Source of the DNA: Nitrososphaerales archaeon
GTDB lineage: Archaea; Thermoproteota; Nitrososphaeria; Nitrososphaerales; UBA213
Reading direction: 5' to 3'
Assembly: GCA_965197925.1 (NCBI GenBank)
Contig: CBDAOC010000020.1
Coordinates: 736,001 to 800,000 of the forward strand
DNA: 64,000 nt
This document shows, in pieces, positions 1 to 64,000 of the stretch. Each line of letters begins with the position of its first letter. Within the stretch, counting starts at the first letter, position 1. The notes beneath the pieces were generated by a model. That model did no database searches, was not told the DNA's origin, and was given only the letters and a program-made list of their open reading frames with translations. Position numbers and translations under genes: made by a program.

Positions 1-348
1 ACCTAGACCTATAAATCCGGCTGCCAAAGGATTGAGCGTAAAGTATGCAAAGATAATAGAGACAATACTTAGCATGATACCAAATACAAGGGCGCTCTTA
101 GCACTCAGTCTTCCTGACGGAATGGGACGTTTCATCGTCCTGAACATTAAGTGATCTATATCCCTGTCATAGTAGTGATTAAGTGCGCTTGATCCCATAG
201 AGGCAAGAGTACCTGCAATGAACAGGAAAAGTAAAGTTTCCCAAGAAAACTGCCATTTGCTTGCAGCCATAAATGACGTTATGGCAACAAGGTTAAGAAC
301 TGCTACTATCCTAAACTTCGATATTTCGGCATATTCCCTAGTCCCCAC
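1..348 (-). CDS. ctaB: Protoheme IX farnesyltransferase (heme o synthase), N-terminal part; runs off the window edge
   Basis: Manual translation gives VGTREYAEISKFRIVAVLNLVA...SSALNHYYDRDIDHLMFRTMKRPIPSGRL, with the NxxxDRDIDxxMxRTxxRP motif of CtaB/CyoE. Not in the ORF track. GTG start is inferred. Confidence 0.85.
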   Translation of the reverse strand, partial: MGTREYAEISKFRIVAVLNLVAITSFMAASKWQFSWETLLFLFIAGTLASMGSSALNHYYDRDIDHLMFRTMKRPIPSGRLSAKSALVFGIMLSIVSIIFAYFTLNPLAAGFIGLG

Positions 349-423
349 ATTATTGAAGCTGGCTACCAAGCATTTAATCGTTAAGAAAAGATTATTTAGA
401 TACGGCGAGGTTGGTATTTCAAT

Positions 424-1266
424 TTGACCGATTGGGAGCTTATGGTCCCTGGCATAGGGTTGACTGTACTTGGTATGGCAGGTGTGGGTTTATCGTTCTC
501 TGGGATTGCTAAAACCTTTCTAGAAGGGATGCATGCAGTTTCAGCTTTAATGATGTTTATTGGCATGATCATATTAGTCACGGGTATTCTGAAGGATGGC
601 TTACCAAATAGCAATCAGGCTAAGGCTGCGGCTTTAATCATAATTGGATTTTTGGTTACTGTAGGTGCATTCGCCGCAGGAATTGCAGAGATTCAAGTTT
701 TGACCACTTTAACAGGGATACTGTTGTTGATCCTAGTACCTGCTGTGGTGATTGCTTGGGCTGCGCATATTAAGAGTCCACATTTCAAGGCCTTGACTAT
801 TCTATTCTCAAGTGCGTCTGCAGTTGGAATAATAGTATTCTCTATATTCGGGTTAGTAGCACCTCAACCCATAGAGACTGGATTCATAGAACAACGTGAA
901 GTTTTCCAAGAAGAGGTATCTGAACCTGAAACTTCTGATGAGAAGACAACAGTTTCCATTTCGAAAACTAAAATAGATGTAAACATCTCAGGTGGTTCTG
1001 CAAACGTAGCAAACCTAGAATTTTATGTACCCGAAGAACTGACTGTACAAGTAGACACTACTATAGTTTGGACAAATTTTGATACGGCTGGACACACTGT
1101 AACGAGTGGTAGTCCCACTGATGATGAGACTGGAACACTTTTTGATTCCGGCTTCCCATTGATGAAGCCTAATGAAAAATATGAGTTCACCTTCTCAGAA
1201 AGAGGCGATTATCCATATTTCTGTCTTGTACATCCATGGATGTTTGGTAAGGTAATAGTTACGTAA
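424..1266 (+). CDS. Multi-pass membrane protein with C-terminal plastocyanin-like cupredoxin domain
   Basis: About 5 hydrophobic segments, then WTNFDTAGHTVTSG...YPYFCLVHPWMFG (type-1 Cu ligands H/C/H/M). Confidence 0.85.
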   Translation: MTDWELMVPGIGLTVLGMAGVGLSFSGIAKTFLEGMHAVSALMMFIGMIILVTGILKDGLPNSNQAKAAALIIIGFLVTVGAFAAGIAEIQVLTTLTGILLLILVPAVVIAWAAHIKSPHFKALTILFSSASAVGIIVFSIFGLVAPQPIETGFIEQREVFQEEVSEPETSDEKTTVSISKTKIDVNISGGSANVANLEFYVPEELTVQVDTTIVWTNFDTAGHTVTSGSPTDDETGTLFDSGFPLMKPNEKYEFTFSERGDYPYFCLVHPWMFGKVIVT

Positions 1267-1670
1267 TGATAAGAATAGTTGTTCTGAGCTCCACACATGT
1301 AAACGCGCTCAAAAAATTCGCTGTTGATTCATTACCTATCGAATCATGTGCACTGCTGGCAGGTAATATTTATGAAGAACAGGTAGTCGTTAGAAAAATA
1401 ATATTCACAAAAAATGCAGATAGTTCTCAGACCACTTTTAGAATAGAACCAGAAGAATTATTTGATGCATACAAAGAGGCTGAAAACTCTGGCTTTGATA
1501 TAGTAGGGATATTTCATTCCCATCAGGCTTCTGTGGAGCCATCCACTACTGATTCATATTATATGAAAATAAACCCAGTACCGTGGTTAGTAATGTCGAC
1601 TATAAACAACGAATTAAAGGCATTTCTTTATGACAATAAGATACGTGAATTGGAGTTGGTCGTAAATTAG
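1266..1670 (+). CDS. JAMM/MPN+ (Mov34, M67) metallopeptidase
   Basis: ESCALL ... GIFHSHQASVEPSTTD (E...HSH-x7-S-x2-D). Confidence 0.85.
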   Translation: MIRIVVLSSTHVNALKKFAVDSLPIESCALLAGNIYEEQVVVRKIIFTKNADSSQTTFRIEPEELFDAYKEAENSGFDIVGIFHSHQASVEPSTTDSYYMKINPVPWLVMSTINNELKAFLYDNKIRELELVVN

Positions 1671-1835
1671 ATTATAGTCAAAGTATAATGTATTAAATAG
1701 CGTTAGTACTATTGAGTTTTAGTATATTATCTATGATTTTCCAATATCTGCTTGTAATTCTTTATTGAGATTTTAACAACAACACTCTCATGTTTTGGGT
1801 GTTTCAATCCGTTTTTCTTATTATACCAAATATAT

Positions 1836-2373
1836 GAGGCATGGGCATTATTCCATATAACAAAAATAACTTGATGCCTCTGATTGATTAACTTCCCAAC
1901 ATGTGCTTCAATGCCCTTAATGGTCTTCCTGTCAAGTTGTAGTATACCATCAGCTGGTATAGCAATATAGAAATCAGAACGATGCTCGTAGCTTTATCAA
2001 ATCCTCTAACTGGTAATGGGTCTATATCAAATACATCTTTCATATGCTCTATCAATGGTTCAACACTTATGCTCCTCCGAGAATATACATGCTGTCCAAA
2101 TTCAGATTGATAGAACTGCAGCAATGCCAGTCTATTATTATCTGTAGTATGCTTGTACCTTTCCAATGGGAATACTGGATACCCTCTATACCTGCTGAAA
2201 TCACATAACTTGTGATCATCATATCCTTCATCTCCTACAACATACCTTACCATTCCTGTAGGCAATGAAGATGTTATGCTTTCATACATCTTGTTATCAG
2301 TAATGTTAACTGTTGTGAAATCAGCTGATAATGGAACTATCAACGAACCTGTGCTACATGCTAGATGCATCTT
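1836..2373 (-). mobile_element. IS family A (DDE_Tnp_1-type transposase), truncated copy retaining the 3' half
   Basis: Starts with terminal repeat GAGGCATGGGCATTAT and is near-identical to part of 45056-46145. It is cut at the nested IS, and the 5' half is absent. Confidence 0.85.
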
Positions 2374-3243
2374 CAACTCATCTCAAAACCCTACAATACA
2401 TCAAAAATGATGCAGGATTAACAAATGCCAGATAGTTTTCTGCCGTTCTTTCATACCTGGTTCTTGTTCTGTGAAATCCATTCTTGAGCCATGCAAGGAA
2501 TCTCTCAACTACAAATCTTGTCTTGTTGCAATGTTTGCAATCATTATTTTGCAAGATGAACTTGGAATTTATTTTGTATGGGATGCAACATGCAATATTT
2601 CTATCCCACAAATACATTCTGATGTATTTTGCATCATTTTGTCTGCATAAACTGGTTCTATCTGTTGTATTGAATCATCATCAAGATAGTCTGAAATTGA
2701 TCCTGTAACATCCATGCATTTTGTACTGTCATGTTCATTTGCTGGACTCAACAGTATGGATATTGGAAATCCGTTACCCTCTACTGCGGCATGTATTTTT
2801 GTACCTGTTATTCTCTTGAATCCATTATATCCAGTTACATTGCCCCTTTTTTATTAGGAATGGATGAAGAGTCAACTGATTTTTTTAGACTAATTTGCCA
2901 GATTTATGTGCTGAGTGAATAGTACGTGATAGAATCTTTTTCCAGATTCCTTTTTGTTGCCATTTGTTTAACCTTCTGTTTGCAGTAGAATCATCACCAT
3001 ATCTTTTTGGCATATCGTCCCATCGGCATCCAGTAGTTAGAACATGGATTATTCCGTTAATGATTTTTCTATCATCATCCCTAGGCCTGCCAGTTTTTGC
3101 ATGTGGCGGTATGTGTGATTCCATCATACTCCACTGTTTGTCTGATAATTCTTGGAATTTCATAAAATAATTTTAGATGTCGCTATTCATGGATCTAAAT
3201 GGTCGCTAAAAATTGTCTAAATGGTTAGTTTTGAGATGAGTTG
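2374..3243 (-). mobile_element. IS family B (IS5-family, two-ORF frameshift type), degenerate
   Basis: Perfect IRs CAACTCATCTCAAAAC/GTTTTGAGATGAGTTG. ORFs MKFQELSDKQW...TGRPR..DRKIINGI..VLTTGCRW and RFVVERFLAWLKNGFHR. A-run/G-run slippery site near 2785-2792. Confidence 0.9.
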
Positions 3244-3317
3244 ATTAATTTTTCAATTTTGTCCCATGATTGATACAATCATATAAAAAAATTGTTTAAT
3301 TACATCCTCAATTTTTC

Positions 3318-3986
3318 CTAATTCTTTTCATCTTTAAACTTGATGTACCAATGTATGCCATCACAAAACGGCTTGTTTTTTGATCCACCACATCTACAGA
3401 GTGTATAGTGCTCCTTTGACGCCCCATCCCCAAATGATTCGTCAATCAGTTCTATCCCACCTGTAACATGATAAGGCCCATCTTTTGAAACTGTGAGTAT
3501 AGGTTCTCTATCCTGATCCTTGTATTCTACATCATCAATAGAATAACTTAGTGCCCCGGAAGGACATTGCTTGATGGTTTTAATTATCTCCTCCACTGTA
3601 GCACCATCTGCGTCTATCCAAGGTTCCGTCTTTGAACGGAATACCTTTGCCAGGTTATTTGTACAAACTCCGGAATGAGCGCAAATTCCCCGGTTATCAT
3701 TAACTGTTACCTTTTCACAAGCATATCTTTCCCTCTTATTCTTGCTACCATCTGTAAGTTTCTCACTCTTGAAGCCATTGATGCCGTGAGTACCATCACA
3801 AAATGGTTTATTTTTTGACCCGCCACAACGGCAAAGCGCAATACCATTAATATTTGAGAGTTTTTCACCCTTAGAATTATGCAGGTTATCCACAACATGC
3901 ATCTTAAGGTCATTCAACAAATAGTAAGGACCGTTTGGAAGACAAAGAATCTTTGGTTTTTCATCGTTCATCTTAATTACATACAT
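3318..3986 (-). CDS. CDGSH iron-sulfur domain protein (two CDGSH domains flanking a divergent 4Fe-4S ferredoxin domain)
   Basis: LCRCGGSKNKPFCDGTH and LCRCGGSKNKPFCDGIH; central CAHSGVC...QCPSGALSY. Confidence 0.9.
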   Translation of the reverse strand: MYVIKMNDEKPKILCLPNGPYYLLNDLKMHVVDNLHNSKGEKLSNINGIALCRCGGSKNKPFCDGTHGINGFKSEKLTDGSKNKRERYACEKVTVNDNRGICAHSGVCTNNLAKVFRSKTEPWIDADGATVEEIIKTIKQCPSGALSYSIDDVEYKDQDREPILTVSKDGPYHVTGGIELIDESFGDGASKEHYTLCRCGGSKNKPFCDGIHWYIKFKDEKN

Positions 3987-4642
3987 GATTACTATATTAA
4001 AGAATTCCCCTCAATTGTACAAAATCCATATCTAATTAACCTATATTTTCTCGATTAAAGATTTAACCATTGACTGACCACGCATTGTTGTTAGCAAGAA
4101 AACAGGAGGCGGCTAGAATCTTTTGTCCGCCTTGGTATTAATTAGGATTCCTGATGTAATTCTATTTTTAGGTGCATAGATCGGAACTATACATTATTAC
4201 TGGCTTACAATTGGAGGGAATCCGGTTTAATCTTATTCCTCTCGTTACTGAAAAGAATGTGATACTAAAAGTGGGAATGTAGAAGCGAGTATAATACTTC
4301 CGCTAGAAAAAGACTTGTCCTGCTGCAAATTATTCCAGACTGAATCATTCGTGATCCAAATTTGCTTGACCACTAGATAGTGGATATCTGGATTCATCAT
4401 CCTTGAAGAATAAAGATGCAATACTTCATTCCATATAATAAGTAAAAGGCATGGATGAAATACTTCATCCAATATCTAGAAAAATGAGGGGGAGGGATCA
4501 TTGAACCCTGATAAAAAATTGGTAAAACAACTCATGGTGGATCATCAGAACTCAGATTCTGTTCTTTAATAATTTAATAATTTGTTGAACCATTGTAAGA
4601 TATGCATAAATCTGAAGTTAGCAAATAAACGTATGGAACTAA

Positions 4643-5690
4643 GAGCCTATCCTAAAATTCTAGCTGATAGTTAATGATTGGTAGAAATGATATCATTTAG
4701 AATGCAAGAATATTAGTTCAAACTGTCAGGTTTAGTTTTCTTACTATTGATTTTATTAGTATTGTAGATAGTAGATACTAGAAACAGTTGCATTAACGTG
4801 TTTATGACACTACCAATATATCGCTCTGTATATTATTAGGCAGTTAGCAAATTCTACTAGCGCCTGATAATTTTCCTCTCTCTTCTCGAACCTTACCAAT
4901 AACTTTCTGAACCTGTTATGCCAAGATGCGGTTCTTTCTACAACCCATCTCTTTGCTTTGTATAAATTCTTTTTCAACACTTCACCCTTATGACGAATGT
5001 GATCCACATATCCCCTTCCTAACTCCATATTTCATACTCTATCTCAGGGAAATCATATCCTATTCATGCATATGTTCTGTTTAACTTTGGGCCTATCAAC
5101 AACAATGCTATCTATTGTAGGAAAGGCTGATTTCATATCGTGTTTATTTGCTCCAGTAATTACAGATGAGAGAGGAATACCTCTTCTATCAACCAGCATG
5201 TGACGTTTGGTACCTAGCTTGCCTCTATCCGTTGGGTTTGCTCCGGTCGTTTTCCCCCTAATGGGGCCTTCGGTACGCTATCCATGGATTGCCAGTCCCA
5301 TCCTATACTCTTTAATTCATCATATATTTCCAGCAGCCTCTTCCATACCTTCTTGAATACTCCTATCCCAATCCATTCCTGAAATCTTGCATGGCAAGTT
5401 GAGCCAGAACCAAATTCTTTAGATACCTTCTTCCACTGGCATCCAGTTCTTAATACGTACAGTACTCCATTCAACACTTTTCTAAATGGCACAGCTGGCC
5501 TTCCAACTGTTCTTGCTGGTTTCTCTGGTGGCAGCACTAGTTTGAACTCTACCCATAGATTGTCTGGTATATGCCATATGGTCGGCATGCTCTTTTTCTT
5601 TGATTTTCTCACAAATTTAGCTAGAGAGACAGATCTAGATCTGTTTCGGTATAAACAATTAGGCTATGATGTTAATTTTCGGATAAGCTC
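4643..5690 (-). mobile_element. IS family C (IS5-family), copy 1, transposase frameshifted
   Basis: IRs GAGCCTATCCTAAAAT/ATTTTCGGATAAGCTC with TAA on both flanks. ORFs IWHIPDNLW...GRP...LRTGCQW and KRWVVERTASWHNRFRKL. Confidence 0.9.
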
Positions 5691-6065
5691 TAAGCGGATT
5701 GATAATGCGTAAAAGTGAATATATGATACTCCCTTCTTTGTTGCCTTCACCACTACCTGACCTTAAAGAATTTCAATTACTCATACTCTAAAAGATATTC
5801 TAGGATTTTGTATTGAAGAACGTGACGTTTCTTGTGCTGTGATCAATAATAATGAACTTAATGAACCCTTCATCGTGTTGTTGCAAACAAAATAAGGTGG
5901 TAGATTCCCGAAATCTAGTTTGGAGATTTGATGGATTTCTTTCGATTTTTATTTTACTGACATATCTTGTGGTTAGTTCGACGATGTATCTCTTACTTGA
6001 AGCGTTCAAGATTCTCTTTAATCATTTCACATAAAGATTATGAACTGTGAGAACAATGGAAGAGT

Positions 6066-6281
6066 ATGCAAAAAATAAACACCGCGAAAATTGTAATGTT
6101 CACTGTGCTCGTGTTGGGTACACTGGTAGTGGCGTCAATGGGCTTCCAGACTAATGCTTTTGCAGCACATTCTGGTGTGCTCTATGATGAAGAGGGATTC
6201 ATCGAGTCTGCTCCCTCCATTGTACGTGACAATGTTGTAGCATCTAACGTGGATGTCTGCCCCTATCCTTCATGCATGTGA
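6066..6281 (+). CDS. Small secreted protein
   Basis: Signal-peptide-like N-terminus ending AFA; C-terminal CPYPSC. Confidence 0.55.
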   Translation: MQKINTAKIVMFTVLVLGTLVVASMGFQTNAFAAHSGVLYDEEGFIESAPSIVRDNVVASNVDVCPYPSCM

Positions 6282-6484
6282 GCATTTAGAAGAGGCTCAT
6301 GCTGACGACGAGGCGTGAGAACCACCCCTATTTGTTTTCTTAGAATAAATTAGTTTAGTAATTCTTTTCTCTTCTCTTCGTTCATTGTTTATGTTTCAGG
6401 CTATCGATCTCGATGCCTTTTCTACTTCAAGTTCAAATTACAGGCCTTGAGCCGTCCACAAGGTTAAATGAAAAATGTTGTATG

Positions 6485-6922
6485 CTATTTCACAATAAGG
6501 ACTGAATAGTGTGCTCGCTGGGATACACCCTGGGCAACACTTCCCACAGCTAGTTTCCTTAACCCTTTTCTACCCATAGTGCCCATAACAATAAGATTCA
6601 CTTTTTTCCTTTTTGCATATTCCACTATCGACTCCACCACCGTTGTGCTACGCATAAGAACCTCATGATTTATTTTAACATTCTGCCTCTTTGCACTACT
6701 ATCTATCTTATTGAACCAGCCCTTCACTTTTTCTCTTATTGCCTTTAACCCTTTATCATCTTCTTTCAGCAAGTATTGAGGTATTGCGAAATAGGGATAT
6801 ATTCCGACTATATGAATTAGAGTGATGTTTGCACCCAAGCCTTTAGCCAGCTTTATTGAAAACTCGGCAGCTTTCGCTGAGTATTTTGACTCATCTACAC
6901 CTACTAATAATTTCATAACCAC
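6485..6922 (-). CDS. Universal stress protein (UspA family)
   Basis: KLLVGVDES...LIVMGTMGRKGLRKLAVGSVAQGV...SVLIVK. Confidence 0.9.
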   Translation of the reverse strand: MVMKLLVGVDESKYSAKAAEFSIKLAKGLGANITLIHIVGIYPYFAIPQYLLKEDDKGLKAIREKVKGWFNKIDSSAKRQNVKINHEVLMRSTTVVESIVEYAKRKKVNLIVMGTMGRKGLRKLAVGSVAQGVSQRAHYSVLIVK

Positions 6923-7451
6923 ATCTTTCTTACGAATGATATATTACATATACTTGTTGATAATTCTCAAATCTAGAAATCATCAGATGATGACGTATAA
7001 AATATGCGATCAAATATGTTAGAAATCAGAATAAAGTTAGGCGGCAATGTTGTTGATAAAACGTCTTTCCGAGATAATTTGGAAAACATATATGATGATT
7101 CACATGCCCAACTGGATCGGGAAGAAGCATAGAACAACAAGTATGTGACTTTCCTTACAAATTATTGGATTGGTCTTGTGATGAATTTCTCCTCCATCCT
7201 GAAGAATAAGAATTTAGAAAGGTTAGATCAGAACCTCCACCAATCCAGACAAAAAAAGGATATGGAATTAGCTCTCCAAGAAACAATACCTGTACTAAGT
7301 ATAATTAAGCCTTTAGGACTCAAAATTGATATGTAATGTGTAGGGTAAACGGGTACAATACCAAGGTAATAACAAATTTAAATAGAAATTTAGAAGATCT
7401 GGTTGATAGAATGATGATGCGTTTTTCATATGACATCGTATGTGAAATACA

Positions 7452-7658
7452 ATGAGCTCGATGGAACAACCCTCGCCAAGCCAAGAGGAAGAGGTTTTTG
7501 AGTGGGCATTAGACCCTGCTACAAATAAATGGGTAAAAATAACGATGGAGAATGCTATGGGTAGAAAATGTGGCCATTGTGGTTGTAATTGCTCATGTAA
7601 ATGTCCTTGTTGTAAGAAAATGTGTTGTACTATTAGTAACGAAGAATCGGCCAGTTAA
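7452..7658 (+). CDS. Cys-rich, metallothionein-like small protein
   Basis: CGHCGCNCSCKCPCCKKMCC (10 Cys in 20 residues). Confidence 0.6.
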   Translation: MSSMEQPSPSQEEEVFEWALDPATNKWVKITMENAMGRKCGHCGCNCSCKCPCCKKMCCTISNEESAS

Positions 7659-8376
7659 AGCAGCAGTACAAAGCTCAATCATTTACTATGTTTATATTAT
7701 AACGATTGAATGATCCGTAAGCCTATGTCTAAATTCTGAATGAGAGTGATATGCAACAAATCGGTAGAGGTTTGTTCTTTTTAATCGAAATATAAAAAGC
7801 CCGCTTTTTTCAAATTGTATTCATGGATTTCTATGATTCAACTATGTTTATATTAAATGAATATAGCAATTATTTCCTGCACTGACTCCGGTCTTTTGAA
7901 TTTTAGCTAACAATTCCCTGAACGACCTTCTTAACTTACCTCCTTTTATATCATCATCAATCAAAGTAAGATGTAACGGGGTTATCCTTAACCCTAGAGC
8001 CACAACTATGGGATACTATACTTTTCTTAGTATTTCAGTATTAGTAAATAATATGCCTCTATTAATTAGCTTAATCAGATTCCACGGAATATAGAATTCT
8101 ATCAATTCCTTCTCTAATGAGCCCAAGGCACTCTGAATCTAGCCCAAGAATACAATAAAAAAATAATAATATTTCTTTATTTTTGACAAGATCTTCCATG
8201 GTTATATGTTAGAGTATGGAGATGTAACCATATGATAAAAGTGTCAACAGCTGTTTTCTGGTGAAAAAATGTTATATAATTTTTTAAAGAATTAGCGTTG
8301 AAACCGGTCTTGTCAAAAGCAGAAGGAGTTAATAATGATAAACATTCCTTATCATAATTCTTATGTTTAGCTTCAA

Positions 8377-8517
8377 TTATGGTAACTCTTCTTTTATATC
8401 AGAACAAAACTTGTGTACCCACTGTCCTTTAGAATTTTTTGCTATTTCTTTACCCACTTTGATTGGTTCATTACAATCTACACATTTTCCGCTAAATCTA
8501 GCCTTCAACCTAATCAA
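8377..8517 (-). CDS. 46-aa zinc-finger microprotein
   Basis: Manual translation from a TTG start: MIRLKARFSGKCVDCNEPIKVGKEIAKNSKGQWVHKFCSDIKEELP (CxxC...HxxC). Below the ORF-track cutoff. Confidence 0.7.
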   Translation of the reverse strand: MIRLKARFSGKCVDCNEPIKVGKEIAKNSKGQWVHKFCSDIKEELP

Positions 8518-8791
8518 TGTAGGAAGTTGCCTAATTTGAATTTACTTATATAAGATAAAATGCTTATTACTACATGAATAAATTTTATCAGTTAAGATAA
8601 GGAGTATAATATTGTATTTTCACATGGATTCTAACTTTCCTCCGATCAAATCAAAGTTGTAAAATGACCAACTAGAGCATACTCATTTAATGAGGCAATT
8701 ATTCAATGTAAAGGTTAAGTTTTGGTGAAGAATACAACATCTAACAGAATCTAATATTTTATTTTTGCTAAACACTAGAAATGTTATTTTA

Positions 8792-8998
8792 TTATGTCCA
8801 ATCTTCTTTGGATTTTTTCCAAATAAGCTTTCCATCAATGTAGGCATGATCAGTTTCTTCCAAAACAATATGCCATTTACCATTATGTGGAAAAATTCTG
8901 TTTAACTCTTTGACCTTCTCTATCGTAGGGTTCTTATTCATTAATGCGCCCCATCTCATGTTCGGGATTTTTGGCATTATTTCATTGATGTCCCTCAT
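8792..8998 (-). CDS. Small hypothetical protein (resembles a thaumarchaeal conserved family)
   Basis: Clean ATG ORF, MRDINEIMPKIPNMRWGALMNK...FPHNGKWH. Confidence 0.65.
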   Translation of the reverse strand: MRDINEIMPKIPNMRWGALMNKNPTIEKVKELNRIFPHNGKWHIVLEETDHAYIDGKLIWKKSKEDWT

Positions 8999-9362
8999 AC
9001 AACATCTCTGGAAAAATCCTTATTTAAAACCATTGTTTGACAAACTATTCAGGGTACTTGCCTATATCTATAGGTTAACTCCCTTTATGTCCTATTAAAT
9101 CCTATCGAATCACAGATAGGACCCTTACTAAAGGCATGAAAATTTTGTTATACAAATTATCTAACTCAAACAAAATCGTGATTCACATAGATACCTATCG
9201 AACTAAAGGAATGCGGCAGACCCTCAAATAGAGGGGCGACTACTTATTCCGTGCATATATAATTATCTCAAATAATTATCCTATAGTGTAAATATATTAT
9301 AATTATAAGTGTAAGAATTATAACAAACGTAGACTTATATTATAGAAATTATAACTAAGTTT

Positions 9363-9539
9363 ATGAGACATAAAAAGGAAGTATTTAGAAGCAAAGTGAA
9401 TAGATTCGCTGAAGTGAGAACTTCACACGAATATAGATGCCATTGTTGCAATTCAACTCTCCGTAGTGGGGACGAACTTGCAGAACATATGTATGGAATA
9501 CATTTACGCTTTGGCTTCTATCTTAAGCCATTTATTTAG
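9363..9539 (+). CDS. 58-aa C2H2 zinc-finger microprotein
   Basis: Manual translation: MRHKKEVFRSKVNRFAEVRTSHEYRCHCCNSTLRSGDELAEHMYGIHLRFGFYLKPFI (CxxC-x12-H-x4-H). Confidence 0.65.
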   Translation: MRHKKEVFRSKVNRFAEVRTSHEYRCHCCNSTLRSGDELAEHMYGIHLRFGFYLKPFI

Positions 9540-9861
9540 TAAGCTAACTAAAATCCTGTTATTATATATATTACCCCAAATTATTTTTTTTTCATTTTTT
9601 TCTATCTAACCTCTTCAACCTCTTGAATGGGTTGAGGTAATGGTTCCTATTCGTCTTATAATAAGACAATATCATTTATGGATTGATCGATCTTGTCCCC
9701 AAACACAAGTAATGAAGGATTTCAAACTGAAATGTGGTTTGTTAGAGGATAAGAGAGGGAATTCCAAGCTTTATGCTTCTATCCTTAAATGAATAAAACC
9801 TTTAGGTTTCCTAATAATATATAGAATAGAAGGATTACATCACCATCCTGTCGCTGTTATA

Positions 9862-11217
9862 TTATTTTCCATAAAACCTGTTTCTAATCTCGCTAAAGAT
9901 CCCGTCTAAATAAGATGTGAATCGTGGTTCTCCCACGTCGTAGCCTTCAAAGGATACTTTCACCGTTGGTCTTATTATCTTCATAATTCTCCTTAAATCT
10001 GCTGGGGTTCCTAGTACTACCGCATCACAATCAACGGCATTTATGCTATCCTCTAGTTCCTGCAATTGAACACGGTTGTATCCCAGAGCCGGTAGCACAG
10101 ATCCAATCCAAGGAAATTTTTCATATGCCTCCCTAATAGAACCTACAGCATTATCCCTTGGATCTACAAGTTTACAGTTTAATCCCCTAGCAGCAACCGC
10201 ACCAGCACCTTCCCTGAGCTCGCCATGCGTTATCGATGGCCCATCTTCAACAACAAGTACGTTTTTGCTTCTAATCAAATCTGGGTTATCTACCGTTGCT
10301 TCTGAATTTACCTTGAAAATTTTTGCTTTATTGTTGAGTTGTGTACATGATTCCATTACCTGTTCTACCATACCAATCTCTGCAACGTTAACTTTATTGA
10401 TCACAAAAGCATCTGCTAATCTTACGTTAACTTCAGCCGGATGATACCGGGTTTCATGACCAGCCCTCAACGGATCAATAACTACTATTGTGTAATTCGC
10501 AACAATGAATGAATAATCATTATTACCTCCATCCCATATTATTACATCAAAATTCTTTTCAGCCTCCTCCAGAATCTGTTGGTAATCAACACCTGCAAAG
10601 AGCTCCACTCCCTTTGCTATATGATCTGTATACTCTTCCTCTTCTTCTACAGTTATCTTGTATTTCTTGAAATCTTCGAATGTCTTGAAATGTTGCACTG
10701 CCTCACTTAAATCGCCATATGGCATAGGATGTCTCAACACCACGGGTTTGAGATTTGATCTCCGCGCAGCATCTACTACCATTCTTGCAACTGTACTTTT
10801 GCCTGCACCAGTTCTAATCGCTAATACAGAGACAATAGGTTTTTTTGATTTTAATTGCGTATCTTTTGTGCCGAGGAGTGTGAAAGACGCCCCTGCAGCA
10901 ATTACTTTGGAAGCAATATGCATCACAGTTTCGTGTGAAATATCACTATATGAAAAAAAGACCTCGTCTATCTCATGCTTCTCTATGAGTTCAACCATAC
11001 TCTGTTCGTTATAAATCGGTATTCCATTTGGATACATGCTGCCTGCCAATTCTGCCGGGTAGATTCTTTTTTCTATGTTAGGAATTTGTGTTGCCGTGAA
11101 CGCTACAACGGTATAGTATGGATTCTTGCGAAAGAACATGTTGAAGTTATGAAAATCTCTCCCAGCTGCACCTAAAATGATAACTTTCCGTGGCACGCCA
11201 ATCAAAATAGAATACAA
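9862..11217 (-). CDS. COG2403 P-loop protein (cDPG-synthetase-like); candidate arginine synthetase ArcE
   Basis: RKVIILGAAGRDFHNFN, RTGAGKS, RHPMPYG, WDGGNND, VVEDGPSITHG; directly downstream of carbamate kinase. Confidence 0.8.
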   Translation of the reverse strand: MYSILIGVPRKVIILGAAGRDFHNFNMFFRKNPYYTVVAFTATQIPNIEKRIYPAELAGSMYPNGIPIYNEQSMVELIEKHEIDEVFFSYSDISHETVMHIASKVIAAGASFTLLGTKDTQLKSKKPIVSVLAIRTGAGKSTVARMVVDAARRSNLKPVVLRHPMPYGDLSEAVQHFKTFEDFKKYKITVEEEEEYTDHIAKGVELFAGVDYQQILEEAEKNFDVIIWDGGNNDYSFIVANYTIVVIDPLRAGHETRYHPAEVNVRLADAFVINKVNVAEIGMVEQVMESCTQLNNKAKIFKVNSEATVDNPDLIRSKNVLVVEDGPSITHGELREGAGAVAARGLNCKLVDPRDNAVGSIREAYEKFPWIGSVLPALGYNRVQLQELEDSINAVDCDAVVLGTPADLRRIMKIIRPTVKVSFEGYDVGEPRFTSYLDGIFSEIRNRFYGK

Positions 11218-11240
11218 CTATTGGTATTATTAATTTATCA

Positions 11241-12179
11241 TCAGTAGATAATTGTACCGGAATTACCCATTACTGCATCCCTTAACTTATTGAGATTGAC
11301 TATTATTGCTTCATGACCAGTATTCTCAACGAATCTGACAGCTGCTTTCACTTTTGGTCCCATGCTACCCTCCTCAAACTCTGATCTTTCCAACAATTTT
11401 CTCATTTCAATCATCTTGATCTTTCTACGGAGCTTCTTGCTTTTAGTTCCATACCGCAAGTAAACACCATCTACGTTGGTCAAACTGACAAATTTTGATG
11501 CGTTTATACCTGTCGCAAGTCGCTCACTGGCCAGGTCTTTATCGATTACGGCATTGGCAAATCTCAATTTCTTATCAGCTAGCACAGGAATTCCTCCACC
11601 ACCAACGGTCACTACAACGTAGCCTTGGTTAACAAGATCCCTAACAGCATCAATCTCTATTATAGAGACAGGATCAGGTGATGGCACAACTCTTCTATAG
11701 TGGTTAGGAGCAACTTCCTTAACTGCAAGAAATGCATTCTCTTTCATCATCATCTTTAAATCATTTTTCGTAAAAACCGGACCAACCGGTTTTACCGGAT
11801 CCTTGAACGCAGGATCTTGTTTAGAAACAATAGTCTTTGAGATCAAGCTAACAATACCGATTCGCTTGCCAAACTTGTTTAAATGATTTAGCAAGGATGT
11901 TTGGATCATAAATCCCAGCAACCCCTGTGTTTCTGCAACACATGCGAATAGTGGTAATGGGGGCACAAGTTTTTTTGCTGAGTCATGTCTCAACAAATCA
12001 TCTCCTACCTGTGATCCGTTACCATGTGTAATAACAATTCTGTAACCTTCAGTTACAAGGTGGGCGATCCCTTTGGTTGCTGAATAAATTGTTCTGTATT
12101 GTGAATCGAAAGTTCTGGATTTGCTCATTATGGCATTTCCACCGAGTGCTAAAACAACTATCCCCTTTTGCAATTGCAA
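11241..12179 (-). CDS. arcC: Carbamate kinase
   Basis: VLALGGNAI, ITHGNGSQVG, DPAFKDPVKPVGP, YRRVVPSPDP, GGGGIPV, AVIDKDLAS, GSMGPKVKAA. Confidence 0.93.
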   Translation of the reverse strand: MQLQKGIVVLALGGNAIMSKSRTFDSQYRTIYSATKGIAHLVTEGYRIVITHGNGSQVGDDLLRHDSAKKLVPPLPLFACVAETQGLLGFMIQTSLLNHLNKFGKRIGIVSLISKTIVSKQDPAFKDPVKPVGPVFTKNDLKMMMKENAFLAVKEVAPNHYRRVVPSPDPVSIIEIDAVRDLVNQGYVVVTVGGGGIPVLADKKLRFANAVIDKDLASERLATGINASKFVSLTNVDGVYLRYGTKSKKLRRKIKMIEMRKLLERSEFEEGSMGPKVKAAVRFVENTGHEAIIVNLNKLRDAVMGNSGTIIY

Positions 12180-12541
12180 TGGTGATTAACAATCAGTATT
12201 TATTATGACTAGTCTACATAATTTGGACATTTCGATAAATACAAGTTATACTTGTTAATTGGAGAAGATGCTTCAGCTAGAAAATTCATCTATTATTTAG
12301 ACTTCCCTATACAGTTCCCTTAAAAAGTACAGGCCCTACCATCACACACTGATTATACTATCGATGAGGAATGTTACCTGTCTTGAATTACTCTCAACAA
12401 ACATACTATTGAATATCATCTCAAAACCGGAACATAAAGGTGAACTAGAATGGGAAATTGTCATGTTAATTATCATTGATATTGGACAACAACATATACT
12501 AACTTAGGTCCAAGATATTCCAGGTATCAACTGTCTCATCA

Positions 12542-13393
12542 CTACACTACTGTCAGTGCCCTTACCACATCAGTCTTTGTAACTATACCATTCAAATTGT
12601 TATCAGAGTTAACTGCTGGGAGACCGCTTATCCTATTATTAACCATCATTTGCGCCGCCTCTGCCAGATCCAGATTCTTCGTAACAGTTATTGGGTCCCG
12701 CCGCATTACATCTCTTGCTAACAAAACATGACTGATACCTGATAAAGGAGCAGTCGACTGTCTTCGTGACATGGAAACCTCGGTGGGCAATCCACGGGTA
12801 TCTTCTTCTATCATTGTACTAATTGGCAGGAGATCATGTCCTGTGACGATACCTATAGGTTTCTGACCTTTAACCACAATAACTCTCGATACTCTATTTC
12901 CCATCATTGTAGAAATTACTGTGTGTATAGAATGGCTAGGCATTACCGTTAACACCTTCTTTGTCATGTAATCCTTTACACTGTTTTTCGCTGCATAATG
13001 CCGAAAATAAACATTAACCAAATCACTTTTGGTGAATATGCCCGTTAGATTGCCATTGCTGTTAACCACAATAAGGGAGCTAATTTGGTTCTCCTTCATT
13101 AGCTGTGCACATTTCTTGAGATCAGTCCCTTCGCCTACAGTTATGAGATCGGTTTTCATCACTTGGTCTAGTCTAATCTCATCAAGAGATCTACCAATAG
13201 CATCTTTGAATAGAAATCGACTCAAACTTTTCTCTGTAACAATGCCTACTGGCTTGAAGTCTTTAGCCACAACAACTCTACTTATGTTGTATCTTATCAT
13301 AGTATCACGCGCGTCTCCAAGAGTATTCTTAGGTTCTAGTTTGACCACCTTCCTACTTACATCCTTAGCCTTAAGTTTCACATATTGTCCCAC
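12542..13393 (-). CDS. Tandem CBS-domain protein (4 CBS repeats)
   Basis: Four repeats of M..[N]IS.l.V.....GI.T..D. Confidence 0.9.
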   Translation of the reverse strand: MGQYVKLKAKDVSRKVVKLEPKNTLGDARDTMIRYNISRVVVAKDFKPVGIVTEKSLSRFLFKDAIGRSLDEIRLDQVMKTDLITVGEGTDLKKCAQLMKENQISSLIVVNSNGNLTGIFTKSDLVNVYFRHYAAKNSVKDYMTKKVLTVMPSHSIHTVISTMMGNRVSRVIVVKGQKPIGIVTGHDLLPISTMIEEDTRGLPTEVSMSRRQSTAPLSGISHVLLARDVMRRDPITVTKNLDLAEAAQMMVNNRISGLPAVNSDNNLNGIVTKTDVVRALTVV

Positions 13394-13972
13394 GTGATGA
13401 ATTCCTTATTACATTATTTAAGCAGATAGCACGATTCTTAGTCCTGAAAATAATCCATAATGTTCAAATCATTCAACTATCAAAAAGCAATAGTAAAATG
13501 AAAAATGAAATATTAAATTCTTCGATTATTACTAGCCATTTTAAGATTTGGTGAATCATTGGATATAAGTATATGTTGTGTTTGAATTGTAGCTTTTCCG
13601 CACTCCTTCCTCGTCAATGAGGTTTTATGTTTTCCCAATCCACATACTGTTCTTACTCTAATCCCATAATTATTGGCTTCGTCAATTATCTATTTAACAC
13701 TCCTCCAAAACAGATTATCTCCCATTATTCCCATCACTAATTCTGTTGTTTCTGCAGAGATTTACATTTCATGATTACCAAGTCTATGAAAAACATCTAT
13801 CCGATGAATCCTAGAATTATGAAGTATTTGATATCTTATACTATTCCACAACATATAGATAATCGTAGCTGCTGACCATGATAATAAAATCAAAATCGCA
13901 AGTATAACCATAAAGGAGATAAATTACACTCGATACATCCTGCTAAAGACCAATAGGTGTCAGTATAACTTA

Positions 13973-15007
13973 GAGCCTATCCGAAAATCCTATTCCATAG
14001 ATTGTACGCTGCTCATACCAGCAATAATTAAATCGGAATGATGGAAAATAAATATATACATCTCTTCCTGGGTGTGATTTTATCAATTTTGTAGAAAGCG
14101 CACGCTATAGTAATTCCAAAATCATATGAGCTTACCAGTGAATTGCTCTGTATACTATTAGACAGTTAGCCAATTCTACTAGCGCCTGATAATTTTCCTC
14201 TCTCTTCTCGAACCTTACCAATAACTTTCTGAACCTGTTATGCCAAGATGCGGTTCTTTCTACAACCCATCTCTTTGCTTTACACAAATTCTTTTTCAAC
14301 ACTTCACCCTTATGACGAATGTGATCCACATATCCCCTTCCTAACTCCATACTCTATCTCAGGGAAATCGTATCCTATTCATGCATATGTTCTGTTTAAC
14401 TTTGGGCCTATCAACAACAATGCTATCTATTGTAGGAAAGGCTGATTTCATATCGTGTTTATTTGCTCCAGTAATTACAGATGAGAGAGGAATACCTCTT
14501 CTATCAACCAGCATGTGACGTTTGGTACCTAGCTTGCCTCTATCCGTTGGGTTTGCTCCGGTCGTTTTCCCCCTAATGGGGCCTTCGGTACGCTATCCAT
14601 GGATTGCCAGTCCCATCCCATGCTCTTTAATTCATCATATATTTCCAGCAGCCTCTTCCATACCTTCTTGAATACTCCTATCCCAATCCATTCCTGAAAT
14701 CTTGCATGGCAAGTTGAGCCAGAACCAAATTCTTTAGATACCTTCTTCCACTGGCATCCAGTTCTTAATACATACAGTATTCCATTCAATACTTTTCTAA
14801 ATGGCACAGCTGGCCTTCCAACTGTTCTTGCTGGTTTCCCTGGCGGCAGCACTAGTTTGAACTCTACCCATTAGATCATTTGGTATATTCCATATGGTCG
14901 GCATGCTCTTTTTCTTTGATTTTCTCACAAATTTAGCTAGAGAGGACAGATCTAGATCTGTTTCGGTATAAACAATTAGGCTATGATGTTAATTTTCGGA
15001 TAAGCCC
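13973..15007 (-). mobile_element. IS family C (IS5-family), copy 2
   Basis: Near-identical to 4810-5690 over the transposase; IRs GAGCCTATCCGAAAAT/ATTTTCGGATAAGCCC. Confidence 0.9.
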
Positions 15008-15298
15008 TAAGTTACAACCTGAATTATTTTTATTAGGACAGACATATTGTTTTCCTTTATGTTGAAGGATCTAATTTAGACTGGATAAAATGGGATATCT
15101 AAGGAGGGGGATAATGTTGGCCAAAGAAGTGTTCTCAGTAGCCCCAAAGATATTATTATCTACATTCTAATTAATGATTTCAAAAATGTTCTATTAGAAC
15201 CGATCCTAGGGAAGGCACCGAAGCAATTGACATAATCCTGTATAATTGCACACTTTTATTATCAGAACAAAGAAGATTACTTGTATCACCGTTTACCA

Positions 15299-16315
15299 TT
15301 AAGGAGTCAACACTGCTCTGGCTTCTATATTGCTCGTTTTCAACTTTGCAAGAACTTCATTCGCATTACTTAGTGGGTATTTTTCACAAATAACTTCTAT
15401 CGAATTGTTAGTAGCCAGAGCAAGAACCTGCTTCATATCATTCCTTGATCCAATAACGCTGCCCTTAATGACCTTTTCATCAACAAACATAAAATCATCA
15501 CCTATAGATCCAAACACACCCAGGACAATGGTACCACCCTTCTTAACAGATTTTACTGCCTGACTTATCGCCTCCTTGGCAGGTGCAAATACTATAGCGG
15601 AATCCACTAAGCCCATTTTTTGAATAGATTGCACGACATCTTCCTCTGAAGGAGATATAACAACATCCGCACCAAGCTTTGATGCCAAATTAAGATGCAT
15701 CTTGCTTCTTGTAATTGCGACAACTTTTGCTCCATATAGCTTTGCTATCTGCAGCGCAATATGACCAACCCCTCCTATACCGAACACCGCAACCATATTT
15801 CCTGGAGAGAGATTGGCTTGTTTGACAGCTTTGTACGCGGTAACACCAGGGCAGAACAGAGGCGCAGCATGCAAGTCATCTATCGAATCAGGAATCTTGT
15901 AGGTGAAATCGGATGGAACTTTCATGTATTCAGCATAACCACCATCTTCGGTATCACCGGTTATCTTCCTATTATCACACAGGTGCTCCTTTCCAGTTAG
16001 ACAATAATCACAATTCCTGCATGCACTGTACAATGGTTGTATTCCTATTCTCTCTCCTTTACTAAATTTTATAACATCACTGCCAACCGATTCAACAACA
16101 CCAACGATCTCATGCCCGGGAATGATTGGAAGTTTGGGGGGTATACCGTACTTCAACCAGTCTCCTTCGATCAAATGTAAATTGGATCTGCATACACCGC
16201 ATGCAGTTATTCTCATAAGAATCTGATTCTTGTCGAGTAATGGAATATCGACATCAGTTAGTTTCAAGGGTCTATCTTCAATCGGAGCCGTTCTATTCAG
16301 GATCATTGCTTTCAT
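15299..16315 (-). CDS. Zn-dependent medium-chain alcohol dehydrogenase
   Basis: ACGVCRSNLH, IPGHEIVG, CRNCDYC..G.EHLC, GIGGVG. Confidence 0.92.
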   Translation of the reverse strand: MKAMILNRTAPIEDRPLKLTDVDIPLLDKNQILMRITACGVCRSNLHLIEGDWLKYGIPPKLPIIPGHEIVGVVESVGSDVIKFSKGERIGIQPLYSACRNCDYCLTGKEHLCDNRKITGDTEDGGYAEYMKVPSDFTYKIPDSIDDLHAAPLFCPGVTAYKAVKQANLSPGNMVAVFGIGGVGHIALQIAKLYGAKVVAITRSKMHLNLASKLGADVVISPSEEDVVQSIQKMGLVDSAIVFAPAKEAISQAVKSVKKGGTIVLGVFGSIGDDFMFVDEKVIKGSVIGSRNDMKQVLALATNNSIEVICEKYPLSNANEVLAKLKTSNIEARAVLTP

Positions 16316-16670
16316 TACCCCTTTCTATACAACCAATTATTTTAATTTAAAAAGTGCTTTCCGACTCAGGTAACTCCCAACCACATTTAATATCAATTGC
16401 CAAAGTTGGACTCACACCCTCATCAATAAATGCTGCTAGCGATTTTCTTGGTTTTTTGGATAGAACGCAGCAGCTGCTTGGATTATCACCTCTTAACATG
16501 ACTAACCAATTTTTCAAGCTCCAAGACTATATAGTGCAAATATGGGTGGCAAAAACCCTTGTAAAAAAAGTAAATAATCAATATGTGCTTGATCAAATTC
16601 AAGCAAGCCAAATTGGACCAAATATGCTTAATGTAAATCTTTTAAGTAAACGCATTAAATTCCTATTGTA

Positions 16671-17957
16671 TTGGAATTCGAACTGCCTAGAGGAATGCGC
16701 GATCTGGAACCAAAAGAATATCAAATGATTGAACTGAGCAAACGAAAGTTCTTTGACGCTGCAGAGCTGTTCGGTTTCAATTTAATGGAACCATCACCAG
16801 TGGAATCGCTATCGACATTGGAGGCTAAGAGTGGTAATACAATCAGGCAGGAAATTTATAGTTTTATGGATAAGGGGGGTAGAGATGTTGCTTTGCGTTT
16901 CGACCTTACTATAGGCCTAACAAGATATGTTACTTCAAGGCGGGATATGCGTTTACCTGTCAAGCTTGCATCGTTTGGTGGAATGTTCAGGTATGACGAG
17001 CCACAGCTGGGTCGATATAGATGGTTCCACCAGTGGGATGTTGAGGTTTACGATTCTTTCAATATAGAATCTGATGCTGAGGTGATGGAGTTTACTGCAG
17101 TATACCTAGAATCTCTTGGGCTCGATGCTGTAATAGATATCTGTGATCGAGAACTGCTGGAAGATTTCATACGTAGCAGATTACATGTCAGTGATATGGA
17201 TGTCATACTGGAAATGCTAAGGGCAATTGACAAAGTTCCTAAAAAAGGTCACAAGGCTGTACTAAAGGAATATTCAGATAAGGGTATGGATGTAAAGAAG
17301 TTGGAAGAACTTCTTGAACTCGCGGAAATGAAGGGAAATCCAGAAAAGATCATGTCCGATGATCGCATTAAGAACCTAGATAAAATTGGTAAACTCAAGG
17401 ATATCATGGATTCGATAAGGTCAAGGGGGGTGAAAAATATTAGAGTAAACATGGGGATAGTCCGGGGTTTAGATTATTACTCTGGTGTGGTTTTTGAAGC
17501 CTTTGACAAGTCTGGAGGAATAGGTGCACTGGTTGGTGGGGGAAGATATGATAAACTTACCACTACTTTTGGCAGATCCGATATGGGTGCAACCGGCGCA
17601 GCGGGGGGAATTGAAAGAATAGTTTCCATATTGCTCAAAAAAGGGCTTGCAGATCGGAGACTATCAAATAAATCTGTCTTCGTGGCATATGTTTATGATG
17701 ATTTAAAGCAGAATGCAACAAGTCTTGTATCTTCATTGCGTAAAAGTGGCATAATTTCTGAGTTTGATATGAATAACCATTCGCTTAAGAAGCAGTTGGA
17801 GGAGGCATCGAAGAGAGGATATATGTTCACTGCTATACTTGCTCCTGAAGAATTATCTAGGAACGAGTTGATACTAAGAAATATGGATACCGGATCTGAG
17901 GTAAAAGCAAAACTCGATGATTTTTCGAAGGATCCAAGAAAAGCATTGGAAGCTTAA
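16671..17957 (+). CDS. hisS: Histidyl-tRNA synthetase
   Basis: LPRGMRD, ALRFDLT, FRYDEPQLGRYRWFHQ, RGLDYYSG, GGGRYD, AGGIER. Confidence 0.96.
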   Translation: MEFELPRGMRDLEPKEYQMIELSKRKFFDAAELFGFNLMEPSPVESLSTLEAKSGNTIRQEIYSFMDKGGRDVALRFDLTIGLTRYVTSRRDMRLPVKLASFGGMFRYDEPQLGRYRWFHQWDVEVYDSFNIESDAEVMEFTAVYLESLGLDAVIDICDRELLEDFIRSRLHVSDMDVILEMLRAIDKVPKKGHKAVLKEYSDKGMDVKKLEELLELAEMKGNPEKIMSDDRIKNLDKIGKLKDIMDSIRSRGVKNIRVNMGIVRGLDYYSGVVFEAFDKSGGIGALVGGGRYDKLTTTFGRSDMGATGAAGGIERIVSILLKKGLADRRLSNKSVFVAYVYDDLKQNATSLVSSLRKSGIISEFDMNNHSLKKQLEEASKRGYMFTAILAPEELSRNELILRNMDTGSEVKAKLDDFSKDPRKALEA

Positions 17958-18619
17958 AGCTTAAACCCTCTACTTAACATGACAAGCTCCGGACCTGTAG
18001 TTAACGTACCGACAACGGCGGACTTGGAATTTGCAATAACACCTGATGCCAAAAAGGGAACACCACCATTAACTGTAGCAGGTTCCACATCAACTTTCAA
18101 ACTTTCCTTGATAAGATCAATCTTAGGCTCGCTTGTCTTTGGATGCACAACTGCACCAAGATTGGTGCTTACCACAAGTGCGCCTACTTGGTGATAGGTA
18201 TCCATGCTAAAGTGTTCTATAGGCACGCCTAGCACATCTTGCATTTCTTTCAATGAGTCCTTTGGTATAATGGTTGATGCCAATCCTGCCTTATCATTGG
18301 CAACTATTAGATTTCCCAGTGCAGTAACTTTCAATTCTATCCTTCCGACGTTCATTTCCGTAGATTTTTTTAACTCCCGTATTTCATAATCTTCCGTTAT
18401 CCATGGTACAAGTATACCATTATTGTTCATTACAGACAAGGGACCAAGTAACCTTGTGTCTGCTATAGAAACACGCACACATTGAACCTCAAAGAGATGT
18501 TGAAGTTGTTCTTCCTTGGAGTCCGAAATACCTTTTGGTACAAAAAGATAATTATCATTTGCTTTTAAAAATATGCCAATATTAGGACTTCTGTAAATAT
18601 AATACCTATTGATGCCCAT
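17954..18619 (-). CDS. eif6: Translation initiation factor 6 (aIF6)
   Basis: SPNIGIF..AND, ALGNLIVAND, TVNGGVPFLASG, TTGPEL. True start is ATG 18619; the longer ORF-track start overlaps the ferredoxin gene. Confidence 0.93.
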   Translation of the reverse strand: MGINRYYIYRSPNIGIFLKANDNYLFVPKGISDSKEEQLQHLFEVQCVRVSIADTRLLGPLSVMNNNGILVPWITEDYEIRELKKSTEMNVGRIELKVTALGNLIVANDKAGLASTIIPKDSLKEMQDVLGVPIEHFSMDTYHQVGALVVSTNLGAVVHPKTSEPKIDLIKESLKVDVEPATVNGGVPFLASGVIANSKSAVVGTLTTGPELVMLSRGFKL

Positions 18620-18703
18620 GAACTTAGGTAGCTTGAATATGAAATAATATGAATTTACCTTACTCCAAGTTTCCATATCATTTATATAATATATCAAAGG
18701 TAG

Positions 18704-19261
<558 letters not shown>

Positions 19262-19284
19262 CCCACATTGAAATCTTTTTTTAA

Positions 19285-19845
19285 TTAAAGATCAAATACC
19301 CTTACCATATTTTTTACATCGAATATTATTACTTCACTCGGAAGGTTCAGAACTGACATTTTTTCGTTGGGAGGATCAAATGTCAAAATATGTAAAAGCA
19401 TGCTAGACTTGTTTGTTTTGACCTTTTTCTTTAACCTAGCAGAGAGTACCTTCTTTCCTATTACTATATTCGGATTGAACAATACATCAAGTGTATGAAG
19501 GTAAGTGCTCCCCCAAATGACGAAAGAATATTCGACCTTGAAATAGGGGATAGATACCGCTGGATAATTAAGCTTACCTGAATTATGCAGTGCTTCATCT
19601 GCATAATAAAACCTATCATGGAAATTATCCACGAAAGGAACCTTTGCGTAAACGGTTTGCCTTAAACCCTTTCTATCACATATCATCGAATACTTCTCAA
19701 ACACTTGGTCAGGTAAAGTTGAGAATCCATACTTGTAGTCGTCATGTATTCTAATCCTCTTATTTACGACAAAGTGTTGCTTTGATTCCAAAAGTCGTCT
19801 TACATTCTCGACGAACTGATTCTCATTGCATTCAAAAATAGGCAT
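19285..19845 (-). CDS. Hypothetical protein
   Basis: 186-aa ATG ORF, translationally adjacent to the upstream ORF. Confidence 0.7.
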   Translation of the reverse strand: MPIFECNENQFVENVRRLLESKQHFVVNKRIRIHDDYKYGFSTLPDQVFEKYSMICDRKGLRQTVYAKVPFVDNFHDRFYYADEALHNSGKLNYPAVSIPYFKVEYSFVIWGSTYLHTLDVLFNPNIVIGKKVLSARLKKKVKTNKSSMLLHILTFDPPNEKMSVLNLPSEVIIFDVKNMVRVFDL

Positions 19846-20112
19846 TCAATCAAACACCCCAATGATCTTGCTTATTGTATTTGAGGAACCGCAGATAGTA
19901 ATGATAGGATCTTTTGGATAAACATCCCCAAGTTCCTCAGATACGCTAACACATTCTGATTTGCGCACAAAAAGGATCTTGTTCCAGAACATTCCGTCAC
20001 TCACCGTGGTGGCAGAATCAAATATAGAAAAGCCCATTTCTAACAGACTGGTATGAACCTTATCGCCAGGAATCCATACCGCAATCGACTTTATTTTAAG
20101 TTTCATTGACAC
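19846..20112 (-). CDS. Hypothetical protein
   Basis: Stop codon abuts the start of 19285-19845. Confidence 0.55.
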   Translation of the reverse strand: MSMKLKIKSIAVWIPGDKVHTSLLEMGFSIFDSATTVSDGMFWNKILFVRKSECVSVSEELGDVYPKDPIITICGSSNTISKIIGVFD

Positions 20113-20220
20113 ATTCTAATTTACGGATCCAATATAAAAATTGGTTGTATTTGATTTTGACACAATATATGATCAAAGTTTATCTTTAATATTTATCTTT
20201 AATAATATTCATTAGAACTC

Positions 20221-21183
20221 ATGTGTTCCGTTGTCGTTATGCATGGTGATGCTCTTGCAAACTATGGTTTCGGAGGCTCACATCCTTGGGGCTCAGATAG
20301 GCTTTATGCATTTTGGAACAAGTTCCTGAGCGAGCGACTGGATAAAGAACCAAATATCATTATAAAAGAACCTGTTCTAGCAAAGGAAGACACATTGTTG
20401 AACTTTCATTCCAAAATCTATGTGGAATTTGTTAAAAAGGCATCGTCATCGGGAAAGGGTTTTCTTGATCATGGTGATACACCAGCCTTCAAGGGAGTAT
20501 TTGAGGCAGCCAGCTACATCGTTGGCTCTACCTTAAAGGCACTTGATATGGTGATAAAGAAGGAAGTCGATCATGCCTTCAATCCAATAGGTGGATTACA
20601 TCATGCTAGGAGGGAGTTTGCCGGAGGGTTTTGTGTGTTCAATGACATCGGCATTGCTATAGGAGTAGCAAGGAATTATTACCAAGTAAAGAAGGTGACT
20701 TACGTTGATATAGATGCGCATCACGGAGACGGTGTCTTTTATGAATTCAACAAGGATCCAGATGTATTCATAGTTGATGTGCATGAAGATGGTAATTATC
20801 TTTATCCTGGAACGGGTTTTGTGCATGAAACCGGTGAAGGAGATGCAGAAGGATCGAAACTAAACATTCCCATGAAGCCTTTTGCAAACGATAATGATGT
20901 TTTGAAAGCATTCAAGCAGGCAGAAGAATTCCTTGATGATGCCAAACCAGAACTGATCATTCTGCAATGTGGAGGTGATGGCTTGATGGGAGATCCTCTT
21001 ACACACTTGAATTTTAGCGAGGGTACGCACAGGCATGTTACAAAATTTCTTCACAATTTAGCACATAGATACTGTGATGGCAGGATGATTGCTTTGGGTG
21101 GGGGAGGTTACAACAGAGACAATATTGCTAAAGCGTGGACTGAAGTCGTAAAGGTACTAAGCAACTCGGGAGTACACATCTAA
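20221..21183 (+). CDS. Histone deacetylase / AcuC family protein
   Basis: GGLHHA, GGFCVFND, DIDAHHGDG, YPGTG, GDPL, GGGGY. Confidence 0.93.
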   Translation: MCSVVVMHGDALANYGFGGSHPWGSDRLYAFWNKFLSERLDKEPNIIIKEPVLAKEDTLLNFHSKIYVEFVKKASSSGKGFLDHGDTPAFKGVFEAASYIVGSTLKALDMVIKKEVDHAFNPIGGLHHARREFAGGFCVFNDIGIAIGVARNYYQVKKVTYVDIDAHHGDGVFYEFNKDPDVFIVDVHEDGNYLYPGTGFVHETGEGDAEGSKLNIPMKPFANDNDVLKAFKQAEEFLDDAKPELIILQCGGDGLMGDPLTHLNFSEGTHRHVTKFLHNLAHRYCDGRMIALGGGGYNRDNIAKAWTEVVKVLSNSGVHI

Positions 21184-21211
21184 ATATGCTATGTTCCTTT
21201 ATCTCTGATGC

Positions 21212-21332
21212 GCAGGAGTGGCAGAGTGGCCGAATGCGCGGATTCTCCAAAAGAGATGCGTAAGCCTTGAGTCCACAAAAAGACAGCCCGTGAGCCGCAA
21301 GGCTCTCAGGAGTTCAAATCTCCTCTCCTGCG
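21212..21332 (+). tRNA. tRNA-Ser(UGA) with two introns (22 nt at 29/30: 21242-21263; 13 nt at 37/38: 21272-21284)
   Basis: Acceptor stem GCAGGAG/CTCCTGC with discriminator G; T-arm AGGAG-TTCAAAT-CTCCT; long variable arm GAGCC-GCAA-GGCTC. Removing both introns gives a perfect anticodon arm CGGGC-CT-TGA-GA-GCCCG. Confidence 0.88.
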
Positions 21333-21796
21333 CCTTTATTTTATCTAATATTGGCGAGTCTTAGAATTCTTTTAAAATTCAATAGGTCGGTTGTATTATG
21401 AAATTAACATAGGTGACCTTGTAAGACTATTGTGAAAGAAATAACGTAAAGAAAATAATGTAAACATAAAAATCTAAAGACAGTTTGGTATAGGAAAACA
21501 ATTTGGTGTGGAAGATTCTCATGAAAAACGAGACTGCATTAGCCAAAGTCAATTGGAGAACTTCCCATTTGAGCACGATTAATATGTAAATGAAATGAAA
21601 ATAATGATTACAAGCTTCAATTATAATCCAACGGAGAATAATTATGACTATTTCAAATGATCTAGTGTTGTATATCCTGTGTACGGTGACAATTATTTTA
21701 TTCGGCCAATCATAATTTCCTCTATGAGATGTTTTTTGATTAGTCGGTAATGCACCCAATTGAATATATATATAATTTTGATTTAAACTAGGCAAT

Positions 21797-22150
21797 ATGG
21801 AGAAAGAAATGATCTATGCTGTATTTGGCATAATTTTGATCGTCGCCCTTTCTAGCGTAGTAATTATAGTAAGCCTTGATCAAAATCAGAAACCTGGTCC
21901 TGTACCTATTATACCCACTTTACCACAAGACCCTAAGCAGACAAGTAACCATTCCGATGACTGGGACGAATTACCTGTTTCATTTATGGACTCGAATAAT
22001 ACTATTCCTGAAGTGTTGGTAACTCAAAAGTGGACTAATGCGGATGCATTACAAGCTTGCAGTATGTTGCTTGAGAATTCCGTTATTCAAGAGACGGTGG
22101 ATAAGGCCGACATTAACTGGTGTAGAGAATTTGTGAATTCATTAAAGTAG
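21797..22150 (+). CDS. Membrane-anchored hypothetical protein
   Basis: N-terminal TM helix, Pro-rich linker, two Cys. Confidence 0.65.
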   Translation: MEKEMIYAVFGIILIVALSSVVIIVSLDQNQKPGPVPIIPTLPQDPKQTSNHSDDWDELPVSFMDSNNTIPEVLVTQKWTNADALQACSMLLENSVIQETVDKADINWCREFVNSLK

Positions 22151-22290
22151 TTTGTATGTGGAATTCATATTCATTTTTATCTTGGCATTGAATTCACTAT
22201 TGTTAAATATTTCATTGTTTTATCACATATTTCACTATTGTTGTATTTTTGTATTCAATACTAAAATAGTTTAATCCCATCAAAAGAGAC

Positions 22291-22656
22291 ATGAGCGATA
22301 CGGAGTTATTTGAATTGACATGGTATCTCAGGGATTACCTCTTCAGAAATCACAATCAAGAGGGCACTGAAATTGTAGCGGATAACATTCCTGTCAAGAT
22401 GAAAAGCTTGTATTTACGGTACAGGAATAGCAATATAGAACATTTAACGGAATTGGCCAAATTGGTGACAGAAAAATTACAGGAAACATCAGTACTAATT
22501 CCATTTGACGGTTCAAAACTAAAGATGAATGCCATGCTAGATAGATGGCAGTGTTCAAACTGCAAGTACATATCTTACCTGACCAACCTTGAGGAAATGA
22601 AGTGTTTTAGATGTGGTTCCAAAGAGATTAAGGAATTCATGAGAAGAAGAGCATGA
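22291..22656 (+). CDS. Hypothetical protein with C-terminal Zn ribbon
   Basis: CSNC...CFRCGS. Confidence 0.75.
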   Translation: MSDTELFELTWYLRDYLFRNHNQEGTEIVADNIPVKMKSLYLRYRNSNIEHLTELAKLVTEKLQETSVLIPFDGSKLKMNAMLDRWQCSNCKYISYLTNLEEMKCFRCGSKEIKEFMRRRA

Positions 22657-22709
22657 ATACAAAATTCTGAATACAAAATTCTTAAAACCAACATCATATA
22701 ATAAAAGAC

Positions 22710-22967
22710 ATGATACCCAAGGATGATGCAAACCAGATAATACAGATGCTTGCTCAAGGACTTGCAAATATTAAGGTTGAGGCTGATCAGAAGGATTACG
22801 TGTTGCTGGATCTAAGTAATGACATAAAGGCAGAGGAAGGCAGTGAAACCTATCACACCATAGGACCCCTGATAATAAGCAACGATGCTGAGAAGGCAAA
22901 TGCGCTTAGAAAGCAGATACGAGAAATCATCAATAAAGAACTTGGAATTGGGAGCAGTAGTACCTAA
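22710..22967 (+). CDS. Hypothetical protein
   Basis: 85-aa ATG ORF with normal composition. Confidence 0.6.
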   Translation: MIPKDDANQIIQMLAQGLANIKVEADQKDYVLLDLSNDIKAEEGSETYHTIGPLIISNDAEKANALRKQIREIINKELGIGSSST

Positions 22968-23192
22968 TTTCAGGCTTTAACTACGAATTTGCCTTCATTG
23001 AACCTGAGAATCTGATAAGATATTCTTTCTAAGGGAAATGAGATGCAAATACCAGAATCAGTTGTCCTGTGTTAGTTGAACTTGAGAGCCATGGAAAAGG
23101 TAATTCGCACTTCTGAAGACTAATATTTTAAATAACTATATGGTCCTAGGATAGACGAGCCAGTAATGGTGAAATAAATAAGGTAAATAATA

Positions 23193-23432
23193 ATGGGATC
23201 TAAATGCTCTGAATGTGGTCATGATATGGAAATGCATGATAACAAACTGGGATGCAAGGAAGAAGGATCATCCAGTATGTGCCCTTGCTTGTATGCAACT
23301 GAATACACATTCATTGATGATAACCATGGTGTAGCACTCTGGGAATGTAAACAGTGCAAAATAAGGGTCTTTGATTTTGATACAATGAAACATTCCAATT
23401 TTCATACCAAAGTTGGTTCTGATGACAAATAG
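23193..23432 (+). CDS. Small Cys/His-rich putative Zn-binding protein
   Basis: CSECGH...H...C...CPC...CKQC...H...H. Confidence 0.6.
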   Translation: MGSKCSECGHDMEMHDNKLGCKEEGSSSMCPCLYATEYTFIDDNHGVALWECKQCKIRVFDFDTMKHSNFHTKVGSDDK

Positions 23433-23700
23433 CCCATATCTTTGTAAAGTCAATTCTCACGTTTAAACAGCCATAAACCAGTGATACCATATCCCAGGCC
23501 CTAATATTAGCAAAATGAGGTAAACACTCTCCTCCCATTGACAATCCTGGGAATTTGACCTTGGTCACTTTTCTATTGAATAAGGGTCAGATCAGGTGTG
23601 AAAAGATCGTTCCTTTCCCGTTTCATAGGATTCCTTATATCAAAACCTTTGGTAATGGTAAGTAATGCACCTAAGAATATAGAGGTTTTGGACTCCTATT

Positions 23701-24870
23701 TTGGTAATAGCCTCATTTGTCGTAGGCATAGTGGTTAGCCCATACATAACCCCAATTGTCCAACCATTAAATTTAGAGTCTACAACTGATAATGGGGTAG
23801 AGAAATTCAATGAAATAGACCAAGAGTTAATGAAGCTCTCTAACGAGCTAAATGAGTTCAAGAATATCAACACAACCGTGAGTGTGTCAGAAGAGACTGT
23901 AGAGGAAATTTCAAACCTCCAAGAATGGGTAGAAAATATTGATTTGAGAATTGATAAGTTAAGCAGTTTATCTCAAGATATAAGTGAACTTAGGAATGAG
24001 ATTGCAAACCTGCAGGTCTCCCCTGAATCACAATCCCTGACAGCATCCCTAGATAGATCCCAGTATAGAGTAGGAGACTCTTTGATTGTGAATGGAGTTG
24101 GAATGCCAAACAGATCTGTGGGCATCTCCATATTGGATTCCAACACTGCCGTCAGTGAAGGATCAACTATGACCGACTCATCTGGGAAATTTGCATTCAC
24201 GATGCAACTGTCGAACCTGTCAGATGGAGATAATTATGTCATCAAAGTCATCCAGGAGGGTAAAGTGGTAGAAAAACCATTTACATTATCACCAAGATTG
24301 ATTCAGACTGGAGATTTTACTCTTGAAACAGATAATGTAGAATATGAGAAAAGTGAAAAAGTTCTGCTGAGTGGTATTACTGATCCGAATGTGTGGATTG
24401 ACTTGGACATATATGATAGCAACAATGTGCAGATTATAAGGACATCGACCATATCGGACGGCAGTGGAAGATATAGTCTAGAGTACACGATTTCTTCAAC
24501 CGCCGTTGTTGGTGATTACTTGGCTAATGCCTCGGTAAATGACAAGCAGGTCAGTGTCAAGTTCGCTGTTGTCTTGACTAGCACATCAACCTCATCCAGT
24601 TCATCCAGCAATCTAACGATTGAGACGGACAGGTCCATTTACAATAGAGGAGATTTCGTAATTGTAACGGGCAAGGGTAGCCCTAATGGCAAGGTGACTA
24701 TCCTTGTTGAACCTCAAACAGGGGATGATATACTGCTTGGAGTCAACACAGATGGTTCGGGAAACTACAGAACTATATTTGCTACAAAGCAGGACTCTTT
24801 TAGAGGTGACTGGGAAATTACTGTAAAACAGGGTTTGGATAGAACAACAATTAACATCACTCTTGTTTGA
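23701..24870 (+). CDS. Surface protein: TM anchor, coiled coil and three Ig-like repeats
   Basis: Repeated [LT]D[RN]..Y..GD...V.G.G.PN..V.I...D.SG.[FY] units. The upstream ATG (23665) is separated by an in-frame TAG. Confidence 0.75.
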   Translation: MVIASFVVGIVVSPYITPIVQPLNLESTTDNGVEKFNEIDQELMKLSNELNEFKNINTTVSVSEETVEEISNLQEWVENIDLRIDKLSSLSQDISELRNEIANLQVSPESQSLTASLDRSQYRVGDSLIVNGVGMPNRSVGISILDSNTAVSEGSTMTDSSGKFAFTMQLSNLSDGDNYVIKVIQEGKVVEKPFTLSPRLIQTGDFTLETDNVEYEKSEKVLLSGITDPNVWIDLDIYDSNNVQIIRTSTISDGSGRYSLEYTISSTAVVGDYLANASVNDKQVSVKFAVVLTSTSTSSSSSSNLTIETDRSIYNRGDFVIVTGKGSPNGKVTILVEPQTGDDILLGVNTDGSGNYRTIFATKQDSFRGDWEITVKQGLDRTTINITLV

Positions 24871-25118
24871 TTGGTACCAGGAAAAAGTAATATCATTATA
24901 AAGTGCTACTAATACCATAATCTAGTTAATTGAGGCATGGGCATTATTCCATATAACAAAAATAACTTGATGCCTCTGATTGATTAACTTCCCAACATGT
25001 GCTTCAATGCCCTTAATGGTCTTCCTGTCAAGTAGTTGTAGTATACCATCAGCTGGTATAGCAATATAGAAATCAGAACGATGCTCCTAGCTTTATCAAA
25101 TCCTCTAACAGGTAGTGG

Positions 25119-25236
25119 GTCTATATCAAATACATCCTTTATCTGCTCTATCAATGGTTCAACGCTTATGCTCCTCCGTCTATATCAAATACATCCTTTA
25201 TCTGCTCTATCAATGGTTCAACGCTTATGCTCCTCC
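25119..25236. repeat. Perfect 59-bp tandem duplication within the IS-A transposase
   Basis: GTCTATATCAAATACATCC...TTATGCTCCTCC present twice. Confidence 0.9.
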
Positions 25237-25406
25237 GAGAATATACATGCTGCCCAAATTCCGATTGATAGAACTGCAGCAATGCCAGTCTATTATTATC
25301 TGTAGTATGCTTGTACCTTTCCAATGGGAATACTGGATACCCTCTATACCTGCTGAAATCACATAACTTGTGATCATCATATCCTTCATCTCCTACAACA
25401 TACATT

Positions 25407-26285
25407 CAACTGATCCCAAAACTGATCATTTAGTGAATAATTGACGATCATTTGGATCTATTTGCAATGCTGCCCGTAGCAGATCATGAAATTTCAGGAG
25501 ATAACAGGTGAACAATGGAAGATGATATCACCGCATCTCCCCAAGCCAGCCAGAACCGGAAGGCCAAGGGCAGACGACAGAAAGACAGTCAACGGAATCC
25601 TGTTTGTCGGGATAACAGGATGCAGGTGGACTGGGATGTCACAAAGGTACGGCTCCAAATCAACTGCGCACCGCAGACTGCAGAACTGGCAGCGACGTGG
25701 AATATGGAAGAATATCCTCTCCGCTGCAGTCAAATCAGCCCACAGATCAGGCAAGATGCAGCTGCAAAAAACGGTCGATTCGTCATCAGTTCCGGCCAAA
25801 AAAGGGGAAGCGTCATAGGATACAACGGATTCAACAGGATTTCAGGCACAAAAATACACGTTGCGGTGGAACAAAACGGACTGCCAGTCTCAGTAGTGAT
25901 GGGTCCTGCAAATCAGCATGACTCCCAGATTTGTAGACGTGATGGATGGCATCTCACAATATCTGGATGAGAGATCTATCAGAAAAATTGCGCGGTGCCA
26001 AGCAGACAAGGGCTATGATGCAGAATTCATCAGGAAATACCTCACCAAAAGAAAAATCTCTGACTGCATGCCTTACAGAAAAAACAGTAAGACACAACAA
26101 CAAAATGATAATACAGAACAAATACCTATACGGCAAGACGCGCTATGTTGTGGAGAGATTCTTTGCCTGGTTGAAGAATGGGTTCCACAGAACCAGGATC
26201 AGATATGAGAAGAATGCACAAAACTATCTGGCATTTGTTATCATTTCGTCGATTATGATGTATTGGAGAGTATTGGGATGACTTC
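25407..26285 (+). mobile_element. IS family B (IS5-family), second diverged copy nested in IS-A
   Basis: Ends CAACTGATCCCAAAAC/GTATTGGGATGACTTC flanked by ATT; MKFQEITGEQW...TGRPRADDR; AAAAAAGGGG frameshift site near 25800; ADKGYD; RYVVERFFAWLKNGF. Confidence 0.9.
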
Positions 26286-27119
26286 ATTACCATTCCTGTA
26301 GGCAATGAAGATGTTATGCTTTCATACATCTTGTTATCAGTAATGCTAGCTGTTGTGAAATCAGCTGATAATGGAACTATCAACGAACCTGTGCTACATG
26401 CTAGATGCATCTTGTATCCGAATACCCATCCCTTGGTTCTGCTGAATCCCCATCGAGCATCTGTATCTATACCGGAGCGTGGTACTTCGTTCTTCTTCAT
26501 GCTAGATTTGTGCCATACATGTCCCTTTGCTTTCAACAATGAACTGTCAACGGATACTATGGCTGGGTCTACCAACCCATCTTTTATGAAGAGCATACCC
26601 ATAGCACCTATCCTTGATCTTATGTCAATTGATATGGTCTTGACCTTCTGTCGAATGTTCTTCTGTCTGGCAACCTATCAAGACCACATGCCTTCATTAC
26701 CTTCCTGTTGTATGGCATGTCTATCGAAAAATATTGATGTAACACATTGTTGCTTGGTATTCTTATCCATACTCTAACGATGAAGCATCTACCATAACTG
26801 TAGGAGAATAGTAGAATGGTCTACCCTTTTCCTATTAGGTTTTGACCAAGGAATCACGTCAATCAAAAATAATATACGAAGGAGTATCGAGTCTGAGCTA
26901 AACACATTACCAATATGAACTAGAACCTGATCTTATCGTTTCGAACTAAATTACGCCAAAGCCTCAATTAGCTATCTACTCATCAAGATAATAAAAGTAG
27001 GGGTAAGTAAGAAGGTAAAGCCGGGTCGAGGTAAAGATGAGTCAATTATGCGACACCTCATTGGTATGAAGAAGTATCTACCATACTGTCAAACCATAAA
27101 TTTATCGCAGAACACGAGC

Positions 27120-27222
27120 TATGCATGACATCAATATTTTTCGTTAGATATGGTATACAACAGGAGAGTTATGAAATCATTTGGATAGGTGCCAAATATA
27201 AGAACTTTCAACAGAAGGTTCG
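27120..27222 (+). mobile_element. Ancient degenerate fragment of an IS-A-like transposase
   Basis: TATTTTTCGTTAGATATGGTATACAACAGGAGAGTTATGAA...AGAACTTTCAACAGAAGGTTC aligns by eye with 45283-45376. Confidence 0.55.
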
Positions 27223-27531
27223 CGGGAAGAACCTCCAGTAACCACTGATGACAAGCTGAATGATGAACCCGACAACCAGTAGTAATCAATGCTCGACGGA
27301 CCCGCCATTATTTGGTAACTATGCCTGCCTTTTCACGAAGATCTTGCTATTTGTTTGGGTTTCGGATATTGTCAACCTTTCGCGATAAGTTGTTCTACAT
27401 CGTCTCTTGTAATGACCAATTACTTACTTTACTTTCAAATCAAGTTACTTTTGGATATAGCTGGGATTACTTGTGGAAATGAAAATGAGGTCTGTTAATA
27501 CTAAGGGTGATAGTTTTACTGTCCAATCTCT

Positions 27532-28149
27532 CTAGGTTTTTCGAGAGAATACGAGATAAAGACTAGCTGGATCCTCCACGTCTTCCATTATCTCGTTAAT
27601 GTTGAAACCCCGCATTAAACCCATTATGTCTTGTTTACTGAAAAATCTGATCTCAAAACCATTTACATCATAAACTCCATCAAAAACGTGTCTACCCTTA
27701 CCATAAAACTTGTCCTTATCACTTCTAACAGAAAAGAAATGCAACCCTCCAAATTTGAGAACTCTCTTCACCTTATTAAACAAAAATGCCAACTCTTCAT
27801 ATGTGAAGTTCATGCTGAAAAACATATGGGAATAAACAGCCTCAAATTCTTGGTCTTGATAAGGAAGCCCGGTTTTGGCGTTATGCACCACTGCACTTAT
27901 GGGAAGCGTGTGTGCTTTAGCCTGTTTAACAACGGCATTTACTGCAACTTCAGAGTAGTCGAATGTCTCAACATCAATTCCATTGGTGGCAAATAAAATA
28001 CTATCTCTTCCTTGGCCACAGCCAAGTTCCAAAAGTCGCATAAGATCATATCTTTTCATACACTGGTAGCATAATAATGCAAAGCGGCTTGGCTCTTCGC
28101 CAAAAAAGGAAGAATCCTTGTCATATAGTTTATTCCAGACTTCCTTCAT
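27532..28149 (-). CDS. Class I SAM-dependent methyltransferase (TehB-like)
   Basis: LLELGCGQGRD, FDYS, RVLKFGG. Confidence 0.88.
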   Translation of the reverse strand: MKEVWNKLYDKDSSFFGEEPSRFALLCYQCMKRYDLMRLLELGCGQGRDSILFATNGIDVETFDYSEVAVNAVVKQAKAHTLPISAVVHNAKTGLPYQDQEFEAVYSHMFFSMNFTYEELAFLFNKVKRVLKFGGLHFFSVRSDKDKFYGKGRHVFDGVYDVNGFEIRFFSKQDIMGLMRGFNINEIMEDVEDPASLYLVFSRKT

Positions 28150-28311
28150 TTAAGATGCATGAACAACTACTTAATTTCTAGATTTTGTTCTACTAGGAGA
28201 TTTTAACATCTTTTCCATACCCAAGCACCGCAATCCTATTCAATTTAATTGGTGCCATGGTTACTGGATTATAACATCCAGAATCTACTTCCTTTTATAT
28301 AATGTGATAAT

Positions 28312-29292
28312 TTGAGTAAAACTGTGAGCAAATTTACAAAGGTTGAACCATCTTATTTTTCTAAAGACGGATGTAGACTTGTATGGACCGGAGTAGATGA
28401 GGATGATACAGCCACTGTTATCTTGAACGAAGAGGAACTAGATCAGTTAATTGAGATTCTAAAAAACAACATTGTTGGAAAGGTCGAGCTTGAAGACAAT
28501 TTCAGTGAAATTTTAATTAATTCTGATGTTGTACAGTTTCGATTAAAAGAAAGGGACCAACTTGAAGCAAAGACTAGTGAATTTAGAAAAAAGGTATTGG
28601 AATATGCCAAAGTTCCCACCGAACCACTATATGTACAGGTTTTCCCAAAGGAATTTTATCCATCAGTATGGATTCAAAAAGATGACACTGTTGAAACGAC
28701 TAAATTTGGAAAACCCAAAAAGTCTCTTTTAAATGCTATATTATCTGGTAATCCAAAAAGAGTAGAACAAGAAACCTCTGAAACGGATTTGTTTCGGGTC
28801 ATAGCTACAAGACGCTCAACAAGAAGGTTTGCTAAAACTAAGGTAGAAGACTGGAAGGTTGAGAAGATTCTAGCTGCTGCAGATACTGCCCCTACCGCTG
28901 GAAACTTTCAAGGATTAGAGGTATTTTATATAAAAAATAAAAAAGCAAAACAGGCACTTGTAGAGGCTGCAAACAAACAGCCCTATGTTGATGCTCCTCT
29001 TGTTCTAGTTTTTTGTATGAATCCCAGTAGGGTAAAGATGGATTTCCCACCAGAGATGCTTGCAAAGTTCTCAATACAGGATGCTACCTTGGCTGCAGCA
29101 TACTCACAACTAGCGGCACATGCTGTAGGGTTGAGCTCAATCTGGGTAGGTATGATTGATGAAGAAAAGGTAAAGAAGATACTTGAAACTGATTTGAAAC
29201 CCTCCTCTATTCTTTGTGTGGGTTATCCTGCAACAAGAAAACCTCCAAAATCTAGAAGAAAGTTAAAGGATCTAATTCATGTATTGGAATAA
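28312..29292 (+). CDS. Nitroreductase family protein with N-terminal extension
   Basis: TRRSTRRF, APTAGNFQ, AHAVGLSSIWVG, LCVGYP. Confidence 0.88.
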   Translation: MSKTVSKFTKVEPSYFSKDGCRLVWTGVDEDDTATVILNEEELDQLIEILKNNIVGKVELEDNFSEILINSDVVQFRLKERDQLEAKTSEFRKKVLEYAKVPTEPLYVQVFPKEFYPSVWIQKDDTVETTKFGKPKKSLLNAILSGNPKRVEQETSETDLFRVIATRRSTRRFAKTKVEDWKVEKILAAADTAPTAGNFQGLEVFYIKNKKAKQALVEAANKQPYVDAPLVLVFCMNPSRVKMDFPPEMLAKFSIQDATLAAAYSQLAAHAVGLSSIWVGMIDEEKVKKILETDLKPSSILCVGYPATRKPPKSRRKLKDLIHVLE

Positions 29293-29633
29293 AAGTAATT
29301 ATTTCAATAAATAAAATTGCTATACAGACATGGATGTTCTATATGATGGACATCTGAAAACTTTTTAGAACAAAAATATTATACTCTCATTACAACCTAA
29401 AGATGTTGAAGTCTGACGTGAACTAATCGTTAGAAACTAATTGAGTTAATTTCTAACAACCAGAAACAAACTCGCCTAATAGACAAATATCCTTGACATC
29501 CTGGGCTAACCCTCCCCACCTCCGTGAGTAGAAATCCCTGGCGTGACTAAATTGTGATGAAAGTAGAAATTGTTAACAGTTCGTATCAAATGTAAAAAAA
29601 GAGTTAATATTAGTCCGCAATAAAAAGTTCTTA

Positions 29634-29948
29634 GTGATTTATTCCGTTAAGGCTCGATACATTGAAAATAAGATGGGAGAATTTTATCAAAAACTAATCG
29701 ATGGTACAATTCAGAATCAAAAAATTGATGGTTATGAGATCGTTAATTCTATGAAACGTGCTAAAATCACTGAACCAAACATAATCCAATGGTCTGAGAT
29801 GTGTCTTTGTCCATCGCCCTTACAACATGAACGTGCGACCGTGTACAATCATTTTCTAACCGATATAGAGACTGAGGTTATAGATGATTATGTAGAGTAT
29901 TAAGGCGAGTCTTTTATGGATTTTTTAGCAAAACAAAATAATGAATAA
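29634..29948 (+). pseudogene. Conserved hypothetical protein, probably truncated by a premature TAA at 29901
   Basis: WSEMCLCPSPLQHER motif; the frame continues GESFMDFLAKQNNE after the stop. Confidence 0.5.
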
Positions 29949-30790
29949 TCCATCGAGAGCCGTACTGGTTATAAGATTAGTTACGGACTCTTGTTAACAG
30001 TTAGTATCAAATGTCAATCATAAATTCTCTTTTTAAAAATAATTTAGTGATAACGGTGTGACCTATTCATCTTATGATTAATTCCTGTTAGCGACTCGCT
30101 AAAATCTCTTTTGTTTGCATTTAGATCGACTTCCCTAGTCTTTTCTCTGAATATTCCTATGTCAGACAGATTTCTTGAAATAATACTTTGTCTCAGTCTG
30201 TTTGGATTTTTTGAATTTGTAATGATCCTTCTTTCCTTTGAGTTACAACATATTCACTTTCATTAAGACCTTAAGCATTATCCAACTAATCATAACGTGT
30301 GTATTAATCTAGATAAAGGACACAATTCCGTGCCTAGGAAGGGGATTTCTCTTTTTAGTCAATTCGTGTATGTGTTTTGACTAGATGGAAGAGCCAGAAT
30401 ATGTTTCTGCTACAAACCTATATGGTTCAAAATATGTAATTTTGTTTTGTTAAGTTTTTTACCCAAAAGATTGTATTCTGTCCAAAACTCTGTACCATGA
30501 ACATATTTTAAATCAGTAGATTTTATGATATTAACTTGTGGAGTTAACACTTCATAATTGCTAATGGTTATAATAAAGTCCCAAATTTTGTCAACGTTTT
30601 GATTTATTATATCTAAATTATGAATTTACAATGAATGAATGTGTAAGTACGGTGTTCAAAGATAATAAACCAAGAATGTTTGAGGACATTAAGGAAGATC
30701 ATCTAATAATGAGCTTCAAGTAACCGGTTTGTTACTTGATTACCCATGTGTTACTAGCTTACATAAATACAAGGCAATTATGAAGTATTA

Positions 30791-31624
30791 ATGGCAAATC
30801 AAAAAATTGCAGTTGTTACTGGAAGCTCAAGTGGAATAGGACTAGAAACTGCAATACTTCTAGCAAAAAATGGTTTTAAGACGTTTGCCACAATGCGAAA
30901 TACTAACAAATCTGACATAATAAAACAAAGATCACAGTCTGAAAATCTACTAATAGAAATACTTCAACCTGATGTAACTGATGATGCATCTGTAAAAAAC
31001 GCAATTAACACTATAGTAGAAAAAGAAGGACGGATTGATGTTCTAGTAAATAATGCAGGATATGGAATAATGGGTGCTGTTGAAGACCTATCTTCTGAAG
31101 AAGTTAAAAATCAATTTGACACTAATGTCTTTGGTCCTTTTCGTACTGCCCGGGAAGTTTTACCTACTATGAGAAAACAAAAAAGTGGAAGAATAATTAC
31201 AATTAGTTCTATCACTGGATTTATGGGAATGGCAGTGATGTCTGCATACGCAGCTTCTAAATTTGCAGTTGAAGGATTCACCGAATCTTTACGACATGAA
31301 GTTTCTCAATTTGGGATTCACGCATGTGTTATAGAACCTGGAGCTATCAAGACCAATATACAGTTGCAGGCCGCAAAAGAATCCATGGAAAATTCTGCAT
31401 ATTCTGACATGACCCAAGCATTGGGAAAAGCAATGGTGAATATGATGGAAAATCGATCCTCTCTTCCTAGTGTCGTTGCTGAAGCGGTACTAAAAGCGGC
31501 AACAGCGGAGAATCCTGAGACTCGATACACAGCCGGTGAAGACGCTAAAATGGTACAACAAGCAAGAAAAACAAAATCGGATAAAGATTTTGAAGAATTT
31601 ATTCGAACTAGCTTTATGTCTTAA
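30791..31624 (+). CDS. Short-chain dehydrogenase/reductase
   Basis: VTGSSSGIG, VNNAG, YAASK, IEPG. Confidence 0.93.
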   Translation: MANQKIAVVTGSSSGIGLETAILLAKNGFKTFATMRNTNKSDIIKQRSQSENLLIEILQPDVTDDASVKNAINTIVEKEGRIDVLVNNAGYGIMGAVEDLSSEEVKNQFDTNVFGPFRTAREVLPTMRKQKSGRIITISSITGFMGMAVMSAYAASKFAVEGFTESLRHEVSQFGIHACVIEPGAIKTNIQLQAAKESMENSAYSDMTQALGKAMVNMMENRSSLPSVVAEAVLKAATAENPETRYTAGEDAKMVQQARKTKSDKDFEEFIRTSFMS

Positions 31625-32057
31625 TTAATTTGAATGGAGTTTTTCCAAACCTTCAGCAATCATCTTATACACAGGCTGAAAATTATTTCGTAAATCGTCT
31701 TCACTAATTCCTTTTGGTTCTGCAGTGGAGGAAAAATCTAGTTCTGTTGCCGTCTAAAGCTTTGACCTTTACAGTAAATATCCCATTTGATACTGGCATT
31801 GGTCCTTCTAACAAAGTTATGCTGATGGTTTTCTGGGATTCATCTAGAGATTCTAATCTCTCGGATAATTTACCTGTGCTTCCATCTAGCTGTGAAATTG
31901 TACAGATACGAGTTGCTCCAACGCCACTTCCTTGAACTTCAGTTTTTTGTACTAATGGAAGATATTTCTCTACGTTATCAAAACTTTTCAGTGTATCCCA
32001 AACTTTTTCTGCTTGTGCATTAATTGTGTACTTTCCTACGATAATCATCAATGGCAC
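31625..32057 (-). pseudogene. SRPBCC/polyketide cyclase family protein with 3' frameshift
   Basis: INAQAEKVW...GSGVGATR...ERL; C-terminal helix (DDLRNNFQPVYKMIAEGLEKLHSN) lies in another frame after ~31740. Confidence 0.7.
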
Positions 32058-32179
32058 TATTTTACTTTCGTATATTAATATGTTCTATCTCGAGTAAGAT
32101 TCTTCTGTATTCAAAGTTCGATGTACTGGGTAATCTATCCAAGATTATACAAAATTAAAGTAAAGCAGTCGTAACGGTA

Positions 32180-33304
32180 TTAGCGGGAATTTCTAGGTGT
32201 AAACGAACCTTCTGCATAGTTGTTCCTATCAGAACTGTAAACCGTCCATTCGATAATGGGCTTTGATCCATCCACCTTGAGTAGAAAATATGTTTTGCTA
32301 CCAGAGTCAATAGGGTTGGTCGGACCTGAGAATATACCTTCGTTATCTCCAAATGATTCTCTAGTCCAATCTTTGGGCCCTTCGAATGCCTTTAGAATAG
32401 CATCTGGAAGCAAAATCTTGAATTCATGAATAGATATCGTGCTATCATCCGAATTCCTTAAGCGTACGATGATCACCTCCCTGATCTGTTTTGCTTTAAC
32501 TATTACCTCTAATTTCTCTTCAGGAGTATGAAGTTCAGCTTTCGAGATTTCGCCTTCCTCACTCCCTTCCAAACACAAGCTTCCCCAACTAAAAGGGGGC
32601 GGTATCACATCCCGTAGCTTTGTAATATACTGAGTACCACCTGCATTAGCAGGCCATTCTAAAAAGCTGTTTGAATAACCATCATTAACGTAAACATACA
32701 TTTTCATTGCATCATTAAGACTATATGCTGCTTTTGGTATTCTAAGTTCGTAACTTACATGCTTGTTAACGCTGTCATAAGGATTGTTCAATTGCGAATA
32801 TGCCATCCTTCCCTCAAAAAACTCCATAGTTTCATAAGGGTCGTGTCCTTTCGCTTCTTGCAGAATAATCCATTCCCGACCATTTCCTCGCATGATACCA
32901 TCTAAATGTGCACTTGGGTTTGTAAATCTATAGAAGCAGTAATCATTTGTGTCTGGTGCATTAATGCTATCATTTTTGGTATCAAAGCAAACCGCCCCGA
33001 GATCCCTGCTTCTCTCAAGCCCGTAATCTGAAATAAAATCTATCAAAACGTATACGAACAAGTTATCATGCTTGATCCTGAAGTATGCCGTCATCCCCTC
33101 ATTCTCAATCTTGGTCTCACTCGAATCGAGCCATTCGGTCTTAATAGTCCACCTGCCATCTAGTGTCATTGCCTTTCCCTGTGGTACAAGAATAGATTGA
33201 TCGTCCTTGATAGACGATACATCTAAAGTTTCAGTTAGTGGTGCCAATAACACAATTGAAAGAGATGATGCTGTCTTAGCAAAATTAGAGAAAAACAATG
33301 TCAT
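32180..33304 (-). CDS. Secreted protein with DOMON-like N-terminal domain and a shared ~105-aa C-terminal domain
   Basis: TLDG.W....EW.D...FRIKHD..FVYVLIDF; C-terminus homologous to 40440-40774. Confidence 0.7.
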   Translation of the reverse strand: MTLFFSNFAKTASSLSIVLLAPLTETLDVSSIKDDQSILVPQGKAMTLDGRWTIKTEWLDSSETKIENEGMTAYFRIKHDNLFVYVLIDFISDYGLERSRDLGAVCFDTKNDSINAPDTNDYCFYRFTNPSAHLDGIMRGNGREWIILQEAKGHDPYETMEFFEGRMAYSQLNNPYDSVNKHVSYELRIPKAAYSLNDAMKMYVYVNDGYSNSFLEWPANAGGTQYITKLRDVIPPPFSWGSLCLEGSEEGEISKAELHTPEEKLEVIVKAKQIREVIIVRLRNSDDSTISIHEFKILLPDAILKAFEGPKDWTRESFGDNEGIFSGPTNPIDSGSKTYFLLKVDGSKPIIEWTVYSSDRNNYAEGSFTPRNSR

Positions 33305-33752
33305 TATGTTACTTACCTTTGTTATTTATTTCTGTTCGATTTTATAATAGAAAACAGAATTTTATCCAATCGTTATTATACTCTTATTTCCAAAGACCTA
33401 ATCTTAGATATGACGCTCATAATGTAGAATGTTGTTGCTATGCTATACCCTCAAGTTTTTCATTAATATTGATCCAGAGGTTTCTGGTTGATTCCATTAC
33501 TACTCTATCATCCATGGACACCTTTGCGAGCATATATTCTCTAACGCATCTATATTGACACGACATCAAGTTATCTTGTAGTACCATAGAGTCTAACAAT
33601 CATTTATTCACCGGCTTAAAGTGTTGGAAAGGTGATATCTAGCTATTTATATTAAAATTTATTTTGAAGATAGATTGTACCACAATTGATATGACTAGAA
33701 CAATTAATGAGTTCATGATAATATCTTTGGTAATTGAGTTTTATGTTGTGGG

Positions 33753-34676
33753 TTAATAAACATGTTTAGGAACTCTTGCTAAGCGTGTTACTCCTATGCC
33801 CATGGCAACAATCATGCCCATTACGGCCATAACTGCTACCGGAAATTCTGGTACAACTTCTATACTGAAATTATCCTCTATAGGTGAGGGGAGAGGCTCA
33901 AACTCAATTCCTACAACTTGGGCCGTGATAGTATAGCTTCTATTCTCGCCAAAAATAGGCCCGCTTATCCTGTAAGCACCTGTACTAGATTCTGACGAAT
34001 CTCCCTCTCCACCAGTTACCTCAACAGAACTAGAAGTCATAATTTGAAGCTCCAAGTTCCCGTCATGGTCATGGAACTTTTCACTCAGGATCTCCGTATC
34101 ACCGTTGATGATTGTGACTTTGTAGTCTAGATGATCTATCAGTCCTCGACTAATTGAATCTCCTTTAAACTCCTCTGCCCTTGCATTTAATGAGAGTATT
34201 ACCACATCGTTTGCCGTGCGATCGAACGGCAGAGCAGGATCAATGTTAAGATCAAAGTTTTTACCTCTTAAAATGGTACCTTCTTTAACCAACACATTGC
34301 CAATCATCCAAGGATGTAATTGACAGAGGTATGGATATTCACCAGCTGTATCAAATGTGTATTCAAATATTGAACCTGGTTGCATTAATCCAGAGTCGAA
34401 AAATTCACTCCAAGTACCTGGATCGTTAACATCCCCACTTGTTACTGTATGTGTCACAGTATCAGAATTAGTCCAAATTACAGTATCACCTACGTTAATC
34501 ATTATTTTCTCTGGGATGTAGAAACAACGATTACCTTGATTTGCTCCTCCTGCACATTGGTCTACAGTAAATGATTCTGCAAAGGCATCGTCCATGTTGA
34601 TAACTGCAGCAATTGGTATAATCAATAGTGCTAGCATCGCTTTTTTTGAAACAGCCTTCCTTGGAATTCTATTCAA
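33753..34676 (-). CDS. Secreted cupredoxin with PEF(G)-CTERM-type sorting tail
   Basis: Signal ...AFA; HTVTSG...YLCQLHPWMIG; VPEFP + TM + basic tail. Start moved to TTG 34676 (ATG 34637 is also possible). Confidence 0.85.
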   Translation of the reverse strand: MNRIPRKAVSKKAMLALLIIPIAAVINMDDAFAESFTVDQCAGGANQGNRCFYIPEKIMINVGDTVIWTNSDTVTHTVTSGDVNDPGTWSEFFDSGLMQPGSIFEYTFDTAGEYPYLCQLHPWMIGNVLVKEGTILRGKNFDLNIDPALPFDRTANDVVILSLNARAEEFKGDSISRGLIDHLDYKVTIINGDTEILSEKFHDHDGNLELQIMTSSSVEVTGGEGDSSESSTGAYRISGPIFGENRSYTITAQVVGIEFEPLPSPIEDNFSIEVVPEFPVAVMAVMGMIVAMGIGVTRLARVPKHVY

Positions 34677-34878
34677 ATTACACTTAGCTTGTACAACACC
34701 TTGGCGCAATGAAATCTCTGGTCGCATTATGCATATGCCTGCTATCTGAGGTCTGACTTTAGGACTGCCCGCCAAGTCAACCAAACTGCGGGTTGAGAAT
34801 ATTGTTCGCTTTTTCTTTACGCTTTCTTCTTTTTCATTCAATTTCCCTTGATTTGACCCATTAACTTTCTGAGGATAA

Positions 34879-36873
34879 CTAATCAATGTACTTGATAACC
34901 CTCCCTATAATGATGTCAAGGTCAATCTGATTCATTTCACTCATATCCTTCAGGTCGTTCATCTTCATCAGTTTGTTTGTAACGGTATACAAGACATCTC
35001 CGATGTAGAAGGATCTACTTCCATATCCACCATATCCACGTTGAAGGAACGGATCGAACTCAGCGTTTGAATGGTCAACCTTCCCATTCAATGAAAATCC
35101 ATCTTCAGCATCAACTCCAAGAATGTAGAAACCATTCCACCCCTTTGGCTCATTGTACGTACCTTCCTCTTGCACTTTTAGAGTATTGAACTCTAGAGGA
35201 ATGGAAAGGACATCCTTCTTTTTATCGAAGAAGAAAGCTTTGTGATCGTATAAAGCCTCAGAATTCGTGGTTCTATCTCCTATAGTGAACACATCTACCT
35301 CTAAGGGATTGGATACGTCAGATACGTCAAATAGAGCTATCTTAATTCCTAGTGTAGCAACACCTCCTCTGTTGTTCTCTTTCGTATCCCTGCCTAAACC
35401 AATTATATGATTCTCATCGTATGGATGAAGGTAGTTTGAGAATCCAGGTATCTTTAGGTATCCAAGAACTTTTGGATTATTTTCGGAAAGATCTATTACG
35501 AAGAAAGGATCCACTTGCCTAAAGGTTACCAAATATAATTTATCACCCATGAATCTTGCAGAGTAGATTCTTTCATCGGATGCTATCTCTTCAAGCTTGC
35601 CCACAATTTCAAGATCTTCATCAAGTACGTAGATGTTGCTGTGCATGATTGTACCTTTAGGTGTGTATAATTCCGATGTTGTTGCAATTCTGAACTTGTT
35701 ATCAAATTCGTCCATGGAGAATTGATTAAGCACATGTCCAGGTACCTCTACACTTGAAGCATAATTCAGAGAGAGCCTGTCAATTGCTATCTTATGTATG
35801 ACTGTTCTCTCTCTCTCTTCTGCTAGAATTTCATACTCGTCCATGTAGTAACTGTAAGGATGATATTGATGATATTTTGGATAAGTTATGTAAATACCCT
35901 CTTCAGACACATATATCGTGCCAGTAGAATCCATCATGAATGTATCCGCATTGATCTTATCTCCAAAGATGTCAATAGCAGTAACAGTATTGAATGTATG
36001 GTAAAGTTCGTCGTCAAAGTAGTATACGTCGGGAGTTAGTATCGTATTTGACGATTCCATTACAGAGGGCAGTATTGGACTGTCATAATCGACATTGCTT
36101 CTGGCAATAAAGTAAACGTGATCTCCAATCATTCTAGCATCGTGATAATTCCCTCTCACACTGTAATTCTTAACAACTTTTGGATTTTCTATATCAGAGA
36201 TATCAAGCACCATCGCATTTGTATTGGTTGAGCTGCTTTGATAAAAGATAATCAGTCTGTCCTTTTTCAAGAACATGTTTTGAAGGTTTTGCTTTTGGAC
36301 TTCCAGACCAATCTTCGTAACTATAGTCGCGTTCTGTGGAGGATAAGCGTCTATTATGGTTAATTTATTTTTTGATAAGATGTAGACATACTTTCCATCA
36401 TTTTTTAGGAAGTCTGGTTCGTCTACACTTTGAACCTGTACATTAGTGGTTGAAAAGTCTACTAGTTCTGAACCGAACTGCCGTGAATTTTTCGCTGAAA
36501 CCACTTCCGCTGAAGCCGCTTCCGCTACTACAACCGCTTCCTCTGAAACAAGTTCGAGGAAGTAACCTCTACCATTGAACCTCTGTGTTTCTTGGACGTT
36601 TAGCAGAAATCTTTTCAATTCATCCTCGGAAGAGAACTTCTTTGGTTTATGGGTGGACTCGAACAAAAATGGGAGGATTCCTTCAGAAAGCTTCTCAATC
36701 TTCATCGATAATTCAACTCCACCTATCTTCCTGACCTTGTCAATGGAGCTATCAGCATCTGGCAAATTTCCACTTTGGACCATCAATCCTGACTGAACAG
36801 ACATTCCTGCTACTAGCAAGCCTGCCAATACTATCGGTATTGCATATTCTCTTAATTTTCCCTTCATTTCCAT
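34879..36873 (-). CDS. Secreted beta-propeller domain protein (COG4880-like)
   Basis: STTNVQVQSVDEPDFLKNDG, LNQFSMDE, ERIYSARF, VTFRQVDPFFVIDL, LKIPGFSNYLHP. Confidence 0.88.
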   Translation of the reverse strand: MEMKGKLREYAIPIVLAGLLVAGMSVQSGLMVQSGNLPDADSSIDKVRKIGGVELSMKIEKLSEGILPFLFESTHKPKKFSSEDELKRFLLNVQETQRFNGRGYFLELVSEEAVVVAEAASAEVVSAKNSRQFGSELVDFSTTNVQVQSVDEPDFLKNDGKYVYILSKNKLTIIDAYPPQNATIVTKIGLEVQKQNLQNMFLKKDRLIIFYQSSSTNTNAMVLDISDIENPKVVKNYSVRGNYHDARMIGDHVYFIARSNVDYDSPILPSVMESSNTILTPDVYYFDDELYHTFNTVTAIDIFGDKINADTFMMDSTGTIYVSEEGIYITYPKYHQYHPYSYYMDEYEILAEERERTVIHKIAIDRLSLNYASSVEVPGHVLNQFSMDEFDNKFRIATTSELYTPKGTIMHSNIYVLDEDLEIVGKLEEIASDERIYSARFMGDKLYLVTFRQVDPFFVIDLSENNPKVLGYLKIPGFSNYLHPYDENHIIGLGRDTKENNRGGVATLGIKIALFDVSDVSNPLEVDVFTIGDRTTNSEALYDHKAFFFDKKKDVLSIPLEFNTLKVQEEGTYNEPKGWNGFYILGVDAEDGFSLNGKVDHSNAEFDPFLQRGYGGYGSRSFYIGDVLYTVTNKLMKMNDLKDMSEMNQIDLDIIIGRVIKYID

Positions 36874-37015
36874 CCACGTATATAAGATAGCGGTGATTCT
36901 AAACCTAGGTTTTAGTACAAGGCTCCTGCCTCTGTTCGACTGTTTTGAACAGGAAGTTTCACTGGGATTTCTTCGTTAGAGTTAAGGCCTACCTTAAATT
37001 CTATAATGTCGGACG

Positions 37016-37474
37016 ATGAAAATGGGGAGCCCTGACCAAGATCCTAGTGATTGTATAAAAAAGGAACTGAAAGGTAAGACCTTAGATGTCTACTTTTACA
37101 TGCTAGATAAGGACCAGCCAGTTGGTGTGAGAGAGATACAACGAGCCCTAAACTTCAAAAGCCCAGGCATTGCTCAATATCACATACAGAGACTGTTTGA
37201 ATGGAAATTGGTCGGACAGGACAATTACGGCATGTATTATCTGCTATACAAGCTTACACCGCGAGATTTTAGAAGAATTTTTGGCAGACTGGTGCCCAAA
37301 ATGCTACTTTATGCTGTATTCTTCACCAACCTTTTAGTAACTTATGCAGGTCTGTCATTCAATATCCTTCCTAATCCACAGTCTTTCAACATCTTTGCAA
37401 TAGGTTTTGGAATCGCCGGCGCAACCATATTCTGGTTTGAAACAGTGAGAGCTTGGAAAAGGAGGGCGTTCTAA
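37016..37474 (+). CDS. Winged-HTH protein with two C-terminal TM helices (membrane-bound regulator)
   Basis: LKGKTLDVY...PVGVREIQRALNFKSPGIAQYHIQRL followed by two hydrophobic helices. Confidence 0.8.
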   Translation: MKMGSPDQDPSDCIKKELKGKTLDVYFYMLDKDQPVGVREIQRALNFKSPGIAQYHIQRLFEWKLVGQDNYGMYYLLYKLTPRDFRRIFGRLVPKMLLYAVFFTNLLVTYAGLSFNILPNPQSFNIFAIGFGIAGATIFWFETVRAWKRRAF

Positions 37475-38520
37475 TGTCTAGTATTATATTATCCGGCCAC
37501 CTTAGAGTATTTGATATGAGCAAGAAGGTTCTTTCTTCATATGCTGCTCTGGGAATGGGCTTGGCTGTGGTGATGGTCTTCGGACTAACTGTCCTCTCAA
37601 TGGTTGTGGATCAACCTTTACAAGATCAGTTCCTAGCTGCTGAGAGTGATTTACCACAAATAACTCCATCGGCACCAGAATTACCCAAGCCTTCAGAGCT
37701 TGAAGGTGTTACACCGCCTGCAAAGAAAGAAGAGAAGGCTGGTGACATGCAAGAGGAGGACCTTACAAAGGAAAAAGTCAGAGTGGAGCCAATAGGCGCT
37801 CAGCCTGCTATCACAAATATGCTGACGGTGGAAGGTCCATTCACGATTACTGTAGACCAATGTCCAGGTGCATCCAATCAGAGCAATGACTGCTTCTTCA
37901 CACCAGATGAAGTGACGATCGATGTAGGTGATACTGTGATTTGGACTAATTCTGATACTGTGACACATACAATAACAAGTGGAGTTGTTAACGATCCAGG
38001 TACTTGGGCTAAATTTTTCGACTCTGGACTAAGCAAACCAGGTTCAACATTTGAACACACATTTGTTACTGCTGGTGAATATCCATACCTCTGTCAATTA
38101 CATCCGTGGGCTGTTGGAATGGTGTTAGCCATTGAAACTATGAAAGAACCGCTCGCTGAATTGCCTGTAATTATTAAACCAGTATTGATAACTAGATCAG
38201 AATTGGTAGATGAGATAGGTAATCCTCTAACTTCTGCTGTTCTTGATACTCCTATTGGGATCGAAACCGAACTTGTGAATATAACAGTCGAAAAGATCGT
38301 GATGACCTATATCATACAGGTGAAAGATTCTGAAGGCGTAGCGGTATTCTTAACATGGATACGTGATTTACCATTACCACCAAACGAAAGTGCTAAACCA
38401 GGAATATTCTGGAAACCTTCAAAATCGGGTGATTATTCTATAGAGGTTTTTGTGTGGGAAAATACCTTTGAACCCACACCCTTGTCTTCTCCCAAAAGAA
38501 TAACAATAAGTGTGGAATAG
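37474..38520 (+). CDS. Membrane-anchored cupredoxin (axial Met replaced by Ala) with C-terminal Ig-like domain
   Basis: TM; HTITSG...YLCQLHPWAVG; YIIQVKD..G...W.P...G.Y.IEVFVWE..EPTPLS. Confidence 0.85.
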   Translation: MSSIILSGHLRVFDMSKKVLSSYAALGMGLAVVMVFGLTVLSMVVDQPLQDQFLAAESDLPQITPSAPELPKPSELEGVTPPAKKEEKAGDMQEEDLTKEKVRVEPIGAQPAITNMLTVEGPFTITVDQCPGASNQSNDCFFTPDEVTIDVGDTVIWTNSDTVTHTITSGVVNDPGTWAKFFDSGLSKPGSTFEHTFVTAGEYPYLCQLHPWAVGMVLAIETMKEPLAELPVIIKPVLITRSELVDEIGNPLTSAVLDTPIGIETELVNITVEKIVMTYIIQVKDSEGVAVFLTWIRDLPLPPNESAKPGIFWKPSKSGDYSIEVFVWENTFEPTPLSSPKRITISVE

Positions 38521-38652
38521 TTTTGATATTAATTCTATGAAGTAAATTTTACGATATAGCGTTTTCTCTCTCTATGATTAACCGCTGAATGGCATAGTCT
38601 TGATAGTTGATATTCTGAATTTGTTAATTCTATTGATAGTGGTGAAATTTGA

Positions 38653-39073
38653 ATGTCTAGTGAAGAGAAACAAGGTAAGATTACTATTAAGATAGAAATA
38701 ATGGATAAGATGGCTACATTGGTGACTGCTTCATTTGGTTTTGTTGCAGCACTAACTTGGAACGAGACTCTCAATATGATATGAGGAATTAGTTGGATCT
38801 GATCCAACTGTGTTGCTTATGGTGATATATGCTGTAATTATAACCATAGTTGCTGTGATTGTTACGATATTAATTGTAAGAGGGAAAGCTAGGGTTATAC
38901 CTACAGTGATAAAAGATCCTGAAAAACGAGACTACTGTCTCCACCTATTTTCTTTTCTTAAACCCGAGTATCTATTCTGTCTGACAAGGACAACACCGGA
39001 AATTGCAGGGCCTGAAAAGAATTTACGAAAGATGAAAGACATTAGAATAAAAAAAGGGAACTTGCCTATCTGA
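38653..39073 (+). pseudogene. DUF5654-like small membrane protein, frameshifted near 38780
   Basis: MATLVTASFGFVAALTWNE, then YAVIITIVAVIVTILI in another frame. Confidence 0.65.
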
Positions 39074-39547
39074 CCCGTAAAATCACGATACACCAATTTG
39101 TAATTACATACACTAGGCAACCATCTGATTTTATGCATTCTTTTAGTAATCAAAATCAGAAACGGTTTGATTTCCAACAATGCGGAAAATCATCCCTAAT
39201 TATCAATTCTAACCAGAAGCAACATTAGATTGAAGCTATATGCCGGAAAATTGTTACTAAAATTATGGAAGCTTCGATGAGAGTTACTGTCAAGAACAAG
39301 AAGCGCCATTGGATTGGTTTAATTGAGATGAGTACAAGAGAACTCATGTTGTATATTGATAGATGAATAAATTAAGTAAAATTTAATCAACCTAAATGGA
39401 TTATTCCTGAAGAAAAAAGGTTTAAGGATTTGAGACTCGAGATTGCAAATACATTTACTAGTAATAAATACAGATTTGAAAAGTTCTCAAATTCTGTTTA
39501 AAATCCTTAAGTAATTGAATTTACTGATCTCTGTCTCTATAAACAAG

Positions 39548-40774
39548 ATGATCTTGGTTAGGATATCAGCAGTGCTACTAGCCAGCGTTATTCTAGTTTT
39601 ACCATTGGGCCAGGCGTTGGCTACCGAGCATGGAAAGCAAACGGCGGGTGGAGGAAAATGGTTTCCAAAGGGAATGCCAAAAGTAGGTACATCATATGAT
39701 ATTTCATTCTCTGGCAGTGCATCCATACCAGCTACAGATATCGTTAAACCTGCATCCGTACACTTATTCTTGAATATTACGGCCATTAAAACTGGGGGAG
39801 TTCCACAGGTTTCTCTAACACTTATCAAAGGAAGTGCAACAATCGGTGATAACACTTACCTCTTTACTAATGGCCAAACGACCATCAAACCAGTAAGTAA
39901 CGTCGACATACAGGGGTATAGTGAAGATAGAACAAATGTTCTGACTGCGTTTGCATCTTTAATGGGACGCTTACCATTATCAACTTCTGATCCATCTTCA
40001 GATATAGGACCAAGTAAATCTAGGCAGACAGTTACAATTCTAGTTGATAACAAAAGCTGGGTTATTAATTATTTCAGCGGGAGTATGAGCGTTTCTACGC
40101 CCACTGAAATTAGAGTACAAACCGAAAAGACAACTTATGATTTTGGAGACTCGGTAAGGATTACTGGAAATGTCACTCGACATGACGAACAGGTTTTCAT
40201 AAATGTAATAAATCCCGAAGGTGAAAGCTTCACTTTTATAACTCCCCCATTTCATCAGACAAGAATTTCAATACGGAATTTATTCTGAAACAAACAACAC
40301 TTGCACCTGATGGGATCTGGACAATTCGCTTGAATTATGCTGATAATATTAGTACTGAGATCAAATTTAATGTTGGAAAGTCTGCGACCTACGAACAGAC
40401 GGTGAATAAAATTGATTCCATAACAGGCAAGAGCATCGCGAATGTTAAGGTTCAAGCCAAACAGATTAAGGACCTTATTATCATACGTGTCAGGAATATG
40501 GAAGATAACGAAATAGATATTCATTCATTTAAGATAATTGTACCTGATTCATCACTGAAGGCCTTCAAAGGGCCTGGAGACTGGACTAAGGAGGGTTTGC
40601 TAGATAATGGAGCAATGTTTTCAGCAACAGATGATCCTATTAAGGTGGATGATAAAGGGTACTTCCTTCTTTAGGGTAGGCGATGTGAAGCCGATAATTC
40701 AATGGGAAGTATACGGTTTAGATAGCACGCCATTGAAAGAAGGTTCAGTTACACCTTTCATGAGAGTAGAGTAA
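39548..40774 (+). pseudogene. Secreted multidomain protein split by two frameshifts (~40245 and ~40670)
   Basis: Signal peptide; Ig-like TEKTTYDFGDSVRITG; continues APDGIWTIRLNY, then RVGDVKPIIQWEVY..EGSVTP in shifted frames. Confidence 0.7.
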
Positions 40775-41252
40775 GCAACTTGCTTTATTTATCACATGAA
40801 ATCATCAACTGTCAATAAACATCCGGCGTAACTTAATTTTCAATTCCCAACCTTCTCGCCATCATTCCCAACTTCATCATTATTGGAGCTACTTGTATCG
40901 AGTATGATGGTTTCAGATAGATCCACAAATAAGTTAAGACTTATTTTTTGGCGATTCTAATTATGTAAGAATATTCTTGACAAACAAGTTAGTCTTCCTT
41001 CTAGCAAAGTGATATCCGCTTTAGCAACTACAAGAGTAGAACTAATCTACTGAAGAGGTGGTTATCTATGTTCATGGGTGCCAAAAAGTTCAACCTGCAG
41101 ATCTACGCAAGGACATTCCAGTTCCTACATAACAACAAACATATGAATATCCATGAGAAATTTATGAAGATATTACCAGTCTTAGTTATAACAACAACAT
41201 TCTACATTATGAGCTACAAGACCTTTATGGCAGGAAAGAGTATATATTAAAT

Positions 41253-43757
41253 ATGTCAAACCTTGAAGGCCCAGACAGAGTAGAGCCGAATGGACAACAT
41301 ACAGGTATGAGGAAGTTAGTATACTTGTTGGCGAGAGTTGAGGAAATTGGTCAGGCCAGTCGATTAAGGTGGCTAACTTTATTCATTCTGTTCATATTAT
41401 TTGTTCCGATCGGATTAATATCGATGTTCTGGCTCTTTGGGCCAATGCAGGGACCTTTCATGGTTATGGTTGTGGGTGCAGGAATTGAGGAAGGATTTAA
41501 TCCCAATTATTTAAGTGTGGATCTGGTTTCCTACTTTACTTCGGCAGCAAGCTACATTTCTTCACCCCATTATGATTTTTTGGCAAAGGTTAACTTACTT
41601 CTTAGCTATCAAGTGGTTTCAATTGCTAGCTTTGATCATGAGACCGGTGGAACGAATTGGAACCTTTCACTAGGTGCCGTAGTGGTTTTAGGAATTGTTG
41701 CGTCATCTTACCATCTTGCCACACACTTCAACATATTGATAGCCCATTTCAAAGTCCAGAGGATGGAACGTAAGAAGAGACAAGCCGCTGGTATTGTTGG
41801 ACCAATTTGTGCAGCTGGAGCAAATACCGGCAACGCATTCATGGCAACGATGATACCATTAGCTTGCTGTGGTGGTACTGGAGTCATCCTGCTTTTCTTC
41901 ACTGCAGCTGGAGTAGGTGCGGTGGGAGGTTATCTATTCAGCATGTTAGGTGGTGCCTTCGCTACAGTCTTTGCAGTACCAACAACGGCTTTAATATTTT
42001 TAATAACCCTTTATCTGGCTAAGAAGTATAAGGGTGAAGTTCGCACAACACACGTACAGAAGGCCTGGAGTAGAAAGGTCTCAATGGCCAAGCTTACAAT
42101 TTATCCCCTAATTTCTGTTCTCTTTATTGCCACATTGGCTGTAGGGCTTTATGTTTACTTTTATCAGCTGCATTACCACAGTCTAGGGTCGGCTGAAATT
42201 GGCTACGATCCAGGAATGTTTGTCTCGTTGGCACCAGCGGCAATGCTACTATCTGGCGCTGCATTATTAGAAGCCAAAAAACTGGGAATACCAAAGTTAA
42301 GATTCAACACTCGTAACATTCAAGTTGCTGGGATGGTTGTAGGTGTGGCAATAGCTCTAGGGTTGACAGGTTTTATTGTATCCACTTCTTACCAATCTAC
42401 CACTGTTCAGGCAGCTCCAGCCTATGACCAGATAATAGTTAACTGGCCTCATATTCATGGACTTGGAATAGATGCCCAAGATTCAAAAACGGTTTATGCT
42501 GCAACTCATAATGGATTGTACAGATGGTCAGAAAGTTCTGAATGGAGTTTTGTAGGTACTGAAAACTTTGATTTTAACTCCTTTATTATGCATCCAAATG
42601 AAAGCAACGTAATGTATGCTAGTGGTCACCCTGCAGGAAATCCAGTGTTGGGTTTGGGATTCATTGGCAGTACCGATGGTGGTTTGACCTGGCAGAAAAT
42701 TTCAGATGTAGTTAGTTCTCCGGTAGATTTTCATGCCTTGGCGATAAGTGCTGCTGATCCGAACCTTATCTATGGTTATCCAAGTCATAGTATAGGGTTG
42801 TTCAAAACCAATGATGGTGGTAAGAGTTGGGAGAAAATAGACTTGCCAGGGAATCCAGCAGTTGTTTCATTGGCTGCTCATCCCAAAGATATCAATCAAG
42901 TAGTCGCGGTGACAGATGATGGAAGACCATTAAAAAGTCTAGATCAAGGCAAGACATGGAAATATGTTAACTGGATGAGTATGGCTTTCACTACAATTGG
43001 ATATGCCAAAGATGGTACATTATACGGATTTGTTACTCAGGACCCTATGGGAATGGGTATGCAGATTCGATTGGTAAAATCACCCGATGGTGGAAAGACC
43101 TGGTCTACAGTGGGCATCAATTTGATAAGGGGAGAAATAATTTCTGCTCTAGCCCTTAGTCCATCAAACCCGGAAACAGTATATGCGGCAAGTAAGCTTG
43201 GAACTCAAGTCAATACAATTTCTAGTGTCTATGGAAGTTTTGATAGTGGTATTACTTTTAATCTGTTTGGAACGGACGACAGATACCACCCAGGTTTGTT
43301 AGGAAGTATAGAAAACATCATTATTCCTGAGGAATATTTGCCTAGATCGATGGGAATTATAGTTGTTCCAGAAGAAGAATCTTCACCTAGAGCGAATTTT
43401 GAGGGGCTTGCAACATTTCTTTTGGAAAACAAGGACATACAGGCAGAGGACTTTATACATCTTTACGACTCGACCCCAAGTAAAATAGGTATTGCACATG
43501 TTGGTGCCACATTGCCTTGTGATGAGAACAATGAGTCTCCTCTTGTCATAGTTACGGGAATTATTCCAGACTTGAAACCTGCAGAAATGGAGTTGGTACT
43601 ACAACAATCTAACACAGGAATGTGTATTTACCATACATTAATTCAACCAGAGGGATTTGATGAAGTAACTGATATCGCAATCTTCAACCCAACAGGCAAG
43701 GGTTTAAGATTACCGGAAACAAGCTTAGTTTCAATTAGCCTTAGTGAACTAAAATAA
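41253..43757 (+). CDS. Large fusion: polytopic membrane domain, BNR/Asp-box beta-propeller and C-terminal domain
   Basis: TM region with LACCGG; HIHGLG; repeated S.DGG.TW boxes; C-terminal DFIHLYDSTP...HV.ATLPCD. Confidence 0.8.
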   Translation: MSNLEGPDRVEPNGQHTGMRKLVYLLARVEEIGQASRLRWLTLFILFILFVPIGLISMFWLFGPMQGPFMVMVVGAGIEEGFNPNYLSVDLVSYFTSAASYISSPHYDFLAKVNLLLSYQVVSIASFDHETGGTNWNLSLGAVVVLGIVASSYHLATHFNILIAHFKVQRMERKKRQAAGIVGPICAAGANTGNAFMATMIPLACCGGTGVILLFFTAAGVGAVGGYLFSMLGGAFATVFAVPTTALIFLITLYLAKKYKGEVRTTHVQKAWSRKVSMAKLTIYPLISVLFIATLAVGLYVYFYQLHYHSLGSAEIGYDPGMFVSLAPAAMLLSGAALLEAKKLGIPKLRFNTRNIQVAGMVVGVAIALGLTGFIVSTSYQSTTVQAAPAYDQIIVNWPHIHGLGIDAQDSKTVYAATHNGLYRWSESSEWSFVGTENFDFNSFIMHPNESNVMYASGHPAGNPVLGLGFIGSTDGGLTWQKISDVVSSPVDFHALAISAADPNLIYGYPSHSIGLFKTNDGGKSWEKIDLPGNPAVVSLAAHPKDINQVVAVTDDGRPLKSLDQGKTWKYVNWMSMAFTTIGYAKDGTLYGFVTQDPMGMGMQIRLVKSPDGGKTWSTVGINLIRGEIISALALSPSNPETVYAASKLGTQVNTISSVYGSFDSGITFNLFGTDDRYHPGLLGSIENIIIPEEYLPRSMGIIVVPEEESSPRANFEGLATFLLENKDIQAEDFIHLYDSTPSKIGIAHVGATLPCDENNESPLVIVTGIIPDLKPAEMELVLQQSNTGMCIYHTLIQPEGFDEVTDIAIFNPTGKGLRLPETSLVSISLSELK

Positions 43758-43932
43758 GTATGATTTTAGGAGCGCCTTAATTAACCAAAATCCTGGATAG
43801 ATTAGGAAAATATTAGAATTCAGCCTATCAAGTTGGATTGATAATTTTCCATTCTTATCACCTAGGAAAATGTAGTCAAATGAATTACCCCCTCGAAATT
43901 GAACTGAAACCATATCGTCGCAACAACTAGCT

Positions 43933-44035
43933 GAGGCTTGGGCGTAAAAGTAGCTCGAAACCATAAGATCAGGATCCAGTTTTTATTGTTGATGTGTTTA
44001 ATTGACACTCGATACTTCGTATATTATTTTTAACT
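43933..44035 (+). mobile_element. Orphan left end of IS family A
   Basis: GAGGCTTGGGCGTAA...AAGATCAGG..TTTTTATTGTTGAT..TCGATACT matches 45056-45155. Confidence 0.75.
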
Positions 44036-45055
44036 GGTTTAATACCAGGTCTTTGGCTTTAGTAATGCGATTTAATAACTATGTTTACAGGTCTTTCAGT
44101 ATTTGTGGTATAATGAATATATTTGATGGTTATTAGCCTGCCTATATGATCATATATGTTACTAATGGTTAGTAACCTCATGAGATTTGTAATCTCTCCC
44201 TATAGCACTAGGAAAAAGATGTTACTATTTCTGTGATAAAAAATGGTATGTATTTAGGTCCTTCCTGAGAATCGAAACGATCAGAACAGGTATCCTATGA
44301 TAGTATGGTGTGAGCAAGCATAAGCATTGGAAGCACTGCGAGCTTCTATCCATAATCAAGGAGAAGATGAAGAGATAGCTGAACTCAAGAAACATTTCGA
44401 CACTACGAGAACTATAATTCTCCACCATCTACCAACTCATTGCCATGGAAGAAAATAAAGAAAGAGAGGAGAGTTGACAGTAACAATAAAGATGAAAGAA
44501 ATCCTGAAGAAAGAATAGTCAAAGTTGTATCACATTCCCTTTTCTGTAAGGTTTCTACTTATTTTACTGTAATGCGTGATCGAGAGTCTTTCTTATCTTT
44601 CAATTCCTCTTCAAACTCTCAGTCATAAGGATAATTTGCAGATATAGCTCATCTGTTAACTTACCTAGTTTGTGCATGGCTTTTGCTCTTGCCTTATCTT
44701 GCTAAAAAATTTCTTCGTCCTTTCTCGTGCCAGCCAAGCCAGTCTTGACATTAGATGCGCATTCCAAGCAGACACTAGTAGAGAAGGGAAAGTTCTTCAT
44801 ACAGTTTTTGCATGTGGGTTTACCGCAAGTTGGACAAGCCTTCGTAACTGTTTCCATATTACATAAGTAACAGAACGACATGCATCACTAAAATATACTT
44901 CTTGCCTAATAGGTTTTGGTCAGGAAGATTAAAATCTATAGATTTGAACGTTGTAAATAGAAGTAAAAAATGTATTGATAATCCATAACATCTTGATTTG
45001 TTATGATGCAGAGCAAAAAATAAAAGTGATGGACTGCAATATTCATCACTTAACT

Positions 45056-46145
45056 GAGGCTTGGGCGTAATTTAGTTCGAAACGATAAGATCAGGTTCTA
45101 GTTTTTATTGTTGATATGTTTAGCTCAGATTCGATACTCCGTATATTATTTTTGATTGATGTGATTCTAGTCAAAACCTAATAGGAAAAGAGGTAGACCA
45201 TTCTACTATTCTCCTACAGTTATGGTAGATGCTTCATCGTTAGAGTATGGGTAAGAATACCAAGCAACAATGCTTTGCATGAATATTTTTCGATAGACAT
45301 GCCATACAACAGGAAGGTAATGAAGGCATGTGGTCTTAATAGGTTGCCAGACAGAAGAACATTCGACAGAAGGTTCAAGGCCATATCAATTGACATAAGA
45401 TCAAGGATAGGTGCTGTGGGTGTGCTCTTCATAAAAGAAGGGTTGGTAGACCCAGCCATAGTATCCGTTGACAGTTCATTGTTGAAAGCAAAGGGACATG
45501 TATGGCATAGATCAAACATGAAGAAGAATGAAGTGCCACGCTCCGGTATAGATACAGATGCTCGATGGGGATTCAGCAGAACCAAGGGATAGGTATTCGG
45601 ATACAAGATGCATCTAGCATCTAGCACAGGTTCGTTGATAGTTCCATTATCAGCTGATTTCACAACAGCTAGCATTACTGATAACAAGATGTATGAAAGC
45701 ATAACATCTTCATTGCCTACAGGAATGGTAAGGTATGTTGTAGGAGATGAAGGATATGATGATCACAAGTTATGTGATTTCAGCAGGTATAGAGGGCATC
45801 CAGTATTCCCATTGGAAAGGTATAGGCATACTACAGATAATAATAGACTGGCATTGCTGCAGTTCTATAACTCTGAATATGGGCAGCATGTATATTCTCG
45901 GAGGAGCATAAGCGTTGAACCATTGATAGAGCATATGAAGGATGTATTTGATATAGACCCACTACCAGTTAGAGGGTTCGATAAAGCTAGGAGCATCGTT
46001 CTGATTTCTATATTGCTATACCAGCTGATGGTATACTACAACTACTTTACAGGAAGACCATTAAGGGCATTGAAGCACATGTTGGGAAGTTAATCAATCA
46101 GAGGCATCAAGTTATTTTTGTTATATGGAATAATGCCCATGCCTC
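45056..46145 (+). mobile_element. IS family A, full-length copy; transposase carries a TGG>TAG stop at 45590
   Basis: IRs GAGGCTTGGGCGTAAT/ATAATGCCCATGCCTC; ORFs 45275-45592 and 45608-46093 are in the same frame. Confidence 0.9.
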
Positions 46146-46168
46146 AATTATTTGTGTTATCCCCAAGT

Positions 46169-46957
46169 ATGACAAAGGAAGGGGCACAAGGAAGATTCTC
46201 AGAATCATTTGTGAGCGGGGTAAAGTCTGAAATGGCTAAAAAGTATGATATTGCAGGTGAATTTTATTTAAAAGAAGCATCGATTCAACAAAAAAAGAAG
46301 GATCTTCATGGCTCTGCACTATGCTTTCTGCTGGCCGGTCGCTGTAAATTACGAGCCAAAAAGAGCGCCCAAGAGGAGTTTGAAAAGGGAGCTGTGTCAT
46401 ATCTTGAACTTGCAGACCAATCAAAGGACTCTTCCCCATTAGGGTCTAGATTGGTATACAGGTGTGCTGCCAAATGCTTCTTCAGGGCAGAACTTTATGA
46501 CAAAGCCGATGAAGCACATCGGTCTGCGAATTCAATAAAGCAGGTTTTGGGTACTGTTACAGAAATAAAGCAACCTGTATTGATAGTAGATAATAGCAAG
46601 GTTATCACATTAAAATTAAAGAAATATGTGGAACAGTTTGGCTTTAATGAAGTTGTGATCTGTAACAGTGGAAGGGAAGGCCTAGAGAAGTTTGGAGAAT
46701 TGATTGGGAATCATAAATTTCCCATAGTTCTTCTGGACATGAGTATGCTAGATCTCAACGGTAATGAGGTGGCTGCACAAATGTTGAAGATCCTGCCGGA
46801 GACGATAATTGCACTAATCACGGCTGACAACATCAATGCGGAGAGGGTGAAGGAAGCGCTTGCCAATGGAGTTGGTTACTTTTTGCAAAAACCCTTCAGG
46901 TATGATCAGATGAAGGAACTGTTGGAAACAATTCAATATGAGGCCGATGTTATCTAA
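46169..46957 (+). CDS. Response regulator with helical-repeat N-terminus and C-terminal receiver domain
   Basis: VLIVDNS...IVLLDMSM..LNG...ITA...FLQKPF. The ORF-track start lies inside the IS end, so ATG 46169 is preferred. Confidence 0.85.
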   Translation: MTKEGAQGRFSESFVSGVKSEMAKKYDIAGEFYLKEASIQQKKKDLHGSALCFLLAGRCKLRAKKSAQEEFEKGAVSYLELADQSKDSSPLGSRLVYRCAAKCFFRAELYDKADEAHRSANSIKQVLGTVTEIKQPVLIVDNSKVITLKLKKYVEQFGFNEVVICNSGREGLEKFGELIGNHKFPIVLLDMSMLDLNGNEVAAQMLKILPETIIALITADNINAERVKEALANGVGYFLQKPFRYDQMKELLETIQYEADVI

Positions 46958-46964
46958 CAATAAA

Positions 46965-47471
46965 CTACAAAAAGAGAACCGGTAAGTATAATGAATTTAT
47001 ATGTTCCAGCTTAAAATCGCTAATTCTGAAATCTGCTATATCATCTGCAAATTTCTCTACCAAACGTGATTCCGATTTAAGGCTAGTACTTCTTGAGTCA
47101 TGACCCATCAATACCGCCACTTGCCATTCACCACCAAGACCTGCAACCAAAACACACGTTGACAAACTTTTGGCATATTCCTTCACACGCTCCAATGTAG
47201 AACTAAAGTCCTTTGTTGCTTTGAATCTTATCAGAATCAAATCCAATCGATCCATCTCCTTCTCCTCCGCAAGAACAGCTGTGTAGCCTTTTATCACACC
47301 TTTTTTTTCCAATCTTTCAATTCTCTTCCTAACTGCCCGATCGGTAATATCAAATCCCATGGTCTTGAGCTTATTGGCGATGTCTCTGGAAGGAATACGC
47401 GCATTCTTATTCAGCATTTCCAGTACAATGGTATCAATCCTATCTAGTCCGGAAAACTCCATCCCCGCCAT
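46965..47471 (-). CDS. Lrp/AsnC family transcriptional regulator
   Basis: LDRIDTIVLEMLNKNARIP...AVRKRIERLEKKGVIKGY. Confidence 0.9.
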   Translation of the reverse strand: MAGMEFSGLDRIDTIVLEMLNKNARIPSRDIANKLKTMGFDITDRAVRKRIERLEKKGVIKGYTAVLAEEKEMDRLDLILIRFKATKDFSSTLERVKEYAKSLSTCVLVAGLGGEWQVAVLMGHDSRSTSLKSESRLVEKFADDIADFRISDFKLEHINSLYLPVLFL

Positions 47472-47569
47472 TGCTATGGTTGCTGGATAGATGTTTTTTA
47501 CCTTTCCTATTGGATCGTCATTCGCATCTTGATTATAGGAAGGTCACGTCATTCATATGAGAGCAATCC

Positions 47570-47938
47570 TCACGACGCAAGATAACCTTCCAGCTCTGCT
47601 ACGAGTATATCCTTCTTTACAGGCTTTTTTATCACACCGACGACACCCTTTGCCATAAAACTCTCCAACTCAGATTGAGTGGGAGATGATGCAGTAAACA
47701 GGGCCACCTTCATATCTTTGTATATCTCATCATTCCTTATCATGTCCAAAAGATCAAGTCCGCTAATATCGGGTATTCCTATATCCAAAAGCAGGAGATC
47801 AAATTTTTCATTTCGTACCATATCCAAACAATCGGAAGCCTTGTTTGCAGTCATACAACTGTATCCGGATTTCTCAAGCATTAACTTCATCAAGTCAGTT
47901 ATAACCCTGGAATCATCAACGATCATTATCTTCTTCAT
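47570..47938 (-). CDS. Single-domain response regulator (CheY-like)
   Basis: KIMIVDD, DLLLLDIGIPDISG, FTA, IKKP. Confidence 0.92.
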   Translation of the reverse strand: MKKIMIVDDSRVITDLMKLMLEKSGYSCMTANKASDCLDMVRNEKFDLLLLDIGIPDISGLDLLDMIRNDEIYKDMKVALFTASSPTQSELESFMAKGVVGVIKKPVKKDILVAELEGYLAS

Positions 47939-47943
47939 ATCTA

Positions 47944-49841
47944 TTACTCCATTGGCAAGGTAAAGTAGACGGCGGTACCGATCCCAATATCACTTTCAAC
48001 ATAAATCCTTCCATTATGACCATCCACAATTCCCTTACAAATAGCCAATCCTAGTCCGGAGCCTTCCTTTTTGCGTGTACTTGTATCTGCCTGATAGAAT
48101 TTTTTGAACAACCCTTCCTGCATACCTTTGGGAATTCCGACTCCATTATCCTTTACGCTAAATAATGCTTCATCCCCTACATCCTTAATTCCTACCTCAA
48201 TGATACCTTTCTGTTCTGGAACAAACCGGATGGCATTTTTGATCAAATTTGTTAAGACTTGACCTATTCTGTCGGGGTCACATTTTACCTTCATGGCTTT
48301 CTCAATCTGCGCATTCAGCTTCACTCCAATCCTATCAGCACTCGGCGTCATAATCTCTATAGCCTTGCTGATTAACTGATCAGCGTCGACGGTGACCACA
48401 TTAAACTTCAGTTGGCCCAGTTCAAGCCTCCTAGCATCGAGAAGATCCTGAATCAACTGTGAAAGTGAGAGGGAGCTCTGATACATAATTCTAATTTTTC
48501 CCAGTTGTTCCTCAGTTAAATCTCCCAACATACCATCCAGCAGGAGCTCACTGTAACCCTGAATAGGAACCAGGGGGTCTTTAGCTCATGCGTTATCATT
48601 GCCAGGAACTCATCTTTTGCTTTGTCAATCTCCTTGGACTGTTCAATCTTTTCCTTCATTGCACGAGATAAGAGATTGAAACTCTTTACCAAACTACCAA
48701 CCTCATCCTTGCTATTGTGTTGAATTTGAATTCCAATCTCACCTTTCTGTATACGCCTAGAGACATCCATCATTTTCGTGATGGGGGACAGGGATCTTCT
48801 AATGACAAGACCAACAGAAACGAATACGGATCCACTGGATATTGCCAGGGTGTAAAAGATCTGGTTGGAGAAATCATTTTTGGATATATTATCTTCTCGC
48901 ATCAAAGATATCAGATTTAAATGCAGTCCGATCAGTGGGTCCATGTTTGATTCCAGGAAATCCAAGGAATTCTGAAACTGTTCTGTGCGAACTCCCCCAT
49001 TTGAAACAACAAGCAAGTTCTCCTTTAATGGTACCCAACTTTCCTTTACTTCCTCCCAATCTCCTTGCAATTCCGTGGGAATAGGTCTCACATAGTTACC
49101 GGTGATATCAGACGTGCCTCCCTCCAACATAATCTCCAAATAAGAATCGAACTGGGTCACGAGACGTGACAATTCTAATGCCAATTCTTCCTGTTCAACA
49201 GCTCCAAAACGTTCGGTTGATTGTCCGGTAACCTCAAGGGTGTATGTAAGTAGACGGTGACCAAGCGCTTCCATTACCTTTGAGACTGCAACTTGTTCAA
49301 ATCCAAATTGTGTGAAACTGGGAAATGTTGTTGGCCTTACGTTGGCGAAGTCTCCAGCCAACCCTTCCAGTCTATGACTGGCCATCTCCACCTTACTAAT
49401 AAGATCATCACTGTTTTGAACCACATAATCTCTAGAATTAAGAAGTTCAAGATTGAAGACCTGTTTTTCGGCTACGACCAAAGAATTTTGCTTATAGTTA
49501 CTCCATCTATTCAAAACATTTTGATGTAGATCTGGAGACAAATGGGCTATTGAGTTGACCCTTGAACCATTCACAACTCCCCCTTTATCCAATAGATCGG
49601 AGGAAGTTTGGTACAAATCTACCAATTCTAAAATATCTTTTCTATTCTTAGATTCACCATCTGCCACCTGTAGTGAATGTTCTCTAATCTTCTGTACGAA
49701 AAATATTTGTTTATTGGCCAAATCGACAGTTATGGCGTCAGCCTGGCCCAGGTCATTGAAATAAGCAAGAACAGAAATATTAAGAATTACAATTCCCACT
49801 ATTGCACTGGTAATTAGCAGTATTTTTGATAATAATTTCAT
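47944..49841 (-). pseudogene. Membrane sensor histidine kinase (extracellular helical sensor, HAMP, HisKA, HATPase); -1 frameshift in a C-run near 48575
   Basis: Joined reading THELKTP/LVPIQGYSELLLDG; QVLTNLIKNA, DNGVGI, GSGLGLAI. Confidence 0.85.
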
Positions 49842-49998
49842 CTAGTCCTTACCCTTATCCCAAAAATTTTGGATGGATCATCAACATAAGGATTAGTATG
49901 TCTCTAAGAATTATAACTAGTCTTGATCTTGTTAACTCCTCATTCCGATAAATAGAAAATAAACCAAGTTTAAATCACTCATTTTGTTATCTCAAACA

Positions 49999-50395
49999 AT
50001 GAGAGAAAATGAGGATATCCAAAGGGAATTCAGAAAGGAGGTCACGGGGATATTGAGAACATTGCAGACCTCATGTGATATCTTAAGAGAAGGAATGGAT
50101 AACCAAGCAATAGCAGAAATTGTAAAATACTTTCATAAATTCAAAGGGGTTGCGGGAATGATGGATTATTCGCACATGTCGGAGCTGGCTGGAGAAATGG
50201 AATCAATCTCGAAACTTCTCATGGAATATAAGATCCGATTCCATGGAATATAAGATCCGATTCCAGCCAGAAATCGCATCTTTGCTAGCTGAGAGCACAA
50301 ATCTACTCCAAAAATATGTAGAAACGGATTTTGAGGAGAGGAATGAACCCATGCTTGAGGATTTAAGAAAGTTAGCAAACAATCCCATAAAATGA
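49999..50395 (+). pseudogene. Hpt-domain protein disrupted by a 22-bp tandem duplication
   Basis: FHKFKGVAGMM Hpt motif; ATGGAATATAAGATCCGATTCC present twice at 50221-50264. Confidence 0.8.
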
Positions 50396-50517
50396 TTAGG
50401 GTTTAACCAAATGTATAGGATCCAATAGCTTGTGAATTGACTTTTGTATCGCAGGAGGGGGATTTACTACAGAATGACAATAATGGAACGAATCGATTTT
50501 TTGTCCTATTACTTCAA

Positions 50518-50559
<42 letters not shown>

Positions 50560-51160
50560 GAATCGAAGCCATCGGATGGATTTGGTAATCATTGGATTGT
50601 GTTATATTAATTGGACTTGCGTTTGAACATGATCAAAAGGTAAAAACTAAACCTAGCTGTCCTAGTAAGAGGGATAACCACCATACGCAATCCAAAAATC
50701 CCATCAAGTCCTAATAAGCCCAGGCAAAGGCAAGTAAAAATTACCTATTAACTTCTCTGCTTGCCCTTTCGAATAGAGAATCTGTATCTTGTTCATGCTT
50801 TCTTTCGTTTTCTGAAAACTTTTCAAATCCCTTTCTGAATGTATCAACGATTTCTCTAAATTTTGATTGAATTGATTCTGTGCTCTAAACGTCGGTAGTA
50901 TATCTTTGATTTTTATCTTTAATTAATACAGTACAGAAGTAATTAGGATTTGATAGAATCTTTGTAGAAATAGAATCAACAACCTAAGGATATTTCTACA
51001 TCTTATTTATCGAATAAAATGAGTCAATTCGGCAAAAGCCGTTAAAGTATTAAATTGTATCTGCAGTAGGTCCAAAAAAAGGGATAAAAAGCAGGTTTTG
51101 CAAGAAATAAGGGCTTTAACCCCGTAATTTTCTTATGGAGCATGTTATTTATGGATGCAA

Positions 51161-51572
51161 ACACGTTATTTGCGTATCATTTTACGTTATTTTATGGGTT
51201 GTCACGTTATTAACGTGGAATTTTACGTTATTTTATGGGTTGTCACGTTATTAACGTGGAATTTTACGTTATCTATGTGTCCAATCACATTATTTAGAGC
51301 CAATTTACGTTATTTTATTTATAAAAACAGCATTTTTGGGGTTTAGACACGTTATTTACGTTATTTACGTTATTAACGTAATTTTACGTTATTTACGTTA
51401 TTTACGTTATTAACGTAATTTTACGTTAATTCTCTCGATTTTACACCTCGTATTTAGGTACGAATCTGACAAGCAAAAAATAACGGAAATAACGTAAAAT
51501 TACGTTAATAACGTAAATAACGTAAATAACGTAATTGAAAGGCAAATAACGTAAAAACATCAAAAATAACGG
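51161..51572. repeat. Convergent array of ACGTTA/TAACGT motifs with 41-bp and 37-bp tandem units and a perfect 45-bp inverted repeat
   Basis: About 24 exact hexamers counted by eye; 51384-51428 is the reverse complement of 51490-51534. Confidence 0.95.
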
Positions 51573-52236
51573 ATTATAATGAGTCGAGGAAGGCTTTTAC
51601 GAATGGATCTTGGGTTTGGCGCTTCATTTTATTGACCTTTGCAATACAATTAATGGTCGGGATGACATGAACTCACATTAATTCAACCTATATCACTAAA
51701 CTATAACCGTTCAACAAAAAGTTGATAGCCATAGACAATTTCACAATTTGAAACAATGAGGTTATTGTACTCCCAACCAGTAAAATAATGATTGTCCCAT
51801 TTGGTAATTTTCTTCAAGAATGATCCGTTACTCTCTTTTTCACCCTACTGCTCTATCTAAAATTTGCTGTACGAATCACATCCCAACACCTTCATATCTT
51901 TAGTGATGTGGTGAACAAATCCCAATAAGGGCAAAAGCAGTGTTTGGCGGTCAGCTGTTAATATCAGTGGTTCTATCAAAATACTTTTCGTCAGTGGATC
52001 CGAATTAGAGTACGCCACTTCTATATGCCCTCCTTATCTGAACACAACAAATATTATTTTATTACTGATCCAGTCACCACAGAGGTTATAGTGCAACTAA
52101 GATGGTCTCCTGTATATTTATTATGAACCCACACTTCCTTTGGTAAATTATATTGCTTTCCAAAGCCTGGATTAGTAAATATTGGGCCAGATTGATAGAT
52201 AACATTTATCTTTAGTTTCTTGTTAGTATTAGTTCG

Positions 52237-52584
52237 TTGATAACCGACCTTCAGCTCCTTATAGGAGGGATGGAGTGGATCATCATACTATTTTTTGGTC
52301 TATTTGTGATACTGGGCGGTAAAAGACTCCCCAAATTCACAAAGTCGATCGGCAAGGCGGTGGGTGAGTTCCAGAAGGCCAGAAATGAAATGGAGAAGGA
52401 AATAGCCAGAGTAAATAATCCCATGAAGATATCCGTTAACAATCCGGTGTCAAATGAGAGGGAGAAGCTTGAAGCAATTGCAAAGGCCTTACAGATCAAT
52501 ACGGTGGGTAAAACTGATAATGAATTGAGACAGCTGATCAGTAATAATGTAAATCCCAAGACTGATGAAAACGTTTCACTTTAG
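52237..52584 (+). CDS. tatA: Twin-arginine translocase TatA/E subunit
   Basis: GGMEWIII...LGGKRLPKFTKSIGKAVGEFQKA. Confidence 0.9.
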   Translation: MITDLQLLIGGMEWIIILFFGLFVILGGKRLPKFTKSIGKAVGEFQKARNEMEKEIARVNNPMKISVNNPVSNEREKLEAIAKALQINTVGKTDNELRQLISNNVNPKTDENVSL

Positions 52585-53210
52585 GTATAAGAAGAACAGA
52601 TTAATTTTGTAAAGTTAGTTTTGAGAGCCTGTTGTTCATCATTGTAAATAATTGGATCATTGTTGGGAGATCAAGAGTGAATGCCCATGAGTAGCAATTG
52701 GATGAACTATGTTATTGACGTTGAATAGAGTACAACAATTAGGTCTATTTCATTGTAATCATATTCAGAGAATATAACAAAATACAGGTTGATGATTTGG
52801 TTTTATCTAACTGTCAAGATATCGAAGATAATAATGAACCTAGAAAGTATTTCTTTCCATTTAGAGGAAAATTCCAGTTAGAGATTAAGAATACACATGA
52901 TAAATTACGTGATGTAATCAAATAGAAAATTCTGTCTATATCTAATACACCCACACCAAGATTTACATTGGTTCAACAACATATTTTGTTGATATTAGTG
53001 GAAAATGGCTTTCATTTGTCAAAGGGTAAAGAAGCAATTATGATTCGAAATTGGTGGTTTTCTAAAGAAAAGGAAGATTAAGTTAGAATATTTAGAACTA
53101 CAAAAATAGAAATTCTTCCACCTCGGTACGGAAATAAGACACTTATTTCCACACTACCGGTAGAAGGAAGGGAGATAATCGTCACGGCAAATATAGTCGA
53201 TGACGTAGGT

Positions 53211-54291
53211 GTGGAAAAAGTGGATCTCCTCTATATTATTCCCGAACACTATCGTGAGTTCCACGAAGTGGAGATGCAGAGGTATAACTCTGAATACTCC
53301 ATAGATTCTAACTACTTCATAGGTTCGATACCTGCGTCAGATGTTAGAACCGTTTGGCTCCAATACTGGATCTTGGCCCAAGACTTTGCCGGCAACAACA
53401 AACAATCCCCCTTGGAATATGTGAATGTTGAAAAAAGATCATCTGTAACTGAGGTGGTGACAAAGGAAAGGACCCTGCCCGATCATGTACTGGAGGCTAT
53501 CAATTCGATGCAGGACCCGACACCTGTTGGAATGCTTGAAGTCATATCCATGAGTGGTGGTAACGTAATCAAATCATATCAGGACAAAATAATGTTGAAG
53601 AATAGTGGCAACCTAACCTTGCAGAGTATTTGGCTGATGCTCTCACCAGGGCTGCACAAGAGCTTCAAGTTGAGCGATACCACGGTCGAGTCCATAGAAC
53701 CAGATGGCAACTTTACCTTATCCTTCGAACTGAATGGAAACCCTGCACGTGATATGATAGGCGGTTTGCTTGGATACCAAGGTGCTTTGATAGTAATGGC
53801 TGAGCATCACAACCCAATAGTCCTGCCAATAAATATTGGTAACCAGGAATCCAACTACTTGAAGAACTATATGGAGTCAGTGTCAGGTCTGGCAAAGCAG
53901 CGCTACAACAAGATATCATTGCTGAATGACCTGGTATCCCATGACACTGGAGAACAAGGATTTCGAAATAACGACTTTATCTGGAACGAGAGAGATAACA
54001 AGGTATGGTAGTGATGCACAATATGGTGCAACATTCACCTTCTTCGAATACCTAGAGAACAAGTATGGTAATGATATCATAGGAGAAATGGTCAACCAGC
54101 TAGGGAGTGGAATGATAACGAATCACAGATGTGATACCTTAGAAAACTGCGCTGTATTACAAGGTGCTTATGATGAGATTGGTTTGGATATCCAAGATGA
54201 GCGGTATCCACTTTCTGTAGAGAAATTGATCGAAGGATGGGAGGAATATGTAATGGACCTAGTCACTTTAAGCTCTAGTAGTGAGATTTAA
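53211..54291 (+). pseudogene. Fragmented large hypothetical (secreted-type) protein
   Basis: Two overlapping same-strand ORFs with a frameshift near 53940; Ig-like N-terminal part; YGATFTFFEYLENKYG segment. Confidence 0.5.
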
Positions 54292-54629
54292 GAAAGAAAT
54301 CATAGTGTAAATGCAATAGTATACTGGAACAATCCTACTATTCATAGTAATCATGTTAAGAGGTCCATATGAGAATACCCAACACTTCAAATCTTTCATC
54401 CTAAAGAACACTACGTCTAAATCCTGTGTAGAAAGTGCTCACCATACCAAAAGTCAATTGTGTACTGGAATGGTTCTTACCAATAAGTTAAGCTCTTTCA
54501 GAAAATGAATAGATTTTTCAGAAAATGTATAGGTGCCCTCGGTACTCAAGCCAATAACGGCACATCCCTTTTCTGTACTAAAATATTACATACATATCCT
54601 TATTCCAAACTAATTCCTAAAATGAGGAA

Positions 54630-55295
54630 ATGAATAGATTTGCACAACTGACTGTGATAATGGCTTTAGTAGGAGGATTGGCATTGGCCAATGCATCCAT
54701 GTTCAAGGATAGCTTTGCATACAGTGCATCAACAGATAAAGCTGTGTATGGACACTTTACACTTATCGTGAATGATGAGTTCGGAAATATACAGGACTAT
54801 ATGGAGTTTGATAACGTAATAACAGATGAAGGAGATGATTGTATAGCGGTACTTGCATTTGGTTCAACCCTTGGTGCTGGTGATTGTACAGAAGGAATTA
54901 TAGATGCAATTTCGGTAGCGGATTGTAGTGCGGATAATGTCTGCGCTGCGGTGGCAGATGTAACAACGGCATTTGATGATTCTGACAGTGTAAATATAGG
55001 GGATGAATGTGATACGGCTGGAGAGGTCACAAATGTTTACACACAAAGTTCAGGAGCCAACGGCATTAGACCAACGGCATTAGACCAACGGCATTAGACC
55101 AACGGCATTAGACCAACGGCAACATTCGACACCACTGAGACAGCAGACCCATTTACTGCAAGACAGGCAGGTATACTAAATGACTGTACAGACAGCGCAG
55201 CACCTGAGCTCTTTGCAATCCAGAACTTCTCAGATGTAACGATATCTGGTAGCGATACCTTGACAATCAACTACGATGTATCATTCTCAGGCTAA
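54630..55295 (+). pseudogene. Secreted acidic beta-rich protein truncated by an internal 14-bp VNTR
   Basis: Signal peptide; GHFTLIVNDEFGNI..DNVITDEG. After the VNTR the same frame resumes ATFD...AGILND...LFAIQNFSDVTISGSDTLTINYDVSFSG. Confidence 0.8.
55057..55121. repeat. VNTR (CCAACGGCATTAGA) x4 plus a 9-bp partial unit
   Basis: Perfect tandem units. Confidence 0.95.
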
Positions 55296-55375
55296 AGCTG
55301 GAACATAAGAATATTCAGGCCGAGTGTAAGACCAAGTCTGAATTTCTGATTTTTTATTCATTAGAATTTGTACAT

Positions 55376-56305
55376 TTAACCAGGTTTCTGTGCAATTACT
55401 TTGATGAAAAAATAATCATAACTGGTAGAAATAGACTTTACATCAAATCCAGCCCTTTTAATCAAATCCTTCATCGTCTTTGTTGAAAAGTGAAAAACAT
55501 GGTTCCAGAATAACATATTCCAGTCTCCCTTTAGTTGATCATATGTACGACAATCAATATGAAAAGTTTCTATCCGTATGATCCCACCTACACGCAAAAA
55601 CTTATGGGCTGTCATCAAGTCTTGGAGTGGATGATATGCATGCTCAATATAATCATTCATCTCCACAGCATTCAAATTATCTTCCTGAATAGGGCAATTG
55701 TCAAAAACATCGTTGAAAACATTTAGCCCATACCTCTGTTTCATAACCTTGCATGCATAGCCGTTTAGTTCATTTCCCGTAGCTTCTATTCCCCTTGCTT
55801 GTGCAGCACGAAGCAAAAATCCAACTCCACACCCAACGTCATGTATGCTCTCCATATTACCATCCAAGTAATTTTATATCTCATTTATGACACCGTCTTC
55901 TCTTTTCATCCTTTTCTCATACCAATCGGGGGGAACGAATTTAATATTGGAGGATAATGCCCTTCCATATTTCACCCTGTTCTCAGTAAACTCAATTTAC
56001 CTAGGCGTCTCACTCTTAAGATATTCCACCCAAGTTTCTTCCTTTATCCTCGGGCTGGTGTATTGTAGTCAACAATCACTACATTCTACAATATGACTAT
56101 AGTCCTTGGTAATCAATACTTCCTCTACGGAGTTGCTACCACACATTTCACAAGGCGGATACTCATCAAAAGGAGTGATTTTATCCTTCTCTTGATCCTT
56201 GATAGTATAATCCGGGGATATCAACCCAAATTTCTTTACAGTGTTCCAAAAGTAAAGACGGGGATATTGTGTGATGTAATCAGAAATCCTTTTATTTTTT
56301 TCCAT
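55376..56305 (-). pseudogene. Class I SAM methyltransferase with N-terminal Zn ribbon; three in-frame nonsense codons
   Basis: CEMCGS...ECSDC*LQYTSPR...PR*IEF...EI*NYL...HDVGCGVGFLL. Confidence 0.8.
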
Positions 56306-56849
56306 CCCACTTCCTTATAATCTTCGGTACATAAGTACGATTGATCTAATAAAATAATCGTGAATGTAGAATAACGATATATTGTCATGAGGTTCGTGAT
56401 GAATAGATTGACTTTGTCATAAAGACACTTATCTAGAAACAGCCAGTTACAATATTAATAAGAATGAAGGGTTATGACATTATTTATGTATACACAAGTT
56501 AGGTGCTTCAAGGACTTTATTCCTTTTAATCCCTTGATTGATCACCAAACTTTTTTTTGTTTTCCCTTGTTTAAATCTTAGTACCCCTCCGGACTTTCCA
56601 CTTTAGAATTTATTATTAATAGAATTATATGCTTGTAATGTAAGTTATCCTGTGGAAACAACGAAGAATTGATCTTAGACCAGTGCAATTGGTAAATAAC
56701 ATTCCCATATTCCTTTTGATCTTTTTCCTGCAATTACGTCACAAAATTGCATGAAATTTACCGTTGACCAATTTATTTACGCATACCCTATTTCTAATCA
56801 ATAATTGGAAAACAATAATTGGAAAATGAGAAAATAACTTCACAAAATA

Positions 56850-57990
56850 CTATCGCCTGTTGAAGGATTTAATAAAAATAATCGGTAATAGAAATCCAAT
56901 AAAGAACATTGCAATGAAGGAGGTGCTGTTACCAAAAAGATCTGCTGCAATACCTGCAATTGCCGGTCCCATCGTAAATCCTATTCCGAATATAGCTTCA
57001 TAAGTTCCAATAGTGGTTCCCACCAGATGCTCTGGTGTATGTCTGGTAACAACACTAAGCGTTATCGGGAAATATAGACTGAAAGCAAACCCAAGCATAA
57101 TGAGTGAAGAGGAAAATGATCCCAAATTGGTTATAGCGTAAGCAATGAGCATTGCAAATGCTATTACCTCAGTCGCTAGAAATATGCAGGTCTTTTCGTA
57201 TCTAGCAAATCTATGAGTAAATGGGGGGGTGAATAGTCTAGATAAGCCGAATATGAAGAAAAGTATACCAATCGAAAACTCATTGATGGTGTTATCCTTG
57301 AGATAGGCTGGGAATACTGAAAGGACTATACCGAATGCTGCGCTGTAATACATCACTAAAGTGCTTAACTTTGGATTCGATCTTATCACATTAAAAACTG
57401 CTTTTGGAGAATATTTTTCTACATATCCACCTCCTCTTCCATGCTTTCAGCAAAAGTGATACCGCTAACTACCCGATCATTATTGCAGCAGAGAATTCGA
57501 AGAGGAGTCTAAACCCAAGTTCTTCAAAAAGAAATGCACCCATCAAAGGTCCGATCATATATCCCCCGACCCATGCCATTGTAAATCTAGAAACTGAATG
57601 GATTCTTTTCTCCACTGGAGCTACAGTAGTGACTATTGCAACGGTCGATGGTCAGAAAAATGCATGTGCAATACCTGAAAGTGCTCTAATCATCATTACA
57701 TCAAGGACACTGTTGGTAAATGACAGCATAAACAAGGAGAACGTGGTCATACCAATTCCAACGGTTAGAATCGAAGCTTTGTTGAACCTGTCAAGAAGTA
57801 ATCCTACAAACATTGGTGCGAACATATAGGGCACAAAATTTGCCATTCCAATGAGTCCAATATCGAAATAACTTGCAGCAAGCTCCTGTATTGCAAATAC
57901 CTGAACCAGAGGAACATGAGCTCCATATGCCATCCCAATTATGCAAGCCTGAACATAGACAAGTAGGAGAATGCGTGCCATGATGAACAC
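56850..57990 (-). pseudogene. MFS transporter with two nonsense codons and a frameshift
   Basis: GLLLDRFNK, RALSGIAHAFF*PS (TGG>TGA), IMIG*LAVS, GTYEAIFGIGFTMGP. Confidence 0.8.
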
Positions 57991-58679
57991 TACTTGGAAG
58001 CGGCAATTATTACAGCGCCACCACTCATCCTAGTTTCAAACTTTACTTTGGTGAATTTCTCACTCAGCATTCTCTTGAGTTCAAAGTTTCTCGGTAATCT
58101 TTTGTAAGTTCCGTAAATAGCCCTGAACTTCAATCCCATGCTACCTGCAGCGAAGAATGCTAATACACTCATTATATATTTCAGGTAAAATGATATAGCT
58201 ATTCTATTAAATGCATTATCGGGTTTTCCAATATCAACTATTATTAATTTGCCGCGAGGCCGCAAAACCCTGTGAAATTCTGAGATGGCAATACTCATCA
58301 TTAATGCATCCCTAAATGAATAACCGCACATAACAGCATCAAATGTACCGTTATTAAATGGAAGAAATTCAAACACCCCCGTTATCAAAATCCTTTTCTT
58401 ATAAAATTCAGTTTTTGCTTTGGCCAACATTTCTGGAATAGGATCGAGCATTACTATGTACAAATCATCATTGCATTGATGTAATGCCTCTTTCGACATG
58501 TTGCCGTATCCAGAACCTGCATCAAGAACTAAATTGCCCTGCTTGATTCTGTTAAGGAGGCCAATCTTTCTATACTCTGCGTCTTTACCGAATGATATTA
58601 CGCGGTTTACCTGATCATATACGGGTATTACAGTTCTAAGAACATCTATGATCTCATGCCAGTAGCTTCCTAATCCCAA
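57990..58679 (-). CDS. UbiE/MenG-family methyltransferase
   Basis: YDQVNRVISFG, VLDAGSGYG, LPF..TFDAV, EFHRVLRPRG. Confidence 0.85.
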   Translation of the reverse strand: MGLGSYWHEIIDVLRTVIPVYDQVNRVISFGKDAEYRKIGLLNRIKQGNLVLDAGSGYGNMSKEALHQCNDDLYIVMLDPIPEMLAKAKTEFYKKRILITGVFEFLPFNNGTFDAVMCGYSFRDALMMSIAISEFHRVLRPRGKLIIVDIGKPDNAFNRIAISFYLKYIMSVLAFFAAGSMGLKFRAIYGTYKRLPRNFELKRMLSEKFTKVKFETRMSGGAVIIAASK

Positions 58680-60178
58680 GCGTACTCTAATTTAAGCAAT
58701 GATTATAACAATCTTGTTGTGATTTTAGAATACAGTTTTCCCAGTATAGATTGTATAGATTAAACTTGCTGGCATAACATATTCCTCAATGGTAAGCAAG
58801 AATTGCTATTCTTTCTCCCCACTTCCTGAATGCGGTACCTGTAAAGTTCATTACATTAATCTCCTGTCTATAGTCTCTTCTTATAATCCCAATATTCGTA
58901 CATCGGGTTCATAGTTTTCCTACTCCACCGCCCCCCAAATACGTGCCGTATGCAATATCCGTGAAATTCATTAGGACAACCCAGTGTGTATCTGACATCT
59001 TATTACAATCCAAACATTCGTACATTGGTTCCATTAATAGTACATATTGAGCATTAGGGATTAAAAAAAGGGCGGAAATTCCACCCTTAATTCTCTTCCA
59101 AAGGGGAAAAATTCTTATTTTAGATGGTCCATCGAGTCCGCTCCATTTACTACCAAATAGATTGAAGTGAAATACATACTTTCAATTACTTCTCAAAGTC
59201 ATTCATCTGTCTAAGGACCGGAGATTATTACATTATTTTCCTTAATTCAATAGATCTTTCTATGGAAACAACTTACTCTTACTATCTAAATCATACAACA
59301 GCATACTAAATATCTTGTAATAAACCGACTTTTCCATGCTTTTTCTATGTTGTCACCTCTAATATTCCTACTGACATCTAGAGGTTCCCTGATCATATGC
59401 AGGTATTACAGTTAGGTAAATCTGGGATTATTTTAAGCATCTTTCCGATCCCAAATCTACATTTTCAGTGTTTATGATATCAAGATTCGATAAATCAAAT
59501 GGTCGCCAATATGATGTATGTACTCTGTTTGCCCTTTTAACCGCCATGAATGCAAAGATTCCCGCTAGAAATAATGTTGCCATTTGGATAACTAGAAAAA
59601 ACGATTTGTTTATTAACTCAGAGGATCTGGATATATTTACCAATTTTTTAACTTGGTATGAAGTTATAGATAGTTATCCTTTGGAATGAGTCATGAACTC
59701 AATAGTACCAAATTAATTCACTATTTCATTTTAACTCATTTGATAATCTGAGTTAATATTCTCAATACTCGAATGTTCCAGCCTTATCGTGAATTGTCCT
59801 AGGAATAAAATAAATTAAGAATTGGGTAGAATCAAGTTTCAACCAGGTGATGGATTTCCTCATTTTGTGGTATTTTAGGTACCAGGACTGGCGAAGGGAA
59901 CATATTGGAATCGATAGATCTAGTGTTACAACATACAAAAAAATATGAACAGATGTTTAACTTGAAAAGAATTCAATATATTACAATGTTAATCATAAAT
60001 TTCAACATCGTTGATTGAGATTTAAGGTAAAAGCAGTCGCGCGCGGAATATGAGGAGATAATTGTGAAATAACTGATATATTTCTGGATATTGCATACAA
60101 GATACTGTTTTTTGTTGCAAATTTACCATTAAAGTTTATATCCTATAAGGAAATACACAACGATATGGGGATGACAGG

Positions 60179-60430
60179 TTGATTGATATAGCTGAAGAGG
60201 TGCTGCAGCTGGTAAATAGGTCGGGTAAAATAGCACCTGAAGATATTCTGAGAAATCTCTCCTTGAGTAGCAAAACTACCTATGAAATCATTGGTTTCTT
60301 GGTCAAGTTTGGGTTGATTGAGTTCGACTACAATAAACAATACCTTTGCTTAACTTCACCCATGAAGAGATTTGTAGTAGAGTTAGCAAAAGAAAATCCT
60401 ATAGTTTCTACCTTCCAATTGAGTGTATAA
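60179..60430 (+). CDS. Small winged-helix protein
   Basis: IL.NLSLS.KTTYEIIGFLVKFGLIE.D pattern. Confidence 0.6.
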   Translation: MIDIAEEVLQLVNRSGKIAPEDILRNLSLSSKTTYEIIGFLVKFGLIEFDYNKQYLCLTSPMKRFVVELAKENPIVSTFQLSV

Positions 60431-60484
60431 TTATAGACGAGAAAGCTTCTCAGACTGATCATTTAATTTATATGACTGAATATT

Positions 60485-60754
60485 ATGAAGAAGGTACCAA
60501 ATTTGAATAATAAACGTGGTTTTTTAGAAATAATGTCAACTATGCTAGGCGTGTTGGAAGAACAATCAAGCAAAAAGACCTCACTGGCATCAAGAGCTAA
60601 CCTGAGTACCAGAGCGTCAAATAGATATGTTGATTCATTGGTTAGATTCAATTTTGCAGTCGAATCTAATGAATACGGACTTTGCATTACGGAAAAAGGT
60701 AGAGCGTTCTCAAACGAATATAGAAAATTAGAACAACTTGTACATAGTAATTAA
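60485..60754 (+). CDS. Archaeal winged-HTH regulator (HTH_45-like)
   Basis: KRGFLEIM...KKTSLASRANLS...RYVDSL......Y.ITEKGRAF. Confidence 0.8.
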   Translation: MKKVPNLNNKRGFLEIMSTMLGVLEEQSSKKTSLASRANLSTRASNRYVDSLVRFNFAVESNEYGLCITEKGRAFSNEYRKLEQLVHSN

Positions 60755-61489
60755 GGTGACTCTCTCCTGGTCTGCAGATGTGATAAAGTCTTACTAGATC
60801 CTGATAATATTAAAGAATTACATTTGTTAACTTTGAAATATAAGCAAATTTGAAACAAGTTTTCCCCTAATTGTTAATAGGATTAAAAGTTAGTGTTCTA
60901 GAACTTAACAGAACATAATGTAGACGATAATTTCTTTTTTATTTTTTTCATTATTATACTTCCGATGGTATTCACACATTACTTTCATAGAATTATGTGA
61001 TTATTGTAGAATGATTATAATATAATAGAACTTATAGCAATATTCAATGCAATCCCAATGGAGAAGATTTCGAAGACTTGCTAATATCCTAGCAACCCGT
61101 CCCCTGTCATTCATTAATTTGATTATGAATATTTGTAATTTTAGAGGTTAGTTGACCTTAATTTATCTTCCTAACAAATTCCCAATACAAATCGAATTGA
61201 TTACAAGTTTGACAGGAATTAAAGGGCATTCTAACAACCGAGGTATGGAAATGATAACATGAAATTGGAGCATGTCCATATGTTCGATCTGAATTGGCAA
61301 AGACATAATGTAAGCTACGCCAATCTATTATTAAATAGGAGATCATCAAGAAGGAGAAAAATTTCGTAAGATATTAGGTGATACAAACTATATAATAAAA
61401 ATTCTAGAATAAATTCATAGAGTAATATGTAGTAAACAACATAAGCCTTTTTATTACATTTTTTATGTCCTTGTTAAGGTAAAAAAAAC

Positions 61490-61979
61490 TTGATAAAAAA
61501 CAAAGCATACGCATTATTGTCAATAATAGCAGTAGGAAGCATGATAACTGCAGGTATCTCACAGCAAGCAGCTGCCACAAATTTCGGTGGTGAAGGTTGT
61601 ACACCCGGGTTCGGGAAGAACCATGTAAAAGCATGGTTAGACAAGTCCACCTTTGGACCCCGAAAGTACTTTTGATGATGCGTTCGACTGGATGATAACC
61701 ATAACTACAAAAGGTGGTAATAACAAGAAAGTTGAGGTAACAGATCCAACCCTTTTGCAAGCCTTGAATGCAGTTGGTGATGGTATCAATGCTCTGGCAC
61801 GTCATGCTGTAGCTGCCGCATTAAACGCTAACGAACTAAATGTCCCTTATGAATTCGAGAAAGGAGATATTCGCAATTTAGTGCAAGGTGTTGTTGATAA
61901 TCCAGAAACCATGGAAACTGTTAAGGACTTGTTGGATGGATTCAACAATGCGGGTTGTTCCATTAACGGCAAGAATTAA
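61490..61979 (+). pseudogene. Secreted protein, frameshifted near 61655
   Basis: Signal + EGCTPGF(G)KNH, then TLLQALN..G.GINALARHAVAAALNA in another frame. Confidence 0.7.
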
Positions 61980-62675
61980 AAAGACATCAGACTTCATATA
62001 ACCAATCTTTTTCCTTTTTTGACTAATTTTGGGAGTTTATCGAAAGTATTCTAGTTAACAACATGATTTTTTACATTTTATACATATTGCATTGACAGCT
62101 ACGTAGGATGTGACATTCATATCACTAAATGTATTCGGTAGGTCAAATGTACTCCGATCATTTTCTATGTCTATGCTTGCATTAATCAGGATTCTAGGAA
62201 GAACAACCTCATCTGTACGATGTTACAATAATTTATCTTTCGGTCACTGTTTTGAAGCAAGGGAATACAGAAAAGAGATGTAAAAAATATTCTATAAAAA
62301 ATTATTACAAGAATGACAATAGTGATAGATATATTCTGCATAAGAGCATATAAAGTGAGAAGATTGGATCACAAATATTATAGTGTAGAACAAAGTCCGA
62401 TATTAACTCATTGCATATAACATTTAAGCACGGAATATCTAAATGATATTATTTCTACAGTGCTCATTCTTTAATCCCAAATGCTTAATTTTATACCTTT
62501 TCTACTATTTTTTAGTTGTAATTATATGACTCGAATTCTATTACCTGTATCCTCCATAACAGATACAAATAGATTAAGAAAGTGAATATCAAGCTAAGCG
62601 ATGTAAGAATACGCTTTTGCTAAGCTTATCAATACCTGAAGCTTGATTTAAAAGAACAAGAGAGCAATCACTGCT

Positions 62676-64000
62676 ATGCTAAAGTACAGATGCCCAGACT
62701 GCAAAGGATCCCTCAATACGGACAAGATTTTTGATGGGCGTGTCCTGTTTTCCTGCAATAACTGCTCCTTGTATTCACTTGTCCCATTCAATGCAGATCT
62801 CGATGGAACATACATGGATTTTCTTGAACTGTATGATAACGGTGGAGATGAATTCACCACCAATAATCTCGAAGCACTTCTAGAGAGGGAAAAGATCCTG
62901 AGACCAAGAGAAGAGGTTGAAGCTATGCTACAGAACAATGGTGGTGACACCTTGATTAGAAATGTACTATCATCTAGGCGTGATTATGTAGTCGATTACA
63001 AAGCAATTGATGAACCCCTGCCGGAGATCGGCTGTTCTGCACATGAACTGGTAAATAGTGTATTAGCAGAGACTTTGGCCTGCAAAGGAATAGAACCATT
63101 GTTCAAATTTCAGGAAGAGGTAATCAAAAAAATTCTTGTGGGCAAAGATATAGTGATAGTTGCTCCAACAGCATCAGGTAAGACAGAGGCTTTTACCATT
63201 CCCATTCTGCATAATATTGCCAATGAAATATCACACTTCGGGTCATTACGAACTGGACAAGGCAGTATAAAGGCAATTTTTGTTTACCCAACAAAGGCAC
63301 TTGCCAGGGACCAGATGGCTAAGATAAACCAATTTGCCAAGCCGCTCGGTATCAGGATAGCTACCTTTGACGGTGATACACCATCCAGAGATAGAGATCT
63401 GATCCTGTCAAACCCACCGGACATAATTGTTACCAACTTTGACATTTTACATTATCATTTTCTACATAGAACAAGGTTTGCCAGATTGTTGAGAAGTGCG
63501 AAATGCCTGGTTGTTGATGAAGCACATGTCTATACTGGAATATTTGGTTCCAACATTCACTACATAATTAGACGGCTGCGACGCTTCTGCACAGGTCTAC
63601 AGATAATAGCCGCATCGGCAACTCTACCAAATGCAAAGGAGTTTTGTGAAAAGTTATTCCACTGTGATATGGATATTGTGCTAGGCAGGGGCAGAAAGGG
63701 TAGGATCTATTTTTCGATCCTATTCCCATCTTTGAGAACACAACGCTCCCTTATGCTGGATCTGGTAAAGGGACTAACATCAAATTCGCATAAGGTAATT
63801 TCGTTCTCAAACTCACATATCGGTGCTGAACTGCTTGCATTTTACGCATCAAAACAAGGTGTGAAGATAGGAGTGCATAGAGCTGGGCTAATGCCCAACG
63901 TAAGGAAGAGTGTGGAGGATGACTTTAAGCATGGAGACTTGATGGCTCTATCCTCAACACCAACACTCGAATTGGGAATTGATATTGGTGTTGTGGATGG
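62676..64000 (+). CDS. DEAH-box SF2 helicase (Hrq1/YprA-like) with N-terminal Zn ribbon; runs off the window
   Basis: Manual translation: MLKYRCPDC...CNNC; APTASGKTEAF; VYPTKALARDQ; VVDEAH; ASATL; HRAGL; STPTLELGIDIG. Confidence 0.9.
   Translation, partial: MLKYRCPDCKGSLNTDKIFDGRVLFSCNNCSLYSLVPFNADLDGTYMDFLELYDNGGDEFTTNNLEALLEREKILRPREEVEAMLQNNGGDTLIRNVLSSRRDYVVDYKAIDEPLPEIGCSAHELVNSVLAETLACKGIEPLFKFQEEVIKKILVGKDIVIVAPTASGKTEAFTIPILHNIANEISHFGSLRTGQGSIKAIFVYPTKALARDQMAKINQFAKPLGIRIATFDGDTPSRDRDLILSNPPDIIVTNFDILHYHFLHRTRFARLLRSAKCLVVDEAHVYTGIFGSNIHYIIRRLRRFCTGLQIIAASATLPNAKEFCEKLFHCDMDIVLGRGRKGRIYFSILFPSLRTQRSLMLDLVKGLTSNSHKVISFSNSHIGAELLAFYASKQGVKIGVHRAGLMPNVRKSVEDDFKHGDLMALSSTPTLELGIDIGVVD

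What the first reader, a model, noticed from the sequence alone, without database searches (positions are those of the whole stretch)
51161..51572. Convergent ACGTTA iteron array around a 61-bp spacer: candidate centromere-like or origin-like cis element
Seen: in a ~1.8-kb gap without credible genes (between Hpt and tatA), about 24 exact ACGTTA/TAACGT hexamers occur in ~410 bp. Left of ~51430 they are mostly forward, often as 9-bp TTACGTTAT tandems; right of ~51480 they are mostly reversed. 51384-51428 and 51490-51534 form a perfect 45-bp inverted repeat. The spacer centre holds a second mini-palindrome, TCGTA-TTTAGG-TACGA (51448-51463). Higher-order 41-bp and 37-bp tandem units are present, with degenerate copies at the margins. 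Known: two iteron blocks flanking a spacer is the architecture of plasmid centromeres (R1 parC, omega heptads) and iteron origins. The motif does not look like the archaeal ORB box, and no cdc6/par gene is in the window. Inference: a polar, cooperative protein-loading site (segregation, replication initiation/termination or site-specific recombination), possibly cruciform-forming or ACGT-methylation-sensitive. I do not recognise it as a described element.
Basis: partly seen in the sequence, partly recalled or inferred. Interest (0 to 1): 0.82.

Follow-up and report, generated by a model that had tools for sequence, protein, structure and literature searches.

The report
Orphan mobile-element replication-origin relics
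The repeat array is real and is most likely the leftover replication origin of a vanished plasmid- or virus-like element, one of five decayed copies in this archaeal genome, built to a design already known from bacterial pathogenicity islands and seen here at the ends of helicase genes in related archaea.

Summary
The array is real: 24 ACGTTA/TAACGT words, 14 of 18 forward left and 5 of 6 reversed right of a 61-bp spacer. It is not unique. Four diverged paralogues lie elsewhere in the genome, two with a different repeat word. In four of the five copies the array starts at the stop codon of a shared decayed coding tail (…FVKAFLDSL*, 19 synonymous versus 3 non-synonymous differences). Words repeat at 9 bp near the spacer and 20-21 bp further out, and are better conserved than linkers. 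The perfect 45-bp hairpin and the mini-palindrome occur only in this copy.

The layout matches SaPI/PICI-type origins. A strict 9-bp convergent motif marks 10 of 27 helicase gene ends in this archaeal order, 0 of 54 in-gene controls and 8 of 4468 genome tiles. This scan's earlier notes found the same design on other DNA and gave me that lead.

Against a host origin or centromere: ORB-like boxes sit beside cdc6 330 kb away, there is no skew inflection, and no homologue was found in 400 relatives. The initiator gene was not identified. Verdict: orphan origin relic (~0.6), probably inactive.

The parts
51574..51645 (-). Decayed 3' end of an unidentified gene (…KMKRQTQDPFVKAFLDSL*); its stop codon abuts the first repeat. 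Shared by copies W, B, D, E.
   Evidence: 30-nt tail, frame 0 has 19 synonymous and 3 non-synonymous pairwise differences; the other five frames are mostly non-synonymous..
51478..51572 (-). Stop-proximal iteron arm: words at +2, 22, 42, 51, 60, 79, 88 after the stop codon
51429..51489 (.). Central spacer, 34% G+C, with a core (51450-51478) conserved in copies W, B, C, E; presumed melting or loading site
   Evidence: function inferred
51448..51463 (.). 5-bp mini-palindrome, present only in this copy
51349..51428 (+). Spacer-proximal arm on the far side: 9-bp tandem words, enlarged by a copy-specific 37-bp duplication
51142..51315 (+). Distal arm: words every 20-21 bp (two helical turns) with divergent linkers; includes a perfect 41-bp duplication at 51179-51272
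51384..51428 (+). Left arm of the perfect 45-bp inverted repeat (largely an insertion relative to copies B and C)
51490..51534 (-). Right arm of the perfect 45-bp inverted repeat

Best explanation
The array is the orphaned replication origin of a family of mobile replicons (integrated plasmids or satellite-like elements), now scattered as five decayed copies. In the active element an element-encoded initiator, most likely an initiator-helicase with a winged-helix domain, bound the GTTAY words cooperatively on both sides of the spacer. Two oppositely oriented complexes then opened the spacer and started replication, and the 20-21-bp phased distal arm added same-face sites for recruitment or copy-number control. 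The gene directly upstream was probably that initiator; only its last 20-50 codons survive. Insertion sequences and deletions later copied and trimmed the remnants, and local slippage and template switching produced this copy's perfect hairpin and tandem units. SHOWN: paralogues, polarity, phasing, word conservation, coding tail, shared design with helicase-gene ends. INFERRED: protein binding, melting, identity of the gene, present inactivity, the mutational route to the hairpin.
For: (a) Five colinear copies: W (window), B C20:117370-117960, C C18:129690-130110, D C20:970060-970330 (partial), E C19:399380-399800. D and E carry a TGTCAY-type word in the same positions, as expected for element-specific iterons. 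(b) Array begins at the stop codon of a tail under past purifying selection. (c) Words phased at about 10.1-10.2 bp: B R=0.90, p=0.0002; C R=0.83, p=0.001. Only W, B, C and one minisatellite pass a genome-wide phased-word scan. (d) With word positions defined from the held-out copy, words are 85/88/98% identical and linkers 74/68/76% (Fisher p 0.08, 0.002, 0.0008). (e) A pentamer pair at 9 bp facing its reverse-complement pair occurs at 10 of 27 P4-type helicase gene ends in this order, 0 of 54 in-gene controls and 8 of 4468 tiles of this genome, two of which are W and B. Two of those origins use GTTAC with 61- and 58-bp gaps (L219, same family; L221), one uses GTCAC (L216); L234 shows 20/42/9-bp spacing. 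(f) SaPI origins are 6-12 penta- or hexamer iterons immediately downstream of rep, pointing in opposite directions around a central region (PMC9371898, passages). (g) Mobile context: B and E share one junction with a truncated transposase gene, D lies between inverted IS ends, W and C lie at lineage-specific synteny breaks.
Against: The initiator was not found. The tail has no significant match in any database searched, nor to 147 P4-type helicases (score within shuffles). The genome has no TIGR01613 or Prim-Pol match, and no helicase remnant lies in the flanks. The spacer is not A+T-rich relative to its arms (34% G+C against 25-28%), though the long helicase-linked spacers were 23-36%. In W all words together are not significantly phased (R=0.51, p=0.1). 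C passes the strict 9-bp test only with 4-mers; D and E fail. The strict test was defined after an exploratory look. The three word-versus-linker tests are not independent. 17 of 27 helicase ends lack the strict motif, and only 1 of 27 shows a 20-21-bp run. W has 24 words, above the 6-12 of SaPIs.
Confidence: 0.6

Rival explanations
1. Relic of another cis-site of a mobile element: a plasmid centromere bound by a small ribbon-helix-helix or winged-helix protein, or the arm-type sites of a recombination or transposon-end complex around a conserved core.
For: Short words in direct and inverted orientation, including the dyad CGTTAWTAACG (10 of its 11 genomic copies lie in these elements), recall omega-type centromeres (resemblance recalled, not tested). 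The sopC centromere lies downstream of its genes (PMC9178275, passages). The spacer core is conserved in four copies.
Against: No ParA-type, integrase or casposase gene lies beside any copy. The spacer has no conserved dyad. The tail folded only as one C-terminal helix (pLDDT 53, low confidence). The 9-bp convergent design is tied to helicase gene ends in this order.
Confidence: 0.17
2. Neutral satellite: an old low-complexity repeat amplified by slippage and template switching and carried around by insertion sequences, never a binding array.
For: The genome has 217 tandem arrays and 70 near-perfect two-copy duplications. The perfect hairpin and the 37- and 41-bp units are private to W. No homologue was found in relatives or public collections.
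Against: Words are conserved over linkers, phased at whole helical turns, and switch polarity at a conserved spacer. Only W, B and one coding repeat pass a genome-wide convergent scan for any hexamer. The array starts exactly at a stop codon in four copies. This rival does explain the recent, copy-specific embellishments.
Confidence: 0.1
3. A working host element: a chromosomal centromere-like site or secondary origin in this lineage, bound by a host protein.
For: Words stay more conserved than linkers, which could reflect ongoing selection. The copies are spread over the three largest contigs.
Against: ORB-like boxes lie upstream of a cdc6 gene at C20:458250-458315. No skew extremum at the array (weak, as the genome is rearranged). 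Not found in 8 of 8 same-family genomes or 400 order genomes. The copies are truncated and use two different words.
Confidence: 0.08
4. A structured non-coding RNA or a DNA cruciform selected for its hairpin.
For: 51340-51580 folds at -83.5 kcal/mol, z = -11.6. RNA run X12 has two contigs of 71 and 98 nt on the distal arm at depth about 2.
Against: The long stem comes from a copy-specific insertion. No Rfam match. The RNA contigs are tiny, could be DNA, and miss the hairpin.
Confidence: 0.05

Closest known systems
SaPI/PICI replication origin with self-loading Rep or PriRep helicase (Staphylococcus aureus; PMC9371898, passages read)
   Same: Short iterons immediately downstream of a gene's stop codon, on both sides of a central region, pointing in opposite directions; word differs between family members.
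   Different: No rep gene is left or identified. 24 words in W rather than 6-12. A long 20-21-bp phased distal arm. Spacer not more A+T-rich than the arms. Five orphan chromosomal copies.
Origins at the 3' ends of P4-type (TIGR01613) primase-helicase genes in integrated elements of this archaeal order (found here; such proteins in thaumarchaeal elements are reported in PMC6563490, passages)
   Same: 9-bp-period pentamer pairs facing each other across a 16-95-bp gap; words GTTAC and GTCAC close to the two words of this family.
   Different: No DNA similarity (best E 1.2). The tail does not match these helicases. Their arrays are smaller, 2-5 words a side.
pRN1 origin of Sulfolobus (PMC4234260, abstract and passages) and predicted origins of pTN2/pT26-2 (PMC2926602, passages)
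   Same: Origin or repeat-rich intergenic region beside the replication gene; in pRN1 a stem-loop starting 54 bp downstream of orf904.
   Different: pRN1 needs a conserved stem-loop; here the long stem is private to one copy and the words are the conserved part.
Iteron origins of theta plasmids (RK2, R6K; PMC4980987, two passages)
   Same: Cooperative binding that depends on helical phasing of repeats.
   Different: Those iterons are longer direct repeats on one side of the unwinding element (recalled); here they are short and convergent.
Archaeal and plasmid centromeres: SegB S1/S2, pNOB8 AspA site, sopC (PMC9178275, passages)
   Same: Repeated short sites that could build a protein superstructure.
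   Different: No partition ATPase or centromere-binding gene beside any copy.

Membership tests
SaPI/PICI-type Rep-iteron origin | At least two penta/hexamer iterons each side of a central region, in opposite directions | tested here: met
   (W and B strictly; C with 4-mers; D and E not)
SaPI/PICI-type Rep-iteron origin | Located immediately downstream of a gene's reading frame | tested here: met
   first word 2 nt after the stop codon; same junction in B, D, E
SaPI/PICI-type Rep-iteron origin | That gene encodes an SF3 or MCM-like helicase with a C-terminal winged-helix domain | tested here: inconclusive
   Only 20-50 codons remain; no match above shuffles to 147 P4-type helicases; MCM/Cch-type not tested
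SaPI/PICI-type Rep-iteron origin | A+T-rich centre | tested here: inconclusive
   34% G+C: below the window (38%), above the arms (25-28%); within the 23-36% of long helicase-linked spacers
SaPI/PICI-type Rep-iteron origin | Inside an integrated island with integrase and primase | tested here: not met
   Neighbours are host genes and IS debris; integrases lie elsewhere; no Prim-Pol. It is filed as working like this family, not as a member.
SaPI/PICI-type Rep-iteron origin | Bound and melted by the cognate Rep | not testable with these tools
   Needs protein and bench assay
Archaeal chromosomal origin (Orc1/Cdc6-ORB) | ORB boxes and an adjacent cdc6 gene | tested here: not met
   cdc6 with ORB-like boxes lies at C20:457-458 kb; ORB consensus recalled
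Archaeal chromosomal origin (Orc1/Cdc6-ORB) | Skew inflection; conserved in relatives | tested here: not met
   skew is weak in this rearranged genome
Plasmid or chromosomal centromere (parS/parC/SegAB/AspA) | Adjacent partition NTPase and centromere-binding genes | tested here: not met
   nearest AAA_31 match about 60 kb away; ParM and TubZ families not searched
CRISPR array / Rfam RNA | Constant repeat with unique spacers; covariance-model match | tested here: not met
Non-autonomous transposon (MITE/foldback) | Terminal inverted repeats and target-site duplication bounding all copies | tested here: inconclusive
   Shared homology runs past one arm into a coding tail and ends differ among copies; target-site duplications not examined

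The most novel reading that the evidence does not exclude
The copies are not dead. They are origin-only, non-autonomous replicons or host-domesticated loading sites still served in trans by an unrecognised initiator family, giving this IS-rich archaeon conditional extra origins or chromosome-organising sites with two word specificities.
Probability: 0.1. Interest if true: 0.75.

Novelty: new variant of a known kind. Interest (0 to 1): 0.38.

Why it matters
If the best reading holds, it is a fossil of an unsampled family of archaeal mobile replicons with an unidentified initiator and an unusually long phased arm. It also shows that SaPI-type convergent 9-bp origins are common at helicase gene ends in Nitrososphaerales-type archaea (10 of 27 here). 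I did not find that described in seven literature searches (open-access library only). Such origin-plus-helicase modules are candidate replicons for a group that, to my knowledge, lacks plasmid vectors (recalled). This locus itself is probably inactive and says little about host segregation.

Tried and rejected
DNA homologues. Window array: 0 of 40 relatives. Copy B: 2 of 400 order genomes, both short matches inside coding sequence (only 2 candidates per genome were scored). Core pattern: 1 of 300 class genomes, a 2-mismatch hit without arrays; 0 in viral and genome contigs. Tail patterns: 0 in metagenome and viral contigs. Arm pattern: 1 metagenome hit in an Asn-Gly coding repeat, 0 in genome contigs. 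Triple-word pattern: 0 of 300 order genomes; at least 118 viral stretches, of which 80 were examined and none matched the element profile beyond the words. Plasmids and phages: none.

Tail identity. Order-wide searches gave only chance-level hits (riboflavin synthase strand; 2 of 400 at E about 0.005, not showing the element profile). The 1.84-billion-protein search returned the genome's own ORF and one unrelated repeat protein. Word-indexed searches, Atlas, PHROGs, Pfam, PDB, plasmids and phages were negative. An eye-level likeness to the end of the SF3 ATPase domain was not better than shuffles. A likeness to the C-terminus of the C15:64837-65919 protein was not supported; the three-row alignment was mis-built (two wrong rows), so that test counts only as inconclusive. 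A ribbon-helix-helix idea got no support from a low-confidence model; no fold search was run on it.

Other. Weak hits to decayed integrase fragments were taken as chance. The 10 candidate spacers recovered did not match the elements. No skew association. No promoter excess. RNA run X12 is too thin to show transcription; run X10 covered only the array and 51596-51746, but holes in filtered contigs prove nothing. Covariation counting was not completed. The primary SaPI origin paper PMC3804134 was not held. No supplements were read; those of PMC6563490 and PMC2926602 may describe origin repeats.

Full report
Observation. The window is G000:C20:736001-800000. The array is as described: 24 exact hexamers at 51163-51552, 14 of 18 forward on the left and 5 of 6 reversed on the right, a perfect 45-bp inverted repeat around 61 bp, and perfect 41- and 37-bp tandem units. 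The expectation from the genome-wide rate is 0.11. Contigs of two public runs match the flanks and most of the arms and break where the repeats predict. None spans the array, and this copy's own spacer letter at 51461 was not covered. A helicase of a same-family genome is named by NCBI as from a Candidatus Nitrosomirales archaeon, so the host is probably of that lineage (inference).

It is one of a family. Four more copies align colinearly: B (C20:117370-117960), C (C18:129690-130110), E (C19:399380-399800) and a partial D (C20:970060-970330), 66-89% identical in aligned parts. A profile of the five found no further copy. The spacer core is conserved in W, B, C and E. W, B and C use ACGTTAT; D and E mostly have a TGTCAY-type word at the same positions. 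The perfect hairpin, the 37-bp duplication and the mini-palindrome are private to W. The genome has 217 tandem arrays and 70 near-perfect two-copy duplications, so such embellishments are background. Template switching as the source of the hairpin is my inference.

Signs of a protein-binding array. Polarity flips at the spacer in W, B and C. Words recur at 9-10 bp near the spacer and 20-21 bp further out. Helical phasing is significant in B (R=0.90, p=0.0002) and C (0.83, p=0.001) but not in W (0.51, p=0.1), where the extra 9-bp tandems blur it. With word positions taken from the held-out copy, words are 62/73, 53/60 and 41/42 identical against 101/136, 101/149 and 127/167 for linkers (p=0.08, 0.002, 0.0008; not independent). 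Genome-wide scans for any hexamer return only W, B and one coding repeat as convergent arrays, and only W, B, C and one minisatellite as phased arrays with divergent linkers.

A gene ended here. In W, B, D and E the array begins right after the TAA of a shared tail reading FVKAFLD(S/L)L. Over these 30 nt that frame has 19 synonymous and 3 non-synonymous pairwise differences, while the other frames range from 1:21 to 9:14. I chose this stretch after seeing it. Homology extends only 20-50 codons upstream. No search identified the protein.

Context. All copies sit among ordinary host genes and IS debris. B and E share one junction to a truncated transposase gene, so that stretch has a common origin. 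D lies between inverted IS ends. In three same-family genomes tatA follows the methyltransferase/MFS genes; here it is inverted with a breakpoint in this gap. YjeF lies next to translin in two of seven relative loci, one gene away in a third, whereas here helicases, an IS and copy C intervene. No cdc6, ParA-like, integrase, PolB or cas1 gene is adjacent to a copy. ORB-like boxes lie upstream of cdc6 at C20:458 kb (consensus recalled). There is no skew extremum at 787 kb. No homologue was found in 40 relatives, 300-400 order or class genomes, or the viral, metagenome, genome, plasmid and phage collections.

The design is known. Before my best guess was already a relic origin of a mobile element. 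Earlier notes of this scan (AI notes, leads only) pointed to SaPI/PICI-type origins. PMC9371898 (passages) states that 6-12 penta- or hexanucleotide iterons lie immediately downstream of rep, half on each side of an A+T-rich centre, in opposite directions, bound by the helicase's winged-helix domain, with two hexamers loading. I tested whether this order uses that design. TIGR01613 matched 36 of 161 genomes, and not G000; 30 of the 46 matches were fetched as loci. Three loci were dropped (split gene, contig end, longest frame not the helicase). A pentamer pair at exactly 9 bp facing its reverse-complement pair occurs within -250 to +400 of the stop in 10 of 27, against 0 of 54 windows inside the genes and 8 of 4468 tiles of G000, two of which are W and B (criterion set after the exploratory). 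L219, from the same family, and L221 use GTTAC with gaps of 61 and 58 bp; L216 uses GTCAC; L234 has 20/42/9-bp spacings. These are the two word classes and both spacings of this family. There is no direct sequence homology, and the tail does not match 147 such helicases above shuffled controls.

Mechanism and confidence. Best reading (0.6): the orphaned origin of a mobile replicon whose initiator gene ended at the array; the initiator loaded from both sides and opened the spacer, and the phased distal arm added same-face sites. Dependence of iteron cooperativity on helical phase is described in PMC4980987 (two passages). An origin 3' of the replication gene also holds for pRN1 (PMC4234260, abstract and passages), and repeat-rich predicted origins adjoin rep genes of Thermococcus plasmids (PMC2926602, passages). 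Thaumarchaeal integrated elements encode primase-SF3 helicase, MCM, Cch-like and wHTH replication proteins (PMC6563490, passages). Rivals: another mobile-element site such as a centromere or recombination site (0.17), neutral satellite (0.10), working host element (0.08), structured RNA or cruciform (0.05). It works like a SaPI-type origin; it is not filed as a member, because the island context is absent and the initiator is unknown.

Novelty. A new variant of a known kind: larger, phased, orphaned and multi-copy. Seven literature searches (listings seen, six papers read in passages, no supplements) showed no description of this element or of these thaumarchaeal 9-bp origins; the library omits most subscription papers. 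Interest 0.38.

Noticed in passing
L205-L234 (helicase loci of G-handle genomes): Convergent pentamer arrays at 9-bp period at the 3' ends of 10 of 27 P4-type helicase genes; in several the words lie inside the reading frame and translate as VTS/VTK/DSQ repeats.
   Followed up: partly
G000 C15:68820-68920; C16:6880-6990 and about 76700; C1:34180-34270: Small 2+2 convergent 9-bp modules in this genome with other words. The C15 one lies at the 3' end of an unknown 202-codon frame, beside an RHH-like gene; the C16 ones are framed by a further inverted repeat.
   Followed up: partly
G000 C20:458250-458315: Two ORB-like boxes upstream of a cdc6 gene: candidate chromosomal origin. A 9-mer there, TTTTACACC, also occurs in the spacers of W and C; unexplained, possibly chance.
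   Followed up: no
window 49984-50395: Hpt gene frameshifted by a perfect 22-bp tandem duplication at 50220-50263.
   Followed up: no
window 47944-49841: Sensor histidine kinase split into two frames, HAMP part and HATPase part.
   Followed up: no
window 52237-58679: tatA is inverted relative to the methyltransferase-MFS-tatA order of three same-family genomes; one breakpoint falls in the gap holding the array.
   Followed up: partly
G000 whole genome: About 100 copies of one DDE transposase family and 217 tandem arrays, many perfect and non-coding, up to about 900 bp.
   Followed up: no
G000 C20:969395-970507: A 1.1-kb piece holding copy D between inverted ends of an IS, with a 19-bp unit amplified in both ends.
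   Followed up: partly
G000 C15:64837-65919 and C20:12795-12986: An uncharacterised 305-aa mobile-element-like protein and a decayed second copy; weak relatives in G002 and G091.
   Followed up: partly
G000 C20:267500-268160 and C20:51260-51660: Two decayed integrase-like fragments, one beside a tRNA-like sequence (identification by eye).
   Followed up: no
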